In this document: positions 1 through 64,000 of the stretch, one piece after another
Position numbering within the stretch: position 1 is the stretch's first letter
How the letters are laid out: every line of letters begins with the position of its first letter
Assembly (NCBI GenBank): GCA_902586925.1
Contig: CACIJE010000001.1
Location: forward strand, 270,104-334,103
DNA length: 64,000 nucleotides
Source: an uncultured SAR86 cluster bacterium
Lineage (GTDB): Bacteria; Pseudomonadota; Gammaproteobacteria; Magnimaribacterales; D2472
Direction of reading: 5' to 3'
The notes under the pieces: model-generated
Told to the model about the DNA's origin: nothing
Databases searched by the model: none
Seen by the model: the letters and a program-made list of their open reading frames with translations, nothing else
Translations under genes and position numbers: made by a program

Positions 1-40
1 CAACTTTAAGAACCAAACTTAAAAAATATAATATTGGTCA

Positions 41-1579
41 ATGAATATTGTTAATCCACAGACCGCCCTAGTCAGTCTTTCAGATAAGAGCAACCTATAT
101 CATATTATTGATTTCTTAGTAAAGAAAAAAATTAAAATACTCTCTACTGGCGGAACTTATAACGCAATTAAAAAGATTACTGATAATGTTGTAGAGGTAT
201 CTGAATTTACTGGATTTGACGAAATGATGGATGGGAGAGTGAAAACTCTTCATCCTAAAATTCATGCAGGTATTCTTGCAAGGCGTGACTCAGATTTAGA
301 ATTACTTAAAGAAAAAGGTTACGAAACAATTGACCTTGTTATAGTAAATTTATATCCCTTTGAAGAAACTATAAAAAAAGATTGTTCTTTTGAAGATGCA
401 ATTGAAAATATTGATATTGGCGGTCCAACAATGATCAGAGCAGCAGCAAAAAATTTTCAAGATGTTGTGGTGTTATCAGATCCTAATGACTATGAAAAAA
501 TTACTAGAGAATGGGAGTCAAATGATGGCATTTCATATGAAACAAGAAAAAATTTATCACAAAAAGTTTTTAAGCTTATGGCTGATTACAACAAAACTAT
601 TTCTAATTATTTAGAAGGAAGTACTGAAAAAATTAATGATTATAATTTTTCAAAAAGTACCGTCTTGAGATATGGAGAAAATCCTCATCAATCAGCATCC
701 CTTCTTACATTTGAGAATCTACAAAATAAAAATATTGCAAATGCAGATATTCTGCAAGGCAAAGAGTTGTCCTATAACAACATAGTCGATGCGGATGCTG
801 CATGGGAATGTGTTAGGGAATTAAGTAATTCGGGTTGTGTGATTGTAAAACATGCAAATCCGTGCGGTGTTGCAGAAGCAAATTCTATTAGTGAAGCCTA
901 TGACTTAGCTTTCAAGACTGACCCAACTTCTGCCTTTGGTGGAATTATTGCTTTCAATCAGACTGTTGGCTCTGATACAGCTAAGGTTATAAATGAAAGG
1001 CAGTTTGTAGAGGTTATTATTGCTCCCGATTATGAAAAAGAGGCAATTGAAGAATTTTCTAAAAAAAAGAATATTAGAGTTTTAAAGGTTGATCTTAAAC
1101 AAGACAATCCTTATCCAGGAACAATAAAAAAAGTATCGGGTGGAATTTTAATTCAAGATGACGATTTAAAAAAAATAAATTCTGAAGAACTTAAATGTGT
1201 ATCAAAAAGAAATCCAACAGATCATGAAATAGAAGACCTTATTTTTGCTTGGAAAGTTGCTAAGTTTGTGAAAAGTAATGCAATTGTATATGTAAAAAAC
1301 AAACAAACTATCGGGATAGGTGCTGGTCAAATGAGTAGAGTTATAAGTGCTGAAATAGCTAATCTAAAAGCACATGAAGAAGGCCTAGAAGTCAAAAATG
1401 CTGTAATGGCATCTGATGCTTTCTTTCCGTTTAGAGATGGTATAGATAAGGCTGCATCAAGTGGAATTGCTGCAATAATTCAGCCAGGTGGTTCGATAAG
1501 AGATGATGAGATTATAGCTGCAGCTGATGAGCATGATATTGCTATGTTATTTACAGGAGTGAGGCATTTCAGACACTAA
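41..1579 (+). CDS. purH: Bifunctional AICAR transformylase/IMP cyclohydrolase
   Basis: Motifs GRVKTLHPKIHAGIL, IENIDIGGPTMIRAAAKN, LRYGENPHQ, SDAFFPFRD and C-terminal TGVRHFRH; upstream of purD. Confidence 0.98.
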   Translation: MNIVNPQTALVSLSDKSNLYHIIDFLVKKKIKILSTGGTYNAIKKITDNVVEVSEFTGFDEMMDGRVKTLHPKIHAGILARRDSDLELLKEKGYETIDLVIVNLYPFEETIKKDCSFEDAIENIDIGGPTMIRAAAKNFQDVVVLSDPNDYEKITREWESNDGISYETRKNLSQKVFKLMADYNKTISNYLEGSTEKINDYNFSKSTVLRYGENPHQSASLLTFENLQNKNIANADILQGKELSYNNIVDADAAWECVRELSNSGCVIVKHANPCGVAEANSISEAYDLAFKTDPTSAFGGIIAFNQTVGSDTAKVINERQFVEVIIAPDYEKEAIEEFSKKKNIRVLKVDLKQDNPYPGTIKKVSGGILIQDDDLKKINSEELKCVSKRNPTDHEIEDLIFAWKVAKFVKSNAIVYVKNKQTIGIGAGQMSRVISAEIANLKAHEEGLEVKNAVMASDAFFPFRDGIDKAASSGIAAIIQPGGSIRDDEIIAAADEHDIAMLFTGVRHFRH

Positions 1580-2847
1580 TGAATATTCTTATTATTGGTT
1601 CTGGTGGAAGAGAACACGCAATAGCTTGGAAATGTGCACAAGATGATTTTGTGAAACGTATTTATGTTTGTCCTGGAAATGCCGGAACGTATCTTGAAGA
1701 CAAAGTTAGCAACATTGTAATTGATACAAAAAAATTTAATCTTATTGAAGATTTCTGTGTAAAAGAGCAAATTGGTCTTGTAATCATTGGGCCAGAACAA
1801 CCTCTTGTAGATGGGTTGACTGATTATTTGCAAAATAAAGGTATTAAGACCTTTGGTCCATCGAAAAGTGCAGCACAGCTTGAAGGCTCAAAGACATTTT
1901 CAAAAGATTTTTTTGTTAAATACGATATTCCAACAGCTGAATATAAATCTTTTGAGGATTTTAATAGTTCAGTGAATTATCTGGATGAGGTAAGTTATCC
2001 AACAGTTGTGAAAGCAGACGGATTAGCTGCAGGTAAAGGTGTGATAATTTGTGAAAATAAAGAAAGTGCTATTAAGGCCCTAAATAGCATTTTTAACGAT
2101 AAAGCATTTGGCAAAGCTGGTAGCAGAGTAGTTATTGAAGAATTTTTAGAGGGTGAAGAAGCATCTTTTATTGCAGTTGTTAGTAAAGATAAAATTATTC
2201 CGCTGGTAACAAGTCAGGATCATAAAGCAGTTGGAGATGGAGATGTTGGCCTAAATACAGGTGGAATGGGTGCCTATTCACCAGCACCAATTGTTACTGA
2301 GGAGATGCAAAAAAAAATCCTTGAAAAAGTTATGTATCCAACTATGAACGGATTAATTAATGAAGGATTTCCTTATTTGGGTTTTTTATATGCTGGATTG
2401 ATGATAAAAGATGGTGATTTAAAAGTACTTGAATTTAATTGTCGATTTGGAGATCCTGAAACTCAACCAATTTTAATTAGATTAAAATCAAGCCTTGTTG
2501 AGCTTTGTCTCGCAGCAATTGATGATAAATTAAATTCATATTCCATAAATTGGAGTGAAAAACATTCTTGTGGAGTTGTAATCGCCTCTAAGGGTTATCC
2601 GGAGAGCTATGACATTGATAAAGAAGTAAAGATTAAGTTAAACGAAGAGAATGACTTGAAATTATTCCATGCAGGTACTAGATATGAAGATGATAAAATT
2701 ATTACAAGTGGTGGAAGGGTATTTTGTGCTACAGCTCTTGGGAATGATTTGAAAGAAGCTCAAGAAAAAGCATATAATCTCGTCAACAGTGTTGATTTTG
2801 AAGGTTCTTTTTTCAGAAAAGACATTGGGTTCAAAGGTATTAAATGA
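1579..2847 (+). CDS. purD: Phosphoribosylamine-glycine ligase
   Basis: IGSGGREHA, LEGSKTFSKDF, VVKADGLAAGKGV, NTGGMGAYSP, EFNCRFGDPETQ. Confidence 0.98.
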   Translation: MNILIIGSGGREHAIAWKCAQDDFVKRIYVCPGNAGTYLEDKVSNIVIDTKKFNLIEDFCVKEQIGLVIIGPEQPLVDGLTDYLQNKGIKTFGPSKSAAQLEGSKTFSKDFFVKYDIPTAEYKSFEDFNSSVNYLDEVSYPTVVKADGLAAGKGVIICENKESAIKALNSIFNDKAFGKAGSRVVIEEFLEGEEASFIAVVSKDKIIPLVTSQDHKAVGDGDVGLNTGGMGAYSPAPIVTEEMQKKILEKVMYPTMNGLINEGFPYLGFLYAGLMIKDGDLKVLEFNCRFGDPETQPILIRLKSSLVELCLAAIDDKLNSYSINWSEKHSCGVVIASKGYPESYDIDKEVKIKLNEENDLKLFHAGTRYEDDKIITSGGRVFCATALGNDLKEAQEKAYNLVNSVDFEGSFFRKDIGFKGIK

Positions 2848-3479
2848 GTATTTTAAACAACATAATTAATGAATTTGATATTGCATTAAAAACTTTATCA
2901 GATAAAAAAGCTGGAACAGATAGAGAGTATCCTCCAACTCCAGTAGATAAAAATACGAGTAAGCTTTCTAAAAAGGAAAAAGATTTATCTATTCAAATGA
3001 TGAGAGTAAATCATGCTGGAGAAGTTGCTGCTCAAGCACTATACAGGGGACAAGCCTTTGTATGCAAAGATAAGAAAATAAAAGAACATTTAATTCATGC
3101 TGGTGATGAAGAGACTGACCATTTGGTATGGTGTAAAAAAAGACTCAATGAACTTGGTGGTAATAGCTCAATATTAAATCCAATATGGTATGCCAGTTCT
3201 TTTACAATTGGTGCTATTTTTGGTGCTATGGGAGAAAAGACTAGTCTTGGATTTGTTGAAGAAACAGAGAAACAAGTGGTAATACATTTACAAAAACACT
3301 TAGACAAAATATCTAAAAAGGACAAGGAAACCATTGAGATTCTTAAAACCATGCAAGCTGATGAAGATCTTCATGCTGGTCAGGCGAATGAATCTGGCGC
3401 AGAAGAGCTTGAATCACCTACCAAAAAAATTATGGAATTTACAGCGAAGGTAATGACTTCAACTAGTAAATACATATGA
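2844..3479 (+). CDS. coq7: Demethoxyubiquinone hydroxylase (di-iron, Coq7/Clk-1 family)
   Basis: MRVNHAGEVAAQALYRGQA, EETDHLVWC, LNPIWY, EETEKQVVIHL and DEDLHA di-iron ligand pattern. Confidence 0.93.
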   Translation: MSILNNIINEFDIALKTLSDKKAGTDREYPPTPVDKNTSKLSKKEKDLSIQMMRVNHAGEVAAQALYRGQAFVCKDKKIKEHLIHAGDEETDHLVWCKKRLNELGGNSSILNPIWYASSFTIGAIFGAMGEKTSLGFVEETEKQVVIHLQKHLDKISKKDKETIEILKTMQADEDLHAGQANESGAEELESPTKKIMEFTAKVMTSTSKYI

Positions 3480-3958
3480 TGCGAATTTTTCTTTTATCGT
3501 TCTTTTTAAGTTTTAATTTAACTGCTGAAAACTCAATTGAGGCATTGGAGGAAACACTTTACAAGTTTTGGGAGGCAAGAAATAAACAAGATTTTGAAAT
3601 GATCTTTTTTTACGAGAGTAAAATCGGAGCAATAACTGGCTCTTCATCTGAAAATTACTTTTACGAGGATCCTCCTCCAGACTTGAAATCTGTTGTTGAT
3701 TATTATTCATTGGTTGAATCAGACGTGAAGCCCTCAAATGTAAAAATTATCCAACTATCTGAGAAGGTATATTTAACTCTGTATTATCTTACAGGAAGCT
3801 ATAAATATTCTAACGGCAAAGTAAATAATGAATATAAAACTAGGGCTTCAAATATTTGGTTTTACGAAGATGGTGGTTTTAAGTTGTATTACAAGAACTT
3901 TACAAATCTTAAAAAAGAACTTGAACCAACCGATATTATTGCCTATCCAATGGATTGA
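3476..3958 (+). CDS. Hypothetical exported protein, probable NTF2/SnoaL-like fold
   Basis: Signal-peptide-like N-terminus (MMRIFLLSFFLSFNLTA); N-terminal helix followed by beta-rich C-terminus (RASNIWFYEDGGFKL) typical of NTF2-like proteins; ATGA overlap with coq7. Confidence 0.55.
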   Translation: MMRIFLLSFFLSFNLTAENSIEALEETLYKFWEARNKQDFEMIFFYESKIGAITGSSSENYFYEDPPPDLKSVVDYYSLVESDVKPSNVKIIQLSEKVYLTLYYLTGSYKYSNGKVNNEYKTRASNIWFYEDGGFKLYYKNFTNLKKELEPTDIIAYPMD

Positions 3959-3964
3959 TTTTTA

Positions 3965-5281
3965 ATGATTGACCAACAGAATAATCAAAAAAAATCTAAT
4001 ATGCGCAAGGTTGCTTTGACTGCTTTAGCAGGTACAAGTATCGAATGGTATGACTTTTTTCTCTATGGCGCTGCAGCGGCTCTAATCTTTCCATCAGCTT
4101 TTTTTGGAGAAATTCCAGAGACAACTGCATTAATATTATCTTTATTGACATTCGCAGCAGGTTTCATAGCTAGGCCAATAGGTGGAATTATTTTTGGTCA
4201 CTTTGGAGATAAAGTTGGAAGAAAAAAAACACTTATTGCGGCTCTTGTGTTAATGGGGATATCTTCAACACTAATTGGACTTTTACCAACTTATGCCATG
4301 ATTGGAGTAACAGCTCCTATTCTCCTTACCCTTCTTCGATTTGCTCAGGGTCTTGCAATTGGGGGTCAATGGGGAGGTGCGATGCTTCTAGTAACTGAAA
4401 GTGCGCCTTCTAATCAAAGAGGATATTACGGTGCTTTTGCCCAAGCAGGCGCTCCAATTGGTGTAATTCTTGCAAATTTAGCATTAATAATTACAAGTGC
4501 ACTAGTCTCAGAAGAATTCTTTAATACATGGGGATGGAGAATACCATTTCTTGCAAGTGCTGTTCTGATTCTAATTAGCATGTATATTCAGCTCAATCTA
4601 GAAGATACCAAAGCATTCAAAGCACTAGCAACAAATTCAAACAACAAATCAAATGAACAAGTCCAAAGATCTCCAGTCTTAGAAGCCATAAGAAGATATC
4701 CAAAAAGAATTATGCTTGCCGCAGGTGCTTTTTTATCAGTTCAAGTTACTTTCTACATTTTAATTGCTTTTATGTTGGCCTACGGTGTTGCGAGTGCAAA
4801 TATGGAAAGAGACGATATGTTGACAGCAGTACTTATAGGATGTGCAATCATGGTTCCACTTCAGTTTATGTTCTCTGCCTATTCTGATAGAAATGGTAGA
4901 AAAGGCATTTTCATGCTGGGAGCTATCTTGTCTGGAGTCTGGGCGTTTGCTATTTTTCCATTAGTTGACACTGGTAACTTTTGGTTAATAGTTCTTGCTT
5001 TAGCTTTTGGGCTGATTTTTTTAGCAATGATGTATGGCCCACAAGCAGCTTTTTTTACAGAACTATTTAGTACGGAGGTAAGATACTCTGGTGCAACTTT
5101 AGGCTACCAATTTGGTGCAATAATAGGTGGTGCTTTTGCACCAACAATAGCAGTAAAATTATGGTCAGATTTTGATATTTTTTGGGTATCAGTTTATATA
5201 GCTTTTGCGTCGATGCTGACACTTATTTCAGTAATGCTATTGACAGAAACGTATAAGTCCAACTTAGACGAAGAAATATAA
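3965..5281 (+). CDS. MFS transporter, metabolite:H+ symporter (MHS; ShiA/ProP-like) family
   Basis: GTSIEWYDFFLYG, ARPIGGIIFGHFGDKVGRKK, RFAQGLAIGGQWGGA, GWRIPFL; about 12 hydrophobic segments. Confidence 0.92.
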   Translation: MIDQQNNQKKSNMRKVALTALAGTSIEWYDFFLYGAAAALIFPSAFFGEIPETTALILSLLTFAAGFIARPIGGIIFGHFGDKVGRKKTLIAALVLMGISSTLIGLLPTYAMIGVTAPILLTLLRFAQGLAIGGQWGGAMLLVTESAPSNQRGYYGAFAQAGAPIGVILANLALIITSALVSEEFFNTWGWRIPFLASAVLILISMYIQLNLEDTKAFKALATNSNNKSNEQVQRSPVLEAIRRYPKRIMLAAGAFLSVQVTFYILIAFMLAYGVASANMERDDMLTAVLIGCAIMVPLQFMFSAYSDRNGRKGIFMLGAILSGVWAFAIFPLVDTGNFWLIVLALAFGLIFLAMMYGPQAAFFTELFSTEVRYSGATLGYQFGAIIGGAFAPTIAVKLWSDFDIFWVSVYIAFASMLTLISVMLLTETYKSNLDEEI

Positions 5282-5314
5282 TTTAGAAATTATTCAAATC
5301 TAATTATTTTTATA

Positions 5315-6733
5315 ATGATTGATATAGTTATTTTAAATAGAAACTTGAGGTTGCATGATAATGCAGCGCTATACTATGGTTCATTAAATTCAAATTATAT
5401 TGTCATTCATCCATATGATAAAAATTATTGGAAGGCAAATGGTAGGTCTGTCAGACAGTTAAAATTCTCATATGACTGTCTTCAAGAATTAGATGATAGC
5501 CTTAAGAGAATTGGCTCTGAAATAAATATATTTGAAGGCTCATTTGATGATCTTAAAAAATGGATAAAAATAAATTTCAATGATTGCTGTATACACATCA
5601 ATCACTGCACAGATATTGATTATTTTAGAAAAGGATTTGAAAAATTCAATCAAGAATTTGGAGACGGGCTAAAAGTTTATGATGATTTTGGATTACAACT
5701 AACTAATTTTGATAGAGATACATGGTCCAAGAATTGGAATCATGTTATGCATAGTAGTTTAATAGGTGCGCCTAAAATAAATAAAAATTCAGTTGATACA
5801 AATCTTATTAAGTTTAACGAACATAAAAATAAAATTAAAAGTAAATTTACTAATATAGAGCATATCCAAAAAGGTGGAACATCAGTTGCAAATGAACTTT
5901 TAGAAAGCTTTTTATATGAAAGGTGTGAAGATTACAGAGTAAAAATGTCCAGTCCTAGTCTTTCAGAGGATAGTTGCTCAAGATTATCGCCACATTTTAC
6001 ATATGGCTCAATATCAATAAGGCAGGTTTACCAAAGGCTTAATGAATTACTTCCGTCACTTGATAATAAGAAAGATCTGTATTCTTTTAAAAAAAGACTT
6101 TATTGGCATTGTCATTTTGTTCAAAAACTCCATACAGAGCCGGAACTTGAGTTTAATTCTATGCATCGAATGTGCGATGAGTTAAGAACTGAGCATGATA
6201 ATGAAATGATTGATAAATGGATTAAGGGTGAAACTGGATTCCCATTTTTGGATGCTTGTATGAAATTTTTAAAAATCAATGGATGGATTAATTTTAGAAT
6301 GAGAGCAATGATCATGTCATTTGCTTCATATAATATGTGGCAACCGTGGCAAAAAACATCACCTCTTCTAGCTGAGCTTTTTACAGATTATGAGCCAGGA
6401 ATTCATATCAGTCAGGTTCAAATGCAAAGTGGTGTTACTGGTATAAACTTACCAAGAATATATTCAATCCCAAAGCAAAGCATGGATCAAGATCCAAGTG
6501 GAGAGTGGATAAAAAATCTTCTTCCTCAGCTTAACAATGTTGAACCAAAGCTCATTCACAGCGCAGAATTAAATGATGCATACTTACCTCAAATAGTTGA
6601 TCTTAAAGTCTCTGCTAAGTTTGCTCGTGATAAGGTTTGGGGAATAAGAAAAAGTAAAGAGTTCAAAGAAGAAGCAAGAAGAGTATACCTAAAACATGGA
6701 AGCAGAAGAAAAAGAAATGTTAAAACTAATTAG
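5315..6733 (+). CDS. Cryptochrome/photolyase family flavoprotein
   Basis: N-terminal RNLRLHDNAAL; FAD-binding domain SRLSPHFTYGSISIRQV, WIKGETGFPFLDACM, GWINFRMRAM, DYEPGIH, DQDPSGEWIK. Confidence 0.9.
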   Translation: MIDIVILNRNLRLHDNAALYYGSLNSNYIVIHPYDKNYWKANGRSVRQLKFSYDCLQELDDSLKRIGSEINIFEGSFDDLKKWIKINFNDCCIHINHCTDIDYFRKGFEKFNQEFGDGLKVYDDFGLQLTNFDRDTWSKNWNHVMHSSLIGAPKINKNSVDTNLIKFNEHKNKIKSKFTNIEHIQKGGTSVANELLESFLYERCEDYRVKMSSPSLSEDSCSRLSPHFTYGSISIRQVYQRLNELLPSLDNKKDLYSFKKRLYWHCHFVQKLHTEPELEFNSMHRMCDELRTEHDNEMIDKWIKGETGFPFLDACMKFLKINGWINFRMRAMIMSFASYNMWQPWQKTSPLLAELFTDYEPGIHISQVQMQSGVTGINLPRIYSIPKQSMDQDPSGEWIKNLLPQLNNVEPKLIHSAELNDAYLPQIVDLKVSAKFARDKVWGIRKSKEFKEEARRVYLKHGSRRKRNVKTN

Positions 6734-7283
6734 CCTTCCATTTAATATTACATCCCATAGACGGTAACTGCTCTTCACAGACGGGTTGATTGCTGAGTAA
6801 ATTATCAATTGCTACTCTTAAATCTTTGCCGGAGGGTTTTTTATCAGAACTGGGTGAAGTTTCATCCATTCTTCCACGATATTCAAGCTTATTTTGTTGA
6901 TTAAATAAATAGAATTCTGGAGTGCATTCAGCTTTATATTTTTTTGCTATTTCTTGTGTTTCATCGAACAAATATGGAAAAGACAAATTCAAAGAATTCC
7001 ATAATTCTTTCATTCTTTCTGGGTTATCTTGAGGGTATTCAATGATATCGTTGGAGCTAATTGCAACCATATTAATTTTTTGATTATAGTCTTTTGATAA
7101 CCGAACAATTTCTCCATGATAGTGAATAACATATGGACAATGGTTACATATAAACATTATTAAAGTTGGTTTGTTATCTTCAAGAGAATTAGATGCAAAA
7201 GTTTCTCCTGTTATTGAATTTAATAAATCAAATTCAATGAGATCTGTTTGAAGATCCAACATGCTTGAGTAAGTTAAAGCCAT
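6726..7283 (-). CDS. Thioredoxin-like/AhpC-TSA family protein
   Basis: FICNHCPYV (CxxC), YPQDNPERM, AECTPEFYLF, YRGRMD and C-terminal SMGCNIKWK. Confidence 0.9.
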   Translation of the reverse strand: MALTYSSMLDLQTDLIEFDLLNSITGETFASNSLEDNKPTLIMFICNHCPYVIHYHGEIVRLSKDYNQKINMVAISSNDIIEYPQDNPERMKELWNSLNLSFPYLFDETQEIAKKYKAECTPEFYLFNQQNKLEYRGRMDETSPSSDKKPSGKDLRVAIDNLLSNQPVCEEQLPSMGCNIKWKAN

Positions 7284-7290
7284 ATAAATA

Positions 7291-8460
7291 TTATAGACTC
7301 ATTTGCTGCCACTTAATTGGGACACCTTCTAGCTTATATCTATTTGATTCTTCTCGTAATTTTTCGTACTCAGTTTTTGATGAATAAACAGTTACTATTA
7401 AAGCATTTTCCTTGTTGGCAGTTATTCTAAGCACCCTACCCATCCTTTGTATTCTTTGCCTTTTTGATGAAGATGCACTTAAGATCATTGCTCCATCTGC
7501 TTCAGGCATATCAAAACCTTCATCAAGTGCTGTGCAACTTACGAGAACATTTAATTTACCTGATTTAAAAGCTTCAAGATTTTCTTGTCTTTCATCGTCT
7601 TTAAGATCTGTATTGTAAATACCAGACTTAAAACCTTTTTTATTAATTATTTTGTCAAACTCTTTTGCTTGTTTTTTGTTCTCCGTAAAAACAATCCAAC
7701 TTTCTCTTTTATGTTTCTGGATTAATTCAACTCCATAGGGAATTCTATTTTTAGAATTTTTAACTAATCTTGCTCTATTGAAAATTAGCATTTTCAAAGG
7801 ATAATCGTTCATATCTTGACCGCCTATAGTGGCTGCTCTTCTTTGTATGCTCTTTGTAAATTTCTTATACTTTTCTTCTTCTTCAGGAAGCAATGCAGCA
7901 TAACCATACAAAAGTTTAAAATTAACAATTACTTCGTCTTCTCTGGCATCTATGTAATCGTAATCAAAGATTATGTCGCCAAGTATTTTTTTAATAATGA
8001 TATAAAAATTATCATCATAGTCTCTCTCAGGAGTAGCTGACAATCCAAGAGTGGCATTCCAGTTGTTGGTGAGCATTTCTCCTCTTTTTTCTGTTCCTAT
8101 TTTGTGACATTCATCAACTATTAGAAGCGTATTTTGATAATTAACCTCTTCAATAATATTTTTTAACGAATCGATAGTTGTAATGCATATTTTTTTGAGT
8201 TCATTGGTCTGCTCTCCTCCTCCGTTAAGTGAAATGTCTTTTGGTTTAAATTCTTGTGAGAGACTTTCATACCATTGGTCTAGAAGAGCTATTGAGGGAA
8301 CAACAATTAAAATAGACTTTTGAGGATCATCCTCTAAATATTGTTTTGCACAATGGATAGCAAAGAATGTTTTGCCGCCGCCAGTAACAACTTTAATGAT
8401 ACCTCTTTTTTTTGCCCACCAAAGCGGAAAAGCCTTCTCTTGCCATTCCCTAAGTTTCAA
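7291..8460 (-). CDS. Superfamily II helicase (Rad25/XPB/SSL2-like core)
   Basis: Q-motif LREWQ, Walker A TGGGKT, DECH, SAT, DEGFD, QRIQRMGRVLR. Confidence 0.88.
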   Translation of the reverse strand: MKLREWQEKAFPLWWAKKRGIIKVVTGGGKTFFAIHCAKQYLEDDPQKSILIVVPSIALLDQWYESLSQEFKPKDISLNGGGEQTNELKKICITTIDSLKNIIEEVNYQNTLLIVDECHKIGTEKRGEMLTNNWNATLGLSATPERDYDDNFYIIIKKILGDIIFDYDYIDAREDEVIVNFKLLYGYAALLPEEEEKYKKFTKSIQRRAATIGGQDMNDYPLKMLIFNRARLVKNSKNRIPYGVELIQKHKRESWIVFTENKKQAKEFDKIINKKGFKSGIYNTDLKDDERQENLEAFKSGKLNVLVSCTALDEGFDMPEADGAMILSASSSKRQRIQRMGRVLRITANKENALIVTVYSSKTEYEKLREESNRYKLEGVPIKWQQMSL

Positions 8461-9205
8461 AAAAATCTCCTTTCATCAAGCTTTCACCAATTAGAAAAAC
8501 ATTAATATTATGTTGTTTGAGGTACTCGATATCTTTTTTGCTTTTTATGCCCGATTCAGCAATAAAAATATTTTCTCCCTCAAAAATTTTTTTTAGTTCA
8601 ACTGAATTATTAATATCGACATCAAAAGTTTTTAAATTTCTATTATTGACTCCAATAATTGCATTAGAGAAATGTTGTACTCTTTGTAATTCCTCCTCAT
8701 CATGAACCTCAATAATATAATCAAGCTTGAGTCTTTCTGCTATTTCTGAAAAGTTTTTTAATTCTTCGTCATTTAGTATTGAAGCAATGAGTAAAATACA
8801 ATCTGCTCCAATCAACTTTGACTCATATATTTGATACTCATCAACTATAAAATCTTTTCTGAGAATTGGAAGACTTGTAATTGCTTTGACATCCTTAAGA
8901 TACTCAATGTTTCCTAAAAAATAATCTTCCTCTGTGAGAATAGAAAGTGCCGAGGCTCCAAAAGATTCATATTCTTTTGATTTTAAAACTGGATCAAAAT
9001 TGTCACTGATAATGCCTGCACTTGGAGATGCTTTCTTAATCTCAGCAATAATAGCTTCAGCCTTATTCTGAAGACTTTTCTTAAAATTTGTTTCTTTAAG
9101 ATTCTCAAAATCTATTTTAGAAAACAATTCTTCAAGCGATAGTCCTTGTTTTTTTTCTTCAAGTTTAGATTTTGTTTTTGCTACTATTTCATCAAGAATA
9201 TTCAT
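8450..9205 (-). CDS. trpC: Indole-3-glycerol phosphate synthase
   Basis: IIAEIKKASPSAG, SILTEEDYF, LRKDFIVDEYQI, GVNNRNLKTF, AESGI. Confidence 0.97.
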   Translation of the reverse strand: MNILDEIVAKTKSKLEEKKQGLSLEELFSKIDFENLKETNFKKSLQNKAEAIIAEIKKASPSAGIISDNFDPVLKSKEYESFGASALSILTEEDYFLGNIEYLKDVKAITSLPILRKDFIVDEYQIYESKLIGADCILLIASILNDEELKNFSEIAERLKLDYIIEVHDEEELQRVQHFSNAIIGVNNRNLKTFDVDINNSVELKKIFEGENIFIAESGIKSKKDIEYLKQHNINVFLIGESLMKGDFFET

Positions 9206-10212
9206 TATTCGTTTGAAACCCTCACGTAGTCTGCTAATTTTTGTGCAGCTTGTCCGTTATTCATACAATCAAATGCCATTTCTACGCCATCACTTATAGA
9301 GTTAACTACACTTGCTACATATAAAGCAGCCCCGCTATTTAATGCGATCATGTCTTGCACAGCAGAACTCTCTCCATTAAATGCGCTATTCACAAGTAAA
9401 AGACTTTCGTCCGAAGAATTCGCAGTAATTTGATCAAATGAAGATAGGTTTAGTCCATAATCTTTAGGAGAAATTTTATATTCACTAATATTATTGTCTT
9501 TTAATTCTGAAACAATAGTTTCTGAACAAATTGAAATCTCATCAAGACCATCATCTCCGTGAACAATCATGACATGTTTCATATCAAGATTTTTTGCAAC
9601 ATTAGAAAACATTTTTACAAGCTGTTCATCATAAACTCCTAGGACCTGTTTTTTTGCACTGCATGGATTGGTATGCGGTCCTAACAAATTAAAAATAGTT
9701 TTTTCAGCAATTTTTTGTCTAACTGGCATCACAAACTTCATCGCTTCATGATGAAGTGGTGCAAATAAAAATACGAATCCAACTTTATCAAAAATTGATA
9801 TTAGTTTTTCTCTTTCATGATTAATGTTTGCACCTGACTGTGCAAGAAAGTCTGCACTACCAGATTTGCTAGAAATTGCTTTATTACCGTGCTTAGTGAT
9901 TTTAGCTCCTGCAGCTGCAGCAACAAAAGATGAGGCTGTTGAGCAATTAAAAGTATGTAAGCCTGTTCCACCTGTTCCACAAGTATCAATATGTGAACCA
10001 TCACCTATGTCAAATTTTAAAGATTTTTCTTTCATGACAATTGCAGCAGCAGTAACTTCAGTCTCTGATACACCCTTTTCATTTAATCCAATTAGAAAAG
10101 ATTCAATATCGTCATCATCAGACACATCAGACATTATTAAATTAATGGCTTCTTGCATCTCGTTAAGAGTTAGATCTTCCTTATTATTTATTTTGTTAAT
10201 AAAGTCCTTCAT
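9205..10212 (-). CDS. trpD: Anthranilate phosphoribosyltransferase
   Basis: DTCGTGGTG, KHGNKAISSKSGSAD, TIFNLLGP, VHGDDGLDEIS. Confidence 0.97.
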   Translation of the reverse strand: MKDFINKINNKEDLTLNEMQEAINLIMSDVSDDDDIESFLIGLNEKGVSETEVTAAAIVMKEKSLKFDIGDGSHIDTCGTGGTGLHTFNCSTASSFVAAAAGAKITKHGNKAISSKSGSADFLAQSGANINHEREKLISIFDKVGFVFLFAPLHHEAMKFVMPVRQKIAEKTIFNLLGPHTNPCSAKKQVLGVYDEQLVKMFSNVAKNLDMKHVMIVHGDDGLDEISICSETIVSELKDNNISEYKISPKDYGLNLSSFDQITANSSDESLLLVNSAFNGESSAVQDMIALNSGAALYVASVVNSISDGVEMAFDCMNNGQAAQKLADYVRVSNE

Positions 10213-10775
10213 ATTTTCTTAATAAAGTTTTCTATAAGCTTTGTGCCATTATTTGTATCAATTGATTCAGGATGAAACTGAACACCATAAATTGGTCTAT
10301 TGATATGTTCAACCGCCATGATTATCTCCTTATCATCACTTAAAGTTGCAGTGACATTAAGTTCGCTCGGTAAAGTTTTCATATCAATTATTAGGCTATG
10401 GTATCTGACAACATTATAAGATTTTTCAATTTCACTAAAAATTAAGCTTCCATCATGATCGATGCTTGAAGTTTTTCCATGAAAAACTTCTGGTGCCTTT
10501 ATGACATTTCCACCAAAAGCTGCACCAATTGCTTGATGTCCTAAACAAACTCCAAGAATTGGAACTTCTGCAGTCTTAATAAGTTCAACTGATATACCTG
10601 CTTCTTTTGGGGTGCATGGGCCAGGTGATATTACAATCTTGCTTGGATTAATATCCATAATTTCAGATGCGGACATTTCATCATTCCTTATGACTTTGAT
10701 GTCTTTTTCAAACTCACCAATATAATGGACTAGGTTATAGGTAAAACTATCATAATTATCTATAACAATGATCAC
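10209..10775 (-). CDS. trpG: Anthranilate synthase component II (glutamine amidotransferase)
   Basis: IDNYDSFTYNL, ISPGPCTP, LGVCLGHQ, RYHSL, GVQFHPES; lies between trpE and trpD. Confidence 0.96.
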   Translation of the reverse strand: MIIVIDNYDSFTYNLVHYIGEFEKDIKVIRNDEMSASEIMDINPSKIVISPGPCTPKEAGISVELIKTAEVPILGVCLGHQAIGAAFGGNVIKAPEVFHGKTSSIDHDGSLIFSEIEKSYNVVRYHSLIIDMKTLPSELNVTATLSDDKEIIMAVEHINRPIYGVQFHPESIDTNNGTKLIENFIKKI

Positions 10776-12238
10776 GAAATCATCTCCATTGCGTCTAAAA
10801 ATACTTTAGATTTTTGGACACATTCCTCCCATTCCGTTTCTGGATCTGAATCGGCAACTATGCCTGCTCCGGCTCCAACGTGAATTTTGTTATCCCTTAT
10901 TACAGCTGTTCTTATGGCAATCGCAGTATCAATATTACCATTCCAAGATATATAACCTATTGCACCTCCATAAATACCTCTTGAACTTGGCTCAAGCTCA
11001 TTAATTATTTCCATTGCTCTTATTTTTGGAGCGCCTGAAAGAGTTCCAGCTGGCAAAGTAGCTTTAAGAGCATCAGTAAAATTTAATCCCTTAGATAATT
11101 TGCCTACTACGTTTGATACTATATGCATGACATGGGAATATCTTTCGATCACCATTTTTTCAGTCAGTTTCACGCTACCAATTTCAGAAACTCTTCCAAC
11201 ATCATTTCTTCCAAGATCTATAAGCATAAGATGCTCAGCTAACTCTTTTGGATCATTTAATAAATCTTTCTCATTATTTTTATCCTCTTCTTCGTTTGCA
11301 CCTCTTTTTCTCGTGCCTGCAATTGGTCTGAGAGTAATATTGCTATCTTCTAATCTAACCAATATTTCAGGTGAAGATCCGACCACCTCACATTCATCAA
11401 GGTTGAGGTAATACATATATGGTGATGGGTTTATCTGTCTTAGGGCTGAATATAATTTAAATGAATCGCCGTCGAAGGATTGATAAAAATCTTGTGCTAG
11501 TACAACCTGCATTACATCACCTTCTTTTATATATTCTTTAATTTTATTCACAGACGACATGTACTCATTTTTTGTAAAATTTGATTTAAATTCTAATTGC
11601 CCTGTAGTATTTGAATATGAAGTTTCTTCAAGTTCTCCAGAATGATCAATGCTGTTTTGAATCTCCTTAATGATTTCCAAAGCATCTTCATATGATGTCT
11701 TTTGAGGGTTTGCATTATAAACAGCTTGAATACTATTATTAAAATTGTCGTAAACAATTATTTTTTCAGACTTTACCAAATAGATATCAGGCATATGAAC
11801 ATCAAATTTTGAGTCTTTTCTTTGAAGAGCATTAATTTTATTTTCAGCATACTTAGCACTTTCATACGCAAAAAAACCGACATATCCTCCATAAAATCGT
11901 GGCATACCATCTAAAATTGGGGTCTTGTATTCAGCAATTAATTTATTTAGTTCATTAAGGGGCTCTTTGCATTCAATTAGATTAGTTCCCAGAGCTGTTT
12001 TAATTTCAATTTTATTATCTGATACTTTTATTGAGTCTTGGCAATCCAATCCGATTATTGAATACTGAGCCCATTTTTCTCCACCTTCGATGGATTCAAG
12101 CAAGAAATTATTTTTTTTATTCTTAATTCTTGAAAAAACTTTTATGGGTGAATCCAAGTCTTTCTCAATAGTTTTAATCAATGGAACAATGTTAAATCCA
12201 TTTTCTGCAAATTCTATATATTCTTCTTTACTTATCAT
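10772..12238 (-). CDS. trpE: Anthranilate synthase component I
   Basis: LLESIEGGEKWAQYS, NPSPYMYY, RPIAGTRKRG, AEHLMLIDLGRNDVGRV, PAGTLSGAPKIRAM. Confidence 0.97.
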   Translation of the reverse strand: MISKEEYIEFAENGFNIVPLIKTIEKDLDSPIKVFSRIKNKKNNFLLESIEGGEKWAQYSIIGLDCQDSIKVSDNKIEIKTALGTNLIECKEPLNELNKLIAEYKTPILDGMPRFYGGYVGFFAYESAKYAENKINALQRKDSKFDVHMPDIYLVKSEKIIVYDNFNNSIQAVYNANPQKTSYEDALEIIKEIQNSIDHSGELEETSYSNTTGQLEFKSNFTKNEYMSSVNKIKEYIKEGDVMQVVLAQDFYQSFDGDSFKLYSALRQINPSPYMYYLNLDECEVVGSSPEILVRLEDSNITLRPIAGTRKRGANEEEDKNNEKDLLNDPKELAEHLMLIDLGRNDVGRVSEIGSVKLTEKMVIERYSHVMHIVSNVVGKLSKGLNFTDALKATLPAGTLSGAPKIRAMEIINELEPSSRGIYGGAIGYISWNGNIDTAIAIRTAVIRDNKIHVGAGAGIVADSDPETEWEECVQKSKVFLDAMEMIS

Positions 12239-12677
12239 TAGAAAATATTTTTTTAATCTCTATTGAATCTCCAATATTTATATTCTTTTCTTCAAACCAT
12301 CCAGAATTTACTTCAAGAGCATATTTAGCTGCCTTAATTGAACAAACAGAATCTTTTGAAAACGGAACCATATCATATATTTCTATTATTTTTCCTCTAA
12401 TATCAATGTATGCAACGCTTAATGGAACATAAGTGTTTTTCATCCACATGCATTGTTTTCTCTCATATGGCCATATAAATAACATTCCATAATCATTTGG
12501 AATTGATCTTCTGTTCATAAGTCCTTTCTTTCTATCTTCGTATTTTGAAACAATCTCTATGTCAAATAGATATTCTTGAATATCTACAACCTTTGATGCA
12601 TGAAGATTGCTTACAAAAAGTAAAAATATAAAGTATTTAAACAATTTTTGAACGAAGTTCAGATATTGTTTGCTCAT
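12228..12677 (-). CDS. DUF192 family protein
   Basis: [36 protein letters not shown]. The start may instead be TTG at 12644, giving a smaller overlap with rpe. Confidence 0.85.
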
Positions 12678-13305
12678 AATTTTCAGTATTGAATATAGCT
12701 GAGCCTGCTACAAATGTATCAGCGCCTGCCTCAGACGCTAGACCAATAGTATCCTTGTTTATTCCACCATCTACCTCCAAGCGGACATCTTTTCCAGATT
12801 CATCAATCATTTTCCTAACTTGAGCAATTTTTTCAAGAGAGCTATGAATAAACGATTGGCCACCAAAACCAGGATTAACACTCATAATTAATACCAAATC
12901 TAAATCCTCAAGAACACTTTCTAACGTGTGAAGTGGAGTTGCAGGATTATAAACAAGTCCAGCCTTACAGCCTTTATCTTTTATTGCATGAATTGACCTA
13001 TGAATATGTTTGGTTGCTTCAGGATGAAAACTAATTAAGTTTGCTCCAGCATCTATAAAGCTTTGGGCCAATTCGTCCACTGGATCAATCATTAAATGAA
13101 CATCAATAAATTCTTTTATGCCGTATTCTCTAAGAGCTTTGCAAACCATTGGTCCGATAGTGAGATTAGGAACATAGTGATTATCCATAACATCAAAATG
13201 AACCCAATCAGCTCCTGCATCAAGGACATTACGTACCTCTTCTCCAAGTCTTGCGAAATCTGAAGCTAAGATAGACGGTGCAATTATATTTTTTTGGTCA
13301 CTCAT
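12637..13305 (-). CDS. rpe: Ribulose-phosphate 3-epimerase
   Basis: [49 protein letters not shown]. Confidence 0.98.
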
Positions 13306-13308
13306 AAC

Positions 13309-13980
13309 TTAATTTTGATCATTATATAGGCTATTAGCAAGTTTTAAACGTTCATGCGTTCCAACATCTATCCATAAATCATTAGATTTGTGAGCCGATA
13401 CATCTCCATTATTAAGATAATTTGGAAGTACAGTATCCCAAATATTAAAAGAACCCGAACTGAAGTTTTTTTCTTTAAATATGATTGGATTTATAATAGA
13501 GATACCACTCCAAGTTAAATCATTTAACTGATCTAAAACAACAATATTATTATCATTGATACAAAAGTCTCCTTGCTGATTATGAGATGGATTCGGAACT
13601 CCAATTAAATGAGCAGCATCAACTTCTTTTGGTATATTTTTAATATCAATTTTATGAAAAATATCAGAATTCATAACTAAGAAATTTTCATCACCTAATA
13701 AATCTAAAGCATTCAAAATACCTCCACCAGTTCCTAAAGGCTTATCTTCTTTTGAAAACTCAATATTAATATTGGAGAATTTTTCTTTTACATGATTTTC
13801 AATCATAAAACCAAGATGTGAAATATTAATAACGAATTCTGTAAAGTCATTTTTAATTAAATATTCAATATTATGTTGTATTAAAGTTTTATTACCTACT
13901 CTTAAGAGCGGTTTGGGGATTTCTTTAGTTAAGGGTAATAATCTTTTGCCGTACCCAGCAGCTAAAATCATTACTTTCAT
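13309..13980 (-). CDS. murU: N-acetylmuramate alpha-1-phosphate uridylyltransferase
   Basis: MILAAGYGKRLLPLT, KPLL, LGTGGGI, WIDVGTHERL; directly downstream of amgK-like kinase. Confidence 0.85.
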   Translation of the reverse strand: MKVMILAAGYGKRLLPLTKEIPKPLLRVGNKTLIQHNIEYLIKNDFTEFVINISHLGFMIENHVKEKFSNINIEFSKEDKPLGTGGGILNALDLLGDENFLVMNSDIFHKIDIKNIPKEVDAAHLIGVPNPSHNQQGDFCINDNNIVVLDQLNDLTWSGISIINPIIFKEKNFSSGSFNIWDTVLPNYLNNGDVSAHKSNDLWIDVGTHERLKLANSLYNDQN

Positions 13981-14933
13981 AATTGCTCAACAGTTTTCAG
14001 TAAAAGTGGTTGAACTTCTTGTTCTAAAAAAAGTTTAGAGGAATGTTCTTCGGGAATCATCTTTATTAGATTCTTTAAAATTAAGGGCATATCTATTAAT
14101 CTAAAACTTCTATCTTTTGTTAAATATAAATCTGATAAAGTTCCAAGGATTCTAAGATTTCTTTGTATGCAGCCCCATCTAGTATATTCAAAACATGCGT
14201 CATCTGAATATTCTGATTTAACATTTGTTGAGAAAAAATTTAAAAAACTCTTAATGTTGGAAATATCTGCTTCTAAATAGTGATCTACTAAGATTCCTGC
14301 CATATCAATACCAATTGGTCCCTTTTTCATATCTTGATAATCGATAACTGTTAAATGATTATTCTTATTAAGAACTAAGTTACGTCTTTCAAAATCAAAA
14401 TGACAATTAACCCAAGGATGTTGATAAAGCTTATCAATGGTGATTGATATTAAGTCATTAATAGATTCATCTGATGCAATATTTAAAAATTTTTGACAAA
14501 AAACTTTATCAAATAAGCTCATCTGATTGATTAAGTCTTCTTTTGAAAATTCTTCCAGATTCTCAATTTCAGATTCTTGTAATTCAATCAAAAGATTTAA
14601 TGAGCTTTCTAATAGCTCTTTCTTATTATCGTCATTAAATATTGATATCAAGTCTTTGTCTCCCAAATCCTCCTGGATGGTGACTCCGGCTTGTTTATCG
14701 TAATGAATAATATCTACACCTGAAATATGATTTTTTTTAAGCTCGTTAGATATATTAATAAAATTTTCGTGATCGCCTTCGTTTGGGTCAAGGTAGCACA
14801 AAATTATTGTTTCTTTGGCATCATTAATTATTCGCCAATACTCTCTTCCACTAGCTTCTCGTTTTAATGGAATTACCTCTAGAGGGTTAAAGTTAAATTT
14901 TTTACTTAAATTTATTACTTCTTCTTCTTTCAA
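13977..14933 (-). CDS. amgK: Anomeric MurNAc/GlcNAc kinase (APH-like phosphotransferase)
   Basis: EASGREYWR, EDLGD, HFDFERRNL, VIDYQDMKKGP, QRNLRILGTLSDL; amgK-murU pairing near lptD; TTG start. Confidence 0.8.
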   Translation of the reverse strand: MKEEEVINLSKKFNFNPLEVIPLKREASGREYWRIINDAKETIILCYLDPNEGDHENFINISNELKKNHISGVDIIHYDKQAGVTIQEDLGDKDLISIFNDDNKKELLESSLNLLIELQESEIENLEEFSKEDLINQMSLFDKVFCQKFLNIASDESINDLISITIDKLYQHPWVNCHFDFERRNLVLNKNNHLTVIDYQDMKKGPIGIDMAGILVDHYLEADISNIKSFLNFFSTNVKSEYSDDACFEYTRWGCIQRNLRILGTLSDLYLTKDRSFRLIDMPLILKNLIKMIPEEHSSKLFLEQEVQPLLLKTVEQL

Positions 14934-15791
14934 CTAACTATTCTTAATTTCATCAGGCAGAGGAGTATCTTCAGGAACAAAGAAATCTGGCATTAATTCT
15001 CCAAAAGGAACCGAAGCATATTTTGAGAAGTCTTTTACTCCAGATTCATATAACACAATATCATCTATACAAAAATTTCCAGTGAATTCTTTAGAGTCTT
15101 TTGTAAGTATCTCGTATGCTGAGTCAGCCATTATGTCTACATTTCTTGAGAGTTTCATAATTTCATCTCCACCTAGATGATTTTGCACTGCAGCAGTTGC
15201 TATTGCAGTTCTCGGCCAAAGAGCATTTACAGCAATTCCAAATTCTTTAAATTCTTCTGCCATACCCAAAACACACATACTCATTGTATATTTTGCCATT
15301 GTGTAAGCTACTGTACCTGCAAACCATTTAGACTCCATGTCTAAAGGTGGCGCAAGATTTAAAATATGTGGATTATTAGATTTTTTTAAATGAGGTAAGC
15401 AATATTTACTAACCATGTAGGTGCCTCTTCCATTAATTTGATGCATAAGATCATATCTTTTCATTTCAGTATCTGTAACATTGGTTAACTGAATTGCAGA
15501 TGCGTTGTTAATACAAATATCAATACCGCCAAAATGATCAACAGTTTTATTGACCGCATCTCGAACATTATCTTCACTTCTTATATCACAAATTACTGGC
15601 AATGCTTCACCACCAGCCTCAACTATTTCCTCAGCGGCTGTATATATCGTTCCAGGTAGTTTTGGATGAGGTTCTGCTGTTTTTGCAGCTATAGCTATTT
15701 TTGCTCCATCTTCAGCAGCCTTTTTTACCATCGCTAGTCCAATTCCTCTGCTACCACCTGAAATAAATATTACTTTATCTTTTAAACTCAT
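14934..15791 (-). CDS. Short-chain dehydrogenase/reductase, HSDL2-like
   Basis: ISGGSRGIG, AKTAEPHPKLPGTI, NNASAI, YTMAKY, NALWPRTAIATAA. Confidence 0.9.
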   Translation of the reverse strand: MSLKDKVIFISGGSRGIGLAMVKKAAEDGAKIAIAAKTAEPHPKLPGTIYTAAEEIVEAGGEALPVICDIRSEDNVRDAVNKTVDHFGGIDICINNASAIQLTNVTDTEMKRYDLMHQINGRGTYMVSKYCLPHLKKSNNPHILNLAPPLDMESKWFAGTVAYTMAKYTMSMCVLGMAEEFKEFGIAVNALWPRTAIATAAVQNHLGGDEIMKLSRNVDIMADSAYEILTKDSKEFTGNFCIDDIVLYESGVKDFSKYASVPFGELMPDFFVPEDTPLPDEIKNS

Positions 15792-15810
15792 TTTTACCTC
15801 TCATTATTAT

Positions 15811-16551
15811 TTAAAACTTTTCCATGTATGGCCGCAAATCTAATTCGTATGTCCATGCTGTTCTGTCTTGTGTATGAACAAACCAATAAGCATCCGCGAT
15901 TGCATCAGGTTTTAGAATACCGTCTTTTTCTTTTAAAGCATATCTGTCAGGGAAATTTTCTTTTATAAATGCAGTATCTATTGCTCCATCTATTATAAAG
16001 TGAGCAACATGAATTCCTTGAGGGCCTAATTCTCTTGCCATACTTTGACTTAGTGCTCTTAATGCAAATTTTGCACTTGCGAATGCTGAAAAGCCAGAGC
16101 TTCCCCTTATGGAAGCAGTTGCTCCAGTGAAAAAAATAGAGCCTTCGTTTCTCTCTTTCATATATTTTGCTGCCTCTTTTCCAGTTAAAAAACCTGCAAA
16201 GGCAGCCATTTCCCAAACCTTTTTGTATACTTTTGAACTTGTTTCTGTAATTGGATAAAAAACATTTGCTCCAGGATTGAAGATTACTACATCAATTGGA
16301 GCTACTTCTTTGTCTACTTCTTTAAAAAAATCTTTTATAGCACTTTCATCTCGAGCATCAACACCAAAGCCTTTTGCCCATCCACCTGAGTTATTTATAT
16401 CTTCTGCAAGCACATTCACTTTTTCAATATTTCTTGGTCTTCTTGCTGGACAAACTTTATAGCCCTTACTAGCAAACTTCTTTGTTAGAGCGGAGCCAGT
16501 TGCGTCACCAGCACCAATAATAATTGCAGAATATTTTGAAAAATCTTTCAT
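15811..16551 (-). CDS. Short-chain dehydrogenase/reductase
   Basis: IIGAGDATG, FTGATASIRG, FASAKFALR, HVAHFIIDGAIDT, WTYELDLRP. Confidence 0.9.
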   Translation of the reverse strand: MKDFSKYSAIIIGAGDATGSALTKKFASKGYKVCPARRPRNIEKVNVLAEDINNSGGWAKGFGVDARDESAIKDFFKEVDKEVAPIDVVIFNPGANVFYPITETSSKVYKKVWEMAAFAGFLTGKEAAKYMKERNEGSIFFTGATASIRGSSGFSAFASAKFALRALSQSMARELGPQGIHVAHFIIDGAIDTAFIKENFPDRYALKEKDGILKPDAIADAYWFVHTQDRTAWTYELDLRPYMEKF

Positions 16552-16573
16552 AAAAGTGTTTAATTGCCTTACT

Positions 16574-16587
16574 TTACAAAATTGTAA
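16574..16587. promoter_or_regulatory. Palindrome in 42-bp divergent promoter region
   Basis: TTACAA-AA-TTGTAA between the divergent SDR and HCCA-isomerase-like genes. Confidence 0.3.
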
Positions 16588-16593
16588 TAAAAA

Positions 16594-17196
16594 ATGATAG
16601 TAGACTTTATTTATGATGTAGCAACTCCAAATGGCTATTTAACTCATAAAGTAGTACCAGAATTTGAGAAAAGAACCGGCACAAACTTTAATTATGTGCC
16701 TTGTCTAGCAGGTGGAATTTTTAAGCTAACTAATAATATACCTCCACTTATTGCTACTGCAGATATTAAAAATAAAGCTGATTATTTTTTTATTGAAATC
16801 AGTAGATTTGTAAAAAAACATAATTTAACTAAATTCAAAAATAATTCATTTTTTCCACAAAACTCACTAAATATTCAAAGAGGAGCTATTGCTGCTAAGG
16901 AACTTGGTGTACTAAAAGAGTATGTTGAATGTACTATGGCAGCAATGTGGGAAAAAGATTTAAATATCCAGGACTTAGAAGTACTTGAAAAAGTTTTAGA
17001 TGAAGAAGGAATTGATCATAAGACTATTTTAGAAATGATCCAAACAAAAGAATGTAAAGATAAATTAATTGCGAATACATCATGGGCTGTTGAGAAAGGC
17101 GCTTTTGGCATTCCCACATTTTTAATTGATGATCAAATTTTTTTCGGAAAAGATCACATGGATCAACTTGAAGATTACATTAACTCAACAAAATAA
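16594..17196 (+). CDS. 2-hydroxychromene-2-carboxylate isomerase / kappa-class GST (DsbA-like) family protein
   Basis: VDFIYDVATPNGYL, GGIFKLTNN, KGAFGIPTF, FFGKDHM. Confidence 0.85.
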   Translation: MIVDFIYDVATPNGYLTHKVVPEFEKRTGTNFNYVPCLAGGIFKLTNNIPPLIATADIKNKADYFFIEISRFVKKHNLTKFKNNSFFPQNSLNIQRGAIAAKELGVLKEYVECTMAAMWEKDLNIQDLEVLEKVLDEEGIDHKTILEMIQTKECKDKLIANTSWAVEKGAFGIPTFLIDDQIFFGKDHMDQLEDYINSTK

Positions 17197-17248
17197 TAGA
17201 ACTTTCTAGCTTTTGTGCTTTCAAAGTATTGAGGTATAAAATAATCAT

Positions 17249-19657
17249 ATGCAAAAAGTTATAAAAGTTGTTTTTATAACAATTATAGTTTCCTTCAACA
17301 ATTTTATTTTGGCTAATTTGTCAAATAGTGAATCTATAAAAATTAATACCAGTGCAAGTTCATCCTGCCTGATCTATGAACCTTATCTGGGAGTTGTTAA
17401 AGATATTGAAAATTTAAATATAAAGTCTGATAAATTTGAGATTACTGAAAATAAAGTTCTTATTTTAAATGACAATGTTGAGATAGATTTTCCAGATGGC
17501 ATTCTTAAGACAAGAAAGGCAAGAGTTGACAGAGAAAATGACATTATAGAATTTAAAAATAACGGAGAGTTATCTTTAAAAGACTTTTTTTTCAAATCAG
17601 CCGATGGAGTTTTCAATAGGAGTGATTCTTTTGTAGAACTTAATGATGGCAAAGTTTTTTTAAATCAAAGAAATTTAATTATTGATTTTGAATCACTCAA
17701 GGGAGATATAGAAGAGAGAGTTGAAATTAAAAATATTTCGATGACATCTTGTTCAGATTCTTCAAACGGCTGGGAACTTATTGCAGAAAATATTGTTATA
17801 AATGATAAATCAAAAAGAGGCTATGCAAAAAAAGTTAAGGTTAATGCATTTGATAAAACAATTTTAAGACTTCCTTTTTTACCATTTGCAACATCAGATG
17901 AGAGATTATCTGGGTTTTTAGAGCCTAAAGTATCTTATTCATCTGATGGCTTAGATTTTATGGTTCCATATTACTTTATAGTGTCCGATAAGTCTGACAT
18001 AACACTTGCATTGAGAAATATATCTGAAAGGGGAACTGGTATTGAAGGAAATTTCAGGAATCTGCATGGAAACAATAACAATCTTAGAAACATAGATTTG
18101 ATATATTTTAATGATGATGATGACTATAAAAAAAATTATCCATCAAATTCTGAATCAAGATGGGCATTTGCACTAGAAGACTCATATGGAAATTATAAAA
18201 ATTTTTGGATAGATGTAGACTGGTCTAAATCTTCAGATAGTTTAGTTTTAAGAGACTTACCTGGAGATATTACTAGTATTGGAAATCAGAGAGAACAAAA
18301 TTTGAAACAAAACATAAAGATAAATTCATCCTTAGGGAATTTCAGAGTTCAAATATCTCAAGAAGGTTATCAAACTCTTAATCCAATTCTAACTAATGGT
18401 TATAAAAAATCTCCATCAATTGATATTAACTATTACAGAAATTTTAAAAATTTCTCCCTCAAAGAACATTTAAACTTTACGAATTTTGTTGCAGATAACA
18501 TTCATGGATTTTATGGGATTAATAACATAGATGAATTTCAATCTTTGATTAAAAACCCACTTGAAGGCTCAAGGTTTTTTTATAATTTAGAAGTCTCTAA
18601 CTCTACGCATTTTAATGGTTATAAGATATCTAGCTCCTTTGGTATAAGGGGAATAGATTACGATATAGAAAATAAAAATAGGATAAAAACTAAATCAGTA
18701 ATTGTTCCAACTCTCAATTTTGATATCAGTACATCTTTCATCAAAAAGGATTCAGGAAATAGTCATATCGTTAAACCAAGGATATATTATGGTTATGTAG
18801 GATATGAAAATCAGGAAAATAATCCAGTATTTGATAGTTATAAATTAGGGATGATGAATCAACTTTTTAATATTAATCGTTTTACTGGAATGGATAGGAT
18901 TGGGGATCAAAACTTTTATACGTTAAGTATCGAGTATAAAAAAAGACATATGGATATGAATAAAATATCTTTAAAGTTAAGTCAAAAATTTTATATAAAA
19001 GATAGAAAAGTATTCATAGACGAGATGAGTCATATGCAAACGGAATCCAAAATGACTTCTAATTCAATGGGCATGGGAATGATGGAGATGTCGATGATGC
19101 CAATGACAATGATGAGTGGAGATAAAGGTCCCTTAATGTTAATGGGCAAATGGATGCCGAGCATGAATACTATGGTAATGACATATGGAAGTTATTCTGA
19201 GGAGATGAAAAAATTTCCCATGGCAGGTCTAACGATTAATCATAGATTAGAAAATGGGAAAATAGGATATGCTAAGAGATATACAAGAATGTCGGGTGAT
19301 TTTAATAATAAGCTTGATTATTCAGAGTTTTTTGTAGATTTTAAAATAAAAGATAATTTAAATATTATAGCAAAGTTCAAAAGAGATGATGATTTAAATG
19401 AAAGTATAGAATCCTCGTTTGGTATTGGGTATGAAAATTGTTGTTTTGCTTTTAGAATAGTTGTATCAGATAAAAACCTTTCAAGATATTTAGATGGCTA
19501 TAAATCTGAAACCTTTAATTATCTTAGAGAAGCGTGGGATAGTATTATAAAAATTGAGAACAAAAGTAGAATTAACTTTGAATTTGAACTCAAAGGACTT
19601 AACTCGTCTTTTGAAAAAGTTTCAAGATTCATTAATAATTCGATTCTGGATTACTGA
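17249..19657 (+). CDS. lptD: LPS-assembly protein LptD (with Met-rich segment)
   Basis: Position before surA-pdxA-rsmA; PFLPFATSDERLSGFL, FTGMDRIGDQN, TSC and C-terminal YENCC cysteines. Confidence 0.9.
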   Translation: MQKVIKVVFITIIVSFNNFILANLSNSESIKINTSASSSCLIYEPYLGVVKDIENLNIKSDKFEITENKVLILNDNVEIDFPDGILKTRKARVDRENDIIEFKNNGELSLKDFFFKSADGVFNRSDSFVELNDGKVFLNQRNLIIDFESLKGDIEERVEIKNISMTSCSDSSNGWELIAENIVINDKSKRGYAKKVKVNAFDKTILRLPFLPFATSDERLSGFLEPKVSYSSDGLDFMVPYYFIVSDKSDITLALRNISERGTGIEGNFRNLHGNNNNLRNIDLIYFNDDDDYKKNYPSNSESRWAFALEDSYGNYKNFWIDVDWSKSSDSLVLRDLPGDITSIGNQREQNLKQNIKINSSLGNFRVQISQEGYQTLNPILTNGYKKSPSIDINYYRNFKNFSLKEHLNFTNFVADNIHGFYGINNIDEFQSLIKNPLEGSRFFYNLEVSNSTHFNGYKISSSFGIRGIDYDIENKNRIKTKSVIVPTLNFDISTSFIKKDSGNSHIVKPRIYYGYVGYENQENNPVFDSYKLGMMNQLFNINRFTGMDRIGDQNFYTLSIEYKKRHMDMNKISLKLSQKFYIKDRKVFIDEMSHMQTESKMTSNSMGMGMMEMSMMPMTMMSGDKGPLMLMGKWMPSMNTMVMTYGSYSEEMKKFPMAGLTINHRLENGKIGYAKRYTRMSGDFNNKLDYSEFFVDFKIKDNLNIIAKFKRDDDLNESIESSFGIGYENCCFAFRIVVSDKNLSRYLDGYKSETFNYLREAWDSIIKIENKSRINFEFELKGLNSSFEKVSRFINNSILDY

Positions 19658-19662
19658 TTAAT

Positions 19663-20904
19663 ATGAATAAAATCTTTGTAACATTTTTTTTAATTACATC
19701 AACATTCTTAAATGCGAAGTTTGAGTTATTAGATAGGATTGCAATTATTGTTGACGATGGGGTTGTAATGGAGTCTCAAATCCAAGATGCAATGAAGACA
19801 CTAGAACAAAGGTTTATCGATCAAAATTTGCAAATGCCTCCAAAAGAAACATTATTTGAGCAAGTAAAAGAACAACTAATTATTGAAGAACTTCAATTGC
19901 AGCTTGCTGATAGAGCAGGAGTCAAGATAAGTGATGCTGAACTAAACTCTACAATATCTCGCTTAGCTTCAAATAATCAAATGACTCTAGAAGAATTTAT
20001 ATCATTCATTGAGAACAGCGGCGACTCTTATGAAAAAGTTCGTGAGTCTATGAGAAAAGAAATGAAAATACAAAGAATTCAAAGAGGTAGAGTAAATTCA
20101 AGCATAGAAATAACTGAAAATGAATTTGCTTCATTTATGGCTACGGATGAAACACTTGAAATGCTTGAGGCAGAATTGCAGGTCAGACAAATCCTGGTTA
20201 AAGATCTTAGCACAGCTGAAAAAGTATTAAATTTAATAAAAAATAATACTGATTTTTCTAAATTAGCTAAGGATTATTCTATTAGCGCAAACTCCTCTAG
20301 TGGAGGTTTACTAGACTGGAGAAAACCATCAGAAATGCCAGAGCTATTTGCAAATGCTTTAAAAAATAAGCCAATTGGCTTCGTCTCAGATTCATTAGAA
20401 AGTGGTGCTGGTTTTCACATACTCAAGCTTGAAGATAAAAGAGGTGAGTTTGTACAATTTGAGGAACAATGGCTTGTTAGACATATATTATTATCCTCAT
20501 CTGCAATACGTAATAGTGTGGAGACACAAAAACAACTTAATAATATTAGAAAAAGAATTGTTGATGGCGAAGACTTTTCGTTATTGGCAGAAGAATTTTC
20601 AGAGGATCCAGGCTCTGCAAAAAAAGGTGGCGACCTTGGTTGGACAGGCTTGGGAGTTTTCACACCTGTTTTTGAGGAAATGATGCTCTCTTCAAAAATT
20701 GGAAAAGTTTCTGAAGTTTTTGAAAGCGAATTCGGTTTTCATTTTCTTGAAGTAATCGATAAAAGAAATTATGAACTTACAAATGATCTCATTGAAGATA
20801 GAGCCTACAACATGCTTTATGCAAGAAAATATGATGAAGAACTTGAGAATACTTTAAGAACGATGAGAGCTGAAGCTTTCGTAGAATTTAAAAACTTAGA
20901 TTGA
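19663..20904 (+). CDS. surA: Periplasmic chaperone/PPIase SurA
   Basis: Signal peptide, LDRIAIIVDDGVV, two parvulin domains (VRQILV, VRHILL, SEDPGSAKKGGDLGW, FGFHFLEV). Confidence 0.95.
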   Translation: MNKIFVTFFLITSTFLNAKFELLDRIAIIVDDGVVMESQIQDAMKTLEQRFIDQNLQMPPKETLFEQVKEQLIIEELQLQLADRAGVKISDAELNSTISRLASNNQMTLEEFISFIENSGDSYEKVRESMRKEMKIQRIQRGRVNSSIEITENEFASFMATDETLEMLEAELQVRQILVKDLSTAEKVLNLIKNNTDFSKLAKDYSISANSSSGGLLDWRKPSEMPELFANALKNKPIGFVSDSLESGAGFHILKLEDKRGEFVQFEEQWLVRHILLSSSAIRNSVETQKQLNNIRKRIVDGEDFSLLAEEFSEDPGSAKKGGDLGWTGLGVFTPVFEEMMLSSKIGKVSEVFESEFGFHFLEVIDKRNYELTNDLIEDRAYNMLYARKYDEELENTLRTMRAEAFVEFKNLD

Positions 20905-21884
20905 AAAAGATAATTTATTCTCCTGGAGATCCTAGTGGAATAGGACCAGATTTAATAATTAAACTTGCATCATCAAAAATGTGGGAGGATTTAAAAATTC
21001 CCATTGTTGTTATTGGAGATTCTAATCTTTTCTTAGATAGAGCAAAATTACTCAAGAAAAAGATCAAAATACACAAACACGATTCAACTGACAATGTTAA
21101 AAAAAATCATGCAGGTGTAATTCAATTAATTACAGTATCTAGATGCCAAAACACTAATGCTGGAAAACTTGATACTAATAATGCTAAATATGTTTTAAAT
21201 AATCTAAACTTTTCAATTAAACAAACATTATTTGACAAAGAAGCAGCTCTTGTAACTGGTCCCATTAGTAAAGAAAATATCATTTCAATAGATAAATCTT
21301 TTATGGGACACACTGAATATATAAAAAAAATAACTAAATCTAAGGACGTTCTGATGATGCTAGCTTCAGATCAACTAAAAGTTGCCTTAGCAACAACTCA
21401 TATTCCTCTAAGAGATGTTACTAAAGCAATCACGAAAGATTTAATTATTAATAAAGTAAAAATACTTCATCAAGAATTAAAAAATAAATTTAATATCAAG
21501 AATCCTAATATAAAAGTCCTTGGCTTAAATCCACATGCTGGTGAAAGTGGTAAAATAGGAAGTGAAGAAGAAAATCATATTAAGCCTGCAATAAATCTTT
21601 TAAAAAAAAGAAAAATCAATGTGTCAATGCCAATATCAGCTGATACTGCATTTTCTCAAAAGTTAATGAAAGAAACTGATGCTTATTTAGGAATGTATCA
21701 TGATCAAGTCTTGCCTGTTTTAAAAACATTAAGCTTTGGAAACTCAATAAATGTCACTTTAGGAGTACCAATTATAAGAACTTCAGTTGATCATGGAGTA
21801 GCATTAGATATTGCTGGAACAAATAAATCTGACTCGTCATCTTTATTGCTAGCTATCAAGACTGCAAAAAGATTAATTAAATGA
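20901..21884 (+). CDS. pdxA: 4-hydroxythreonine-4-phosphate dehydrogenase
   Basis: GDPSGIGPD, VTGPISK, GHTEY, GLNPHAGE, GMYHDQ, RTSVDHG; TTG start. Confidence 0.96.
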   Translation: MKKIIYSPGDPSGIGPDLIIKLASSKMWEDLKIPIVVIGDSNLFLDRAKLLKKKIKIHKHDSTDNVKKNHAGVIQLITVSRCQNTNAGKLDTNNAKYVLNNLNFSIKQTLFDKEAALVTGPISKENIISIDKSFMGHTEYIKKITKSKDVLMMLASDQLKVALATTHIPLRDVTKAITKDLIINKVKILHQELKNKFNIKNPNIKVLGLNPHAGESGKIGSEEENHIKPAINLLKKRKINVSMPISADTAFSQKLMKETDAYLGMYHDQVLPVLKTLSFGNSINVTLGVPIIRTSVDHGVALDIAGTNKSDSSSLLLAIKTAKRLIK

Positions 21885-22642
21885 ATTCTAGAAATATTAG
21901 AAGAAAATATGGTCAAAATTACCTTAAAGATCCCTCTGTTTTATATAAAATGGCAAGTGTTATCTCTCCACAAGACTCTCAAAATTTCCTAGAAATCGGA
22001 CCGGGATATGGAGCTTTAACAGAACAGTTAAACCTAAAAAATGTAAATGTAATTGGTGTTGATGTTGATTCAACAAATATTGAATTTCTTAAAAATAAAT
22101 TTAAAGGTCCTGCCAACTTTAAATTTGTCAGAGAAAATATACTAGAGTACAAAATTCATGGTCACAATCACCGAATTGTAGGCAACCTCCCCTACAACAT
22201 TTCTACACAAATAATCTTAAAACTACTTAACAACTATGAACAAATTATAGATATGCATTTTTTAGTTCAAAAGGAAGTTGCTGAAAAAATTACTGGGCAA
22301 GTTGGAACCAAAAATTGGGGTAAATTGGGTGTAAAAATTTCTGCCTTCTTTGACAGTGAAATTTTATTTGATGTGCCGCCTGATGCATTTGATATTAAAC
22401 CAAAAGTTGATTCTAGCTTTTTAAGATTTATCCCAAATGAATTTATTAAAATGAACTTAAATATAAAAGAAAATCTTTTTAAACTTATAGACTTAGCATT
22501 TACTTCAAAGAGAAAAAATATTAAAAATAATCTAAAAGATCTCAATATCAATTGGGATGTAATTGATATTAATCCAACGAAAAGGCCTGAGGAGCTGTGT
22601 CTTGAAGAGTTCCTATATCTTTCAAAGAACGTTATGATTTAA
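21881..22642 (+). CDS. rsmA: 16S rRNA m6,2A dimethyltransferase
   Basis: KYGQNYL, LEIGPGYGALT, GNLPYNIST, LVQKEVAE, PKVDS. Confidence 0.96.
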   Translation: MNSRNIRRKYGQNYLKDPSVLYKMASVISPQDSQNFLEIGPGYGALTEQLNLKNVNVIGVDVDSTNIEFLKNKFKGPANFKFVRENILEYKIHGHNHRIVGNLPYNISTQIILKLLNNYEQIIDMHFLVQKEVAEKITGQVGTKNWGKLGVKISAFFDSEILFDVPPDAFDIKPKVDSSFLRFIPNEFIKMNLNIKENLFKLIDLAFTSKRKNIKNNLKDLNINWDVIDINPTKRPEELCLEEFLYLSKNVMI

Positions 22643-23442
22643 TGTCACATTATGTAATTGGTGATGTCCAAGGATGCTTTGATGAGCTAATTAGTCTCTG
22701 TTCAAAAGTGAATTTTGATCCAAGTAAAGATAAGTTAATATTTGCAGGAGATCTTGTTAACAGAGGGCCGAAATCACTAGAAGTTTTGGATTTCTGTTTA
22801 AAAAATAAAAAATCTATTAAGGCAGTTCTTGGTAACCATGATTTTTATCTTTTATATCTAATAGAACATAAAAAAAATAATAGATCATTAAAAAAAATCC
22901 TTACTGCTAAAAATATTATAGGCATACATAAATGGTTAAAAAAACTGCCGCTATTATTAAAAATTAATATTGGTAGCCATGTTTTTTGGATTTCTCATGC
23001 TGGAATTCCATTTATATGGGATTTTAAATTGGCAAAAAAACTTTCAAAAGAAGTTCAGGTTGGTCTAAAAGAAGATTCGTATGAGTTATTAAAAAAAATG
23101 TGGGGTGATTCACCAAGTAAATGGAATAACAAGCTTGAAAAATACAAACGCTATAGAGTAATAATAAATTACTTTACTAGAATGAGATTCTTGGATGAAA
23201 CTGGTTCTTTAAAATTAAAGAAAAAAAACCTAAAGCCAGAGAAAAATCATATTCCTTGGTTTGAGCAGACTAAGTATAATTTAAAAAAAAACGAGTCTAT
23301 TGTATTTGGACATTGGGCAGCACTTGAAGGAAAAACAAATTTAGATAATATAATTGGCTTAGACACAGGTTGTGTATGGGGCAATAAACTTACTGCGATA
23401 AGATTAGAGGACAAAAAACTTTTTCAAGTGAAGAAAAAATGA
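22642..23442 (+). CDS. apaH: Symmetrical bis(5'-nucleosyl)-tetraphosphatase
   Basis: IGDVQGC, GDLVNRGPKSL, LGNHD, HAGI, FGHWAAL, LDTGCVWG. Confidence 0.96.
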   Translation: MSHYVIGDVQGCFDELISLCSKVNFDPSKDKLIFAGDLVNRGPKSLEVLDFCLKNKKSIKAVLGNHDFYLLYLIEHKKNNRSLKKILTAKNIIGIHKWLKKLPLLLKINIGSHVFWISHAGIPFIWDFKLAKKLSKEVQVGLKEDSYELLKKMWGDSPSKWNNKLEKYKRYRVIINYFTRMRFLDETGSLKLKKKNLKPEKNHIPWFEQTKYNLKKNESIVFGHWAALEGKTNLDNIIGLDTGCVWGNKLTAIRLEDKKLFQVKKK

Positions 23443-24455
23443 AAGTTTATAAAGTTGGCGGTGCTGTCAGAGATTCAATTATGGGTGTTGAGTCTTCAGA
23501 TACCGATTGGGTTATTGTTGGTTCATCTCCTGAAGAAATGTTATCAAATGGTTTTATTCCCATTGGTAAAGATTTTCCTGTATTTTTACATCCTGAAACT
23601 AATGAGGAATACGCTCTTGCAAGAACTGAAAAGAAAACAGGAACTGGCTATGGTGGTTTCACATTTTATTATGGAGAAGATGTATCTTTAGAAGAAGATT
23701 TATCGAGGAGGGATTTTACAATAAATGCAATTGCTGAGGATAATAATGGAAAAATTATTGATCCTTTTAATGGACTAGGCGATATTAAAAATAAACTCTT
23801 CAAGCATGTCTCAAATGCTTTTTTTGAAGATCCCTTAAGGGCGATAAGATTGGCTAGATTTTATTCATATGATCATCTCAAGGATTTTAGTATTGATGAA
23901 GCAACTATAAAAAGTATCAACAAAATCGTTAAGTCAAAAGAAATAGCAAATCTATCATCAGGTAGAGTATGGTCAGAAACTTATAGAGCTTTATGTAATC
24001 CGCATCCAAGTAATTACTTTGAAAAAATAATTTATCTAAATTTGCTTGATCCTTTTTTTAATCAGTTAAAAAATCCATCTTGCTCTAGCCATAGTGACAA
24101 GGTTGTCAGATGGACTGAGCTTCAAATAAATAATAGCTTTAATTTAGCTGATGGTCTTCCATTGCCAAATGAATTTAATAATGCCATTGCTGTATCAAAA
24201 AATTTATTAAGAATACATCAAGATATTGACGAAGATGAGTTAGTTGTATTAATAGAAAAAACTAATTTTGTAAGGAATATTGATCTGATAAATCAATTAA
24301 TAACTCTTCCAAATTTTGTTAATAAAGACTACTTATCAAAACTTTCTCAAATAATACAAACAACTGATTTCTCATTTCTATCAAGTATATCAAAGGAGAA
24401 AATTGAGGAAGAAAAGATTAAAATATATAAAGAAATAATTAATAAGTGCAAATGA
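23439..24455 (+). CDS. cca: tRNA nucleotidyltransferase (class II CCA-adding enzyme, short form)
   Basis: VGGAVRD, DTDWV, GKDFPVFLHP, ALARTEKK, EDLSRRDFTINAIA, EDPLRAIRLARF. Confidence 0.92.
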   Translation: MKVYKVGGAVRDSIMGVESSDTDWVIVGSSPEEMLSNGFIPIGKDFPVFLHPETNEEYALARTEKKTGTGYGGFTFYYGEDVSLEEDLSRRDFTINAIAEDNNGKIIDPFNGLGDIKNKLFKHVSNAFFEDPLRAIRLARFYSYDHLKDFSIDEATIKSINKIVKSKEIANLSSGRVWSETYRALCNPHPSNYFEKIIYLNLLDPFFNQLKNPSCSSHSDKVVRWTELQINNSFNLADGLPLPNEFNNAIAVSKNLLRIHQDIDEDELVVLIEKTNFVRNIDLINQLITLPNFVNKDYLSKLSQIIQTTDFSFLSSISKEKIEEEKIKIYKEIINKCK

Positions 24456-25177
24456 ACAAAACTATATTTATAACAGGAGCTGCAAAAAGAATTGGTAAGG
24501 AGATAGCTCTTACCTATATGAAACTCGGTTGGAACATCATTATTCACTATAACTCTTCAAAACATGAGGCTGATGAATTAGCCTCTGAGATAAATCGTGT
24601 TAATCCTAATACCGCTATTACTGTTCAAGGTAATTTGGATGTTAAAGAGGACATAGAAAAAATAATCAAAAGAGTTCTTGTTGCATTTCCAACAATAGAT
24701 CTTTTAATAAATAATGCATCAACTTTTTATCCTACTCCCATTGAGGAGATTTCAGAGGATCATTGGGAAAAACTAATCGGCAGTAATCTTAAAGGCCCAA
24801 TGTTTTTAATAAAAGGGTTAGGAGAAAAACTTAGAGAATCTAAAGGATCGATAATTAATATTACAGATACTAATCTATCCAAGGGTGTGGCTAACTTTTC
24901 AATTTATTCAGCTGCAAAAGCAGGATTAGACGCAATTACAAAAGGACTTGCTAGAGAATTAGCTCCAGAAATAAAAGTAAATGCAATTGCTCCTGGTGCA
25001 ATGTTAGAGCCACCAGACATAACTTGGACTGAAGAACAAAAAAATAAAGTAATTGATTCTATTCCTTTAAAAAGAATGGGTTCAGAAAAAGATATTGCTG
25101 AAGCTGTAAAATTTCTTGCTGAATCTGATTACATTACTGGCCAAATCATTAAAGTTGATGGTGGTAGATCTTTGTAA
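24446..25177 (+). CDS. Pteridine reductase (FolM/PTR1-like SDR)
   Basis: ITGAAKRIG, HYNSS, LINNASTFYPTP, YSAAK, VNAIAPG; located near folB/folK. Confidence 0.8.
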   Translation: MQMNKTIFITGAAKRIGKEIALTYMKLGWNIIIHYNSSKHEADELASEINRVNPNTAITVQGNLDVKEDIEKIIKRVLVAFPTIDLLINNASTFYPTPIEEISEDHWEKLIGSNLKGPMFLIKGLGEKLRESKGSIINITDTNLSKGVANFSIYSAAKAGLDAITKGLARELAPEIKVNAIAPGAMLEPPDITWTEEQKNKVIDSIPLKRMGSEKDIAEAVKFLAESDYITGQIIKVDGGRSL

Positions 25178-26232
25178 TGAAGCCCCTTGATGACGCAAAA
25201 TTCTCAGGGACAAAAGCAGTTGATGAAAAACTAAAAATAAATACTTCAAAATTACAACCGTGGATTGATGGCAATGTTAAAAATGCTGGCAAAATCAAAT
25301 CAATAGAACAATTTAAGGGTGGTCAATCTAATCCTACCTATAAAATTATTACAGAATCAAAAAATCTTGTTTTAAGAAGAAAGCCTCCAGGGAAACTTCT
25401 TCCATCAGCTCATGCTGTTGATAGGGAATATAAAGTTATAACTGCTTTATACAACACCGATGTTCCAGTACCAAAAACATATGGCTTTTGCGAAAATGAT
25501 GATATTGCAGGCACAGCATTCTTTGTAATGGACTTTTTGGATGGTGATCTTTTTTGGGATCCTATGATTCCATCAATGAAAAATAATGACAGAACAGAAA
25601 TATATCAAAATAAAAATAAAATTTTGGCAAAACTTCACAGCATCGACTTCAAAAAAATTGGTCTTGAGGACTACGGTAAGCCAGGAAATTATGTTGCTAG
25701 ACAAGTATCGAGATGGTCAAAACAATATAAAGCATCAGAAACAGATAATATCGAAGCAATGAATAATCTTATTGAATGGCTTCCAAAAAATATTCCAAAC
25801 GATGATGAGACTTCAATTGTTCATGGTGATTACAGACTTGACAACATGATATTAAAAAATAATAAAGTAATAGGTATTTTAGATTGGGAATTATCAACTC
25901 TCGGTCATCCAATTGCAGACTTTAGCTATCATTGTCTTTCGTGGCGAACTCAAGAAGCCTTTTGGGATCAAGCTAAACTTAAAGAATTAGGGATACCCTC
26001 TGAAAGAGAATATATGGAAATGTACTGTGAAAACTCTGGTAAAGATTTATCGAAAAACTGGGAGTTTTATATGGCTTTTAATATGTTTAAAATTGCTGGA
26101 ATTTTACAAGGTATATTGGGTAGGGTTAGGGATGGAACTGCTGCATCAAAGCATGCAGAAGAAAGAGGTAAACTGGTTTATCCCTTATCTGCTGCAGCGT
26201 GGTCAACAATTGAAGAAAACTTTCTTAAATAA
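25177..26232 (+). CDS. APH-family phosphotransferase (ACAD10/11 kinase domain / LvaA-like)
   Basis: QFKGGQSNPTY, LRRKPPGKLLPSAHAVDREY, VHGDYRLDN, LDWELSTLGHPIAD. Confidence 0.88.
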   Translation: MKPLDDAKFSGTKAVDEKLKINTSKLQPWIDGNVKNAGKIKSIEQFKGGQSNPTYKIITESKNLVLRRKPPGKLLPSAHAVDREYKVITALYNTDVPVPKTYGFCENDDIAGTAFFVMDFLDGDLFWDPMIPSMKNNDRTEIYQNKNKILAKLHSIDFKKIGLEDYGKPGNYVARQVSRWSKQYKASETDNIEAMNNLIEWLPKNIPNDDETSIVHGDYRLDNMILKNNKVIGILDWELSTLGHPIADFSYHCLSWRTQEAFWDQAKLKELGIPSEREYMEMYCENSGKDLSKNWEFYMAFNMFKIAGILQGILGRVRDGTAASKHAEERGKLVYPLSAAAWSTIEENFLK

Positions 26233-26236
26233 TTAA

Positions 26237-26842
26237 TTATCTTTTAACAAAAAATAGAGTTATTCCAGAGATGGATGTAACAAGAGCAAGAATTGACAGA
26301 ACTTGTAACAAGATATTGTTAATGTTGTCCCTTTCGCGATAATCCATAATGTGAAGTGACCACAAAAAATCCCATATTCTCCAAGAATCTGACCTAATGG
26401 ATTTAATATCTCCTGTCATATAGCTAACATATACATTAATGTCATCCTTTGAATCTGTTTTGACTTTGTATACTGGTAGATCGCCTCTATATTCATATCC
26501 AGGTGATGTTTCTTTTATGAGAGTGGCATCTTTAGGACTCAGAGTTGTTTTTTGGGCTGTAATTATGAGTACCTCACTTTTTGTAAGAGGCTTGATCTCA
26601 GTTCCATCCGGATAACTTGCATAACTTTTTTTACCTTCTTGGATAGTTTCAATTACAGACGAGCCAAGTCTATCAAAAATTCTATACTCTATATCTTTGG
26701 GAAGACGATATTGCTCGCCTCTCACCAACTCGATTTTATTATAGGCAAAATAAATACCAGATATTGTCCATAATAGTAATTGTATCGAAACAAATATACT
26801 CAAATATCTATGGAAATTTCTTACAAATCTTTTTGTTTTCAT
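26237..26842 (-). CDS. PepSY-associated TM helix domain protein
   Basis: HRYLSIFVSIQLLLWTISG at the N-terminus; WRIWDFLWSLHIMDY and a terminal TM helix. Confidence 0.75.
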   Translation of the reverse strand: MKTKRFVRNFHRYLSIFVSIQLLLWTISGIYFAYNKIELVRGEQYRLPKDIEYRIFDRLGSSVIETIQEGKKSYASYPDGTEIKPLTKSEVLIITAQKTTLSPKDATLIKETSPGYEYRGDLPVYKVKTDSKDDINVYVSYMTGDIKSIRSDSWRIWDFLWSLHIMDYRERDNINNILLQVLSILALVTSISGITLFFVKR

Positions 26843-27219
26843 TAAATTAGTTCTTTTAAAGGTGCGGACACGAAATTATATTTTTGAATTTCGTCGCTTT
26901 CAAACAATATATCATCATTTTCATCAATTTGAAGCACTATATCAATATCAAGAGTCCTGGCACTAAATTTAGGAGCATTTCTATTTCGACCTGCTTTATC
27001 CTCAATTAATTTAAGTTCTTTATTAAAGTCTTCAAAACTTAATTCAGAGTTTCCACATATTATAGAGTTTAAAAAATCATCGCCTTCGAATCCTTCTGCT
27101 TTTGTTTTATGAATTGATGATGACTCGACATTCAAAAGAATTTTTTTTAACTCTTGTAATGCAAATTCTAAATTCTTCTCAGCATCAATGTTGCTTCCTA
27201 GAGATAAAAAATATTTCAT
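26842..27219 (-). CDS. folK: 2-amino-4-hydroxy-6-hydroxymethyldihydropteridine diphosphokinase (short form)
   Basis: LSLGSNI, FLN, ELKLIE..GR, RTLDIDI; follows folB. Confidence 0.88.
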   Translation of the reverse strand: MKYFLSLGSNIDAEKNLEFALQELKKILLNVESSSIHKTKAEGFEGDDFLNSIICGNSELSFEDFNKELKLIEDKAGRNRNAPKFSARTLDIDIVLQIDENDDILFESDEIQKYNFVSAPLKELI

Positions 27220-27566
27220 TATCTATGAATTATAAGTCCAACGTCCTCAGCACCTCTAAGAGCACCAGGTTTTGATACTCTTAATTTGATAGACTCAACG
27301 TCATAATTATTTTTTACAAGCGATGCTATACCTTCAGCCAATGACTCTTGTAATTGAAAAGATGATTCTTCTACAAATTTAATAACAGCCTTACAAATAG
27401 TTTTATAATCAATGGTATCCTCAATCGAATCAGATTTGGCTGCTTTTTTACAATCAAAAGGAAATTCCATATCAATACTTACCTCTTGCTTGACTTTCCT
27501 TTCCCAGTCAAAAATACCAATGATTGTTTTTACTCTAAGATCTTTTATATAAATTATATCTTTCAT
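27219..27566 (-). CDS. folB: Dihydroneopterin aldolase
   Basis: IIGIFDWERKVKQEVSID, DTIDY, LQESLAE, VSKPGA. Confidence 0.92.
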   Translation of the reverse strand: MKDIIYIKDLRVKTIIGIFDWERKVKQEVSIDMEFPFDCKKAAKSDSIEDTIDYKTICKAVIKFVEESSFQLQESLAEGIASLVKNNYDVESIKLRVSKPGALRGAEDVGLIIHR

Positions 27567-28567
27567 ATTTCTAACTCATTTAAAGGCCATCGTGATCTCA
27601 CCTTTGAGGAATAATCTATATTTTTTATAGGTTTCATCATAGATCCTACAAATGCAATCATTGCGGCATTATCACCACAATATTTTAAATCAGGATAATA
27701 CACTTTTATATTATGTGATTGCTCAAGCTTTTTGAACTCACTCCTTAAGAACTTATTTGCAGCAACTCCTCCTGCAATAATTACCTCATTTCTTCCTGTT
27801 ATCTCAATTGATTTTTTAATTTTTGTCACTAAAACATCAGAAATTGCTTGTTGAAATGATGCAGCAATATCTGCTTTTTCTTCCTTTGAAATATTAGATA
27901 TTTTCTGTACAGTATATAAAACAGACGTCTTAAGTCCACTTAAACTCATATTTAAATTATCACTATTAATCATAGGTCTTGGGAAATCAAATGTATCTGA
28001 TTTTCCTTCAAGTGCTAATTTCTCAAGGTGAGGACCTCCAGGATAAGGCAAGTCTAATAACTTTGCAATTTTATCAAAAGCTTCGCCAACTGCATCATCT
28101 TCTGATTGACCTATAATTTCGTATTTTCCTTTACCTATAACATCGACAATCATGGTGTGGCCACCAGATACAAGCAAACATATAAAAGGCATTTTTATCT
28201 CAGGAAATTCCATCATTGGTGACATCAAGTGCCCTTCCAAATGATTTATGGGTATTAATGGAATATCGAGTGCTATTGATAATCCTTGAGCAAAACTTTC
28301 ACCGATTAGAAGAGTTCCTAATAAACCAGGTCCAGAAGTATAAGCAATCTGATCAATTTTTTTGATAGAAAGATCGCCTAAAGCATCTAAAAGTACATCA
28401 ACAATTTTAACGCAATGATCTCTTGAGGCTAACTCAGGCACTACTCCCCCATACTCAGCATGCATATCTATTTGACTATAAATAGATTCGCCAATTATGC
28501 CTTCTTTAGAGTCATAAATAGCTATTGCAGTTTCATCACATGATGTTTCTATTCCTAAAGTTTTCAT
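27563..28567 (-). CDS. tsaD: tRNA N6-adenosine threonylcarbamoyltransferase
   Basis: LGIETSCDETA, GGVVPELASRDH, NHLEGH, LLVSGGHT, DDAVGEAFDK, DNAAMIA. Confidence 0.98.
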   Translation of the reverse strand: MKTLGIETSCDETAIAIYDSKEGIIGESIYSQIDMHAEYGGVVPELASRDHCVKIVDVLLDALGDLSIKKIDQIAYTSGPGLLGTLLIGESFAQGLSIALDIPLIPINHLEGHLMSPMMEFPEIKMPFICLLVSGGHTMIVDVIGKGKYEIIGQSEDDAVGEAFDKIAKLLDLPYPGGPHLEKLALEGKSDTFDFPRPMINSDNLNMSLSGLKTSVLYTVQKISNISKEEKADIAASFQQAISDVLVTKIKKSIEITGRNEVIIAGGVAANKFLRSEFKKLEQSHNIKVYYPDLKYCGDNAAMIAFVGSMMKPIKNIDYSSKVRSRWPLNELEI

Positions 28568-28615
28568 AAAAGTTTTGCAAAAATGTTAATAAAAGCCTAA
28601 ACTACGCGACACATT

Positions 28616-28831
28616 ATGCCTTCAATTATTATAAAAGATACAGAACATTTTGATATTGGTTTGAGAAAATTCAAACGCGCATGTGAAAAAGCAGCAATAG
28701 TTCCTGAAATAAGAGCTAGAGAATTTTACGAAAAGCCTACCGAGAAAAGAAAAAGACTAATGGCAGCAGCAGTAAAAAGAGCAAGAAAAACCAACAGAAA
28801 ATTTTCATTTCCAAGACAAAGATCTAGATAG
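28616..28831 (+). CDS. rpsU: 30S ribosomal protein S21
   Basis: [28 protein letters not shown]; divergent from tsaD. Confidence 0.96.
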
Positions 28832-28833
28832 TT

Positions 28834-29277
28834 TTGGCACTTATATCAGATATAAAAAATGACCTAAAACAAGCTATGCTTGATAAAAACGATTTGGTGA
28901 GAGATACCATAAGAATGTTTTTATCTGAAGTGCAGCGTTTTGAGATTGATAATAAAGAAGAAGTTGATGACTCGAGAGCCCTTCAAATCATTAATAAAAT
29001 GATTAAGCAAAGAAATGACTCTATTTTTCAATTTAAGGAAGGCGGTAGAGAAGACTTAGCAGATAAAGAACAAAAAGAGGTTGCTATACTCTCACAATAC
29101 AAACCTGAGCAGCTAAGCGAAGAAGAAATTTCAACAAAAGTGAAGGAAGTTCTTCAAGAAGTTGACGCAAAATCAATGCAAGATATTGGTAAGGTTATGG
29201 GTAGACTAAAGTCATCACTAGCTGGGTCTGCAGATATGGGATTAGTTAGCAAAGTTGTGAAGGACCAACTTTCTTAA
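28834..29277 (+). CDS. GatB/YqeY domain protein
   Basis: [26 protein letters not shown]; follows rpsU; TTG start. Confidence 0.92.
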
Positions 29278-29294
29278 ATTATGATCTATCGATC

Positions 29295-29999
29295 ATGAAA
29301 AGAAATCAAGACCGCAATAATAATCAACTAAGAGAAATTACAATTGAGCCAAATGTTAATATTCATGCTGAGGGTTCTGTTCTAATCTCATTCGGCAATA
29401 CAAAAGTTATTTGTAATGCATCTATTGAAAATAATGTACCAAGATGGATGAAAAATTCTGATGAAGGTTGGGTGACAGGAGAATACGGCATGCTACCAAG
29501 ATCTACTAATGAGCGAATGGGAAGAGAAGCAGCCCGTGGGAAGCAAAGTGGACGAACACAAGAAATACAGAGACTTATAGGAAGGTCTCTAAGACAATCA
29601 GTTAATTTAAAGTATCTGAAAGGCAAGACTATCAATGTTGATTGTGATGTCATTCAAGCTGATGGTGGAACTAGAACAGCATCAATTACTGGAGGGTGTG
29701 TTGCCCTATTTCTTGCAATTAAAAATCATCATGATGATCAAAGAGCAATTAGGTCATTTGTAGCTGCTATATCTATAGGCATTAAAGAAAGTCAAATATT
29801 ACTTGATTTGGATTACGATGAAGATAGTTCGGCAGACACAGACCTTAATATAGTTATGAATGATAAAGATGAGTTAATAGAAATACAGGGCACTGCTGAA
29901 AATGTACCTTTTTCAAGAAATGAACTGAGTGATATGCTTGAAATGGGTAGTGCAGCAATTGCAGATATTATTAAAAAACAAAAGGCATGTATTAATTAA
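29295..29999 (+). CDS. rph: Ribonuclease PH
   Basis: [53 protein letters not shown]. Confidence 0.97.
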
Positions 30000-30638
30000 G
30001 TGAAAGATTATCAAAAATCATTTTTAAAATTAGCTTTAGATTCGCAATCGCTTCAATTCGGTGATTTTACTCTTAAATCAGGTCGTCAAAGCCCATATTT
30101 TTTCAATGCAGCAAATATGCTTAAGGGGTCGAGTTTGTATCAACTTGCACATTGTTATGTTGAAGCTATAACTGATCATAATATTGATTTTGATTGTATT
30201 TATGGTCCTGCATATAAAGGTATTTTTCTTGGTTCAATAGTAGCAACAGTTCTAAGTGAACTGGGGAAAAATTATCCAATTTGTTTTAATAGAAAAGAAG
30301 AGAAAGATCATGGTGAGGGTGGGAATATTATAGGTGCTAATCCACAAGGAAAAACATTAATAATAGATGATGTTTTATCTGCTGGGACAGCTTGCAGAGA
30401 ATCAATAAATTTGATCACTCAGCATAATTCAACACCTGCAAGCTTTATAGTCGGATTAGATAGGCAAGAAAAGGGTCAATCTGAAAAATCTGCAAGTAAA
30501 GAATTAGAGGATAAATTTAATCTGAGTGTTATCTCAATTATTAATCTTGATACTTTAATAACTTATGTTGAAGAGGAGTCTCAATTAAAAAGTTATCTTA
30601 GCGGACTAAATCAATATAGAGATACTTGGGGGGCCTGA
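30000..30638 (+). CDS. pyrE: Orotate phosphoribosyltransferase
   Basis: FTLKSGRQSPYFFN, GPAYKGI, FNRKEEKDHGEGG, IIDDVLSAGTA; GTG start. Confidence 0.97.
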   Translation: MKDYQKSFLKLALDSQSLQFGDFTLKSGRQSPYFFNAANMLKGSSLYQLAHCYVEAITDHNIDFDCIYGPAYKGIFLGSIVATVLSELGKNYPICFNRKEEKDHGEGGNIIGANPQGKTLIIDDVLSAGTACRESINLITQHNSTPASFIVGLDRQEKGQSEKSASKELEDKFNLSVISIINLDTLITYVEEESQLKSYLSGLNQYRDTWGA

Positions 30639-31250
30639 ATGTTTTCTGGAATTGTTCAAGGGGCTGGTAGAGTTCAAAAGATAACTTCAAAAAAGAACTA
30701 TATATCGATAGAGATTTCTGCTCCCAAAAATTTTAATAAAAAATTAAAAAAAGGTGCAAGTATTTCTGTAAATGGTGTTTGTTTAACTTCTTTAGACAGC
30801 GGTCAAAAAAAATTAAAATTTGACGTTATAAATGAAACACTATCAAAAACTAATATTGGCAAATTAAAAAAAGGTTCTCTGGTTAATTTAGAAAGATCGA
30901 TTACAGCATCTACCGAAATAGGTGGGCATTTGATGTCAGGACACATTCATTTTTCTGGAAGAGTTGAAAAAATTTTAACAAAGAATACAAACAAAGATCT
31001 GCAAATTAAATTCCCAAGAAAATATAAAGAGTATATTTTTGAAAAAGGTTATATCGGCTTAAATGGTTGTAGTTTAACTTTAGGAAAAGTAAACAAAGAT
31101 TCTTTTTATGTGCATCTTATACCTGAGACGCTTGCAGTAACTAATTTAGATGGTTTAAAAAAAGGCTCTCTTGTAAATATTGAGATTGATCAAAATACGA
31201 TTGCAATAGTTGAAACTGTGAAAAACTCTTTAGCTGCTCAAAAATCTTGA
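30639..31250 (+). CDS. ribC: Riboflavin synthase (alpha chain)
   Basis: MFSGIV, GASISVNGVCLT, VNLERS, GGHLMSGH, KGYIGLNGCSLT, VNIEID. Confidence 0.93.
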   Translation: MFSGIVQGAGRVQKITSKKNYISIEISAPKNFNKKLKKGASISVNGVCLTSLDSGQKKLKFDVINETLSKTNIGKLKKGSLVNLERSITASTEIGGHLMSGHIHFSGRVEKILTKNTNKDLQIKFPRKYKEYIFEKGYIGLNGCSLTLGKVNKDSFYVHLIPETLAVTNLDGLKKGSLVNIEIDQNTIAIVETVKNSLAAQKS

Positions 31251-32135
31251 TAAGACAGCCATTCTAATTGCAACACCGTTTGCAACCTGTTGCCTGATAA
31301 CTGAATTATCACAATCATACACAGCTTCTGTTATTTCAATGTAATTTACAGGCCCAGGATGCATTATAATGGCATCACCTTTCGCTGATTCTAGTTTTTC
31401 AGAAGTAAGTTGATACTCAGATTTATATGTATCTAAATCAAGATTTAATTCTTTTTCATATCTTTCAAATTGTATTCTCAACGCCATTACAACATCAGCA
31501 TTTGCAAGGGCTTTTTCTAAATTTGATTCATATTTGCCAAATCTTGAACTTTGATATTTATTACACATTTCTGGATGACCAGAAAATGTAAGAGATCCTA
31601 AATCAAAATTTGAAACACCTTCAACAAAAGAGGAAGTTACTCTTGAGTGGTCAAGATCACCCACAATGACAATATTTAATCCATCTAGTGTCTTTTTATG
31701 ATCAATTATTGTTTTGATATCCAATAAAGCTTGTGTTGGATGGGAGATTGCTCCTTCGCCCGCATTGATAAAGCTCATCTTTGGCAGACAGTCTGCCAAT
31801 TCTCTTATTACTGAATCAGTGTGTCTAAATACACATAAATCGACACCCATTAAATTTAGTGCATCAATAGTTTCAAAAATTGATTCTCCTTTTTGTATTG
31901 AAGAGTTTTCAACGTCAAAATCTATCAAAGAGCATCCTAAATTTTTTGCAGCAATGGCAAATGATGATTTTGTCCTGGTGCTTGGTTCAAAGAAAACATT
32001 TGCAACAACTTTCTCAGGAAATAGATCCTCTTTTCTGAAGTTTCCCTCTTCATCAATAAAATTATTAGAAAACTCAATTAATTCTATGATTTCTTTCTTA
32101 GACAGGTCATTTATTGATATAAGATTTTTAGCCAT
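31230..32135 (-). CDS. pyrB: Aspartate carbamoyltransferase catalytic subunit
   Basis: FFEPSTRTKSSF, INAGEG, HPTQALLD, GDLDHSRV, MHPGP, NGVAIRMAVL. Confidence 0.95.
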   Translation of the reverse strand: MAKNLISINDLSKKEIIELIEFSNNFIDEEGNFRKEDLFPEKVVANVFFEPSTRTKSSFAIAAKNLGCSLIDFDVENSSIQKGESIFETIDALNLMGVDLCVFRHTDSVIRELADCLPKMSFINAGEGAISHPTQALLDIKTIIDHKKTLDGLNIVIVGDLDHSRVTSSFVEGVSNFDLGSLTFSGHPEMCNKYQSSRFGKYESNLEKALANADVVMALRIQFERYEKELNLDLDTYKSEYQLTSEKLESAKGDAIIMHPGPVNYIEITEAVYDCDNSVIRQQVANGVAIRMAVLSRFLSS

Positions 32136-32514
32136 TTATCAGCACTATTGCCTCGATTTCAACATTAACACCGAGAGGTAAAGCAGAGACTTCAACAGTT
32201 GCTCTAGCAGGATAAGGTTCGGAAAAGTACTCTTTCATTACATCGTTAACAATGCCAAAATTTGAAAGGTCAGTTAAAAAAATAGAAATCTTTACTATAT
32301 CATCAAGACTATACCCTGCTGCTTCGCAAATACTTTGAACGTTATTTAAAACTTGTTTAGCTTGCTCTTCAATTGAATCTGATACCAAATCTCCAGTTTT
32401 TGGATTGAGAGGTATCTGTCCAGAAATAAACATTAAGTTACCCGCCTTAACTGCTTGAGAATATGGACCAATTGCTTGTGGTGCATTTTCGGTTGAGATT
32501 ATTTCTTTTGTCAT
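32128..32514 (-). CDS. ridA: RidA family reactive intermediate (enamine/imine) deaminase
   Basis: APQAIGPYSQAV, SGQIPL, PARATVEV, LPLGVNVEIEAI. GAGGAG SD 9 nt before ATG 32514; an in-frame upstream ATG at 32598 would add a signal-peptide-like extension. Confidence 0.92.
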   Translation of the reverse strand: MTKEIISTENAPQAIGPYSQAVKAGNLMFISGQIPLNPKTGDLVSDSIEEQAKQVLNNVQSICEAAGYSLDDIVKISIFLTDLSNFGIVNDVMKEYFSEPYPARATVEVSALPLGVNVEIEAIVLING

Positions 32515-32584
32515 CTGATTAGGCTCCTCTGAAAAAATTAAAGTAGATATTAATGAAATTGTACATAAAAAAAATAATCTTATT

Positions 32585-34771
32585 TTAATATTTATCATTT
32601 ATGTTTCTTTTACAGCTAGTTGTAAACTTCATTGATCTTACTTTTTGCATGATACCTTTAAGATCATCGACATTTTTTACTTCGATTTGAATTTCAAAAC
32701 CTGCAAACCTTTTATCAATGGTTTTAGTATTTACTGAACCAATATTGATTCCAGACTTTGCAAATACCGAACCTAAATCAGAAAGAACACCAACTTTATC
32801 TTGTGTGCTTACATCTATTTTAGCTTTGTAAAGATGTTCTTTTTTGTTTTCTCCCCATATTGCAGGCATATATCTTGAATCTTTGTTAAAAAAAGGCTTA
32901 ACTTGTTTGCAATTTTTATGATGAACTATTATTCCTTTTTCAGTATCTGAGTGAGCAACTACATCATCTCCGTAGACTGGAAAACAACATTTTGCAAATC
33001 TAACTGTGACACTCTCTATTTTATTATCAAGAATTAAAACTGGATTTGGCTCTTTAATACCCTCTCTAATTTGCAAACCAGAATAAAATCGTTCAGCAAT
33101 GATGCTTCCCGTTCTTTTACCAAGACCAAGTTCAGTTAAGAGTTTGTTTAAAGAAGTTACACCTATACTATCCAATATTTTTTTTAGAGAACTTCCTCTA
33201 TATTCGCTTAAACTCTTTCCTGCTCTTTTTAATTCGGTTTCAAGCATTACTTTTCCAGCTTTTCTGGCATCTGATGTTTTCTGCTTTCGCAATCTTGATC
33301 TGATATAACTTCTTGCCTTACTTGTTACAACATAGTTGAGCCAAGAAGGATCAATATAGGATTCTTTTTTTGATGTAATAATTTCCACAGTTTGTCCTGT
33401 TTCTAATTCAATATTTAAAGGGACTTCACTTCTGTTTACCTTGCATCCAATAATTGTATTTCCAAGATCAGAATGAACTTCATAGGCAAAGTCTATTGGA
33501 GTCGAACCTTTTCTTAGGGCATATATGTCTCCTTTTGGTGAGAAAAGAAAAACTTCGCTAGAATTAAGGTCACTCTTTATAGATTGTGCAAACTCAGATG
33601 GGTCATTTGATTTTTTTTGAAGTTCTGCAAGACCTGATAACCATCTTGAGGCTCTTAATTCTGAACCTCGTTTTTTATCCTTAGTTTTATATTGCCAATG
33701 CGCTGCTATTCCAAAGCTTGCAATTTCAGCCATATTTCTAGTTTGTATTTGAACTTCTATTGGAAATGCATTTAATGCAAGCAAGCTTGTATGAAGAGCT
33801 TGATAACCATTACTTTTTGGTATGGCAATATAATCTTTAAATCTGTTTTCTATAGGTGAAAAATAATTATGAATTATTCCAAGTGATCTATAGCAATCAT
33901 CGATAGAATTAACAAGTATTCTGAATCCATAAACATCTAAAATTTCAGAAAATGGCTTATGCTTTGATTTAATTTTTCTGTAGATACTGTAAATATTTTT
34001 TTCTCTTCCTTTAACTCCAACATCTTCAATTCCATTAGCTTTTAGTTTACGTTTAAGCTCTTTTCTAACTTTTGAAACTATTTTTTGTCTTCCACCGCTT
34101 GATTTATTAATTGCACTTTCAAGCATTGATGCTCTTAGTGGATGAATGCATCTAAATGCAAGATCTTCAAGTTCAGCTCTTATATTTTGCATACCAATTC
34201 TTAAAGCTAGTGGTCCATATAACTCAATAGTTTCCTTTGATTTTTTTATTTGCTTGAATCTTGGTAAATGATCAATCGTTCTCATATTATGAAGTCGATC
34301 ACAAATTTTTACTAAAATAACTCTTGGGTCTTTAGACATCGCTAACATCATTTTTTGTAAGTTATTAGCATCTGCATCTGTCCTACTTTTGATATCAATC
34401 TTACCTAATTTACTTACGCCATCGACAATGTTTGCTACATCATTTCCAAATAATTCAATAAGGTCATTTTTATTAATATCGCTGTCTTCTAAAACGTCAT
34501 GCAATAAAGATGAGCATATAGAATCTGGATCCATCTTCAATTCTAAAAGTACTTCAGTTACCGCCAATGGATGAGAAATATATTTAGACCCATCCATTCT
34601 GTCTTGACCATCATGAGCATAAAAAGCAACTGAATATGCTTTTTGAATTTTTTTAATATCTTGTTTTGTTAAGTATTGCTTTGCAGACTTGTAAAAGCTC
34701 GTTGGTAGTTTTAATAAATCTGAATTATTGAAATTTTTAGAGAGTATATTTGGGAGCGCATGTTCACTCAA
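32585..34771 (-). CDS. spoT: Bifunctional (p)ppGpp synthetase/hydrolase
   Basis: HD domain LLHDVLED, DRLHNMRT, DYIAIPKSNGYQALHT, TGS (DFAYEVHS) and ACT domains; follows rpoZ. Confidence 0.97.
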   Translation of the reverse strand: MSEHALPNILSKNFNNSDLLKLPTSFYKSAKQYLTKQDIKKIQKAYSVAFYAHDGQDRMDGSKYISHPLAVTEVLLELKMDPDSICSSLLHDVLEDSDINKNDLIELFGNDVANIVDGVSKLGKIDIKSRTDADANNLQKMMLAMSKDPRVILVKICDRLHNMRTIDHLPRFKQIKKSKETIELYGPLALRIGMQNIRAELEDLAFRCIHPLRASMLESAINKSSGGRQKIVSKVRKELKRKLKANGIEDVGVKGREKNIYSIYRKIKSKHKPFSEILDVYGFRILVNSIDDCYRSLGIIHNYFSPIENRFKDYIAIPKSNGYQALHTSLLALNAFPIEVQIQTRNMAEIASFGIAAHWQYKTKDKKRGSELRASRWLSGLAELQKKSNDPSEFAQSIKSDLNSSEVFLFSPKGDIYALRKGSTPIDFAYEVHSDLGNTIIGCKVNRSEVPLNIELETGQTVEIITSKKESYIDPSWLNYVVTSKARSYIRSRLRKQKTSDARKAGKVMLETELKRAGKSLSEYRGSSLKKILDSIGVTSLNKLLTELGLGKRTGSIIAERFYSGLQIREGIKEPNPVLILDNKIESVTVRFAKCCFPVYGDDVVAHSDTEKGIIVHHKNCKQVKPFFNKDSRYMPAIWGENKKEHLYKAKIDVSTQDKVGVLSDLGSVFAKSGINIGSVNTKTIDKRFAGFEIQIEVKNVDDLKGIMQKVRSMKFTTSCKRNINDKY

Positions 34772-34791
34772 AATAACCCCCTATAAACATC

Positions 34792-35061
34792 CTATCCTAT
34801 TTTCTCGTCTTCTTTATAACTTGATGATGAAAATTCATCCAATAAGACATCCTCTTCAAGAGTCTGCTCTAGAGTCTCACTATCAAGAAGTCCTTCTTCA
34901 ATTTCTCTTAAAGCTACGAGGGTAGGTTTATCATTATCCCATTCAACTAGAGGATCGCGACTTGTTGTTGATAGCTGTCTAGCTCTTTTTGAAGCCATGA
35001 GTATTAAATCAAATCTGCTAGGGATTTTTTCTAAACAATCTTCTACTGTTATTCTTGCCAT
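34792..35061 (-). CDS. rpoZ: RNA polymerase omega subunit
   Basis: [39 protein letters not shown]. Confidence 0.97.
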
Positions 35062-35101
35062 TTTATTCTCCTGGGCGAGTATTCTAATTCTAATTACCCT
35101 A

Positions 35102-35719
35102 TTAATTCAACAAATCTTCTAATATATTTTTATTATTGGTCACATTATATTCATAGTCTTTGTCAAATATAATAGAGGTTATTTGATTATAAGCCATATT
35201 AAAATCATCGTTTAAAACTAAATAATCAAAATTTTCAGCCTGTTCTAGTTCTTTTCTAGCATTTTCCAGTCTTTTATCAATGGCATCATTAGAATCAAGA
35301 CCTCTCAATACCAATCTTTTTTTTAGTTCGTCTAGAGATGGTGGAATAATAAAAATAGATATTATGTCTTTTATAATAGCTTTTTGTATTTGAGTAAATC
35401 CTTGAACGTCAATATCTAAAATTACATTAATCCCATCCTTTAACTTTTCATCGACAAATGATTTTATAGTTCCATATTGATGACCATGAACATCTGCAAA
35501 TTCTAAGAAAGCTTGATTACTTTTAAGCTCATTAAACTCTTTTTCATTTATAAAAAAATAGTCTTCGCCATGGGTTTCTCCTTCACGAGGAAGCCTTGTA
35601 GTTGCTGAAACTGAAAGTTCTAAGTTATTTTCGCTATCTTTAATTATTTTTTTTATCAGGGATGACTTACCAGCACCAGAAGGAGCAGCAAATATAATTA
35701 ATTTTCCACTATTCGACAT
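35102..35719 (-). CDS. gmk: Guanylate kinase
   Basis: [45 protein letters not shown]. Confidence 0.97.
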
Positions 35720-36557
35720 TTTGAATTTGTTCTCGCATTTCTTCAGCTAATAATTTCATATCAAGTGCAAAATTTTTAGAAATTGGATCATCAAGCTTAA
35801 CGGACAAAGTATTTGCCTCTCTAAAAAGCTCTTGTAATACAAAATCAATCTTTTTTCCACTTCCAATTTTTTTGTTGATTTCATCTTTTAGCGATTTGCT
35901 ATGAAAAGAAATTCTATCTAGCTCTTCTGAAGCATCATGTTTGAGTGCCAATAAAGCAATTTCTTGTTCTAATCGAGCCTCATCTAAATCACTTACAAGA
36001 CTGGCCACTTTTTCTTTATATAGCCTAAGGCGTCTATGTATATCTTTTTTACTTTGTTTGAGTATTTTAGACACCAAATAGTCAATTCCTTGAATCTTTT
36101 TATCAATAACTTTTTTAATTTTCATGCCTTCTTTATTTCTAGAATCGGTGAAATCTTTTAAAGCCTTATTAAACTCTCTCTTAAGAAATGTATTATTTAT
36201 ACTTTTTTTTGACTCAATATTTAAGATTCCAGGTATGTCTTTAATATCAGAAAATTTTAAATGTTCTTCAATGCCTAAATTATCCTTTATGGATTTTTTT
36301 AAATTTTTTAATAGTTTGGTATCAACGAAGTATTTGGACTCTGACGGAGATTTAAATTTTATTTTTATATCAACTTTACCTCGAATAATATTTTTACCCA
36401 CAATGTTTCTTATGTATTGGTCAATATCATTGCTGATCTCGTTTGATTTCAAGGATATTTCAAGAAATCTATGATTGACTCCTTTAATTTCAACAGATAC
36501 TTCAGAGCTACCTTGAATTGAACTCGATAAACCATATCCGGTCATGCTTTTAATCAT
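35709..36557 (-). CDS. yicC: YicC/YloC family endoribonuclease
   Basis: [49 protein letters not shown]. Confidence 0.92.
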   Translation of the reverse strand: MIKSMTGYGLSSSIQGSSEVSVEIKGVNHRFLEISLKSNEISNDIDQYIRNIVGKNIIRGKVDIKIKFKSPSESKYFVDTKLLKNLKKSIKDNLGIEEHLKFSDIKDIPGILNIESKKSINNTFLKREFNKALKDFTDSRNKEGMKIKKVIDKKIQGIDYLVSKILKQSKKDIHRRLRLYKEKVASLVSDLDEARLEQEIALLALKHDASEELDRISFHSKSLKDEINKKIGSGKKIDFVLQELFREANTLSVKLDDPISKNFALDMKLLAEEMREQIQNVE

Positions 36558-36589
36558 ATATTAATTGTATTTTGCAATAAGCTTTAGTT

Positions 36590-37285
36590 CTAGTTATATA
36601 TGTCAAAAACAAAACCCAATTTCTTTAATTTTTGGTTCGAAATATCTCCATAAGACTCTGAATCCTCTGAACAATTAAATATTTCATGAGAGTTAAATTT
36701 ATTATCATTTTCAATAAAAAATTTTATAATCTTTGCTGCATTATCTCTATGCAAATAGTTGCTAGATTTTGGCTTAGATTTATATAAGCCAGATAATCTT
36801 AAAATTATTAATCTTTCAGCATATCTTTTAATTTGGTTATTTTCGTATTCAGTAATTATTTGTCCTTTGAATTCAAGAGAGCTGAGCTTAGAATCTTCTT
36901 CTTTTAACTTAGGTGACTCAATGTGAGAGTTACGATCTTTTATTTTGCCATACACACTTGTTGAAGAAATAGTGATAAATTTTTTATAAGATATATCTTC
37001 TGAAAGTTCTAAAAAGTTAAAAAGATTTTCAGATGAATTAAGGAATCCATTTTGATACCCCAATAAATCATTATTACTTGGTTTGGGTATAAAAATAATG
37101 CTTTCGAAATTTTTACATTCAAGTTTTATTGGTTTTTTTGTTAGCCAATCCCATTCAATAAAATTTTCTAATTCTTTCTTTTTTCTTCTTGAGATTCCAT
37201 ATATTTCGTAACTGTCTTTACATAATATTGAGTTAAGTCTTTTCGCAATATCACCATATCCAATAATTAAAATATTTTTTTTCAT
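36590..37285 (-). CDS. NAD(P)-binding Rossmann protein (YeeZ-like atypical SDR)
   Basis: ILIIGYGDIA, ISSTSVYG, ILRLSGLY, ISNQKLKKLGF. Confidence 0.7.
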   Translation of the reverse strand: MKKNILIIGYGDIAKRLNSILCKDSYEIYGISRRKKKELENFIEWDWLTKKPIKLECKNFESIIFIPKPSNNDLLGYQNGFLNSSENLFNFLELSEDISYKKFITISSTSVYGKIKDRNSHIESPKLKEEDSKLSSLEFKGQIITEYENNQIKRYAERLIILRLSGLYKSKPKSSNYLHRDNAAKIIKFFIENDNKFNSHEIFNCSEDSESYGDISNQKLKKLGFVFDIYN

Positions 37286-37296
37286 TTAAGTTAAGT

Positions 37297-37328
37297 AAAA
37301 AAAAATCCAGGACAATAACCCTGGATTT
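37297..37328 (-). terminator. Rho-independent terminator after hppA
   Basis: Perfect stem AAATCCAGG/CCTGGATTT with an 8-nt loop, followed on the minus strand by a T run. Confidence 0.8.
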
Positions 37329-37343
37329 CCAAATTAAATGTAT

Positions 37344-39326
37344 TTAAATGCTTAATAATGGTGCTATAACAAGGCTTACTATAGCCATAACATTAATTAA
37401 GATATTCATAGATGGTCCTGAAGTATCTTTAAAAGGATCTCCAACGGTATCTCCAACCACAGCGGCAGCATGAGTATCTGAACCCTTACCACCTAAATTG
37501 CCTTTCTCAACATATTTTTTTGCATTATCCCAAGCACCACCAGCGTTTGCCATCATTAGTGCTAATGAAACACAACCAAGTAGTCCACCAGCAAGCATTC
37601 CACCTAATGCTTGTGCACCAAGCCCAAACCCAACAATAGCAGGCATTGATACCGCTATTACTCCTGGTAACATCATCTTTTTAAGGGCTGCTGTTGTGGC
37701 TATTTCAACACATTTTTCAGAATCAGGTTCTGCTACACCCTCCATTAAACCGTCTATCTCTTTAAACTGTCTTCTTATTTCGTTAATCATTTCAAAAGCT
37801 GCGTCTCCAACTGCTGTCATTGTTATTGAAGAAACTAAGAAAGGTATACAAACGCCGATAAACATTCCAACCAAAACAATTGGTTCAGTAAGTGCTAATG
37901 AAAATTCAGGATTTGCATCAGCTACAACAGCTGAAAAAGCTGAAATTATTGCAAGAGCAGCTAAAGCTGCGGCGCCAATTGCAAAACCTTTACCAATCGC
38001 AGCAGTTGTATTTCCTAATTCATCAAGAGAATCAGTAATTTCTCTAACTTCTTCTCCCATACCTGACATTTCAGCAATGCCACCAGCATTATCTGCAACT
38101 GGTCCATATGCATCTATTGCCATTGTTATTCCAACAGTTGCTAGCATACCAACAGCCGCAATTCCAACACCATAAATACCCGATAATTGTGTTGAGGCAA
38201 GAATAATTCCAGCTAAAATTACAATTGGTATTACAACTGATTGCATACCAACTGATAATCCTGAAATCATGACTGTTGCTGATCCAGTTTCTCCTGATTC
38301 AGCTATTTTTTTTACTGGGCTACCGCCTGTATAGTATTCTGTAATAAGTCCAATTAAGACACCGCCTACTGCACCGCATATAACACACCACCAAACATTC
38401 ATTCCAACTCCATCTAAAGAATCAATTATGAAGTATGCCATTGCTACAAATATCACTGGCGCTAGAAAAGTTCCAGATCTCAATGCACTTGCAGGTGCTT
38501 TTGCTGACTGAAGCTTAACTATGAATATTCCAATTATTGACGCTATTAAACCAGTTGAAGCTAGAGCAAGAGGTAGCATCATCATATCTTTGTTTCCTAA
38601 TGTATAAGCTATAGCTATTGAGGCAATCATAGAACCACAATATGACTCAAATATATCTGAACCCATGCCGGCAACATCACCAACATTATCACCAACATTG
38701 TCTGCTATAACACCAGGATTTCTTGGATCATCTTCAGGAATGCCAGCTTCAATTTTACCAACAAGATCGGCTCCAACATCTGCACTTTTTGTAAAAATTC
38801 CTCCACCTACTCTAGAAAAAAGAGCGACCACTGATGCACCCATAGCAAAACCTTCAAGCTTATGAGGATCAATTTCAGCTGGTATATAAAAATAATATAA
38901 GCCTCCTAAACCTATCAAACCTAATGATGCTACACAAAGACCCATAATCGATCCTCCATAAAAAGATACCGATAAAGCTGCTGCTGGACCATCTTTTTGA
39001 GCTGCTGTTGCTGTTCTTACATTTGCTTTAGTTGCTGCATACATTCCTATAAAACCTGCAATTGATGAACATAAAGCACCGACAACCACTGCAATTGCAG
39101 TGAAAGGCCCTAATGCAAACCAAGCCAAACCAACTATCGCAGTCATAAAAATAAACAAATATTTGTACTCTGTTTTCATAAAGGTCAATGCTCCAGTATG
39201 AATCTGGTCACCAATTTTTTTTACTTTATCTTCACCATCAGGGTATTTCATAACAAGCATATAAACTACATATGCTACAGCCATACCCAAAAGACCTAAA
39301 GTAGGTGAAATTATTAAACTATCCAT
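37344..39326 (-). CDS. hppA: Membrane pyrophosphatase, K+-dependent, probably Na+-translocating
   Basis: [66 protein letters not shown] (K+-dependent signature), [19 protein letters not shown]. Confidence 0.96.
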
Positions 39327-39353
39327 ATAGAGACCCCTTATTTTTAATAAAGC

Positions 39354-39362
39354 ATTCTAGCA
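39354..39362 (-). promoter_or_regulatory. Putative extended -10 promoter of hppA
   Basis: Minus strand reads TGcTAGAAT about 27 nt upstream of the ATG, with an AAGGGG SD-like sequence in between. Confidence 0.5.
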
Positions 39363-39392
39363 AATTATTTATAGGAAAACGTATATTTTAAT

Positions 39393-40649
39393 TTATTTAT
39401 TAAATACTTCTTTATCCAAAAGATTTTCAGAATTTGCAACAATACAGGCAACTGCTGAATCCCCAGTAACATTAACTGAAGTTCTAATCATGTCTAAAAT
39501 TCTGTCCACAGCTAAAATCAAACCAATAGCATCTAAAGGAAGCCCTAATGAACTTAAAATTAATGCTAAAGTAATTGTTCCTGCAGACGGAACTGCAGCT
39601 GCACCAATAGAAGCAACCATTGCGAGCATTACAATTTGCAAATATTCGACCATAGACAAATCCACTCCCGCTGTACTTGCAATAAACATCGTTGCCAATC
39701 CCTGCATAATGGCAGTTCCATCCATATTGATGGTTGCTCCAACTGGAATCACAAAAGAGGATACATCTTTTTTTACTCCGAGATCATCAGTAACTGTTTT
39801 TAATGTGACCGGAATAGTTGCAGCACTTGATGAGGTTGAAAATGCGAATAAAGCAACATTTCTCATTTTTTTAAAAAATATAATTGGGTTCAGGTTTGCA
39901 AATATTTTTAAAATTATTGAATAAGTAAAAATAAGATGAAAAAACAAAACAAACATTAATATAAGAACATATTGAATTAAATCTCCGAAAATATTTAAAC
40001 CTTGAGCCATCACATAACTTCCCATTAAACAAAAAACTCCAATAGGTGCGAAACTCATAATAATTAAGACTATTTTCATAAAAACGATATTTAGTCTTTC
40101 AAAATTTTTAGAAAGTTTATCTGTCAGATCATCAGTTAGATTAAGCGCAATACCAAATAATATACTTATAAATACTATGCCAAGCATATTATTTTCAACA
40201 AAAGCACCGAAAATATTACTCGGAAAAATTTTTAATACAGTATCATAAAGGCTAGCCTCTCCTGAAGGTGCTATAAAAGACCCAACCTCTCCCTCATAGC
40301 CAGAGATATTAAAAAGCCATCCAAAAAATATAGCAATTATTACAGCAAATGCAGTTGTCATTAAATAAAGTGCGACTGTTTTAGATGCTATTGAACCTAG
40401 CTTAACCATATTTGATAATGAAGAAATACCAGAAACCAAAGAAAAGAAAACAAGAGGAACAACAATCAATAAAAGTAGATTTTTAAATATCTGTCCGCCT
40501 AAGTTAAAAATATATTTTTCAATGACTTGAATAAATGATATAGAAAATGAATTTTCAAAATAAAAAAATACAGAAGCTAACAAAACACCAAAAAACATCC
40601 CTAACAAAACATTTCTAGTAAGATTCTTTGGTGGGTCTAATGGACTCAT
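39393..40649 (-). CDS. Dicarboxylate/amino acid:cation symporter (DAACS, GltP/DctA family)
   Basis: AFSTSSSAATIP, GATINMDGTA, GAAAVPSAG, AVDRILDMIRTSVNVTGD. Confidence 0.93.
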   Translation of the reverse strand: MSPLDPPKNLTRNVLLGMFFGVLLASVFFYFENSFSISFIQVIEKYIFNLGGQIFKNLLLLIVVPLVFFSLVSGISSLSNMVKLGSIASKTVALYLMTTAFAVIIAIFFGWLFNISGYEGEVGSFIAPSGEASLYDTVLKIFPSNIFGAFVENNMLGIVFISILFGIALNLTDDLTDKLSKNFERLNIVFMKIVLIIMSFAPIGVFCLMGSYVMAQGLNIFGDLIQYVLILMFVLFFHLIFTYSIILKIFANLNPIIFFKKMRNVALFAFSTSSSAATIPVTLKTVTDDLGVKKDVSSFVIPVGATINMDGTAIMQGLATMFIASTAGVDLSMVEYLQIVMLAMVASIGAAAVPSAGTITLALILSSLGLPLDAIGLILAVDRILDMIRTSVNVTGDSAVACIVANSENLLDKEVFNK

Positions 40650-40819
40650 GTTATTTCTATCATATCAAAGTCCTCCTTGCCAACGCCGCACTCAGGACAT
40701 AACCAATCTTCAGGAACGTCCTCCCAAGCAGTCCCAGGTTCGATACCATCATCAGGCCAACCCAGTTCTTCATCATATATAAGTCCGCAGACAATACATT
40801 CCCATTTCTTAAATTTCAT
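40646..40819 (-). CDS. Rubredoxin (57 aa, absent from the ORF track)
   Basis: Manual translation MKFKKWECIVCGLIYDEELGWPDDGIEPGTAWEDVPEDWLCPECGVGKEDFDMIEIT with two CxxCG motifs; its TGA overlaps the ATG of the DAACS gene. Confidence 0.95.
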   Translation of the reverse strand: MKFKKWECIVCGLIYDEELGWPDDGIEPGTAWEDVPEDWLCPECGVGKEDFDMIEIT

Positions 40820-40889
40820 AAAGTACTAAAAATTAAGTTATTTCGTTCATAACAAGGAGGCTATAATATCAGATTTAAGCATTAAATTA

Positions 40890-41381
40890 ATGAAGCTAAA
40901 GCAAAAATCTTCTTGGATAACGTATAAAGAAATGACGAAACGAGTTAGAAGTAAAACTATAAAATCTTGGCTTACTGAGGATGGTCCCATCACCAAACGA
41001 ATTTCAGCAAAAGAAGATTTCGAATTAAATTTAATACGTGACGAAATTGGTGAGGTTAGTGAAATAGATAAGAAATATTTAGGAGTCACTAAAGGAGATA
41101 TTAAGGTGAGAGAAGTTATCCTAATGGGTAATAAAACTCCTAAAGTGTATGCTAAATCATTGATACCAATCAGGACAATTGAAAAAGGATTTTCAAAATT
41201 AGGGAATCTTGGAAATATGCCTCTGGGAGATATTTTATTTGAAAAAGACATCTTTAATAAGATTGACGTTTTATATTCTTTTTTTTCTTATAAATCTAAT
41301 ATATTTTGGGGCAGAAAAACAAAGTACTTAGTCAAAAATCTTCCCTTTTCAGTTATGGAAGTTTTTTTAATAGACAAATGA
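40890..41381 (+). CDS. ubiC: Chorismate pyruvate-lyase
   Basis: WLTEDGPIT, VREVILMG, VYAKSLIP, LGNMPLGDILF, WGRK..Y, VMEVFL; upstream of ubiA. Confidence 0.85.
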   Translation: MKLKQKSSWITYKEMTKRVRSKTIKSWLTEDGPITKRISAKEDFELNLIRDEIGEVSEIDKKYLGVTKGDIKVREVILMGNKTPKVYAKSLIPIRTIEKGFSKLGNLGNMPLGDILFEKDIFNKIDVLYSFFSYKSNIFWGRKTKYLVKNLPFSVMEVFLIDK

Positions 41382-42232
41382 GAAATAAAATCCACTCTTT
41401 TATTGAACTCGCAAGATTAGATAAGCCTATAGGAATATATCTTCTGCTATGGCCGTCTTTATTGGGATACGTTTTAGCTGGAATAAATTCTGAACTAAAG
41501 TTTAGAAACTTTTTAATAGTTGTGATTGGTTCTGTCTTAGTAAGGTCATGTGGTTGTGTTATTAATGATATTAGTGATTATAAAATAGATAAGCTTGTTA
41601 AAAGAACTTTGAATAGACCTCTTGCAATAGGTTCAATTTCTGTTGTAGAAGCATGGATATTTTTCCTTTTTCTTGGCATCTTGTCTCTTGTTCTTCTGTT
41701 TCAAACTAACCCTCTTACTTTAAAGATTTCTATATTTTTAGCCTTCTTGATAATATTATATCCATTAACAAAAAGATTCTTTATTGCTCCACAGTTTATT
41801 CTTGGAATTACATTTGGTTCTGGCTCTATTATTGCTTATTCTCTTGAGTCAAATATCTTTTCAATATCACTCATAATTTTATATTCTGGGGTAATTGCGT
41901 GGATAATAAGTTTTGATACTTATTATGCCCTAGAGGATAAAAATGATGATGAAAAGATTGGAGTAAATTCTACAGCAATTTTGTGGGGCAGAAATTCAAT
42001 ATTGTATTCTAAAATACTCCACATATTTTTTTATATGTGTCTTTTATCTATAGGATTTATAAATAATTTTTCAAACGTATTTTATATATTCTTTTTCGTA
42101 CTAATATATCTTTTTATTTACCAATCAAACATTATTAAAGAAAAGAGATATATCGATGCATTTAAAATCAATAATTGGGTTGGTATTTCAGCTCTAATAA
42201 GTTTCGTAATTGAAATTATTTACTTAAATTAG
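41378..42232 (+). CDS. ubiA: 4-hydroxybenzoate polyprenyltransferase
   Basis: LARLDKPIGIYLLLWP, GCVINDISD..ID..V.RT..RPL, YPLTKRF, DTYYALEDKNDD. Start reassigned to ATG 41378, which overlaps the ubiC stop. Confidence 0.93.
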   Translation: MRNKIHSFIELARLDKPIGIYLLLWPSLLGYVLAGINSELKFRNFLIVVIGSVLVRSCGCVINDISDYKIDKLVKRTLNRPLAIGSISVVEAWIFFLFLGILSLVLLFQTNPLTLKISIFLAFLIILYPLTKRFFIAPQFILGITFGSGSIIAYSLESNIFSISLIILYSGVIAWIISFDTYYALEDKNDDEKIGVNSTAILWGRNSILYSKILHIFFYMCLLSIGFINNFSNVFYIFFFVLIYLFIYQSNIIKEKRYIDAFKINNWVGISALISFVIEIIYLN

Positions 42233-43369
42233 ATGAAAACAAATTTTAATTTTATTGAGAATTTTGATGCTTTAGATGAATCTCAGTTTAATAAATTAAT
42301 TCGGGAGGATGATGCTCCATTTATTAAATATCCTTTTTTAAAGGCACTTGAAAATTCAGGATGTGTTGGGAGGGACTTAGGCTGGGCTCCTAAGCATCTT
42401 GTGAAATCAAACAAAAATGTAATTAGTGGTTTTTTACCAATGTATATAAAAAACAATAGTCATGGAGAGTTTGTTTTTGATCACTCATGGTCATATGCTT
42501 TGAACAGAGCTGGAAGAAGTTACTATCCAAAATTACTTACTGCAATACCCTTTACCCCTTGTGAAACAAGAAAAATTATTACCGAATCTGTTTCTGATGA
42601 ATATATTGAAAAGGTCATCCAACTCATGAAAGAAAAAAATATTGAAACTTGGCATATCCTTTATCCAGATTCAAATTTAAAAGAGTTATTTCTCAAAAAT
42701 AAACTAATAGAGCGTTTCGGATATAAATTTATATGGGCAAATAAAGGATATGAAAAATTCGATGACTATCTAAATATTTTTAAATCACGACAAAGAAAAA
42801 ATATTAAAAATGAAAGAAGGAAAATATCTGACATAAATATCCACTTCCAAATTAAAGAAGATGATTCTTTAAGAATTGAAGACTGGGATGATTTTTATAA
42901 GTTTTACAAAAATACTTATGAAGAGAGATTGCAAAGACCATATCTGAATATAGATTTCTTCAGAGAGATTCATAAATTTAGGAAACAATTAAAACCTGTT
43001 ATTTTTTTTGCAATTCATAATGATAAAAGGATAGCTGGTTCATTATGCTTTGTTAGTAATGACACGCTTTATGGAAGGCATTGGGGATCTTCCTTCAATA
43101 TTGACTCACTTCATTTTGAAACTTGTTTTTATCAAGGTATAGAATTTTGTATAAATAAAAAAATTAAGTATTTTGATCCTGGTGTCCAAGGTGAACATAA
43201 AATAAGGAGAGGTTTTGAGCCAAAAAGAACTAGCTCATTTCACTATATTAAAGAAAATGACTTTAGAAATGCTATTGTTGAATTTTGTGAGAAAGAGAAA
43301 AGTGAAATTACTAGATATTTAGAAGCATGTGAGAGATATACACCTTTTAATAAAGAATATAAAATTTAA
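42233..43369 (+). CDS. GNAT/FemAB-like protein (DUF482 family)
   Basis: NSHGEFVFDHSW, YYPKLLTAIPFTP, LYGRHWG, LHFETCFYQGIE, QGEHKIRRGF. Confidence 0.9.
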   Translation: MKTNFNFIENFDALDESQFNKLIREDDAPFIKYPFLKALENSGCVGRDLGWAPKHLVKSNKNVISGFLPMYIKNNSHGEFVFDHSWSYALNRAGRSYYPKLLTAIPFTPCETRKIITESVSDEYIEKVIQLMKEKNIETWHILYPDSNLKELFLKNKLIERFGYKFIWANKGYEKFDDYLNIFKSRQRKNIKNERRKISDINIHFQIKEDDSLRIEDWDDFYKFYKNTYEERLQRPYLNIDFFREIHKFRKQLKPVIFFAIHNDKRIAGSLCFVSNDTLYGRHWGSSFNIDSLHFETCFYQGIEFCINKKIKYFDPGVQGEHKIRRGFEPKRTSSFHYIKENDFRNAIVEFCEKEKSEITRYLEACERYTPFNKEYKI

Positions 43370-43371
43370 GA

Positions 43372-43794
43372 ATGAGTAAATGTTTGCCAAAAACAAGTTA
43401 TCAACTTGCAGTTTGCGAAACCAATTTTTTAAGATTAAAGAATTTGCTTCAAAATTTTTCAAAAAATAAATACTTGTTTGAAACAATTAATCCAGACACT
43501 TCTTCTAATCCAATATCCTTTTGTGTATTACATAGGACACGTCATACATTAATTATTGAAGCAAAACAAAAAATTAAATTAAAAAAAATAGATGATCTTA
43601 TTATTAGGATACAAATATCTTTAGATGCTAGGCTAGCAGAAGTTTTATCGTTTCAAGGAGAAAGAGCTGTTCCTTATTTTATGAAAGTGCTAAAGATACA
43701 ATCAAAAGATGAAAAAATACAACAAAATAAATTCTTAACAGAATGGCTAGAGAACATATTTTCGAATGGTATTAATCCTCATGTAAAAATTTGA
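43372..43794 (+). CDS. DUF1249 (YqiB-like) protein
   Basis: CETNFLRL, DARLAEV, DEKIQQNKFLTEWL; adjacent to yqiA-like esterase. Confidence 0.75.
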   Translation: MSKCLPKTSYQLAVCETNFLRLKNLLQNFSKNKYLFETINPDTSSNPISFCVLHRTRHTLIIEAKQKIKLKKIDDLIIRIQISLDARLAEVLSFQGERAVPYFMKVLKIQSKDEKIQQNKFLTEWLENIFSNGINPHVKI

Positions 43795-44369
43795 TGATAA
43801 ATACAATTTTATACTTTCATGGCTTTGCATCATCTTCAGATTCAGATAAAGCAAAAATTATAAAAAGTCATATTTCTAAAATATCAAAAAAAATAAAAGT
43901 ACTTACGCCAGATCTCAGTAATGACTTCATAGAAGCAAATAATCAAATAAATAAACTTATCAATGAAAATAAAAAAGATTTTGCATTCGTAGGTAGTTCT
44001 CTCGGTGGTTATTTTGCAAGTTGTTTTGGAAGTGTTAACAACTCAAAAGTGATCTTAATAAATCCAGCAATACCGCCGTTAGAGGGTTTTGAACAATATC
44101 TTGGTGAAAATGAAAATTATTCAACTGGAGAAAAATTTAATATTACCAAAAAAGATATAGAATTTTTAAGATCTCTTGTTATTAACAAATATATTAACCA
44201 AAAAAATACATTAGTCTTTTTAGAGTCGGGAGACGAAGTCCTTAATTATGTTGAAGCTGCTAAATACTATAGGGGGTCAAATATTGATATAACCTTTGGT
44301 GGCAATCATTCATATGAATCTATTACTAAAAAGTTACAAAAAATCGTTAAATTTATAGAAATTCAATAA
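43791..44369 (+). CDS. yqiA: YqiA/YcfP family alpha/beta esterase
   Basis: LYFHGFASS, GSSLGGY, INPA, GDEVLNY, GGNHSY. Confidence 0.88.
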   Translation: MMINTILYFHGFASSSDSDKAKIIKSHISKISKKIKVLTPDLSNDFIEANNQINKLINENKKDFAFVGSSLGGYFASCFGSVNNSKVILINPAIPPLEGFEQYLGENENYSTGEKFNITKKDIEFLRSLVINKYINQKNTLVFLESGDEVLNYVEAAKYYRGSNIDITFGGNHSYESITKKLQKIVKFIEIQ

Positions 44370-44370
44370 A

Positions 44371-44392
44371 TTGAACAAAAATTGAACAAAAA
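44371..44392 (+). repeat. Tandem 11-bp direct repeat upstream of glutamine synthetase
   Basis: TTGAACAAAAA twice in tandem (44371-44381, 44382-44392). Confidence 0.85.
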
Positions 44393-44401
44393 ACTTTATT
44401 T

Positions 44402-44440
44402 TGCACATAATTAATGCATAATATATTCATAATTTGTGCA
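44402..44440. promoter_or_regulatory. Two putative NtrC-binding boxes
   Basis: TGCACATAATTAATGCA (44402-44418) and TATTCATAATTTGTGCA (44424-44440) versus the 17-bp consensus TGCAC-N7-GTGCA; ntrBC lies directly downstream. Confidence 0.6.
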
Positions 44441-44504
44441 TTTTTGAAATTTCAGCTAGCACAAAAATTTAATCACAATTACAAATTTATTTTAGGAGAG
44501 ATAA

Positions 44505-45473
44505 ATGAAAACATACGAATATATATGGCTAGATGGATATCAGCCTGAGCCAATGATGAGAAGTAAAGTTAAAGCTACTGATGATGAAACTCCTCCAGAC
44601 TGGTCTTTTGATGGTTCTTCAACACAACAAGCTGAAGGTGGAAGTTCTGATTGTTTACTTATACCAGTTCAAACATATTCAAATCCAAATGGTCATGATC
44701 TTGTGATGACTCAAGTTCAGTCAGCTGATCATACTACTCATCCATCTAATTTCAGAGCTGCAGCTGCTGAGGTTGTTTCTGATGAGTGGTGGTTTGGTTT
44801 TGAACAAGAGTTCTTTTTTACTGATCCTCAAACAGGTGAACCATTAGGATGGGAAGATGGTGAACCAAGAGAACAAGGTGAATACTACTGTGGAGTTGGT
44901 GCAAGTAACGTAGTTGGCAGAGAAATTTCTGATGCACATCTTCAAGCATGTTTAGATCTCGGTATTACGCTCACAGGTACTAATGCAGAGGTCGCATTAG
45001 GTCAGTGGGAGTACCAATGTTTTGGAAAGGGGATCAAGGCCGCTGATGACCTTTGGGTGAGTCGTTATTTACTTTACAAAATTGCAGAAGAATTTGGTGT
45101 TGGTGTGAACATTCATCCAAAACCAAAAACTGGTGATTGGAACGGCTCAGGCATGCATACAAACTTTTCAAATGAGGCAATGAGGACAGCAGGTTCTGAA
45201 GAATTATTTAGTTCTATGTGTGACAAACTTGGTGAAGTTCATGATGCTGGAATAGCTGCATATGGCTCTGATAATGACATGAGATTAACTGGTTTACATG
45301 AAACACAAAAAATAACAGAATTCTCATATGGCGTCAGCGACAGAGGCGCAAGCATAAGAATACCTGTTTATACAGTTGAACATGACTGGAACGGCTATTT
45401 AGAAGATAGAAGGCCTGCATCAAATGCAGATCCATATAAGATTTTAGCTCATATCGTAGGAACGCTAACTTAA
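44505..45473 (+). CDS. glnII: Glutamine synthetase type II
   Basis: 322 aa; EYIWLDG, WSFDGSST, WFGFEQE, QGEYYCGVGA, GTNAEVALGQWEYQ, GDWNGSGMHTNFS, RLTGLHET, DRGASIRIP, EDRRPASNADPY; SD AGGAG. Confidence 0.92.
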   Translation: MKTYEYIWLDGYQPEPMMRSKVKATDDETPPDWSFDGSSTQQAEGGSSDCLLIPVQTYSNPNGHDLVMTQVQSADHTTHPSNFRAAAAEVVSDEWWFGFEQEFFFTDPQTGEPLGWEDGEPREQGEYYCGVGASNVVGREISDAHLQACLDLGITLTGTNAEVALGQWEYQCFGKGIKAADDLWVSRYLLYKIAEEFGVGVNIHPKPKTGDWNGSGMHTNFSNEAMRTAGSEELFSSMCDKLGEVHDAGIAAYGSDNDMRLTGLHETQKITEFSYGVSDRGASIRIPVYTVEHDWNGYLEDRRPASNADPYKILAHIVGTLT

Positions 45474-45481
45474 TTTTTTTC

Positions 45482-45517
45482 AACTTACTCTGCCCTGTTA
45501 AAAACAGGGTAGAAGTT
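45482..45517 (+). terminator. Hairpin between glnII and ntrB
   Basis: CTGCCCTGTT-AAA-AACAGGGTAG stem extended by AACTT/AAGTT; only a weak U tail, so it may be a partial terminator or an mRNA stabiliser. Confidence 0.55.
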
Positions 45518-45523
45518 ATCTAA

Positions 45524-46600
45524 ATGGAAATTGCCAAAGCAGAGTTATCTTTCTTAAACCAGCTTACCTCTGAAATTATCATTCTTGATGAAAATCTCAA
45601 AATAGTGTGGTTGAATTATTCTGCATTAAATAAAGGTTGGATCATTGATAATAAAAAAAGTTTGATAACTGATCAGCTATCTGAAGTTACAAACGCTTCT
45701 TTAGTTGGTCTATTTAAAAATGCAATAAGAAAAAATCTCTCACAAACCAAGAGAGATTTTGAACTAATTAATTCTAAACTTGAAAAAAGAGAGATCGATG
45801 TAACAGTGAGGTGGAGTAATTCATACGAATGTCTAATTGTTGAAATTTTGTGTGTTGACAATCTCAATAAAATGGTTGATTCGTCAAAAAGTTTTTCAAT
45901 ACAAAAGATAGCAGCAAATTTAGCAAGAACCCTAGCTCATGAAGTTAAGAACCCCCTGTCTGGTATTAAAGGAAGTGCTCAAATTCTTAGAAAAAAGTTA
46001 AAAGATGATTTTTCTTCAAAATTTCTCAAAATAATTATTGATGAAACTGATAGATTAAATAGTATTGTTACAAAAATTCTTACTCCACCTTCAAAACCTA
46101 ATCTTGCGCCTTTTAATATTCATTCTGCTCTTGAAAAAGTTTATGCATTAGCTGATGCAGATAAAAATGAAAAAATTAAACTTATAAGAGACTACGATCC
46201 TAGCATCCCTGAAATAAATGGTGATGAGAACTTATTTGTTCAAGCAATTCTTAATATTGTAAAAAATGCACAGCAGGCAATTGAAAATACAAAAGATCCA
46301 TCAATTACTATTAAATCAAGAATCCAATTTGGTAAACCTATAAATGGGACAACATATCCAACAATATGCTCTATAGAAATTAAAGATAATGGTCCTGGCA
46401 TACCTAATGAACTTCATGATCAGGTTTTTTTTCCAATGGTCTCTGTGAAAGAGAACGGATCTGGATTAGGCCTAACTATTGCTCAGGATATTATAAGGAT
46501 TCATGGTGGAGGAATAGTGTTTTCATCTGATCCAGGAAATACAGTTTTTTCAATTCAAATTCCTATTAAAGCAGATAATAAGGAGTCTCAAATTGCATAG
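45524..46600 (+). CDS. glnL: Nitrogen regulation sensor histidine kinase NtrB
   Basis: PAS-like N-terminus, LAHEVKNPLSGIKGSAQIL, DYDPSIP, NIVKNA, DNGPGIP, GSGLGL. Confidence 0.95.
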   Translation: MEIAKAELSFLNQLTSEIIILDENLKIVWLNYSALNKGWIIDNKKSLITDQLSEVTNASLVGLFKNAIRKNLSQTKRDFELINSKLEKREIDVTVRWSNSYECLIVEILCVDNLNKMVDSSKSFSIQKIAANLARTLAHEVKNPLSGIKGSAQILRKKLKDDFSSKFLKIIIDETDRLNSIVTKILTPPSKPNLAPFNIHSALEKVYALADADKNEKIKLIRDYDPSIPEINGDENLFVQAILNIVKNAQQAIENTKDPSITIKSRIQFGKPINGTTYPTICSIEIKDNGPGIPNELHDQVFFPMVSVKENGSGLGLTIAQDIIRIHGGGIVFSSDPGNTVFSIQIPIKADNKESQIA

Positions 46601-47969
46601 TGTATGGATTGCAGATGATGACCAAGCAATTAGACTTGTCCTTGAGGAGAGTCTCTCAAGTTCAGGGTTTCAAACAGAAAGCTTTTCAAACGGCGAAGAC
46701 TTAATAAAAAAACTTGAGACTAATCAGCCAGACTTAATAATTACCGATGTACAAATGCCAGGAATGCTAGGTTTTGATCTAATGAAACATATAAATAATA
46801 ATTTTGAGAACATCCCAGTTATTATTATGACCGCTTTTGCTGATATGCAAACAGCTGTCGAGTCATTTGGTGGTGGTGCATTTGAATATTTACCCAAGCC
46901 ATTTGATCTAGAGGAAGCAACAGAAATTGTTGTAAGAGCTTTGGAGGATAAACCAAAAACTAAAGGTCTAAAAAAAGATACAAAGCTTGATATAGTAGGT
47001 GAATCACAAGCAATGCAGAATGTTTATAGAGCTATTGGCAAGCTATCAAGTACCATCGCAACTGTATTAATTCAAGGAGAATCTGGAACTGGTAAGGAAT
47101 TAATAGCAAAATCACTTCACAAAAATAGTCCTAGAAATGATATGCCATTTATAGCACTTAATATGGCTGATATTCCAAAAGAACTTGTCGAGTCTGAGCT
47201 TTTTGGACACGAGAAAGGTTCTTTTACTGGAGCTGTAGAAAAAAGAATTGGCAGATTTGAGCAAGCAAATGGCGGGACTTTATTTTTAGATGAAATTGGA
47301 GATATGCCTTTAGACTCTCAAACACGTCTTCTAAGAGTGCTATCAAATAAAGAATTTTACAGAGTTGGTGGAGATAAACCTATAAAAGTGGATGTTAGAA
47401 TTGTTGCAGCTACTCACCAAAATCTTAATAATCTAGTATCACAAAATAAATTTAGAGAAGATCTTTTTTACAGGTTGAATGTGATTAAAATTGAAGTTCC
47501 TCCTCTTAGAAATAGAAAAGATGACATTAAAGAACTTTCTAGGTTCTTTCTTAAAAATTACTCAGATTCACTTGATGAAGATCTTAGGGTGATTTCAGAT
47601 GAAGCAATGAATTTACTTGAAAAGTTTGATTGGCCAGGAAATGTTAGACAACTTGAAAATGTATGCTATTGGTTAACGCTAATGTCGCCATCTCAAAATA
47701 TAAAATCTCAAGATTTACCAACTGAAGTTAAAGAATTTGAAGTTACTGATATCCCATCATCCTCTTGGGAAGAAGGAATGCAAAATTGGCTTAAAAACGT
47801 TTCAATGAATATCGATTCTGGTCTTTCTGAGATAGCCATAACAAAAATTGAAAAAATGCTCATTAAAACTGCTCTTGAAAGATCAAATGGTAAAAAAAAT
47901 GATGCAGCTCAGATCTTGGGTTGGGGTAGAAATACTCTTACAAAAAAAATGAAAGACCATGGGATTTAA
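46593..47969 (+). CDS. glnG: Nitrogen regulation response regulator NtrC
   Basis: Receiver (ITDVQMPG), AAA+ ([42 protein letters not shown]), Fis-type HTH (LGWGRNTL); TTG start with AAGGAG SD. Confidence 0.96.
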
Positions 47970-48385
47970 ACTAATGGTAAATTACTCATTTTCCATTCAT
48001 TAATACCACCTTTTAATATTAAAATCTTCTCAATTCCTTCTTTTTTTAGAGTTTCACCAGCATTGGTAGATGCGCCTCCAGTTTCACATACCAAAACAAT
48101 AGATTTATCAGTTTTTACTAATTCATTTGATCGTCTTGATATATCTTTTGCGGGAACATTAATTGATGATGTTATATGGCCAGAATTAAAAGTATCAGAA
48201 TCTCTTAGATCAACAATCAATGCAGAGTCATTATTAGATAGACTTATTAAGTGTTGGCATGATATTTTCTTTCCACCTTTTTTTGCGTTTGAAATCAAGA
48301 AAAGAATTACCAGGACTATTAAGGGTAAAGATAAGTAATAACGTTCAATTAAAAAATTAATTATTTCCATCTGTATATTATCCAT
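47966..48385 (-). CDS. Rhodanese-like membrane protein (YibN-like)
   Basis: N-terminal TM, IVDLRD..F.SGHI.SSINVP, LVCETG, LKGGINEW. Confidence 0.88.
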   Translation of the reverse strand: MDNIQMEIINFLIERYYLSLPLIVLVILFLISNAKKGGKKISCQHLISLSNNDSALIVDLRDSDTFNSGHITSSINVPAKDISRRSNELVKTDKSIVLVCETGGASTNAGETLKKEGIEKILILKGGINEWKMSNLPLV

Positions 48386-48416
48386 TAAAATGGTATGGAT
48401 TGATTATAAAATATTA

Positions 48417-49040
48417 ATGAAAAATAAAAATTTAATTTTAGTACGCCATGGTCAAAGTGAGTGGAATCAAAAGAATATATTTACGGGTTGGGAAAATCCT
48501 GGGCTAACTCAGAAGGGACGTGAAGAAGCAAAACTCGCAGGAATTTTAATTAATAATTTAAAAATAAAATTTAATTATTTATTTACATCCGCCTTAGTAA
48601 GAGCTCAAGTAACTGGAACAATAATTTTAGATAATATTAATCAAGAGAATGTCAAAATAATAAAGAACAAAGCATTAAATGAAAGATTCTATGGAGATCT
48701 TCAGGGTTTAAATAAAGATGAGTGCAGAAAGAAATGGGGAGAAAATCAAGTTCAAATTTGGAGAAGATCATATGACATAGGTCCACCTGGAGGAGAATCA
48801 TTAAAAGAAACTGGAGAAAGAGTTATGCCCTTCTTTTTAAATGAAATTTTTCCATTAATATTAAAAGGAGAAAATATTATAGTTTCTGCTCATGGTAATT
48901 CTTTACGATCACTGCTTAAATATTTAGACAAATTATCCTCTAAAGAAATTGTTAAATTAGAGATACCTACTGGCTCTCCAATTCATTATCTTTTTGATGA
49001 TAGTGGAGAGATATTACATAAAAAAAACTTAATTGAATAA
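48417..49040 (+). CDS. gpmA: 2,3-bisphosphoglycerate-dependent phosphoglycerate mutase
   Basis: LVRHGQSEWN, FTGW, ALNERFYGDLQGLNK, WRRSYD.GPPGGESLK, AHGNSLR. Start reassigned to ATG 48417. Confidence 0.95.
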   Translation: MKNKNLILVRHGQSEWNQKNIFTGWENPGLTQKGREEAKLAGILINNLKIKFNYLFTSALVRAQVTGTIILDNINQENVKIIKNKALNERFYGDLQGLNKDECRKKWGENQVQIWRRSYDIGPPGGESLKETGERVMPFFLNEIFPLILKGENIIVSAHGNSLRSLLKYLDKLSSKEIVKLEIPTGSPIHYLFDDSGEILHKKNLIE

Positions 49041-50052
49041 CTTTAATATAAATAGTAAAAATTTTTCTGACAACGTAAGTAGTTGGTATTTAAGATCTGG
49101 TAGGAGTAATTTACCTTGGAGAAAAAATATTTCTCCCTATAGAGTCTGGATATCAGAAATAATGCTTCAACAAACTCAAGTAAAAACTGTCATTCCTTTT
49201 TTTAAAAAGTTTATTAAAAAATATCCTAATTTAAAATCAATTTCTGTTGCATCAGAAGATGATATTTTAGCTCTTTGGTCCGGCTTAGGTTTTTATCGAA
49301 GAGCAAAAAATATTTTTAAAACTAAAGAAATTATAAAGAGTAATTATAAAAATATATTTCCTAAAAATTTTGAAGAATTAATACTTCTACCTGGTATTGG
49401 GAGATCGACTGCAGGTGCAATTATGTCAATCGCCTATAAAAAATCTTATCCAATACTGGATGCAAATGTAAAGAGAGTTATCTCAAGGTTCAATAATATT
49501 AATATTGAAAATAAACAAGCTTTAAAATCACTCTGGTCATTATCAGAATCGTATACTCCAAACAATAATATTTTTGAATACACGCAAGGAATAATGGATC
49601 TAGGTGCAACTGTATGTCACTTAAGATCTCCTATGTGCAATGATTGTCCTTTAAAGCTTTCCTGTAAAAATGCGTTTAAGGAATTTAATATTATTAAAAA
49701 GAATAAAAAACAAAAATTAACAAAAAAAATAAACTTTATTCTTGCTCATTCAAATCAATCCTTTTTATTATTTAAAAAAAATGAAAATAGTTTTTGGGAA
49801 AGTTTATGGATTCCATACGATAACCAATACAAAAGAAGGCAAAGTCTATTTAAACAACCAATTAAGAAGGAGATTCAAAACTTTAATCATGCTCTATCTC
49901 ATGTTGATCTCAATATCTCAATTGAAATATTTGATTATAAAAAACCTTTTAAACTTAAAACAAATCTTGAACATAAATGGATTAATAAAGAAGTGATTAA
50001 TGAATTTGGCCTCCCAAAACCCATAAAGTCTATAATAGAAAATCATGTCTAA
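49033..50052 (+). CDS. mutY: A/G-specific adenine DNA glycosylase
   Basis: YRVWISEIMLQQTQV, WSGLGFYRRA, LPGIGRSTAGAI, LDANVKRV, FeS motif C-x6-C-x2-C-x5-C. Confidence 0.96.
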   Translation: MNNFNINSKNFSDNVSSWYLRSGRSNLPWRKNISPYRVWISEIMLQQTQVKTVIPFFKKFIKKYPNLKSISVASEDDILALWSGLGFYRRAKNIFKTKEIIKSNYKNIFPKNFEELILLPGIGRSTAGAIMSIAYKKSYPILDANVKRVISRFNNINIENKQALKSLWSLSESYTPNNNIFEYTQGIMDLGATVCHLRSPMCNDCPLKLSCKNAFKEFNIIKKNKKQKLTKKINFILAHSNQSFLLFKKNENSFWESLWIPYDNQYKRRQSLFKQPIKKEIQNFNHALSHVDLNISIEIFDYKKPFKLKTNLEHKWINKEVINEFGLPKPIKSIIENHV

Positions 50053-50314
50053 AAAAATACTTTGTAAAAAATTAAATAGAGAGTTACCAAGTTTAATTAG
50101 TCCGCCCATGCCTGGACCAAAAGGTATCGAAATAATGAACTCTGTTTCAGCTGAAGCATGGGAGATGTGGAAATCTCACCAAACTACGCTTATAAATGAA
50201 AAGCATTTAGATATGTCTGATTCAAAAAATAGAGAATGGCTGCAGAATCAAATGGATAAATTTTTTAACAACGAAGACTATGAGAGTGCATCCGGATTCA
50301 AGGCACTTGAATAA
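50045..50314 (+). CDS. yggX: Oxidative damage protection / Fe(II)-trafficking protein YggX
   Basis: CKKL, PMPGPKG, SAEAWEMWKSHQTTLINE; follows mutY. Confidence 0.93.
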   Translation: MSKKILCKKLNRELPSLISPPMPGPKGIEIMNSVSAEAWEMWKSHQTTLINEKHLDMSDSKNREWLQNQMDKFFNNEDYESASGFKALE

Positions 50315-50406
50315 TAATTTTTTTTACGAAAAACATTAAAATTTTTTGATTTACAAAGTAAATAAAATAGAGTTTAATTTTCTTACAATAGGTTTGGGTA
50401 AATTCT

Positions 50407-53010
50407 ATGAGCGATAATTCTAATTCAAAATTTCCGTCTGAAGCTGAGGTTGTTATTGTTGGTGTAGGAGGAATTGTTGGATCTATGTTGGCCTATTGGT
50501 TAGCAGAACTTGGACAAAAAAATATTGTTGGGCTTGAGAAATCAACTATTATTCCTTCTGATATTGCTTCTACTGCTCATGCATCAGATTTTGTGTATAA
50601 CACGACACATGACAAATTAGGTTGTTGGACGACTGCATTCAGTAGAAAATTTTACGAAGATAATGGATTCTTTTTAAAAAAAGGTGGCCTAGAGATCTGC
50701 CGAAAAGATGACGATGAGCGATGGGAAGAACTTAAACGAAAAGTTGCATCAGGTAAAGCATTTGGCACGAATGTTAAATTAATATCTGCTGCTGAGGCAG
50801 TTGAGAAATTTCCATTACTTGAGGAAGAATCTTTAAAGGGAGCAATGTGGGATCCTGATGCAGGTCTTGTAGTTCCGAGATCACAAGAGGTTGTGAATTT
50901 TGCAGTTGAGAGTGCTAAAGAAAAAGGATCATTGAAAACTTTTACTAACACCCCTGCTACTGGATTTGAAACAGAAAATGGCAAAATTGTTGCAGTTAAA
51001 ACTGACAAAGGAATAATCAAAACTAAAAAAGTTGTTATTGCCTCAGGAATTTGGGGGCCTTTAATGGGAGATATGGTGGGTGTTCGAGTTCCTTTAATGC
51101 CTCTGGAACATCCACTTTTATTTTTCGGACCATATGAAGATATTCAGGAGACAAATGAACTATTGGTCTATCCTCTGCTAAGAGATCAAGGTAATTCAGC
51201 CTATGTAAGGGATACTGGAAAATTACATGGTGGGATGCTCGAATGGGGTTTTTATGAAGACAAGAATCCCAGATTAGTTGATCCTAAAGATATAGGAAAT
51301 CCAGATAAGACAATGTTATCTGATTCAATGAGGTATTTAGAGTTAGAAGAAATTGCAGAGCCTTTGGAAAAAGCATTTGAAACAACACCAATTCTCAGTG
51401 AATTAGGTTGGGATGAAAAAAGTTCATTTAATGGGCTTTTATCTGTAACAGCTGATGCAGGTTCTTTAATTGGTGAAAGTCCAGAGGTTAGAGGGTTTTG
51501 GTTATGTGAAGCTGTTTGGGTTAAAGATGGACCGGGTTGTGCCAGATTATGTGCAGAAGCTATGGTTAATGGTAAAACTCAAGTAGATATGCATTCTTTT
51601 GACATATCAAGATTCTATCCACATCAAAAAGAAAAAGATTTTGTAAAGACAAGAGCATACGAAAATTCTCAAACTATTTATACGCCTGCTGTTCACCCAA
51701 GAGAGCCATATGTTACTCAAAGAGAAATGTTTGTCAGTCCTTTCTATGAAAGGGAAAAAGAGCTTGGTGGTCATTTCGAAAACGAAGTTGCAGGTTGGGA
51801 GCGAGCTCTTGCTTATACATCTAATAGAGAAAAAATTAAACAGTATTTTAAAGACGTGCCATCAAGAGAAAATGAATGGGATACTCGTCATGTACCCTAT
51901 GATGTAGCTAATGCCGAACATTTAGCTATGAGTGATTCAGTTGGTATGATCAACTTGTCTCACTTCCCTATTATGGATATCAAAGGTCCAGATGCCGAAC
52001 GTATGTTGGAATTTCTTTCAGTTGCCAAAGTTGGAGGTAATACTCCTGAAGGTAAAGTAACTTATACAAATTTTTTAGATGAAGATGGTGGAGTTCATGC
52101 TGATCTTACTATTTCACGTCTTGGGTCTGATAGTTACAGAGTCGTAACCGGTGGTGCTGATGGAAATCGTGACTGGGTTACTCTGCGCAATTATAGGGAT
52201 GATAGTGGATTAAATGCAGACATAGATATTAGAACTCATGACATTGCGACTATAGGATTATGGGGGCCAAAAGCTGTTAATGCTTTAAGTAATTTTATAG
52301 ACTCCAACCAAATTGATATAAAAAATTTTCCTTTTGCCACAGCAAAGAACTTAACTCTTAACTTATCTGGTGGTAAAAAAGTTGATGTTTGGGCAGCAAG
52401 AATTTCATATGTTGGTGAATGTGGATGGGAAATTTACTTCAATAACAATAAAGAAGATGGTTTGGCTCTATATGATTCACTCCTTGAGGTTGGAGTGGTT
52501 CCAGTTGGTATTGAAACATATGCAAATAGCAGGCGACTAGAAAAAAGCTTCAGGCTTCAGGGAGCTGATCTTGAGACAGAATACAACTCCGTTGAAGCAG
52601 CCATACAAAGATCACTAGTTAAAGAAGCAGATTTTCATGGTAAAGCTGCTCATTTATCTCATCGTGAAGAGGATCCGTGTGCCATTCTATGTACTATGAC
52701 ATTAGATGATTTAAATGTATCAGGTATTACGAGATATCCTGTAGGTATCTGTCCAATTATTGATCCTGCCACCGGGGAGGTACCTATCGATAGCAAAGGA
52801 CGAAGATCTTATACAACAGGTATGTCCTACTGCCCTTCTATTAAAAAATTTGTTGCCATGAGTTATTTACCAAGAGAACTAGCTATTCAAGGTAAACAAC
52901 TACTTATTGAATACTTCAACGAAGATGGTGATGGAATTTATCCAATAACTGTTCAAATTGTTGGTAAGGGGTCTTTATATGATCCCAGTAATGAAAGAGT
53001 TCGATCGTAG
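50407..53010 (+). CDS. FAD-dependent oxidoreductase with GcvT-like folate-binding domain (dimethylglycine/sarcosine dehydrogenase-like)
   Basis: N-terminal Rossmann VVIVGVGGIVG, STAHA, PLRDQGNSAYVRD, GWERA, YTNFLDEDGGVHADLTI, RISYVGECGWEIY, RRLEKSFR. Confidence 0.88.
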   Translation: MSDNSNSKFPSEAEVVIVGVGGIVGSMLAYWLAELGQKNIVGLEKSTIIPSDIASTAHASDFVYNTTHDKLGCWTTAFSRKFYEDNGFFLKKGGLEICRKDDDERWEELKRKVASGKAFGTNVKLISAAEAVEKFPLLEEESLKGAMWDPDAGLVVPRSQEVVNFAVESAKEKGSLKTFTNTPATGFETENGKIVAVKTDKGIIKTKKVVIASGIWGPLMGDMVGVRVPLMPLEHPLLFFGPYEDIQETNELLVYPLLRDQGNSAYVRDTGKLHGGMLEWGFYEDKNPRLVDPKDIGNPDKTMLSDSMRYLELEEIAEPLEKAFETTPILSELGWDEKSSFNGLLSVTADAGSLIGESPEVRGFWLCEAVWVKDGPGCARLCAEAMVNGKTQVDMHSFDISRFYPHQKEKDFVKTRAYENSQTIYTPAVHPREPYVTQREMFVSPFYEREKELGGHFENEVAGWERALAYTSNREKIKQYFKDVPSRENEWDTRHVPYDVANAEHLAMSDSVGMINLSHFPIMDIKGPDAERMLEFLSVAKVGGNTPEGKVTYTNFLDEDGGVHADLTISRLGSDSYRVVTGGADGNRDWVTLRNYRDDSGLNADIDIRTHDIATIGLWGPKAVNALSNFIDSNQIDIKNFPFATAKNLTLNLSGGKKVDVWAARISYVGECGWEIYFNNNKEDGLALYDSLLEVGVVPVGIETYANSRRLEKSFRLQGADLETEYNSVEAAIQRSLVKEADFHGKAAHLSHREEDPCAILCTMTLDDLNVSGITRYPVGICPIIDPATGEVPIDSKGRRSYTTGMSYCPSIKKFVAMSYLPRELAIQGKQLLIEYFNEDGDGIYPITVQIVGKGSLYDPSNERVRS

Positions 53011-53023
53011 TTATTTTAACTTG

Positions 53024-53052
53024 ATGACAATATTTATAAACTTGCCTATAAT
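53024..53052 (+). promoter_or_regulatory. Putative sigma70 promoter of tRNA-Phe
   Basis: ATGACA (53024-53029), 17-nt spacer, TATAAT (53047-53052), 16 nt upstream of the tRNA. Confidence 0.7.
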
Positions 53053-53068
53053 CCATTGTTCAATTTAG

Positions 53069-53144
53069 GCCCAGATAGCTCAGTTGGTAGAGCAAAGGAC
53101 TGAAAATCCTTGTGTCGGTGGTTCGATCCCACCTCTGGGCACCA
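53069..53144 (+). tRNA. tRNA-Phe (GAA)
   Basis: 76 nt; acceptor GCCCAGA/TCTGGGC, D-arm GCTC..GAGC, anticodon arm AAGGA-CTGAAAA-TCCTT, T-arm GGTGG-TTCGATC-CCACC, encoded CCA. Confidence 0.98.
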
Positions 53145-53198
53145 TTTTCAAATCATTTAAAATGCTAAATTTATAAATTATTCAGTTATTATATTTTT

Positions 53199-54173
53199 AT
53201 GTTTCTAAAGAAGAAGAAATCCTACAGCTTATTTAGGAATATTAAACCCTATTTAACAGACTTTTTAGAAGTTGGTAAGCATAAAATATATTATGAGGAG
53301 TGTGGAAATCCTAATGGCAAGCCGGCTGTATTTCTTCATGGTGGTCCTGGAGGTGGGGGAAGCACAAGAGTGAGAGGATTTTTCAATCCTAAGATATACA
53401 GAATTGTAATTTTTGATCAGAGAGGTTGTGGAAGAAGTCATCCACACGGATGCCTTGAAAATAATACTACTTGGGACTTAGTTGAAGATATAGAAAAATT
53501 AAAAAATAAACTCAATATTCAGAAATGGCTTGTTTTTGGCGGATCTTGGGGAAGTACTCTCTCTTTGGCTTATGCTCAAACATATCCTAATTCAGTTTCA
53601 GAATTGATTTTACGAGGCATATTTATGCTTAGAAAAAAAGAACTAGATTGGTTTTATCAAGATGGAGCCAGCAGAATTTTCCCTGAGGCATGGGAAGCAT
53701 TTTTAAAGCCTATTGATCAAAAAGATCATCATAATCTTATGAATGCATATCATGAAATCTTTATGAGTGATGACGAAGAGAAAAAAATGAAAGCTGCAGT
53801 AGCATGGTCGAAATGGGAAGGATCTGTAAGCACTTTAAGTCATAAGCCTGATATGGTTAATTCATATACTGAATCAAAATTTGCTTTGGCTTTTGCTCTC
53901 ATTGAAAATCACTATTTTATTAATAAAGGTTTTCTCGAAAATGAAAATCAGTTAATTTCAATAGAATCAATAGATAAAATTCGTCATATTCCAGCTAAAA
54001 TAATACAAGGTAGATATGACATTGTTTGTCCCATGGAAACAGCATGGGAATTAGCAAAAAATTGGAAAGAAGCTGAATTAATAGTTGCTTCATCTTCTGG
54101 TCATAGTGCTTTTGAAAAAGAAATAACACATGAACTCATAAGAGCTACACAAGAATTTAGTAAAAATGAATAA
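53199..54173 (+). CDS. pip: Proline iminopeptidase
   Basis: GNPNGKPAVFLHGGPGGG, FDQRGCGRS, NTTWDLVEDIE, FGGSWGSTL, QGRYDIVCP, GHSAFE. Confidence 0.95.
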   Translation: MFLKKKKSYSLFRNIKPYLTDFLEVGKHKIYYEECGNPNGKPAVFLHGGPGGGGSTRVRGFFNPKIYRIVIFDQRGCGRSHPHGCLENNTTWDLVEDIEKLKNKLNIQKWLVFGGSWGSTLSLAYAQTYPNSVSELILRGIFMLRKKELDWFYQDGASRIFPEAWEAFLKPIDQKDHHNLMNAYHEIFMSDDEEKKMKAAVAWSKWEGSVSTLSHKPDMVNSYTESKFALAFALIENHYFINKGFLENENQLISIESIDKIRHIPAKIIQGRYDIVCPMETAWELAKNWKEAELIVASSSGHSAFEKEITHELIRATQEFSKNE

Positions 54174-54663
54174 CATTACATTTATTGGAATGGCTGGATG
54201 TGGAAAATCGACTATAGGTAAAGCTATTTCTATGAAGATGGGCGTCAGTTTTATAGATACTGATCTATTAATTGAAAAACAATATAAAGCATCATTAGAA
54301 GAAATTAAAAATAAATTTGATTACAAGTTTGTTAGAGCTGCTGAAGAAAAAGTGATATTAAATCTAAATTCATCTAACAAAATAATTTCAACCGGAGGAA
54401 GTGCAGTCTATTCATCTCTATCTATGGAGCATCTTCAAAGATTTTCCTCAATAATATTTATTGATACTCCACTTAATATAATAATAGAGAGGATTGATAT
54501 AGGACAGGAAAGAGGACTTGCGGTACCTCCAGGTATTTCTGTTCCTGAAGTTTATAGAGAAAGAGAACCTATTTATAAAAAATATTCTAAATTTACTTTA
54601 GACGGATCCAAAACTGTTGATGAACTTGTCGATGAAGCAGAAAAAATTTATTTAAATGAATAA
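54166..54663 (+). CDS. Shikimate-kinase-fold kinase (shikimate kinase or homoserine kinase)
   Basis: IGMAGCGKSTIG P-loop, IDTDLLIE, STGGSAVYS, RGLAVPPG, EREPIYKKYS. Confidence 0.8.
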   Translation: MNNITFIGMAGCGKSTIGKAISMKMGVSFIDTDLLIEKQYKASLEEIKNKFDYKFVRAAEEKVILNLNSSNKIISTGGSAVYSSLSMEHLQRFSSIIFIDTPLNIIIERIDIGQERGLAVPPGISVPEVYREREPIYKKYSKFTLDGSKTVDELVDEAEKIYLNE

Positions 54664-55327
54664 AACAATATTAATTGCTGGTGCCTCAGGATTAGTTGGG
54701 GGTAGACTTCTTACAAACCTTAAATCATCTGAAAATCATTTAGTCCTTTTGGGAAGAAATCAAATTGCGTCTGAAAAAAATATTAATCAGATAATTACTG
54801 ATTTTGATAATATTGAAAATTTAGAAAATAATCTGAACATCGATGAGGTGTATATTGCAATTGGTTATAAGTTAACATTATTTGAACTTCTTTATCTAAA
54901 AAGAAGTAAAAGAGAAGAATTTAGAAAAGTCGATTTCGAATACATTAGAAATATTGCTCAGTTTGCAAAAAGATGTGGGGCTAAATCAATTGGTCTGATA
55001 TCTGCTGTAGGAGCAAATAATAAGTCCTTTAATACATACCTTAATGTAAAAGGTCATATAGAAAATGAGGTTTCATCTATGGGATTTAATAAGGTTGTGA
55101 TTGGACAGCCAGGTCACTTGTTGGGATTAAGATCAAATGAAAAGATTCCTTTTAATGTAAAGGTATTTGAAGTTATAACAAATTTATTTGGATATCTCAT
55201 GTTCGGTCCGATTGAAAAATATAGAAATATCGATGCAAATAAAGTTGCCAAGGGAATGATCAATAAAATGAATGAATCGATAGATGGAACACATTATCTA
55301 AACTTTAGTAACTTTAAATACTTCTAA
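54656..55327 (+). CDS. NAD(P)H-binding oxidoreductase (YraR/TIP30-like)
   Basis: IAGASGLVG, FRKVDFEY, LISAVGAN, YLNVKGHIE, QPGHLLG. Confidence 0.82.
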   Translation: MNKTILIAGASGLVGGRLLTNLKSSENHLVLLGRNQIASEKNINQIITDFDNIENLENNLNIDEVYIAIGYKLTLFELLYLKRSKREEFRKVDFEYIRNIAQFAKRCGAKSIGLISAVGANNKSFNTYLNVKGHIENEVSSMGFNKVVIGQPGHLLGLRSNEKIPFNVKVFEVITNLFGYLMFGPIEKYRNIDANKVAKGMINKMNESIDGTHYLNFSNFKYF

Positions 55328-55431
55328 TACTATAATTGTTGTATTTTGGTGGATTTTGTATTTTATTAATTTTTTGAACTTTTTATAAAAAACTGTAATC
55401 TAAGTAGGTGTAAAACAATAATGGAATTAAT

Positions 55432-55803
55432 ATGAAAAAATATATATTTATATCTGGAATCTTTTTATCTTTGAATGTACTTGCAGATGATCATATGGCC
55501 ACAAAAAAAAATATGAAAGAAAAATTTATGGAAAATCCAAACTATATAATGAGTTTCAAGGATTGTAAGGAAACCAAAGATGGTATATTGGGTTTATTAG
55601 CATTAAATGAGTCAATATGGAATGAGATTGAAAAAGATCCAGAAAATGAAGAGAAATGGTTAGAAGTTTCTATCGTTGCTGATTTAGCAGCTAATTATTC
55701 AACAATTTATGATGTATTTTGTAAAGATATGATTAACCATAGAATGAAATTAAGAATGATGGCTGATAAAAAGAAGAAAAACAAAGACAAGAAAGATGAC
55801 TAA
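55432..55803 (+). CDS. Hypothetical exported protein
   Basis: Signal peptide MKKYIFISGIFLSLNVLA/DDH, two Cys, Lys-rich tail; no family recognised. Confidence 0.7.
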   Translation: MKKYIFISGIFLSLNVLADDHMATKKNMKEKFMENPNYIMSFKDCKETKDGILGLLALNESIWNEIEKDPENEEKWLEVSIVADLAANYSTIYDVFCKDMINHRMKLRMMADKKKKNKDKKDD

Positions 55804-56024
55804 AATTTTCCTCTTTGAAACCTCATTCTTATTGTATAGACTCTGATTAACGCTATTACAGTAATTATTAACTGAATAAACATAGATATTTTCAGTGGGT
55901 CAGACCATTGCCAGCTATCGATTGTTAACCACAAAAGAAATGTCTGTAATGGAAAATTAATTAATGCTCCCATTAATACTACGATAACTGACTCTCTCAA
56001 AGCAATTTTCTCTGTTTTATTCAT
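55800..56024 (-). CDS. Small hypothetical membrane protein (2 TM)
   Basis: 74 aa with two hydrophobic helices; fills the gap downstream of ybjQ-like gene. Confidence 0.6.
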   Translation of the reverse strand: MNKTEKIALRESVIVVLMGALINFPLQTFLLWLTIDSWQWSDPLKISMFIQLIITVIALIRVYTIRMRFQRGKF

Positions 56025-56032
56025 AAAATATC

Positions 56033-56359
56033 CTATTTAATTTTTACTGCTGTTCCATATGCAAGAATTTCTGCTGCTCCTTGAGCAATAGTTGAAGTTT
56101 GAAACCTGAAACCTAATATTGCGTCTGCCTCTTTAGATTTTGCATCTTCAATCATTCTTGAATAAGCCTGTTCTCTTGAGGTTTGTAAGAGTTTTGAGTA
56201 ACCTACTAATTCACCACCAACAATATTTTTTATATTTGCTAAAAAGTCTGATCCTAAGTTCCTTGCTCTTACAGTGCTTCCTTGCACTAAACCTATATGT
56301 TCTTTAATTATAATATCTCCTATATCATAAGTAGTTACAACTATAATATCTTTGTTCAT
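56033..56359 (-). CDS. YbjQ/UPF0145 family protein
   Basis: GLVQGSTVR, KNIVGGELVGY, ADAILGFRF, EILAYGTAVK. Start reassigned to ATG 56359. Confidence 0.9.
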   Translation of the reverse strand: MNKDIIVVTTYDIGDIIIKEHIGLVQGSTVRARNLGSDFLANIKNIVGGELVGYSKLLQTSREQAYSRMIEDAKSKEADAILGFRFQTSTIAQGAAEILAYGTAVKIK

Positions 56360-56395
56360 GAAATTTTCCTTAAAATGGTTTAAGTTATTAATATA

Positions 56396-56728
56396 ATGCA
56401 AGATTTAATAGAAGCAAAATTTTCGATTGGAAATATTGTAAAGCACAAATTTCTAAATTTTCGAGGTGTTATTTTTGATCTTGATCCATCTTTTAATAAT
56501 ACCGAAGAATGGTATAACTCAATACCTAAAAACTTTAGGCCAAGAAAAGATCAACCTTTTTATCATGTATTTGCAGAGAACGAGGAAATTTTTTATATCG
56601 CTTATGTATCTGAACAAAATTTGATCTCTGATTGCTCAAGTGGACCTGCCAATCATCCAGACATCAAAAAAATTTTTTCCCATTTCAATGGCAAAACATA
56701 CATTCCACATAATGTTGCAACTAATTAA
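56396..56728 (+). CDS. hspQ: Heat shock protein HspQ (hemimethylated DNA-binding YccV-like)
   Basis: AKFSIGNIVKH, FRGVIFDLDP, RPRKDQPFYH, AYVSEQNL. Confidence 0.92.
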   Translation: MQDLIEAKFSIGNIVKHKFLNFRGVIFDLDPSFNNTEEWYNSIPKNFRPRKDQPFYHVFAENEEIFYIAYVSEQNLISDCSSGPANHPDIKKIFSHFNGKTYIPHNVATN

Positions 56729-57936
56729 ATATCAATACCATAGTGAGCAACTTCAACAGCAGTAATAAATACATTCATTGCATCAGCTAACTCATCTTTT
56801 GTTACAAATGTAGGTGCCAGACGAATTACGCTATCATTAGGGTCATAATTCTTTGGAAAAGTAGATCCAGCCGGAGTTATAAGCACTCCTAAATCTGAAC
56901 AAAGTTTTACAACCAGCGACGCTATTGGTTTAGAAGTTGAATAGGTAATAAAGTATCCACCGGTAGGTCTCGAAAATGTACCACAATCATTTGAGAGTTT
57001 TTCAAGATAGTCATATGCTAATTCAAACTTAGGCCTCACCAATGCCGCATGTTTTTCCATATGTAATCTTACATTCTCAATATTTTTAAAGAATTCAACA
57101 TGTCTTTTTTGATTCAATTTATCAGGACAAATAATCATTGTTGTTCTAACTTTTTTGATGAGTTCTAAAGAGTCTCCTGATGTTGCCATAAATGAAATAC
57201 CACCTCCACCAAAAGTAACTTTTGAAAAGGAGGTAGTTACCACAGTTTGATTTTGAACTTTTGACTCTTCAACCACTTGCCACAAAGGTTTTTGTTCTGG
57301 TGTTGGCAAAAAATCATGAATAAGGTATGCGTGGTCAAAAAGAAATAAAAATTTATTTGAGTATTTAGATCCTATTTCAAACATTTTTGATAGGTTGCTA
57401 TCTGAATAGATCTCTCCAGATGGATTTGAATGTTTAGGAACGCATAATATTCCAACAAAATTCCCATCTTTTTTTAAGGTTTCTTCTAATGCATTTAAGT
57501 CTACTCCGTCTTCAACTAAAGGTATGGGTACAGCCTCAATACCGAAATCTTCAAGCATCATAAAATGTCTGTCAAATCCAGGTACAGGACAAATCATTTT
57601 GGGATTTTCTAAATTTTTCCAAGGAGTTGGCTTAGCAAATAAATAATTTGAGAGAACGGTTTGATATGTTAAAAGTAAACTAGATTGCTCGCCGGCAAGA
57701 ATATTCTCAATCGGAGCGCTTAGTAACTCTGATCCAAGTCTTCTTGCTTCTATTATTCCAAATTGTTCACCATAATTCCTAAGATCTGCACCATCTTCTG
57801 AAATAAAAGGTATCGTCATATCAATAAGCTCATTCGATAAATCAAGCTGATCTTTGTCGGGCTTCCCACGAGTAATGTCTATTGATAATTGCTTTTCTTT
57901 TAAGGAATTGAATCTTTCTATAATTTCTTGGTGCAT
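56725..57936 (-). CDS. PLP-dependent aminotransferase, subgroup Ic aspartate aminotransferase-like
   Basis: ITRGKP..DQLDLS, CPVPGFDRHF, VPKHSNPSG, DHAY, SFSKVTF, DKLNQKRH, IRLAPT. Confidence 0.82.
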   Translation of the reverse strand: MHQEIIERFNSLKEKQLSIDITRGKPDKDQLDLSNELIDMTIPFISEDGADLRNYGEQFGIIEARRLGSELLSAPIENILAGEQSSLLLTYQTVLSNYLFAKPTPWKNLENPKMICPVPGFDRHFMMLEDFGIEAVPIPLVEDGVDLNALEETLKKDGNFVGILCVPKHSNPSGEIYSDSNLSKMFEIGSKYSNKFLFLFDHAYLIHDFLPTPEQKPLWQVVEESKVQNQTVVTTSFSKVTFGGGGISFMATSGDSLELIKKVRTTMIICPDKLNQKRHVEFFKNIENVRLHMEKHAALVRPKFELAYDYLEKLSNDCGTFSRPTGGYFITYSTSKPIASLVVKLCSDLGVLITPAGSTFPKNYDPNDSVIRLAPTFVTKDELADAMNVFITAVEVAHYGIDI

Positions 57937-57964
57937 AATATATCTGTAATTTTATACTAACATC

Positions 57965-58852
57965 ATGATTAATTACTTAATATTTATATCTTTAATAATT
58001 ATTTTAATCGTATTGATTTATCTTATATATAGCATTAAAAATAAAGAAACTTATGAAAAAGGTGGGACTCAAACTCTTCAAAATAAACTTGATGAAGTTT
58101 CAAATGACATTAATAAGATAGAGATAGATTTAGCATCTGTGACGACTCCAATTAATGAGCTGAACAGATTTTTAGGTGGCAATGTTACTACTGGTCGACT
58201 TGGTGAATGGAGCTTGGAATCAATTGTTCAAGATATCATGCCAACCGACAGCTATAAATTTCAAGCTCAGATTAATCCAGAAACCACTGATAGAGTGGAT
58301 TGTGCTATTACTAGTGCCGAAGGTTTTATCATTCCAATTGATTCAAAATTTTATTCAGGTCAATACCAAAGTTACCAATCTGCTAGTAATGACTCTGACA
58401 GAAAAAAGATTTTAAGAGATCTAAGAACAGCAATATTAAGGGATGCTGAGAATATTTCAGATAAATATATCTTACAAAATACGACATCTAACTATGCAGT
58501 GTTATATATAGCCTCCGAAAAGCTTGTTGATCTTGTAGATAAAATAGAGGACTTAAGACAAGAATGTCTTGCTGAGAAAAAGATGTTAATACTTGGGCCC
58601 AATACGCTTGCTGCATTCCTTGATACGATCAGGGTTGGACACCATTATTTAAAACTAAATGAAACAGCTGCAAAGGTTGCTAAGGTAGTTAGTGGTATTC
58701 AAAAAGAATTTTCGAATTTAGATTTAAGTACTGAATCAGTCATAAAAAGGTTAGATGCAACATTAAAAGATGTTCAAAGTCTGCAAACCAGAGTTAATGT
58801 TTTAGGTAATAAACTCGAAAAAGGTGCAGAAAGCCTTGAAGAAGACAAATAA
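57965..58852 (+). CDS. rmuC: DNA recombination protein RmuC
   Basis: N-terminal TM, GRLGEWSLE, IPIDSKF, YAVLYIASE, LGPNTLAA. Confidence 0.85.
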   Translation: MINYLIFISLIIILIVLIYLIYSIKNKETYEKGGTQTLQNKLDEVSNDINKIEIDLASVTTPINELNRFLGGNVTTGRLGEWSLESIVQDIMPTDSYKFQAQINPETTDRVDCAITSAEGFIIPIDSKFYSGQYQSYQSASNDSDRKKILRDLRTAILRDAENISDKYILQNTTSNYAVLYIASEKLVDLVDKIEDLRQECLAEKKMLILGPNTLAAFLDTIRVGHHYLKLNETAAKVAKVVSGIQKEFSNLDLSTESVIKRLDATLKDVQSLQTRVNVLGNKLEKGAESLEEDK

Positions 58853-60402
58853 TGCACAATCTAAGTATGTGGAAATACATTTCATTACCATGGGTAATTT
58901 CAACCTTTGTTTTCTTTATAATATTTTTTATATTAGCGTTCACAAAAGACATTGATATAGAATTTCTATCAAATAACTACTTACTCAAGCTTTTTTCAAA
59001 TACTTTATTGCTATCTTTTGGATCTGCAATAATATCTGCATTAATAGCAGTTCCATTAGCAATATTAGTAACTTTTTATAGATTTCCAGGGAGTAATTTT
59101 TTTAGTTGGGCTTTGAGTCTATCAATCGCTTTTCCTACATATGTATATGCATTTATTTTTGTTGGAATTTTTGAATACTCAAGTCTTTTATCAGAATTTT
59201 TGAGAGGATATGATTTGGCCTTACCTCAAATAAAAAATTTGTTTGGTGCATGTGTGATAATGTCAATGGCCCTATTCCCATATATTTTTCTTATTGCAAA
59301 AGTGCAACTTTCTTCTGTAGGTATAAGAATTTTTAAGGCTGCAAAGTCTTTAGGTGATAGTAATTTAAATGCTATAAGAAAGATTATTCTTCCTTCATTA
59401 AAGCCTGCAATTTTAGGTGGTATGGCATTAGTTATGTTCGAAACAATAGCTGATTTTGGAGGTGTATCAACTTTGCGAGTAGAGACTTTTACCGTAGGAA
59501 TTTACGATGCATGGTTTGGTTATCAAAGTTATTATTCAGGCGCAAGACTAGCAGGTTATCTTTTAATTTTTGTTTTTCTTATTATTTTAATAACGAAGTA
59601 CTTTGGTGATAACTCAAGTTCAGTTGCAATTAAATCCAGTGAATCAATTAATAAAGTTCAATTAAATAAATCAAAACAAATAATATTGACAAGCTTGTGC
59701 ATATTAATATTTACAACAGTTTTTTGCCTGCCCTTATTTCAACTTATATTATGGCAGCTGTCTGATTCCAGCATAAGCCTTTTGAGTAGTTCTTATTTAT
59801 TTGTTAACTCTTTAATACTTGGAATATCTGCAGCAGCTTTCACAATTTTCTTTGCGATAGCTCTTTCTCTGAGCTATAGACAGTCAAATAAATTTAAATC
59901 ATTTATTACAATTTCTACTTCTGGGTATGCTATTCCTGGTTCAGTAATTTCTGCTGGACTCTTGATCGGATTCGATGCTATTTTTAATACTTCCATCACG
60001 CTTTATGGTATTTATGGTCTAATTGCTTGCTTGAGTTTGCGATTTATGACGCCTGCTTTTAATTATTTATCTGCATCTTTGGCTAATATATCAAGCTCGT
60101 CTGAAAAAGCACTTTCTCTAATTTCAACTAACCAAGCAAAAGCGTTCACCTCATTTTATTTTCCACAAATGAAGCCTGCTTTGTCACTTAGTTTTATGAT
60201 AGTCTTCATTGAATCTATTAAAGAACAGCCTGCAACATTACTATTGCGTCCTGTTGGATTTGATACTTTATCAACAAAAATTTTTAACTATACAAGTGAG
60301 GGTCAATGGGGATTAGCAGCCAGTCCAAGTCTATTATTAATAATACTTAGCTTAGTATTTGTGTATTTTATTAATAAAAGTATTGATTCAATAAAAAAAT
60401 AA
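58852..60402 (+). CDS. Fe3+/thiamine-type ABC transporter permease (FbpB-like)
   Basis: Duplicated permease domains; FPTYVYAF, LFPYIFL, AAKSLG, ETIADFG, GYAIPGSV, IKEQPATLLLRPVGFDTL. Confidence 0.85.
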   Translation: MHNLSMWKYISLPWVISTFVFFIIFFILAFTKDIDIEFLSNNYLLKLFSNTLLLSFGSAIISALIAVPLAILVTFYRFPGSNFFSWALSLSIAFPTYVYAFIFVGIFEYSSLLSEFLRGYDLALPQIKNLFGACVIMSMALFPYIFLIAKVQLSSVGIRIFKAAKSLGDSNLNAIRKIILPSLKPAILGGMALVMFETIADFGGVSTLRVETFTVGIYDAWFGYQSYYSGARLAGYLLIFVFLIILITKYFGDNSSSVAIKSSESINKVQLNKSKQIILTSLCILIFTTVFCLPLFQLILWQLSDSSISLLSSSYLFVNSLILGISAAAFTIFFAIALSLSYRQSNKFKSFITISTSGYAIPGSVISAGLLIGFDAIFNTSITLYGIYGLIACLSLRFMTPAFNYLSASLANISSSSEKALSLISTNQAKAFTSFYFPQMKPALSLSFMIVFIESIKEQPATLLLRPVGFDTLSTKIFNYTSEGQWGLAASPSLLLIILSLVFVYFINKSIDSIKK

Positions 60403-60407
60403 ACATT

Positions 60408-60893
60408 ATGAAAGATAAAGGTTATAGGCTAAATGTAGGAATTATTATTGCGAACAAAAAAGGTGAACTATTATTATGTAAAAGAAAAGGTATGAATAGT
60501 TGGCAGTTTCCTCAAGGGGGTATTGATTTTGGAGAAGACTCTCTAAAAGCTGCCAAAAGAGAACTTTTTGAGGAAGTTGGAATTAAGTCAAACTCAGTAA
60601 AATTAATAGACTCGATTGATGATTGGTTAAAATATGATATACCTAAAAAAAGCAGAAGAAAAAAAATTTTTAAAACTAATTTTAAAGGTCAAAAACAAAA
60701 ATGGTTTTTATTTAAATTGAAGGAAGATGTAAAAATATCTTTTGATAATGATCCTGATAATGAGTTTGACAATTTTAAATGGGTGTCCTACTGGTATCCT
60801 CTTAATATAATTATTTCATTCAAAGAAAAAGTCTATAGAGAAGCATTAAATAAATTAAAATATTCATTCTGTAGAGAATTTTATAATGTTTGA
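60408..60893 (+). CDS. rppH: RNA pyrophosphohydrolase
   Basis: GYRLNVGII, WQFPQGGID, Nudix box AAKRELFEEVG, GQKQKWFL, WVSYWYPL, FKEKVY. Confidence 0.96.
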   Translation: MKDKGYRLNVGIIIANKKGELLLCKRKGMNSWQFPQGGIDFGEDSLKAAKRELFEEVGIKSNSVKLIDSIDDWLKYDIPKKSRRKKIFKTNFKGQKQKWFLFKLKEDVKISFDNDPDNEFDNFKWVSYWYPLNIIISFKEKVYREALNKLKYSFCREFYNV

Positions 60894-61674
60894 CGAAGTT
60901 TTAATATTTGGAGTGCTAGGAATTCTTTCTGGACTGTTGGCTGGTATGTTTGGTATTGGAGGAGGGCTAATTATGGTGCCAGTTCTTATTGGCATATTTA
61001 TAAATCTTGGATTTGAAGATGTGATTATTGTTCAACTTGCAATTGGTACATCGATATCATGTATTATCTTTACAGGACTTTCTTCAGCAAATGCTCATAG
61101 AAAAAAAAATTCAATTGATTTTGATAGCTTAAAGCCTGTGGCTTCTGGAATAATATTTGGTGCATTTTTAGGTGCGCTATTTGCGGTTCAAATTGATGGA
61201 TTGATATTAAAAATTACAATTGCAACATTTGTACTAGTTGTTGGTACCGATATTCTTTTAAATAAAGATCTTTTACAAAATATATTACGTCTAAAACCAA
61301 AATCAATTTTTGTTGGTTCAGGAATAGGATTTTTGTCCTCAATCTTAGGCATTGGAGGAGGAACTTTTTCAGTTCCTTATTTTAAGGGTTCTGGGCTCAA
61401 TCTTACCTCTGCAATTGGCACATCAGCAGCATGTGGTGTGCCAATAGCTATTTTTGGCACTTTAGGATATGTTTTTGCAGGCATAAATCAAAATATGTTA
61501 CCTAATTTAAGTTTTGGATATGTATATTTACCAGCTCTTCTTGGGGTCTCTCTAACAAGTATTTTTTCTGCAAAATATGGTGCTGATATAGCTCATTATT
61601 TATCTCAAACAACTCTTAGGAGACTTATGGCGGGTTGGTTTTTTATAATATCAATATATATGTTCATAGTATGA
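60886..61674 (+). CDS. Sulfite exporter TauE/SafE (TSUP) family protein
   Basis: Duplicated GMFGIGGG / GIGGGTF motifs, AIGTS twice; upstream of lgt. Confidence 0.9.
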   Translation: MFDEVLIFGVLGILSGLLAGMFGIGGGLIMVPVLIGIFINLGFEDVIIVQLAIGTSISCIIFTGLSSANAHRKKNSIDFDSLKPVASGIIFGAFLGALFAVQIDGLILKITIATFVLVVGTDILLNKDLLQNILRLKPKSIFVGSGIGFLSSILGIGGGTFSVPYFKGSGLNLTSAIGTSAACGVPIAIFGTLGYVFAGINQNMLPNLSFGYVYLPALLGVSLTSIFSAKYGADIAHYLSQTTLRRLMAGWFFIISIYMFIV

Positions 61675-62468
61675 TAATAGAGCTTTCTAATTTCTTTAAT
61701 AATCCAACTCTAGTTGAGATTGGACCTCTAAAAATTCAGTACTATGCAGTGACATGGTTATTATCTGCATTATTGATTTACGTTTTTCTAAAAAATAATA
61801 AAACCATACATGAAATAGGCCTTAATAAAGATGAAATAAACGATATGGTTTTCTTGTATGGACTATTCTTTGGAGCAATTTGTGGTGGAAGAGTCGGATA
61901 CATGTTCATATACGGAGCAGAACAGTTAATAGATAATCCCTTGTCTTTATTATACGTTTGGCAAGGCGGATTAAGCTTTCATGGTGGCTTAATTGGAGTA
62001 ATTATTAGTCTTGTTATCTTTTGTTACAAGAAAAATATTGAGTTATTAAAATTATTAGATGGTGTTGCTTTAGCAATGCCCATTGGTCTTGGTCTAGTAA
62101 GAATTGGTAATTTTCTAAACGGTGAATTATATGGAAAGGCAACATATGCAGATTGGGGCTTTATATTTCCAACTGATCCTTTTGGAGTTTTAAGACATCC
62201 ATCACAAATTTATGAAAGTTTTGGTGAAGGATTATTATTGTTTTTAATTTTATTTGTGATTAGTAAGCAAACTAATGTAAAAGGCATAGTTTCTTCATCA
62301 TTTCTAATTTTTTATGGGTCAATAAGATTTATAATTGAATTCTTTAGGCAACCTGATGCTCACATTGGTTACATTGCTTTTGACTCATTAAGCATGGGAC
62401 AGATCTTATGTATACCAATGGTAATTATTGGATTTGTTATGTTGCTATATTCAAGGGAAAAAATATGA
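61671..62468 (+). CDS. lgt: Prolipoprotein diacylglyceryl transferase
   Basis: GGRVGY, WQGGLSFHGG, VRIGNFLNGELYG, RHPSQIYE, RFIIEFFRQPD, LSMGQIL. Start reassigned to ATG 61671. Confidence 0.97.
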   Translation: MIIELSNFFNNPTLVEIGPLKIQYYAVTWLLSALLIYVFLKNNKTIHEIGLNKDEINDMVFLYGLFFGAICGGRVGYMFIYGAEQLIDNPLSLLYVWQGGLSFHGGLIGVIISLVIFCYKKNIELLKLLDGVALAMPIGLGLVRIGNFLNGELYGKATYADWGFIFPTDPFGVLRHPSQIYESFGEGLLLFLILFVISKQTNVKGIVSSSFLIFYGSIRFIIEFFRQPDAHIGYIAFDSLSMGQILCIPMVIIGFVMLLYSREKI

Positions 62469-63328
62469 AAGCATACTTAGATCTTCTTCAGTATATATTG
62501 GAAAATGGAGAAGAAAAAAGTGATAGGACTAATACTGGGACAATATCATCTTTTGGGCATCAGTTCGAATTTGATTTAGAAAAAGGATTTCCAGCTGTAA
62601 CTACTAAATCTCTCGCATGGAAAGGAGTTGTTTCAGAACTGCTTTGGTTCTTAGAGGGTTCAGATGATGAGAGAAGGCTTGCTGAGATAAGATTTAATAA
62701 AGATAGATCTGAATTAACAAATTTGGAAAAATACTCAACAATATGGACTGATAATGCAGATAATCAAGGCAAAGAATTAGGATATGAAAATTCAGATACA
62801 ACAAAGATTCTTGGTCCAGTTTATGGCGTCCAATGGAGAAATTGGTGTGGAATTGATCAAATTAAAAATCTACTTAATGACTTGGAAAAAAATCCTGATG
62901 GAAGAAGACATATTCTATCAGCATGGAATGTAAATGAATTAAATAAAATGACATTGCCACCATGTCATGTAATGTCACAATTTTATATACATAAAAATTC
63001 GATTAGTTGTCATATGTACCAAAGAAGTGCAGATATGTTTCTTGGAGTTCCTTTTAATATTGCAAGCTATGCTTTACTTTTATCTATTATTGCTAAAATT
63101 TTAAATCTTAAACCAAAAAGATTTATTCATTCATTTGGTGATGCTCATATTTATAAAAACACTGTTGAGCAAGTAAAGGAACAAATCTCTCGAGAACCTA
63201 AGCCGCTGCCAAAATTAGTACTTCCAGATATTAACTCATTAGATGATCTAAAAAAGACAAACATTAATGATTATGTTTTAGATAATTATGACCCTCATCC
63301 TGCCATAAAGGCAAAAATGGCAATATGA
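62465..63328 (+). CDS. thyA: Thymidylate synthase (T4-phage-like type)
   Basis: DRTNTGT, FPAVTTK, ELLWFLEG, LGPVYGVQWR, LPPCH, YQRSADMFLGVPFNIASY. Start reassigned to ATG 62465. Confidence 0.97.
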   Translation: MKAYLDLLQYILENGEEKSDRTNTGTISSFGHQFEFDLEKGFPAVTTKSLAWKGVVSELLWFLEGSDDERRLAEIRFNKDRSELTNLEKYSTIWTDNADNQGKELGYENSDTTKILGPVYGVQWRNWCGIDQIKNLLNDLEKNPDGRRHILSAWNVNELNKMTLPPCHVMSQFYIHKNSISCHMYQRSADMFLGVPFNIASYALLLSIIAKILNLKPKRFIHSFGDAHIYKNTVEQVKEQISREPKPLPKLVLPDINSLDDLKKTNINDYVLDNYDPHPAIKAKMAI

Positions 63329-63834
63329 ATATTGTTATTTCTCATGTTGTTGCTTTATCAAATAATAATGTCATAGGTGTTGATAATAATCTACCGTGGA
63401 ATCTCAAAACAGACCTAATACACTTTAAAAACTACACAACTAACAAAATAATTGTTATGGGAAGAAAAACATATGAATCTATAGGAAGGCCACTGCCAAA
63501 TAGATTAAATTTTATAGTATCCAAAACTATTGGTGAAATTGAAAATGCATTTGTATTTAAAAGTACGAAAGAGGCAATAGATGCAGCTAAAGAAAAATGT
63601 TTAGGTAACGAAAATTATAATGAAATTGTCATAATTGGAGGTGGTTATCTTTTTAGAGATACTCTTACAATAACAAACAAATTAGTATTAACTTGTGTTG
63701 ACTGCAATATCGCCGGAGATATTTATTATCCAAATATTGATTTGTCTTTATGGAAAGAAAAAAGTTCAGAAAGTTTTTCAAAAAATGAAGATAATGAATA
63801 CAACTTCACTGTAAGAGTATATGAAAAATTTTAA
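63325..63834 (+). CDS. folA: Dihydrofolate reductase
   Basis: IGVDNNLPWNLKTD, VMGRKTYESIGRPLPNR, IIGGG, GDIYYP. Confidence 0.96.
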   Translation: MNIVISHVVALSNNNVIGVDNNLPWNLKTDLIHFKNYTTNKIIVMGRKTYESIGRPLPNRLNFIVSKTIGEIENAFVFKSTKEAIDAAKEKCLGNENYNEIVIIGGGYLFRDTLTITNKLVLTCVDCNIAGDIYYPNIDLSLWKEKSSESFSKNEDNEYNFTVRVYEKF

Positions 63835-63998
63835 GAGGAAGAGTTCATTTGGATATAATCCCTTCTCAGAGCGAGATTTTTTACTCTAATCTCTTCATTC
63901 TCAGTGTATTTAATCCAATTATTTGCTTGTGTTTTAATTTTCTTTTCCTTATCTCTAGCAGCAATTCTAAAGTTCTTTTTTGCCTCATCAAACTCTTG
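63831..63998 (-). CDS. 3' end of a gene truncated by the window edge (possibly TPR-containing)
   Basis: Open minus frame QEFDEAKKNFRIAARDKEKKIKTQANNWIKYTENEEIRVKNLALRRDYIQMNSSS* converging on folA. Confidence 0.6.
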   Translation of the reverse strand, partial: QEFDEAKKNFRIAARDKEKKIKTQANNWIKYTENEEIRVKNLALRRDYIQMNSSS

Positions 63999-64000
63999 CA

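Follow-up and report, generated by a model that had tools for sequence, protein, structure and literature searches.

The window analysed here is a 64-kb stretch of DNA from a SAR86 cluster gammaproteobacterium. Its ORF at 17249-19657 (+) encodes LptD. The assignment is based on the Pfam family PF04453 (E 1e-31, 111 bits against a cut-off of 22.4), the only family that a Pfam scan found in the protein, and on matches to LptD chains in the PDB with E down to 1e-43. All of the best Foldseek matches were also LptD (E 3e-34, TM roughly from 0.5 to 0.6), the AF2 model used as query having only moderate confidence. The secondary structure predicted by AF2 consists of a beta-rich N-domain followed by 26 barrel strands (Table 1). 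The model itself is mediocre, with a pLDDT of 59.9 overall and below 50 in loop L9. E. coli LptD was placed by an L-INS-i alignment bridged with 60 representatives. In this alignment, C40, C168, C731, and C732 of the window protein correspond to C31, C173, C724, and C725 of E. coli, and P226 and P240 correspond to P231 and P246. All of these residues are invariant across the aligned LptD sequences. Judged by the alignment, the cysteines of the inter-domain disulfides and the prolines of the b1/b2 lateral gate of LptD are present in the window protein. The gene lies in lptD-surA-pdxA-rsmA synteny. Pfam annotation of about 60 ORFs gave no copper-handling gene, no msr or yedYZ gene, and no LptE-family ORF in the 64-kb window. 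The lptE gene usually sits elsewhere, in the order leuS-lptE-holA. The window also codes for a photolyase-like protein and an AhpC/TSA redoxin.

Table 1. Positions in the window of lptD and of the features in its methionine-rich sector (aa, residues of the window protein).
Feature	Position	Strand	Description
lptD gene, 802 aa	17249..19657	+	Signal peptide, periplasmic beta-jellyroll (~aa 1-226), 26-strand barrel (~aa 227-781)
L8, extracellular loop, aa 516-555	18794..18913	+	Clade-specific Met 535, 536, 548
Met 568 (periplasmic turn T8) and Met 570 (start of b17)	18950..18958	+	Both clade-specific
L9, extracellular loop, aa 583-628	18995..19132	+	AF2 strands stop at 582 and restart at 629; pLDDT <50 over 585-624
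Met-rich core of L9, aa 593-625, 13 Met	19025..19123	+	MxM/MxxM units, acidic, S/N/G-rich, nearly without K/R
b18, periplasmic turn T9 and b19, aa 629-650	19133..19198	+	Near-invariant Met 630, 632, 636, 639, 642, 644
L10 (short loop) and first residue of b20, aa 651-658	19199..19222	+	Met 653, Met 658
Tryptic peptide of the window LptD			MTSNSMGMGMMEMSMMPMTMMSGDK

A first-pass annotation of this DNA had pointed to a segment with 21 Met in 66 residues. Translation of 19025-19222 (+) gives exactly this peptide, which covers aa 593-658. The remaining 736 residues of the protein contain 9 Met. The mean Met content over the long ORFs of the window is 2.2%, and the binomial probability of at least 21 Met in 66 residues at 2.23% is 7e-19. 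Elsewhere in the window, no 30-aa stretch has more than 5 Met, compared with 13 in the LptD segment. The annotation had also put the segment in the C-terminal barrel, as a loop followed by Met-bearing strands, and this was borne out by the family match, the AF2 strands, and the topology. According to the model, the Met segment is made up of the extracellular loop L9, the strands b18 and b19, and L10, on the static "back" of the 26-strand barrel. The extracellular placement of L9 rests on the barrel topology and on E. coli landmarks, such as L8 (residues 529-537 of the window protein aligned with 529-538 of E. coli). The predicted strands 629-638 and 641-650 hold the conserved Met 630, 632, 636, 642, and 644, so Met does extend into beta-strands as had been stated, and M639 is located in the intervening turn. 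L9 is probably disordered in view of its low pLDDT.

Several trivial origins of the segment were ruled out. An assembly artefact or a frameshift does not account for a feature that independent projects recovered in 120 protein clusters and at 40+ SAR86 genome loci; an identical or similar Met segment is present in more than 100 independent assemblies (SAGs/MAGs). Coding on the reverse strand was rejected due to stops in the reverse frame, and an RNA element was rejected since Rfam gives only a tRNA-Phe in the window. A proteome-wide Met or AT bias disagrees with the 2.2% background of the window and with the neighbouring SurA, which has 2.3-2.9% Met in all clades at a similar GC content (31.6-33.9%) and no comparable Met shift. 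A nitrogen-saving exchange of K, N, and Q was discarded because L9 itself contains 14% Asn. A search of the segment against solved structures and Pfam families at E up to 10 returned no sequence homology, and nothing relevant was found in the literature on Met-rich LptD. The Met-rich LptD sector is apparently unreported before.

Among the sequences compared, the Met module is lineage-specific, as it is confined to one SAR86 subclade and is not a general property of LptD. Distant SAR86 LptDs (30-39% identity) have an L9 of 9-10 aa with 0-1 Met. The loop has 9-32 aa and 1-11 Met in an intermediate SAR86 clade, and 29-48 aa and 8-18 Met in the crown clade (at least 53% identity), which includes SAR86A. 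The window protein has 13-14 Met in an L9 of 46 aa, and E. coli has no Met in about 19 aa. The module is missing in co-occurring SAR86 lineages, in E. coli, and in every entry that is not of the SAR86 type among the 150 nearest LptD representatives. These entries contain at most 4 Met per 30 aa, except for one 40%-identical relative with 6. SAR86 is a surface-ocean lineage (PMC3358033), and sympatric SAR86 lineages from the same SAG collection are without the module. Therefore, it is unnecessary for surface-ocean life as such. Absence from close relatives and lack of conservation had been named in advance as reasons to give up the finding. Neither applies, because Met is kept as composition in relatives down to roughly 45-53% identity. 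The sulfur cost had been called striking as well, and it is so: SAR86 is without sulfate assimilation and SAR86A is without Met synthesis (PMC3358033). Met is thus a costly residue, yet SAR86A (L011) invests 18 of them in one 47-aa loop.

The composition of L9 in the crown clade is 38% Met, 15% Ser, 14% Asn, and 10% Asp. The Met are spaced by N, G, D, S, P, and H, the loop is acidic in net charge, one His is usually present, and Lys and Arg are nearly absent. In 32 distinct loops, MxM accounts for 43% of the Met-Met spacings (24% in shuffles), MxxM accounts for 19% (15% in shuffles), and MM is depleted (20% vs 38%), although these sequences are phylogenetically related and the statistics overstate their independence. 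The MxM alternation is equally compatible with an amphipathic beta-hairpin. L9 keeps its composition and its MxM/MxxM spacing, and its sequence and length turn over. A share of 35-45% Met is held in crown loops of 29-48 aa, although the lineages share only 53-65% identity. One mutation in the single Met codon gives I, L, V, T, K, or R, yet in this genome of 32% GC these residues together make up only about 8% of the loop. Within a population of 96-100% identity, single Met alternate with I, V, or A, Met is gained at one site, and the total stays within 18-21. L9 evolves about 2.6 times faster than the rest of LptD. The variable loops L3, L6, and L7 evolve as fast as L9 and are not Met-rich. 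The first-pass annotation described the coding DNA as non-repetitive. This is right for the window copy, in which TRF found no tandem repeat over 18800-19400, but not for the family. L9 of one relative (L005) is coded by an in-frame tandem repeat of 27 nt x 3.3 copies with 93% matches, that of SAR86A by an in-frame repeat of 27 nt x 3.3-4 copies, and several SAR86 subclades have internal L9 repeats with differing unit sequences. Repeat expansion in the relatives contributes to an expansion of L9 that is parallel across lineages.

The enrichment is not restricted to the loop. Crown-clade LptDs have also acquired Met at about 16 fixed positions in L8, b15-b20, L10, and L11, at several of them in place of K, N, D, S, or Q. 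Sixteen of the 21 fixed Met gains fall within aa 503-681, a region that covers 18% of the protein outside L9. Almost no gains are seen in the remaining predicted extracellular loops, and neither of their two scattered Met-rich columns is a crown-clade gain. In distant SAR86 LptDs, the L8 positions 535, 536, and 548 are occupied by Q/R, G, and Y. Positions 568 and 570, which are 93-100% Met in the crown clade, are D and L there, and positions 630, 632, 636, 639, 642, and 644 align with A, S, N, K, K, and N. The gains cluster in the adjacent L8, T8, b17-b20, and L10. The Met positions of b18, T9, and b19 align with E. coli residues of lumen parity. From polarity patterns and the E. coli alignment, not from coordinates, we infer that the strand Met of b17-b19 face the lumen. 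The idea of a surface patch in the first-pass annotation was correct for L9, which is extracellular by topology, but too narrow, since fixed Met also occur at these putative lumen-facing positions and in the periplasmic turns of b17-b19. The Met counts of the loop and of the strands rise together (Spearman 0.88, not corrected for phylogeny). These comparisons show that the Met module, both the loop and the barrel sector, is kept by selection.

As the best explanation at hand, tentative but possible, the Met module may bind Cu(I) or Ag(I) through its thioethers as a "methionine track", by analogy with Met-rich copper proteins. Among known systems, it looks most like the Cu(I)-binding Met tracks of copper transporters, and OprC provides a precedent within an OM barrel (PMC8610252). 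Soft monovalent metal ions, Cu(I) and by extension Ag(I), would be bound with low affinity at a series of thioether sites. At the cell surface, L9 would be a flexible antenna that captures them, and from there the putative lumen-side Met of b17-b19 would continue the path along the back wall of the barrel, which is static, as far as the periplasmic rim. Ions arriving there would be either kept from sensitive targets or passed inward to supply cuproenzymes. LPS export would be unaffected because the module sits away from the lateral gate. L9 of E. coli is antibody-accessible and dispensable (PMC6592684), and EL6-EL9 stay put when the gate of LptD opens (PMC12685063). Such a dispensable loop in an immobile sector would have the freedom for an accessory role. 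Against this reading, a high-affinity terminal metal site was not found in the window LptD, which is without CxxxM-HxM and has the four disulfide cysteines as its only Cys, and the 64-kb window gave no copper-handling gene. To our knowledge, metal handling by LptD is not known. In a more specific proposal, which is speculative and distinctly unlikely, one SAR86 clade would use its LPS translocon as an OM Cu(I) device too, with L9 as the antenna, a ladder of lumen-facing Met in b17-b19 as the relay, and a periplasmic-rim cluster (568, 570, 636, 639, and 642) as its end. If this were true, a streamlined Met-auxotrophic cell would gain a copper path without a dedicated transporter, and it would be the first metal-handling function for LptD.

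On the other hand, the exposed thioethers could be an oxidant sink, oxidised by hypohalous acids and singlet oxygen and thereby shielding the disulfide-dependent LptD or nearby envelope targets. They could also form a redox-responsive lid, in which conversion of Met to MetO turns L9 from hydrophobic to hydrophilic. Both versions taken together are unlikely but deserve attention. The predicted exposure and flexibility of a loop with 38% Met are consistent with them, and composition rather than position is conserved, as a bulk scavenger would need. The periplasmic peptide MrpX, which contains 20% Met and scavenges hypochlorite, is a precedent (PMC4436054). The surface-ocean habit of SAR86 and the photolyase-like protein and redoxin coded in the window fit as well. 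However, an extracellular loop is out of reach of re-reduction by the periplasmic MsrP, and MrpX acts with the linked yedYZ, whereas the window has neither msr nor yedYZ. A general shield should also mark all of the exposed loops, yet enrichment is limited to the L8-L11 sector. Scavenging needs no MxM/MxxM regularity, conserved His, or acidic spacers, nor any Met at the inferred lumen-facing and periplasmic-rim positions. Finally, its stoichiometric capacity would be small because LptD is a low-abundance protein.

A structural role is a further candidate that we hold to be doubtful. The module would offer a malleable hydrophobic Met surface acting as a fuzzy plug or seal, as a contact for LptE (or a stand-in where LptE is reduced or missing), or as a contact for the lineage's own LPS or glycolipid. 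The replacement of polar residues by fixed Met at putative lumen-facing positions argues for it, and so do the Met gains in L8, which in E. coli is a long loop that enters the lumen and contacts LptE (PMC6592684). Storek et al. treat L8 and L9 as one shared antibody epitope (PMC6592684). In N. gonorrhoeae LptDE, the barrel lumen is two-lobed and LptE lies beside the inter-lobe constriction (PMC8983717). No lptE was seen in the 64-kb window, though the gene is normally coded elsewhere. Against such a role, neither the length (29-48 aa) nor the sequence of the L9 core is constant, the loop evolves 2.6 times faster than the rest of LptD, and its structure is not predicted with confidence. The core is also full of S, N, D, and G and not hydrophobic overall. 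Therefore, L9 is unlike a packed interface.

The fast evolution of L9 would be expected of a hypervariable surface loop under phage or grazer pressure, the Met richness being a by-product of whichever repeat unit was amplified. LptD is an established phage receptor (PDB 9rqi, 9rpt; PMC12685063), L9 is exposed in E. coli (PMC6592684), and its length shifts by gain and loss of 27-nt repeats. However, this explanation is quite improbable. Diversifying selection leaves unexplained why every variant retains 35-45% Met against AT mutational pressure, and why fixed Met occupy buried or lumen-side strand positions. L3, L6, and L7 evolve as fast, yet they are not Met-rich, and the one structurally mapped receptor-binding protein of an LptD-binding phage touches EL3-5 and EL11 but not EL9 (PMC12685063). 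A functionless low-complexity expansion by replication slippage is highly improbable, for although relatives have in-frame tandem repeats and the loop is variable in length and dispensable in E. coli (PMC6592684), the window copy keeps its Met without a repeat, the composition is stable across deep divergence, point changes to Met at conserved strand sites go with the loop enrichment, SurA has no comparable shift, and Met is expensive in lineages without sulfate assimilation or Met synthesis (PMC3358033).

A globally abundant uncultured ocean lineage thus places about 20-25 extra Met in one sector of LptD despite its need for external reduced sulfur, and SAR86A also depends on external methionine. 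Therefore, this investment points to a real selective benefit at the cell surface. LptD is an essential, surface-exposed, and well-studied target of antibiotics and phages, and its loops are mostly viewed as passive shields. If the module binds Cu(I), as we tentatively propose, trace-metal biogeochemistry would be tied to the LPS machinery, and the module would show how streamlined cells load further functions onto essential scaffolds. A redox or structural device would instead amount to a novel means of tuning the largest bacterial barrel. Because natural variants form a graded series of 0 to 18 Met in L9 and E. coli can do without this loop, the question can be tested directly.

Compared with LptD (Imp/OstA) of E. 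coli, Shigella, and Pseudomonas, the window protein shares the Pfam LptD domain, the jellyroll, the 26-strand barrel, the four Cys, the two gate Pro, the long L4 and L8, and the synteny of its gene. Only the window protein, set against that of E. coli, has the expanded Met-rich L9 and the roughly 16 Met positions in L8, b15-b20, L10, and L11. MrpX is likewise very Met-rich and extracytoplasmic, and bulk Met content counts for more than exact sequence (PMC4436054). However, MrpX is a separate, soluble, periplasmic peptide, 44% charged, co-transcribed with yedYZ and recycled by YedY/MsrP (PMC4436054). The Met of LptD are part of an essential OM protein, in which L9 is extracellular by topology, poor in K/R, and without linked msr genes. 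By analogy, the motif pattern of L9 resembles the N-terminal extracellular Mets motifs of the Ctr1/COPT copper transporters (PMC4039008). In both, MxM/MxxM clusters are found in an extracellular, flexible, S/N/D/G-rich segment by a membrane pore. The stretch MMMMPMTF of human CTR1 can be set beside MSMMPMTMM of the window LptD. Ctr1/COPT is, however, a eukaryotic three-helix trimeric channel, and its MxxxM selectivity filter has no shown counterpart in LptD. The loops on their own matched no Pfam family at E up to 10, so there is no sign of membership in the Ctr/COPT family. At the sequence level, the resemblance is one of convergent composition only. OprC/NosA is a TonB-dependent OM copper importer with 11-12 Met running from the extracellular surface inward, and its Met3 sites bind Ag(I)/Cu(I) (PMC8610252). 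There is no homology between OprC and the window LptD, which is without a plug or TonB-dependent receptor domain (Pfam), a Ton box, and a CxxxM-HxM site. The Met density is far higher in the window LptD, partly in a disordered, repeat-derived loop, and its metal binding is putative. Nevertheless, both are OM beta-barrels, and the Met of the window LptD, grouped in adjacent elements of a single sector, may likewise run from the surface into the barrel.

The 802-aa ORF at 17249–19657 (+) was identified as LptD by its Pfam match to PF04453 (E = 1e-31), and PDB LptD chains match it too. The best Foldseek matches of its AlphaFold2 model were LptD structures only (E = 3e-34). The model was built from a 34-sequence alignment and its confidence is only moderate (mean pLDDT 59.9, pTM 0.42). 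E. coli C31, C173, C724 and C725 align exactly with C40, C168, C731 and C732, and P231 and P246 with P226 and P240. The gene order, dsbA-like, lptD, surA, pdxA, rsmA and apaH-like, is the arrangement usual for gammaproteobacteria. Upstream of it, an APH-family kinase and a nucleotidyltransferase are paired on the strand opposite to lptD (13309–14933, –), with two SDR genes and the dsbA-like gene in between. This pair presumably resembles amgK/murU of peptidoglycan recycling, lptD neighbours in Pseudomonas. The window GC is 31.8%. Nearly all of 64 related loci taken from species-representative genomes bear the label SAR86 cluster or unclassified Gammaproteobacteria; SAG AG-337-G10 is the closest (87% identity). 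Two SAR86-type lptD loci with a Met-rich loop (L008 and L046; NYXO01000082.1 and NYXO01000078.1; 62% identity) carry the MAG label 'Methanobacteriota archaeon ARS96', and a MAG with the label 'Clavibacter sp.' includes an LptD C-terminal fragment (L064, CAKZXY010000122.1). These contigs look like mis-binned ones in public MAGs.

The 66-residue peptide with 21 Met reported in the first-pass annotation is the exact translation of 19025–19222 (+), aa 593–658. The rest of LptD has 9 Met in 736 residues, and the long ORFs of the window average 2.2% Met. At this background rate, a stretch of 66 residues would hold 21 or more Met with a binomial probability of 7e-19. The richest 30-residue stretch of the segment contains 13 Met, against no more than 5 anywhere else in the window. 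The claim that non-repetitive DNA encodes it holds for the window copy, where TRF detects no tandem repeat. Reverse-strand coding at the segment was ruled out by stops, and Rfam and ARAGORN gave no RNA element there, only a distant tRNA-Phe.

The model has 26 barrel strands, between which short turns alternate with longer loops; strands and loops were counted from b1. Two E. coli landmarks anchor this count independently. At L4, E. coli EL4 residues 330–352 (imp4213; PMC12685063) align to 324–349. E. coli 529–538 align to 529–537 within the long L8, the loop that in E. coli reaches into the lumen and touches LptE (PMC6592684). The 64-kb window has no LptE-family ORF. The Met-rich loop is L9 because it is the next outward loop after the L8 anchor. 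In the model, the segment spans L9, b18, T9, b19 and L10, and thus Met does reach into beta-strands past the loop, as had been proposed. E. coli L9 has about 19 residues and no Met in the alignment; antibodies reach it and its deletion gives no growth or MIC phenotype (PMC6592684). EL6–EL9 form the 'back' of the complex, which is static during lateral gate opening (PMC12685063).

At least 120 homologues (56–100% identity; every one of the matches listed) carry 12–26 Met in their most Met-dense stretch of 66 residues, which lies at the same position throughout. L9 Met follows a graded series over the SAR86 genome loci. The L9 core has 9–10 aa with 0–1 Met in distant SAR86 LptDs (30–39% identity to the window protein), 9–32 aa with 1–11 Met in the intermediate clade (45–49%) and 29–48 aa with 8–18 Met in the crown clade, including SAR86A (at least 53%). 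L9 length and Met count correlate with a rho of 0.96 (without phylogenetic correction), and therefore the inserted material itself is Met-rich. A set of 1.8 billion proteins clustered at 50% identity supplied the 150 nearest cluster representatives, and among these no entries but the SAR86-type ones have at least 8 Met per 30 residues. The others have at most 4, save one 40%-identical relative with 6. In one representative (P0122, 40% identical), a small group of Met, LMSMNMSMDKLM, occurs at about aa 561–590, which falls at b16/T8/b17 and not in L9. For some lineages, the periplasmic turn may thus be where the Met enrichment of the sector began.

The L9 core consists of M 38%, S 15%, N 14%, D 10% and G 5%, with K+R below 1%, usually one His and an acidic net charge. 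Without phylogenetic correction, MxM makes up 43% of the L9 Met spacings versus 24% in shuffles and MM 20% versus 38%; MxxM and MxxxM account for 19% and 14%. The core aligns poorly between subclades, and its internal repeats in relatives differ in their units. In the SAR86A-type loci L005 (4789–4877) and L011 (4776–4883), tandem repeats of 27 nt, all in frame, encode L9. L005 has 3.3 copies with 93% matches, and the SAR86A-type relatives range over 3.3–4 copies and 71–93% matches with a unit of roughly MMSNSMNMG/N. Therefore, loop length in these relatives shifts by whole Met-containing units.

In the population of 96–100% identity (n = 28), 6 of 33 L9 core sites are variable versus 53 of 769 elsewhere. 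The core thus evolves 2.6 times faster than the rest of LptD, a rate similar to that of other exposed loops. Single Met residues alternate with I, V or A and a Met is gained at position 598, yet the segment total stays at 18–21 in every protein of this population. Amino acids one mutation from ATG account for only about 8% of L9 residues, despite the single Met codon and the AT-rich genome. The Met content of the periplasmic SurA, encoded by the neighbour gene, is 2.9% in crown, 2.35% in intermediate and 2.3% in distant genomes (GC 31.6–33.9%). The Met shift therefore does not show in the neighbour gene, and composition does not account for it. Sulfate assimilation is missing from SAR86 genomes, and so is Met biosynthesis from SAR86A (PMC3358033). 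Despite the latter, SAR86A (L011) has 18 Met in a 47-residue L9. We are highly confident that L9 and its neighbouring strands carry a clade-specific, selected Met module. The comparison covered LptD and its immediate neighbours, and other SAR86 envelope proteins could carry Met-rich loops.

Elements of the segment in the AlphaFold2 model, and fixed Met positions outside the L9 core (Met in 86–100% of crown sequences, another residue in distant SAR86 LptDs)
Feature	Position (aa)	Element or remark	Distant SAR86 residue
Met 535	535	L8	Q or R
Met 536	536	L8	G
Met 548	548	L8	Y
Met 568	568	T8	D
Met 570	570	b17	L
Loop L9	583–628	pLDDT <50 over 585–624	
Strand b18	629–638		
Met 630	630	b18	A
Met 632	632	b18	S
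Met 636	636	b18	N
Periplasmic turn T9		between b18 and b19	
Met 639	639	T9	K
Strand b19	641–650		
Met 642	642	b19	K
Met 644	644	b19	N
Short loop L10	651–657		
Met 658	658	b20	N
Met 681	681	L11	I

Outside the L9 core, 16 of the 21 gained Met columns fall within aa 503–681, which is 18% of the remaining length. The predicted extracellular L3, L4, L6, L7 and L13 show essentially zero gain. At position 653 in L10, where distant SAR86 have Q, just half of the crown sequences carry Met. Residues 630, 632 and 636 are in strand parity with the invariant K634; their E. coli counterparts are A, D and R, that of K634 is Y, and those of 642 and 644 are G and R. Strand parity and the E. coli alignment suggest that Met 630, 632, 636, 642 and 644 are lumen-facing. 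Just before b1, aa 220 (17906–17908) lies in the conserved hinge motif S-D/E-E-R-x-S/T-G-F-L-E-P. Across L001–L058, this column is Met in most crown and intermediate LptDs and His in distant ones; it is Leu in the window protein. Judging by the alignment, this column is one more place where Met was gained in a clade-specific manner, away from the main sector.

Selection could act on three properties of Met: metal ligation, oxidant scavenging and a malleable hydrophobic surface. Thioether ligation of soft metals by the module is the favoured, still tentative reading. The MxM/MxxM spacing, the acidic, His-containing spacers and the concentration of Met in a single sector that runs from the surface loop as far as the periplasmic rim argue for it. 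It is also supported by precedents, namely the methionine track of OprC, which binds Ag(I)/Cu(I) within an OM barrel (PMC8610252), and Ctr1/COPT with its extracellular Mets motifs (PMC4039008). On the other hand, window LptD has no terminal high-affinity metal site and the 64-kb window no linked copper genes, which count against metal ligation. So does the fact that, to our knowledge, LptD has no metal role.

Oxidant scavenging in the manner of MrpX (PMC4436054) would fit a composition conserved without its positions. However, it is unlikely because there is no repair route for an extracellular loop, the 64-kb window holds no linked msr gene, the enrichment is limited to one sector and motif regularity would be unnecessary. 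A malleable hydrophobic surface, serving as a plug or contacting LptE or LPS, is doubtful for a variable, polar-rich and unstructured L9, although the putatively lumen-facing Met and the Met in L8 would suit it. LptD is a known phage receptor (PMC12685063), and a phage-driven variable loop would account for the length variation; it is nonetheless quite improbable since it leaves the Met constraint unexplained. Neutral slippage, which also accounts for the length variation but not for the Met constraint, is very improbable.

Elsewhere in the window, a glutamine-synthetase-like ORF of 322 aa (44505–45473, +) matches Gln-synt_N and Gln-synt_C in part. For a GlnA this ORF is short, and it could be truncated, divergent or frameshifted. 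Directly downstream is an ntrB/ntrC-like pair of histidine kinase and sigma-54 activator (45524–46600 and 46593–47969). An H+-pyrophosphatase (37344–39326, –), noted for SAR86 before (PMC3358033), an 867-aa DAO+FAO_M+GCV_T dehydrogenase of the dimethylglycine/sarcosine type (50407–53010, +), a photolyase/cryptochrome-like protein (5315–6733, +) and a TauE/SafE sulfite-exporter family protein (60886–61674, +) are typical of the SAR86 lifestyle.

No relevant link between LptD and a methionine-rich region was found in the papers searched, and the SAR86 genomics papers do not mention a Met-rich LptD region. The evolutionary series of the Met module is unusual, and since E. coli can do without L9, the way to experiments is clear. 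The protein itself is otherwise an ordinary LptD, and modules rich in Met that act on metals or in redox chemistry are already known elsewhere.

What the first reader, a model, noticed from the sequence alone, without database searches (positions are those of the whole stretch)
37344..39326. Membrane pyrophosphatase with natural Lys-to-Asn change at the ion gate
Seen: GNTTAA (K+-dependent signature) and SDIFESY with Glu at the Na+-PPase position. The last helix reads [14 protein letters not shown] (Asn codon 37392-37394) where mPPases normally have ILIK. Established: that Lys (T. maritima K707, mung bean K742) is a core gate residue. As I recall, substituting it in Chlorobium limicola Na+-PPase abolished H+ but not Na+ transport. 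Inference: this may be a strictly Na+-specific PPi-driven pump defining an uncharacterised marine subfamily. It lies just downstream of a cation-coupled DAACS transporter.
Basis: partly seen in the sequence, partly recalled or inferred. Interest (0 to 1): 0.7.

Follow-up and report, generated by a model that had tools for sequence, protein, structure and literature searches.

The report
Membrane pyrophosphatase lacking the gate lysine
This SAR86 gene encodes an intact pyrophosphate-driven ion pump whose normally conserved channel-gate lysine is asparagine; the change is fixed in a large, mostly marine clade of these pumps, so it is a natural test of how they choose sodium or protons.

Summary
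ORF 37344-39326 (-) is a full-length membrane pyrophosphatase (mPPase; Pfam H_PPase 841 bits). It has GNTTAA (A12.46, the K+-dependent type) and Glu at 6.53. The Asn codon at 37392-37394 aligns exactly with mung-bean K742 (K16.50).

It is not a sequencing error. All 240 proteins returned by two similarity searches carry Asn there. Among 120 species genomes picked by a motif search that allowed either Asn codon, AAT and AAC are used about equally.

It is not specific to SAR86. At least 120 species genomes carry the NILIN motif. In a neighbour-joining tree these sequences form one clade with 82-90% bootstrap support and no Lys-bearing member inside it. The clade spans Gammaproteobacteria, Zetaproteobacteria, Verrucomicrobia and Planctomycetes.

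The Asn comes with other fixed gate and exit-channel changes: S6.49, C6.56, A12.56, A12.60, I12.64 and V16.51. Its nearest Lys-bearing sisters fall under the same NCBIfam model, NF001961.

The Na+ ligands D6.50, E6.53, S6.54 and N16.46 are all intact. A Na+ pump with weakened or absent H+ transport is therefore the best inference. I found no description of this clade in the searchable literature.

Verdict: a real new variant of a known pump family, moderately to highly interesting.

The parts
37344..39326 (-). hppA-type membrane pyrophosphatase gene, 660 aa, member of the Lys-less-gate (N16.50) clade
   Evidence: Pfam PF03030 covers 1-645/645 at 841 bits. NCBIfam NF001961 scores 1037 bits against a cutoff of 926. 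The AF2 model has pLDDT 87 and TM-score 0.95 to TmPPase.
37392..37394 (-). Asn645 codon (AAT) at position 16.50, where other mPPases have the gate Lys (Tm K707 / Vr K742)
   Evidence: Read directly from the sequence and aligned to Vr K742. It is invariant in the clade.
37389..37427 (-). TM16 motif [13 protein letters not shown] (residues 634-646), including M16.45, N16.46 (a Na+ ligand position), N16.50 and V16.51
   Evidence: M16.45 and V16.51 are clade-specific. The segment lies within predicted helix 617-659.
38637..38663 (-). TM6 gate motif GSDIFESYC (residues 222-230): S6.49, D6.50, I6.51, E6.53, S6.54, C6.56; position 6.57 is Gly
   Evidence: S6.49, I6.51 and C6.56 are clade-specific. 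D6.50, E6.53 and S6.54 are the Na+ ligands seen in TmPPase (PMC5150537).
37998..38015 (-). GNTTAA motif (residues 438-443): A12.46 with G12.49, the K+-dependent signature, followed by K12.50
   Evidence: The rule that Ala versus Lys at this position sets K+ dependence is from PMC9408878.
37947..37973 (-). TM12 segment below the gate, with clade-specific A12.56 (A452), A12.60 (A456) and I12.64 (I460). Lys-bearing relatives have S, T and L at these positions.
   Evidence: The covariation of K16.50 with S12.56 across 150 representatives is.
37301..37330 (-). Intrinsic-terminator-like hairpin (13-bp stem followed by a T run) just after the hppA stop codon
39327..39392 (-). 66-bp DAACS-hppA intergenic region. 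It has a weak promoter-like site (39391-39364) and an AAGGGG ribosome-binding site, and no terminator.
39393..40649 (-). DAACS (sodium:dicarboxylate symporter family) transporter gene directly upstream on the same strand. The adjacency is conserved across the SAR86 order.
   Evidence: Pfam PF00375 at 383 bits. Adjacent to hppA in 12 SAR86-order species genomes and one Zetaproteobacterium.

Best explanation
The gene encodes a catalytically intact, K+-stimulated membrane pyrophosphatase. It belongs to a distinct, widespread subfamily in which the gate lysine K16.50 is permanently replaced by asparagine and the surrounding gate and exit channel are remodelled (S6.49, I6.51, C6.56, A12.56, A12.60, I12.64, M16.45, V16.51).

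Shown here:
- the identity of the protein and the placement of the residue;
- the fixation of Asn and the single-clade structure;
- the co-substitutions;
- the intact Na+ ligand set (D224, E227, S228, N641).

Inferred:
- PPi hydrolysis drives electrogenic Na+ export.
- In Lys-bearing Na+-PPases the Lys amine occupies the D6.50/E6.53 site at rest, and in H+-pumpers it blocks the Na+ site. Here no Lys is present, so the acidic gate site would be neutralised by Na+ itself. N645 may act as an extra oxygen ligand or as a second step below the site.
- The residual H+-transport mode of ordinary Na+-PPases would then be weakened or lost.

In SAR86 the pump would recycle biosynthetic PPi into a sodium-motive force. 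It may be co-expressed with the adjacent DAACS symporter.
For: Identity and fold:
- Full-length H_PPase match with all catalytic motifs conserved.
- The AF2 model has TM-score 0.95 to T. maritima Na+-PPase.
- NCBIfam NF001961, named 'sodium-translocating pyrophosphatase', scores above its cutoff.

Na+-type residues:
- A12.46/G12.49, E6.53, S6.54, D6.50 and N16.46 are all present.
- All characterised Na+ pumpers are K+-dependent with Glu at 6.53 (PMC9408878; PMC5150537).

Role of the Lys in current models:
- Structural work says K16.50 leaves the site so that Na+ can bind in TmPPase. In H+-PPases it stays and occupies or destroys the Na+ site (PMC5150537; PMC10897367).
- Removing the Lys should therefore favour Na+.

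Fixation of Asn:
- 240 of 240 similarity-sampled homologues carry Asn.
- All 84 full-length genome copies found by a motif search that required Asn share the same gate-residue signature.
- Both Asn codons are used about equally across the 120 species genomes found by that motif search.
- The clade has 82-90% bootstrap support with the 16.50 column removed.

Co-evolved channel changes, and a general covariation of K16.50 with S12.56 across 150 representatives.

SAR86 transcribes a 'V-type pyrophosphatase' highly in situ (PMC4410273).

From memory only: a Lys681 substitution in C. limicola Na+-PPase abolished H+ transport but not Na+ transport (PMID 24158447).
Against: - No transport or hydrolysis data exist for any clade member that I could find.
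- The key mutant paper could not be read. As I recall it, the same substitution also lowered Na+ affinity.
- Glu at 6.53 does not by itself determine Na+ pumping, because K+-independent H+-PPases also have it (PMC9408878).
- Other Lys-less lineages exist with K12.46 and D or Q at 6.53. All characterised K+-independent enzymes pump H+, so the Lys may not be essential for H+ transport in every background.
- The SAR86 genome paper assumed these enzymes generate a proton-motive force (PMC3358033).
- I could not check whether characterised enzymes from marine Verrucomicrobia fall inside the clade.
Confidence: 0.5

Rival explanations
1. The enzyme still moves protons. It is either a Na+,H+ co-transporter or an H+ pump that contributes to the proton-motive force, as the SAR86 literature assumes. 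The co-evolved TM6 and TM12 changes would compensate for the missing Lys.
For: - Dupont 2012 describes SAR86 pyrophosphatases as pmf generators (PMC3358033).
- Glu at 6.53 is compatible with H+ pumping in K+-independent and dual-specificity enzymes.
- Independent Lys-less lineages with K12.46 exist. All characterised K+-independent enzymes are H+ pumps.
Against: - Current structural models need K16.50 to mask the Na+ site for H+ selectivity (PMC10897367).
- The full Na+ ligand set is retained.
- Li 2016 states that dual-pumping enzymes show no obvious channel differences. This implies the characterised ones keep the Lys.
Confidence: 0.2
2. The enzyme works mainly in reverse in vivo. The large inward Na+ gradient of seawater would drive PPi synthesis, or the enzyme would act as a freely reversible Na+/PPi buffer. 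The Lys-less gate would lower the barrier to back-transport.
For: - mPPase function is reversible, and PPi synthesis may be the main role in some organisms (PMC9408878).
- By record title, the clade is concentrated in marine and saline lineages.
Against: - No direct evidence.
- The adjacent DAACS symporter and the streamlined heterotroph lifestyle fit a gradient-generating role equally well.
- The direction of operation cannot be read from sequence.
Confidence: 0.1
3. Loss of the gate Lys uncouples the enzyme. It would be a membrane-anchored PPi hydrolase with little or no ion transport.
For: [quoted passage not shown]
Against: - The whole channel, including the hydrophobic-gate positions, is strongly conserved across phyla. 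Within-clade identity is 59-100% with a median of 71%.
- The substitutions are specific and fixed.
- A 16-helix membrane enzyme is a costly way to hydrolyse PPi in a streamlined genome.
Confidence: 0.07
4. The Asn is a sequencing or assembly error, or a strain-specific neutral polymorphism.
For: None found. The single Eggerthellaceae case (L032) keeps S12.56 and L16.51 and could be such a case in another lineage.
Against: 240 of 240 homologues carry Asn. At least 120 species genomes carry the motif. Both Asn codons are used about equally. Lys is one nucleotide away yet is never seen inside the clade.
Confidence: 0.01

Closest known systems
K+-dependent Na+-translocating mPPases (Thermotoga maritima TmPPase, PDB 4AV3/5LZQ; Chlorobium limicola Na+-PPase)
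   Same: Same 16-helix fold (TM-score 0.95). Same catalytic motifs. A12.46 marks K+ dependence. The Na+ ligands D6.50, E6.53, S6.54 and N/D16.46 are present.
   Different: K16.50 forms the ion triplet with D6.50 and E6.53 at rest and swings away for Na+ binding; here it is Asn. S12.56, T12.60, L12.64, A6.49, V6.56 and L16.51 are also replaced. Sequence identity to TmPPase is only about 39%.
NCBIfam NF001961 (PRK00733.3-6), 'sodium-translocating pyrophosphatase'
   Same: The query and diverse clade members score above the model's cutoff of 926 bits, at 931-1107 bits.
   Different: The model also takes in the nearest Lys-bearing sisters P0122 and P0123 (984 and 967 bits). They keep K16.50, S12.56 and T12.60. 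The model therefore does not separate the Lys-less clade. Its name is an annotation, not an assay.
Na+,H+-PPases (Bacteroides vulgatus type; Luoto 2013 PNAS, Nordbo 2016)
   Same: K+-dependent, Na+-requiring, Glu at 6.53 (PMC6882861 Table 1).
   Different: They are reported to show no obvious channel differences from other mPPases (PMC5150537), whereas this clade changes the gate itself. Their four signature residues could not be checked because those papers are not held in the library.
K+-dependent H+-PPases (Vigna radiata VrPPase, PDB 4A01)
   Same: Best sequence match in the PDB (E = 1.9e-155). Same fold and same K+ dependence.
   Different: VrPPase has E6.57 paired with K16.50. The query has G6.57, E6.53 and N16.50.
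Other natural Lys-less mPPases seen here (P0165 cluster; the D6.53/K12.46 group with C, A, T or V at 16.50; a Halobacteria MAG, L103)
   Same: They lack K16.50 and usually also have A12.56 and V16.51.
   Different: They are phylogenetically separate. Most are the K+-independent type with D or Q at 6.53. None is characterised as far as I could find.

Membership tests
Membrane-bound pyrophosphatase (Pfam PF03030 H_PPase) | Full-length match to the family HMM above the gathering score | tested here: met
   841.5 bits against a cutoff of 29.7, covering profile positions 1-645 of 645.
Membrane-bound pyrophosphatase (Pfam PF03030 H_PPase) | Conserved catalytic Asp/Lys/Asn motifs ([54 protein letters not shown]) | tested here: met
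   All are aligned and identical or conservative relative to VrPPase. They are invariant in alignment A1.
Membrane-bound pyrophosphatase (Pfam PF03030 H_PPase) | 16-transmembrane-helix fold | tested here: met
   The AF2 model has pLDDT 87.2 and pTM 0.88. TM-score is 0.95 to TmPPase, 0.93 to VrPPase and 0.92 to PaPPase.
K+-dependent mPPases | Ala (not Lys) at 12.46 in the GNTT[A/K]A motif, with Gly at 12.49 | tested here: met
   GNTTAAIGK at residues 438-446. The rule is from PMC9408878.
K+-dependent mPPases | Activation of hydrolysis by K+ | not testable with these tools
   Needs an enzyme assay.
Na+-translocating mPPases (Na+-PPase) | Semi-conserved Glu at 6.53 with D6.50, S6.54 and N/D16.46 forming the Na+ site | tested here: met
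   D224, E227, S228 and N641 are present, and position 6.57 is Gly.
Na+-translocating mPPases (Na+-PPase) | Gate Lys K16.50, which forms the ion triplet with D6.50 and E6.53 at rest | tested here: not met
   N645 aligns with Vr K742. Asn is invariant across the clade.
Na+-translocating mPPases (Na+-PPase) | Na+-dependent PPi hydrolysis and PPi-driven 22Na+ transport | not testable with these tools
   Needs inverted-vesicle or proteoliposome assays.
NCBIfam NF001961 (PRK00733.3-6) | Score above the curated cutoff of 926 bits | tested here: met
   1037.4 bits. Clade members score 931-1107 bits, and the Lys-bearing sisters P0122 and P0123 also pass.
Na+,H+-PPases | Four signature residues outside the channel (Luoto 2013 PNAS) and simultaneous Na+ and H+ transport | not tested
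   The papers that define the residues are not held in the library. No reference sequences were available.
K+-dependent H+-PPases (plant type) | Glu at 6.57 (or 5.43) paired with K16.50 | tested here: not met
   The query has G6.57, S5.43 and N16.50.

The most novel reading that the evidence does not exclude
The NILIN clade would be a mechanistically distinct fourth kind of K+-dependent mPPase. It would be an obligate Na+-only pump, or a readily reversible Na+/PPi machine, that works without the gate lysine. Every current model treats that lysine as the moving charge defining ion selectivity in all subclasses. The clade would also be a major, overlooked contributor to sodium energetics in abundant ocean bacteria such as SAR86, Halieaceae, Porticoccaceae, Methylophaga, Zetaproteobacteria and marine Opitutales.
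Probability: 0.35. Interest if true: 0.78.

Novelty: new variant of a known kind. Interest (0 to 1): 0.6.

Why it matters
Current structural models put K16.50 at the centre of both coupling and Na+/H+ selectivity. Li 2016 describes a 'peristaltic motion of K16.50'. [quoted passage not shown]

A large clade under purifying selection that lacks this residue and carries a defined set of co-substitutions is a ready-made natural experiment. It shows which residues to swap (N16.50K, A12.56S, A12.60T) to test those models.

The covariation of K16.50 with S12.56 also suggests an interaction that is not discussed in the papers I could read.

Ecologically, the gene is highly abundant in ocean metagenomes. 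A SAR86 pyrophosphatase is reported as highly transcribed. If it pumps Na+ rather than H+, the published energy-budget picture for SAR86, which assumes pmf generation, needs correcting.

Tried and rejected
1. Retrieving the primary mPPase papers failed. Luoto 2011 JBC, Luoto 2013 JBC and PNAS, and Baykov 2013 MMBR are not held. A search for Lys681/K681 found nothing relevant. The C. limicola result therefore rests on memory.

2. I tried to learn whether a characterised enzyme sits in the clade, for example Verrucomicrobiae bacterium DG1235 or Akkermansia (recalled from Luoto 2013 PNAS). The taxonomy look-up found no such name. A homologue search with an Opitutaceae member and a cluster look-up returned only MAG, Lentimonas and Opitutae names. 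This is unresolved.

3. I suspected that the degenerate paralogue P0142/P0287 shared a contig with a SAR86 hppA, because the contig lengths were equal. The contig holds only one mPPase gene, and tblastn finds no second copy in the window. Rejected.

4. I looked for Na+-cycle genes such as NQR or Na+ antiporters in the window. Only housekeeping genes were found.

5. The sequencing-error explanation is rejected.

6. The AF2 model confirms the fold and that residue 645 lies in the last helix. No coordinates are returned, so side-chain geometry at the gate could not be examined.

7. The neighbour-joining tree is crude, and the genome sequences were selected by the motif itself. I therefore relied on the similarity-sampled sets for the claim that no Lys occurs within the clade.

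Full report
**What is in the window.** ORF 37344..39326 on the minus strand encodes a 660-aa protein.
- It matches Pfam H_PPase end to end, at 841 bits over profile positions 1-645 of 645.
- It matches NCBIfam NF001961, 'sodium-translocating pyrophosphatase', at 1037 bits against a cutoff of 926.
- The C-terminus reads [36 protein letters not shown].
- An AlphaFold2 model built on 26 clade sequences is confident (mean pLDDT 87, pTM 0.88). It places residue 645 in the last helix, 617-659.
- The model superposes on T. maritima Na+-PPase with TM-score 0.95, and on the V. radiata and P. aerophilum H+-PPases with 0.92-0.93.
- A 13-bp-stem terminator follows the stop codon at 37330-37301.
- A DAACS/SDF transporter gene (39393-40649) lies 66 bp upstream on the same strand, with no terminator between the two genes.
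- The window has 31.8% GC and otherwise carries housekeeping genes: spoT, rpoZ, gmk, yicC, ubiCA, trp, pur, lptD-surA-pdxA and ntrBC.
- The closest homologues are named SAR86.

**Placement of the residue.** phmmer against PDB sequences aligns the query without gaps through TM16 to V. radiata H+-PPase. Query '...[18 protein letters not shown]' pairs with Vr '...dtsgpslnilik lmaves' ending at residue 748, so N645 sits on K742.
- Holmes 2019 tabulates K742 (Vr) = K707 (Tm) = position 16.50, at 94.5% conservation (PMC6882861).
- In the same alignment E227 falls on Vr G297 (6.53). Vr E301 (6.57) is Gly in the query.
- GNTTAAIGK gives A12.46, G12.49 and K12.50.
- The protein therefore has the K+-dependent signature and the complete Na+-site ligand set seen in TmPPase:IDP: D6.50, E6.53, S6.54 and N/D16.46 (PMC5150537). 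It lacks the Lys.
- No Lys or Arg appears elsewhere in TM5, 6, 12 or 16 beyond the universally conserved R5.50, K5.58 and K12.50.

**Not an error, and not specific to SAR86.**
- All 120 nearest database proteins (94-99% identity) have Asn at 16.50. The two that my first regular expression missed differ only at another residue.
All 120 matches lie in mPPase genes.
- The genomes include SAR86, Halieaceae, Porticoccaceae, Methylophaga, Cycloclasticus, Paraglaciecola, Pseudoalteromonas, Thiocapsa, Wenzhouxiangella, Arenicellales, sponge-associated Poriferihabitaceae, Zetaproteobacteria/Mariprofundus, Opitutales and Akkermansiaceae, Phycisphaerae and SAR116. Cultured strains include Teredinibacter waterburyi Bs02 and Seongchinamella marina IMCC8485.
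- AAT and AAC are used 62 and 58 times. The amino acid is therefore conserved across synonymous turnover, although Lys is a single transversion away.
- A second, unbiased sample gave the same answer. All 120 best homologues of an Opitutaceae member (73-99% identity) have Asn.

**One clade.** I aligned three sets: the 150 best representatives of 50%-identity clusters from the exhaustive HMMER search, the query with three SAR86 relatives, and the 84 near-full-length genome copies.
- A neighbour-joining tree puts 88 Asn-bearing sequences in a single clade. The only other members are two degenerate sequences, and no Lys-bearing sequence is nested inside.
- With the 16.50 column removed, the exact clade appears in 82 of 100 bootstrap replicates. 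A clade holding all core members and no K16.50 sequence appears in 90 of 100.
- Within-clade identity is at least 59%, with a median of 71%. The best identity of any member to any Lys-bearing protein is 61%.
- The nearest Lys-bearing sisters are P0122 and P0123. A cluster member of P0123 is annotated as from a Deltaproteobacteria MAG. Both also pass the NF001961 cutoff, so the K-to-N change happened inside that NCBIfam group.
- Separate occurrences of Asn at 16.50 are a Halobacteria MAG (L103), an Eggerthellaceae MAG (L032) and the P0165 cluster, which has K12.46, Q6.53 and D16.46.
- Caveats: the tree is distance-based, and the genome set was selected by the motif. The absence of Lys inside the clade therefore rests on the similarity-sampled sets.

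**Co-substitutions.** I compared 84 clade members with 71 Lys-bearing relatives that share Glu at 6.53 and Ala at 12.46. The positions below are at least 90% fixed in the clade and at most 10% present in the relatives:

| Position | Clade | Lys-bearing relatives |
|---|---|---|
| 6.49 | S | A |
| 6.51 | I | L |
| 6.56 | C | V |
| 12.56 | A | S (96%) |
| 12.60 | A | T |
| 12.64 | I | L |
| residue 585 | C | G |
| 16.45 | M | L |
| 16.50 | N | K |
| 16.51 | V | L |

- L12.64 is one of the positions whose mutation uncouples plant enzymes (PMC6882861).
- Across the 150 representatives, K16.50 goes with S12.56 in 111 of 127 sequences. Non-Lys residues at 16.50 go with A12.56 in 14 of 18, in several unrelated lineages.
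- I read this as evidence that the Ser hydroxyl and the Lys amine work as a pair. That is inference, because no coordinates were available.

**Mechanism.** In published structures K16.50 forms an ion triplet with D6.50 and E6.53 in resting TmPPase and moves away when substrate binds, so that Na+ can bind. In H+-PPases it stays and neutralises or destroys the Na+ site (PMC5150537; PMC5336470; PMC10897367).
- With Asn in place of Lys, nothing intrinsic competes with Na+ for the D224/E227/S228/N641 site.
- The most economical prediction is a Na+ pump whose gate is occupied by Na+ even at rest, with the low-Na+ H+-transport mode of ordinary Na+-PPases reduced or lost.
- The 'billiard' model, in which the hydrolysis proton expels gate-bound Na+ (PMC9408878), does not need the Lys.
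This matches my memory of the abstract of PMID 24158447, but the paper is not held. It remains unverified here. As I recall it, the substitution also lowered Na+ affinity.
- I give the Na+-pump reading about 0.5, and a strictly Na+-only pump less.
- The rivals are H+ or dual transport, reverse operation as a Na+-driven PPi synthase, and uncoupled hydrolysis. They are scored separately in the rival explanations.

**Context.** The DAACS-hppA pair is conserved in 12 SAR86-order species genomes, where DAACS identity ranges from 46% to 79%, and in one Zetaproteobacterium. It is not conserved elsewhere in the clade.
- Which cation the DAACS protein couples is unknown. Its best NCBIfam hit is GltP at 200 bits against a cutoff of 638.
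- Dupont 2012 treated the SAR86 'V-type pyrophosphatases' as proton-motive-force generators (PMC3358033).
- Dupont 2015 lists a V-type pyrophosphatase among highly expressed SAR86 genes (PMC4410273).

**Novelty.** The 94.5% conservation figure shows that non-Lys variants were implicitly known.
- None of the papers I could read discusses them.
- Searches for 'N16.50' or for Lys/Asn gate variants returned nothing relevant.
- Several key papers are not in the library, so prior description cannot be excluded.
- I classify the finding as a new variant of a known kind. The family, fold and chemistry are ordinary, but a core gate residue and its neighbours are systematically different in a large, ecologically prominent clade.

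Noticed in passing
Not in the window: proteins P0142 (667 aa) and P0172 (662 aa) from the representative search: These are mPPase-like proteins nested inside the Asn-16.50 clade, but their catalytic acidic motifs are destroyed (for example [14 protein letters not shown] becomes GAAVGGPFKATAAP, and D6.50 becomes E or C). They may be catalytically dead mPPase paralogues that keep the membrane scaffold.
   Followed up: partly
150 representative mPPases; window residues A452 (37971-37973) and N645 (37392-37394): K16.50 covaries with S12.56 across mPPases. K goes with S in 111 of 127 sequences, and non-K goes with A in 14 of 18, in several unrelated Lys-less lineages. This suggests a Lys-Ser partnership at the gate that is not mentioned in the papers I could read.
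   Followed up: partly
Proteins P0165 (13-member cluster), P0195, P0211, P0218, P0230, P0260; loci L103 and L032: Other natural Lys-less mPPase lineages exist. One is a K+-independent type with Q6.53, D16.46 and N16.50. Another is a K12.46/D6.53 group with C, A, T or V at 16.50. There are also a Halobacteria MAG and an Eggerthellaceae MAG with Asn at 16.50 outside the main clade.
   Followed up: partly
window 39393-40649 (-) with 37344-39326 (-): The DAACS transporter and hppA are adjacent on the same strand in 12 SAR86-order species genomes, even though DAACS identity falls to 46%. ubiC/ubiA lie upstream and yicC/gmk downstream. The pair may be one operon.
   Followed up: partly
window 44505-45473 (+): A short (322 aa) GlnII-type glutamine synthetase (NCBIfam NF041605, 358 bits, below the 500-bit cutoff) sits directly upstream of ntrB/ntrC-like genes (45524-47969). 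A type I glnA would be expected at that position.
   Followed up: no
window 36590-37285 (-): A 231-aa ORF between hppA and yicC has no Pfam or NCBIfam match. It is conserved at this position in several SAR86 genomes at 31-52% identity.
   Followed up: no
window 3476-3958 (+), 54656-55327 (+), 55432-55803 (+): Three ORFs of 160, 223 and 123 aa have no significant family match. The 223-aa ORF has only a weak N-terminal hit resembling a Rossmann-fold oxidoreductase.
   Followed up: no

Follow-up and report, generated by a model that had tools for sequence, protein, structure and literature searches.

A type II glutamine synthetase in the glnA position of a SAR86 ntrBC locus and the likely displacement of the type I enzyme

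Introduction

Few heterotrophs of the surface ocean are as abundant as SAR86 bacteria. Ammonium enters biomass through glutamine synthetase. In Escherichia coli the glnALG locus carries NtrC sites together with sigma-54 and sigma-70-like promoters before glnA, and a hairpin before ntrB. The Global Ocean Sampling metagenomes yielded over 1,000 type II glutamine synthetases (GSII), mostly bacterial, and the reason for so many type II genes in ocean bacteria was unclear to the authors (Yooseph et al., 2007; PMC1821046).

The DNA analysed here is a SAR86 stretch of about 64 kb (the window) from a genome of about 1.3 Mb. The place that glnA holds in a glnA-ntrB-ntrC locus is taken in it by a GSII gene. 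How did a type II enzyme come to stand there, does the cell have another one, and how is the gene controlled?

Results

The gene and its protein

The locus comprised the following genes and elements:

43791..44369, plus strand: YqiA-like esterase (UPF0227), the upstream boundary gene (Pfam PF05728, E = 1e-39)
44494..44499, plus strand: ribosome-binding site AGGAGA, read from the sequence
44505..45473, plus strand: type II glutamine synthetase, 322 aa, intact, ATG start
45482..45517, plus strand: G+C-rich hairpin within the 50 nt that separate GSII from ntrB; no run of T follows it
45524..46600, plus strand: ntrB (NR-II histidine kinase), 358 aa (NF008293, 266 bits, cutoff 240)
46593..47969, plus strand: ntrC (NR-I), 458 aa (TIGR01818, 638 bits, cutoff 559)
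47966..48385, minus strand: rhodanese-domain protein, the downstream boundary gene (synteny)

Both glutamine synthetase domains of Pfam were recognized in the protein (Gln-synt_N, PF03951, 34.7 bits with a cutoff of 33.4; Gln-synt_C, PF00120, 65.1 bits with a cutoff of 24). GlnII was the best NCBIfam model (358 bits vs. 48 for GSI and 40 for GSIII), and the protein covered positions 5–328 of the 333 in this model, NF041605. Since its 358 bits fall under the equivalog cutoff of 500 bits, which serves to name one curated subset and does not define the GSII class, we regard the protein as a divergent GSII subfamily. The best PDB match was the GSII decamer 4bax (E = 3e-87, residues 5–320 aligned). 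The top 16 PDB matches were all GSII, with E values of 1e-76 to 3e-87, and GSI matches had E values of 1e-8 or weaker. The alignment with GSII structures ran end to end; GSI models covered only parts of the catalytic core. According to the structure and model alignments, the chain is short and has no GSI adenylylation loop (Tyr397 region). The claim of the earlier note, made from the letters of this DNA, that a 322-aa GSII lies directly 5' of ntrBC was thus borne out by domains, the GlnII model, PDB matches, and the order of open reading frames.

Seven catalytic motifs were present, FDGSS, FEQEF, NAEVALGQWEYQ, KPKTGDWNGSGMHTNFS, RLTGLHE, RGASIRIP, and EDRRPASNADPY, and the motifs that bind metal, ATP, glutamate, and ammonium were all conserved. 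Across the clade, six of the seven patterns were found in 204–205 of 205 members, and the strict form of KP...H.N.S in 131 of 205. By homology the enzyme is probably a decamer, and its full-length homology to solved decamers suggests ATP-dependent glutamine synthesis.

The glutamine synthetase fold also hosts other ligases such as PuuA. With this shared fold, and with 358 bits set against a GlnII equivalog cutoff of 500, the protein might have a function other than that of a glutamine synthetase, such as that of a gamma-glutamyl-amine ligase or of a regulatory pseudo-enzyme. We hold this to be very improbable: besides the complete set of binding motifs, glutamine riboswitches precede the orthologues of SAR86 without ntrBC, predicted NtrC sites precede the window gene, and the gene occupies the glnA slot where GSI was lost, in a group for which GS-GOGAT is otherwise reported complete.

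The GSII proteins were about 78–93% identical and their synonymous sites were saturated, and therefore very strong purifying selection acts on them. A GSII subunit contains 420 nitrogen atoms vs. 610 in GSI, residues and nitrogen both being about 31% fewer; the smaller subunit fits genome and proteome streamlining without proving it.

Operon, hairpin, and transcription

The genes of GSII, ntrB, and ntrC were consecutive on the plus strand, in the order glnA-ntrB-ntrC, and ntrB and ntrC overlapped by 8 nt. Pfam domains of NtrC were a receiver, a sigma-54 AAA+ domain in which the loop reads GSFTGA, and a Fis-type HTH. In most SAR86 loci yqiA was the conserved left neighbour of GSII, and the rhodanese-domain gene was the conserved right neighbour with or without ntrBC. 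The window was placed in SAR86 because all of the 80 best genome loci were SAR86-type or carried the same gene, and this flanking synteny was shared.

The intergenic hairpin proposed in the earlier note is real. It has an 11-bp stem with 4 outer pairs (−17.3 kcal/mol, z = −4.75), none of 200 shuffles folded as well as the gap, and hairpins were found between GSII and ntrB in 63 of 63 ntrB-bearing loci; in one clade the stem is built of GSI relic sequence. Transcription of GSII was evident from marine metatranscriptome contigs with depths of up to hundreds. Across the hairpin the depth fell from hundreds to about 12 at ntrB, yqiA had a depth of 0, and one RNA contig (45402..45563) read through the hairpin. 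The hairpin is likely an attenuator or a 3' stabiliser separating high GSII expression from low ntrBC expression, and it would let little transcription pass into ntrBC.

Upstream control region

Between yqiA and GSII the following elements were predicted:

44382..44411, plus strand: sigma-70-like promoter candidate TTGAAC-18-CATAAT, by consensus match only
44400..44427, plus strand: sigma-70-like promoter candidate TTTGCA-16-TATATT, by consensus match only
44402..44418, no strand assigned: NtrC-type 17-mer TGCACATAATTAATGCA, one mismatch to TGCAC-N7-GTGCA, predicted site
44436..44440, no strand assigned: second NtrC-type half-site GTGCA, 34 nt 3' of the first, predicted
44456..44474, plus strand: decayed sigma-54 promoter remnant CTAGCACAAAAATTTAATC, the −24 GG reading AG and the −12 GC reading TA

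The 17-mer TGCACATAATTAATGCA was the sole one of its kind in the 64-kb window. The spacing of 32–34 nt between two NtrC-type motifs was conserved across SAR86 clades. Over about 90 loci, TGCAC/GTGCA motifs upstream of GSII co-occurred with the ntrB and NtrC genes: they were found in ntrB-bearing SAR86 loci, whereas the scanned loci of Marinimicrobia, of alphaproteobacteria, and of SAR86 without ntrBC had none.

The remnant CTAGCACAAAAATTTAATC aligned with TGGCAT-N5-TTGCA of the sister lineages L054 and L024 and with AGGCAT-N5-TTGCA of L008. No GG-N10-GC occurred in the 135 nt upstream of GSII (44370..44504), and no strong sigma-54 match was found in the whole 64-kb window, the 3' end of yqiA included; on these grounds we rejected the presence of such a promoter. 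The only Rfam match in the window was a tRNA, and no RF01739 aptamer was found. The idea that the displaced locus keeps its Ntr context consequently holds for the NtrC-type sites and fails for the sigma-54 promoter, which sister lineages have and which has decayed here.

Both sigma-70-like candidates (44382..44427) share bases with the NtrC-like site, an arrangement like that of glnAp1, and the TTTGCA...TAATAT layout was conserved in the clade of the window. The number of such candidates was no higher than in shuffles, for which reason the sigma-70-like promoter is a part of the reading that we infer. GSII would most likely be transcribed from a promoter of the sigma-70 type with an overlapping NtrC site, so that NtrC would act on transcription as a modulator, probably a repressor, as at glnAp1 of E. 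coli. As there is no adenylylation loop, transcription together with the levels of substrate and product, rather than GlnE, would determine the activity of the enzyme.

An intermediate with both enzymes and relics of the type I gene

In SAR86 locus L018, YqiA is followed by GSII and, after a gap of 14 nt, by an intact gamma-type GSI, then by NtrB and NtrC. This GSI (629 bits with TIGR00653; 717 bits with PDB 9n4x) abuts ntrB, has Phe at the Tyr397 adenylylation position and a host-like GC3 of 0.22, and its best match in JGI metagenomes was only 68% identical. Among about 90 loci, L018 alone had an intact GSI, and the flank tree nested it in a clade whose other members had none.

In the GSII–ntrB spacers of L058 (KMFDGSSLFGWKA) and L041, 5' relics of GSI were detected (E = 4e-4 each); 20 shuffles gave 0 matches at E < 0.01. 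In the spacers of L052, L022, L007, and L045 we read VK*VDLRFT, which contains an in-frame stop; each of these matches was too weak alone (E = 0.1 to 2.7), but strand and GSI position agreed throughout. All GSI relics were seen within the clade of L018. The 50-nt spacer of the window had no detectable GSI relic and is too short to show one.

Given the L018 intermediate and the relics in its relatives, we conclude that GSII entered the locus downstream of the glnA promoter and that GSI decayed thereafter. Because the relics stand at this very locus, the native GSI was lost and not moved, and as GSI is retained in L018 among GSI-less loci, it was apparently lost several times independently. The displacement in situ suggested earlier thus stands, in a different form: not a one-step swap, but insertion upstream followed by loss of GSI. 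By presence alone, it would be parsimonious for GSII to have replaced GSI in one step in the SAR86 ancestor and for GSI to have been re-inserted later in L018, which has the sole intact copy of about 90 loci and is nested in a GSI-less clade. Such a re-insertion is nevertheless decidedly unlikely in view of the relics at the same position and strand in several L018 relatives, the host-like GC3 of the L018 gene and the distance to its best JGI relative. Its place, 14 nt after GSII and abutting ntrB, is moreover the layout expected of the original glnA. The locus, with a both-enzyme intermediate, pseudogene relics, and an end state, is an unusually complete record of the displacement of an essential enzyme by insertion and loss; no published description of this SAR86 series was found in the literature.

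Copy number

A Pfam scan of the ten large open reading frames of the window revealed no other glutamine synthetase and no glnE or glnD, and tblastn gave no match to GSI or PII in the 64 kb. Mean copy numbers of COG0174 in SAR86 were about 1 in the families Suzuki, CHAB-I-7, and RedeBAC7D11 and about 2 in Magnimaribacteraceae (PMC11582366, Table S5), an argument for a single copy that assumes that GSII is counted under COG0174. The G+C content of the window (0.31–0.32) was nearer to that of a Suzuki genome (0.32) than to Magnimaribacteraceae (0.36–0.37), the family placement being by G+C alone. The genes glnE, glnD, glnB, glnK, and ntrC were not listed in the SAR86 pangenome supplements, Dupont et al. 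(2012) did not mention glutamine or NtrC, and among the papers listed by a literature search for SAR86 with NtrC, PII, or sigma-54, none was on SAR86.

Many bacteria carry GSI and GSII together. The GSII of the window could accordingly be an accessory enzyme beside a main, GlnE-regulated GSI elsewhere in the genome, of which 64 kb is visible here; GSI and GSII coexist in alphaproteobacterial loci of our set and in L018, and Magnimaribacteraceae average about two COG0174 copies. We regard this as unlikely, since three SAR86 families have about one copy, GSI is left as relics at this locus in related genomes, nothing GSI-, PII-, or GlnE-like was found in the window, and even the surviving GSI of L018 has Phe at the adenylylation position. 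Hence, we take GSII to be the glutamine synthetase with which this SAR86 cell works, and probably the only one it has; control by GlnE adenylylation appears to have been lost, and glnE is presumably absent from the genome.

Origin and relatives

Every sampled lineage of SAR86 had the GSII gene at this locus. The nearest GSII outside SAR86 came from Marinimicrobia and from alphaproteobacterial genomes labelled Pelagibacterales (77–91% identity). SAR86, Marinimicrobia, and alphaproteobacterial GSII formed one clade (100% bootstrap, stem 0.167) and a single cluster at 50% identity, and the next full-length relatives were at most 56% identical. The alphaproteobacterial sequences were nested inside a SAR86 clade with 96% bootstrap. 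In the branching of SAR86 and Marinimicrobia, which would show the direction of transfer, bootstraps were at most 70.

The acquisition by SAR86 appears ancient from the sequences. The GC3 of the window gene was 0.23 (window mean 0.20, sd 0.03). Recent acquisition, suggested by a G+C bump (0.40 vs. 0.26–0.30), was rejected because GC3 is host-like and the excess lies in codon positions 1 and 2, as for the H+-PPase. A recent sweep behind the 90–93% protein identity across deep SAR86 lineages was likewise rejected, four-fold sites being saturated (34–47% identity).

The likeness to Flavobacteria proposed in the earlier note found no support, without being refuted: the nearest sequences were Marinimicrobia and Pelagibacterales-labelled, in a comparison set without a named flavobacterial sequence. 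A flavobacterial origin was set aside as unsupported. The 325-aa relatives (77–78% identity), which lie beside an AsnC/Lrp regulator, were assigned to Marinimicrobia because PriA of the same contig has named matches at 74%. Phage and plasmid vectors were rejected: the nearest phage copies, in jumbo phages, were 43–53% identical, and plasmid copies among the matches listed were rhizobial or from Streptomyces (about 50%). Three further plasmid records were 60–80% identical over a probably short stretch. The nearest outgroup family (387–401 aa, 56% identity) was located on a phage-like 295-kb contig and is too distant at this identity to be a donor. The nearest cellular outgroup, P0122, occurred only on contigs of 1.4–2.9 kb.

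GSII is known in some gammaproteobacteria (PMC2978018), the composition of the window gene is fully host-like, and the position of the alphaproteobacterial copies within a SAR86 clade (96% bootstrap) fits export from SAR86. Vertical descent of GSII from an older gammaproteobacterial ancestor, with the Marinimicrobia and alphaproteobacterial likeness due to export only, is in our opinion improbable all the same. In L018 the gene has a classical glnA control region on one side and a gamma-type GSI on the other, which is an insertion signature, and the stem is long, with no cellular relative above 56% identity in a sampling without outgroup gammaproteobacteria.

Four states of control in SAR86

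Orthologous SAR86 GSII genes at this one locus exhibited four states of control. In the first, NtrC sites are combined with a sigma-54 promoter: perfect TGCAC-N7-GTGCA and TGGCAY-N5-TTGCW were found upstream of GSII in many SAR86 clades, and the canonical promoter in about 30 sister SAR86 loci. This is probably the ancestral SAR86 state. In the second, as in the window, only NtrC sites are present, and in the flank tree the promoter-less clade of the window was sister to a promoter-keeping clade (bootstrap 77). In the third state, NtrC lacks the ATPase domain. In the fourth, ntrBC is absent and tandem glutamine riboswitches lie upstream of GSII. RF01739 aptamers were detected in 11 of 11 ntrBC-less SAR86 loci vs. 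0 of 81 others; these leaders contained one or two in tandem, with scores of 64–71 bits (gathering score 35). Absence of ntrBC with a riboswitch leader occurred in two separate SAR86 clades.

Discussion

We consider it likely that an acquired GSII was inserted before GSI, that GSI was lost so that GSII came to fill the glnA slot, and that the sigma-54 promoter was eroded in the window. A SAR86 ancestor would have gained GSII by horizontal transfer, and the gene would have entered between the native GSI and its control region of NtrC enhancer sites and a sigma-54 promoter, giving the order GSII-GSI-ntrB-ntrC. GSI, now redundant, would then have been deleted, apparently several times in different lineages, and the sigma-54 promoter would have eroded later in the window's own clade.

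In a broader and more tentative reading, in which we have somewhat less than even confidence, one tightly conserved 'oligotroph' GSII lineage was passed among unrelated, streamlined marine bacteria, namely SAR86, SAR406/Marinimicrobia, and a Pelagibacterales-labelled alphaproteobacterium, joined and then displaced GSI in SAR86, and was followed by stepwise dismantling of the Ntr/sigma-54 control. In the proposed order of dismantling, the promoter would be lost first, NtrC would then acquire a mutated GAFTGA loop and later lose its ATPase domain, and ntrBC would disappear last. If this is true, heterotrophs of the surface ocean would assimilate much of their ammonium via an uncharacterised small enzyme, and the advantage of GSII, be it its size and nitrogen economy, its kinetics, or freedom from GlnE/PII control, would then be directly testable. 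The question of the many type II synthetases in the ocean raised in 2007 is now testable, because one gene at one locus has four regulatory solutions and a cultured SAR86 isolate, HIMB1674, exists. The locus also bears on the reading of glnA marker genes in ocean metagenomes and metatranscriptomes: GSI-based probes or models would miss SAR86, the sampled Marinimicrobia lineages, and relatives.

The SAR86 locus resembles enterobacterial glnALG in the order of synthetase, ntrB, and ntrC on one strand, in the NtrC 17-mer sites about 32–34 nt apart upstream of the synthetase gene, in the sigma-70-like promoter overlapping an NtrC site, and in the hairpin before ntrB. Many SAR86 clades also share the TGGCAY-N5-TTGCW sigma-54 promoter 3' of the NtrC sites. 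It differs in the enzyme, an adenylylatable GSI of about 469 aa in enterobacteria vs. the 322-aa GSII of the window, in the decay of the sigma-54 promoter in the window, and in the progressive dismantling of the regulatory module across SAR86.

In Rhizobium and Bradyrhizobium, glnII encodes a GSII expressed from an NtrC- and sigma-54-dependent promoter. The SAR86 gene may likewise encode a bacterial GSII under NtrC control, as judged from its predicted sites, and GSII of S. meliloti is about 49% identical to the window protein. However, rhizobial glnII forms a separate locus beside GSI and GlnE/PII, whereas the SAR86 gene is in the glnA slot with GSI lost, and the two belong to different GSII clades. 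Streptomyces GSII (4bax), the closest solved structure (residues 5–320 vs. 7–333), has all catalytic motifs in common with the window protein, which, with its loops and termini trimmed, has 22 residues fewer. The similarity is moderate, a related glnII of a Streptomyces plasmid being about 50% identical.

Among the neighbours of ocean GSII genes, Yooseph et al. (PMC1821046) listed PII, histidine kinase, and A/G-specific adenine glycosylase; they also reported 19 adjacent GSI–GSII pairs and conserved active sites. The SAR86, alphaproteobacterial, and Marinimicrobia loci of our set show matching contexts, although organisms were not assigned in that study, and neither displacement nor regulation was described. 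The glutamine riboswitch (glnA RNA, RF01739), known from cyanobacteria and marine metagenomes, was described in tandem arrangement and in association with glutamine synthetase genes (PMC2864571) and has been mentioned only in passing for SAR86 (PMC12379486). It matches the leaders of ntrBC-less SAR86 and is absent from the window.

Identity of the enzyme and conservation of its locus

The window encodes a type II glutamine synthetase (GSII) directly upstream of ntrB and ntrC. The genes of this stretch are as follows:

43791..44369 (+), YqiA-like esterase, left neighbour of GSII
44505..45473 (+), GSII, 322 residues, ATG start
45524..46600, ntrB, downstream of GSII, above equivalog cutoff
46593..47969, ntrC, downstream of GSII, above equivalog cutoff
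47966..48385 (-), rhodanese, right neighbour

A ribosome-binding site, AGGAGA, lies six bases ahead of the GSII start codon. Both glutamine synthetase domains were found in the protein. Among NCBIfam profiles, GlnII was the best match (358 bits over nearly the whole model), followed by GSI (48) and GSIII (40). The GlnII score is under the naming cutoff of that model (500), and the protein is therefore a divergent GSII. Solved GSII decamers aligned with it end to end; the top match was the Streptomyces structure 4bax (E 3e-87), and the next were fly, yeast, maize, and human enzymes. The motifs for metal, ATP, glutamate, and ammonium are complete (FDGSS, FEQEF, NAEVALGQWEYQ, KPKTGDWNGSGMHTNFS, RLTGLHE, RGASIRIP, and EDRRPASNADPY). 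Domain, profile, and structure matches, the scores of ntrB and ntrC, and the predicted fold of the gap between GSII and ntrB thus confirmed the gene arrangement with an intergenic hairpin described in the earlier note. The enzyme itself is of an established type; what is new is its substitution at the operon level, together with the regulatory variants.

Close GSII relatives were detected in 499 genomes (scan with one genome per species). The best 80 of the 499 were almost all SAR86, represented by single-cell or metagenome-assembled genomes. A common gene order was revealed by tblastn with window proteins: H+-PPase, SDF transporter, UbiC, UbiA, FemAB-like, DUF1249, YqiA, GSII, (NtrB, NtrC), rhodanese, GpmA, and MutY. 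SAR86 lineages with flanking proteins only 30–50% identical to those of the window kept this order as well, and in these lineages GSII was 90–93% identical. Metagenome contigs with more divergent GSII (77–88%) had the identical gene context. The context shared across divergent lineages and contigs indicates that GSII was at this locus before the sampled SAR86 radiation.

Displacement of GSI

When all fetched loci were searched by tblastn with GSI as the query, a single match fell in a SAR86-context locus, L018, from an Arctic SAR86 MAG (contig CASICS010000008.1, 141 kb). Its gene order is YqiA, GSII (9989..10969), a 14-nt gap, an intact 468-aa GSI (10984..12390), NtrB, NtrC, rhodanese, and GpmA. 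No other sampled SAR86 locus contained both enzymes (GSII-to-NtrC stretch of L018, 9989-14891). This GSI matches the gammaproteobacterial type (TIGR00653, 629 bits; PRK09469, 755 bits; best PDB match 9n4x, 717 bits) and has a host-like GC3 of 0.22. No close relative of it was found in JGI metagenomes, where the best match was 68% identical. In enteric enzymes, Tyr397 of GSI is the adenylylated residue; the L018 enzyme has Phe at this position (DEDLFENPE vs. DKNLYDLPP in the reference).

GSII-ntrB spacers of related SAR86 loci (97–208 nt) retain relics of the 5' end of GSI, in the expected place and strand. The L058 spacer (10973-11073) contains the GSI signature motif KMFDGSSLFGWKA (E 4e-4), and the L041 spacer (10973-11180) a 34-residue match to GSI residues 1–34 (E 4e-4). 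In four further spacers, the relic reads (D)VK*VDLRFT, in which a Trp codon has become an in-frame stop:

L052:10973-11074
L022:9170-9272
L007:10973-11077
L045:10973-11075

GSI matches in the L019 and L020 spacers were weaker. Shuffled-spacer controls (n = 20) gave zero matches at E < 0.01.

The L018 intermediate and the spacer relics show a two-step history: GSII entered the locus between glnA and its control region, and the native GSI decayed afterward. The window spacer is too short for a relic, and the history of the window clade was therefore deduced from synteny. The central proposal of the earlier note, displacement of GSI in situ, holds with three corrections: GSI was lost after an insertion and not exchanged in a single step, the Ntr context is partly eroded, and a flavobacterial kinship was not supported.

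Regulatory states across SAR86

The ntrB-bearing SAR86 loci have TGCAC/GTGCA motifs upstream of GSII, often as perfect TGCAC-N7-GTGCA palindromes ~32–34 nt apart. None were found among the scanned ntrBC-less SAR86, alphaproteobacterial, and Marinimicrobia loci. In about thirty loci, a canonical sigma-54 promoter (TGGCAY-N5-TTGCW) is located 50–63 nt ahead of the start codon. NtrC sites and promoter together form the classical glnAp2 layout, but driving GSII. NtrC-dependent GSII is known in rhizobia.

The NtrC loop reads GAFKGA in 13 loci with full-length NtrC and GAFAGA in L018, and none of these has a sigma-54 promoter. Five loci encode an NtrC of ~255 aa with only the receiver and a Fis-type HTH, lacking the sigma-54 AAA+ domain (L020:12176-12946; also L019, L031, L063, and L080); upstream of GSII in these five, zero sigma-54 promoters were detected.

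In 11 loci, ntrBC was absent, and each of them had one or two tandem RF01739 glutamine riboswitch aptamers in the GSII leader (64–71 bits; gathering score 35):

L006:9869-9921
L009:9798-9921
L039:9803-9910
L081:9863-9916
also L010–L012, L014, L015, L082, and L083

RF01739 was found in 0 of the 81 other loci, so that riboswitch and ntrBC were mutually exclusive across the 92 loci. In the flank tree, the loci with the riboswitch fall into two separate clades, both well supported. A glutamine-sensing RNA ahead of the orthologous gene supports an enzyme making glutamine.

Control region of the window GSII

Two NtrC-type elements precede the window gene:

44402..44418, NtrC-type 17-mer TGCACATAATTAATGCA, the only one in 64 kb
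44436..44440, GTGCA half-site, upstream of GSII

GG-N10-GC was not found upstream of GSII. Aligned with sister sigma-54 promoters, positions 44456..44474 read CTAGCACAAAAATTTAATC, a decayed promoter. The ten members of the window clade (flank-based tree) have no sigma-54 promoter, and the sister clade keeps it (bootstrap 77). L008, a locus outside the tree and the nearest flank relative of the window clade, keeps AGGCAT-N5-TTGCA. With the promoter kept in the sister clade, its loss in the window clade is derived. The earlier note regarded the Ntr context as kept, which is true of the NtrC-type sites and ntrBC but not of the sigma-54 promoter.

In the window NtrC, the AAA+ domain is still present and its loop reads GSFTGA, a variant shared by six other loci that retain the sigma-54 promoter. 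Sigma-70-like hexamers, which are consensus matches only, overlap the window NtrC site. We infer that the window GSII is transcribed by sigma-70 RNA polymerase with NtrC modulating, and the action of NtrC is probably repression. Across the 64-kb window, no sigma-54-type promoter (YGGYAY-N5-YTGCW) was present on either strand, although the NtrC encoded there is full-length and includes the sigma-54 interaction domain.

Hairpin and expression

The 50-nt GSII-ntrB gap folds into a strong hairpin (45482..45517, -17.3 kcal/mol, z = -4.75). A post-GSII hairpin was present in all 63 of the 63 ntrB-bearing loci (median -18.8 kcal/mol), with stem sequences varying by clade, and most hairpins examined were not followed by a T-run. 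In one clade (L052, L022, L007, and L045), the GSI relic forms part of the stem. The hairpin is probably functional; it had been taken as retained from the old operon, but its inheritance from the glnA-ntrB spacer is no more than a possibility.

In four marine metatranscriptomes, contig word depth was up to hundreds on GSII, ~12 on ntrB, and 0 on yqiA. Such depth is a rough measure, and the conserved GSII also attracts reads from a wider range of SAR86 lineages than the neighbouring genes. One metatranscriptome contig spans the GSII 3' end, the hairpin, and ntrB.

Age and relatives of the marine GSII

The G+C content peaks over GSII (about 0.40 vs. 0.26–0.30). A recent transfer was rejected as the reason for this peak, since GC3 of the gene (0.23) is near the window mean (0.20, sd 0.03) and the excess falls in codon positions 1 and 2, the same as in H+-PPase. 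Four-fold degenerate sites were only 34–47% identical (saturated) in all but the closest GSII pairs, with proteins ~78–93% identical. GSII has therefore long been present in SAR86, where purifying selection on it is very strong; the saturated sites exclude a recent sweep as the cause of the high identity.

For the loci L090, L091, and L081, whose flank relatives are the window clade, the L070 clade, and L039, GSII and flank phylogenies disagreed: the GSII alleles of these close flank relatives lie on opposite sides of a 'core' clade with 96% bootstrap. L090 is 92% identical to the window in HPPase and 74% in NtrC, but only 80% in GSII; for L016, the values are 74%, 50%, and 92%, correspondingly. 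Either replacement of alleles within SAR86 or a change of evolutionary rate in particular lineages could explain the discordance.

At 50% clustering, all marine GSII formed one cluster, and the next full-length relatives were only 51–56% identical. In the neighbour-joining tree (200 bootstraps), the marine clade had 100% bootstrap and a stem of 0.167 and comprised SAR86, an alphaproteobacterial group, and a Marinimicrobia (SAR406) group. The likeness to Flavobacteria suggested in the earlier note found no support among the sequences compared; the marine relatives found were the latter two groups.

Seven genomes, deposited under the names Pelagibacteraceae or Pelagibacterales, make up the alphaproteobacterial group, and their GSII is 90–91% identical to that of the window. 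The gene sits between glnB (PII) and a 469-aa GSI (L023:9631-12457; also L027, L035, L044, L061, L072, and L079), and SAR86 synteny was not found around the seven copies. The marine GSII is thus inserted into an alphaproteobacterial glnB-glnA operon. Nesting of these copies in a SAR86 clade (96% bootstrap) suggests transfer from SAR86. Canonical Pelagibacter is not known to encode PII, and the Pelagibacterales label of these genomes is thus provisional.

Marinimicrobia GSII is 77–78% identical and directly follows an AsnC/Lrp-family regulator (L084:9370-10978; L092:1578-3205; L094:4572-6180); neither NtrC motifs nor a riboswitch were found at these loci. The assignment is based on PriA of the same contig, which has named matches at 74%. 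For the placement of this group relative to SAR86, tree bootstraps were 70 or less.

The nearest outgroup is a GSII family of 387–401 aa, 56% identical (L095:8001-9188; L088:301-1296). Its 295-kb contig is phage-like and also carries DUF3310, a DNA methylase, thioredoxin, and a large number of small unknown ORFs. GSII of published jumbo phages (635–735 kb) is 43–53% identical to that of the window, and rhizobial and Streptomyces GSII about 50%.

Relation to earlier work

More than a thousand bacterial GSII were reported from ocean metagenomes, with neighbours including PII, histidine kinase, and MutY and with 19 adjacent GSI-GSII pairs; the reason for their presence was called unclear (Yooseph et al., 2007; PMC1821046). 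Bacterial phyla with GSII were listed by Ghoshroy et al. (2010; PMC2978018). SAR86 genome papers name 'glnA' alone, or nothing, and RF01739 in SAR86 has a passing mention in one 2025 paper (PMC12379486). In the literature searched, the assignment of this GSII to SAR86, the displacement series with intermediate and relics, the regulatory turnover around SAR86 GSII, and the occurrence of one GSII clade in SAR86, Marinimicrobia, and an alphaproteobacterium appear to be undescribed.

GSII as the probable sole glutamine synthetase

COG0174 (glnA) has a mean of about one copy (0.5–1.0 of genomes) in the genera Suzuki, CHAB-I-7, and RedeBAC7D11 and about two copies in Magnimaribacteraceae, isolate HIMB1674 included (Ramfelt et al., 2024; PMC11582366, Table S5). 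GSII was present at this locus in every sampled SAR86 genome; a single COG0174 copy therefore means no GSI, if COG0174 counts GSII. The G+C content of the window (31–32%) agrees with that given for a Suzuki genome (0.32) rather than with the values for Magnimaribacteraceae (0.36–0.37). No GSI, PII, GlnE, or GlnD was found within the 64-kb window, and glnE, glnD, glnB, and glnK are absent from the lists in PMC11582366 and its supplements. The loss of GlnE control proposed in the earlier note, like the absence of glnE from this SAR86 genome, is presumptive.

Elsewhere in the window, an 867-aa fusion protein (50407..53010, +) joins an FAD-dependent oxidoreductase (DAO, FAO_M) to a folate-binding aminomethyltransferase domain (GCV_T); it resembles dimethylglycine or sarcosine dehydrogenase and immediately precedes tRNA-Phe (53069..53144).
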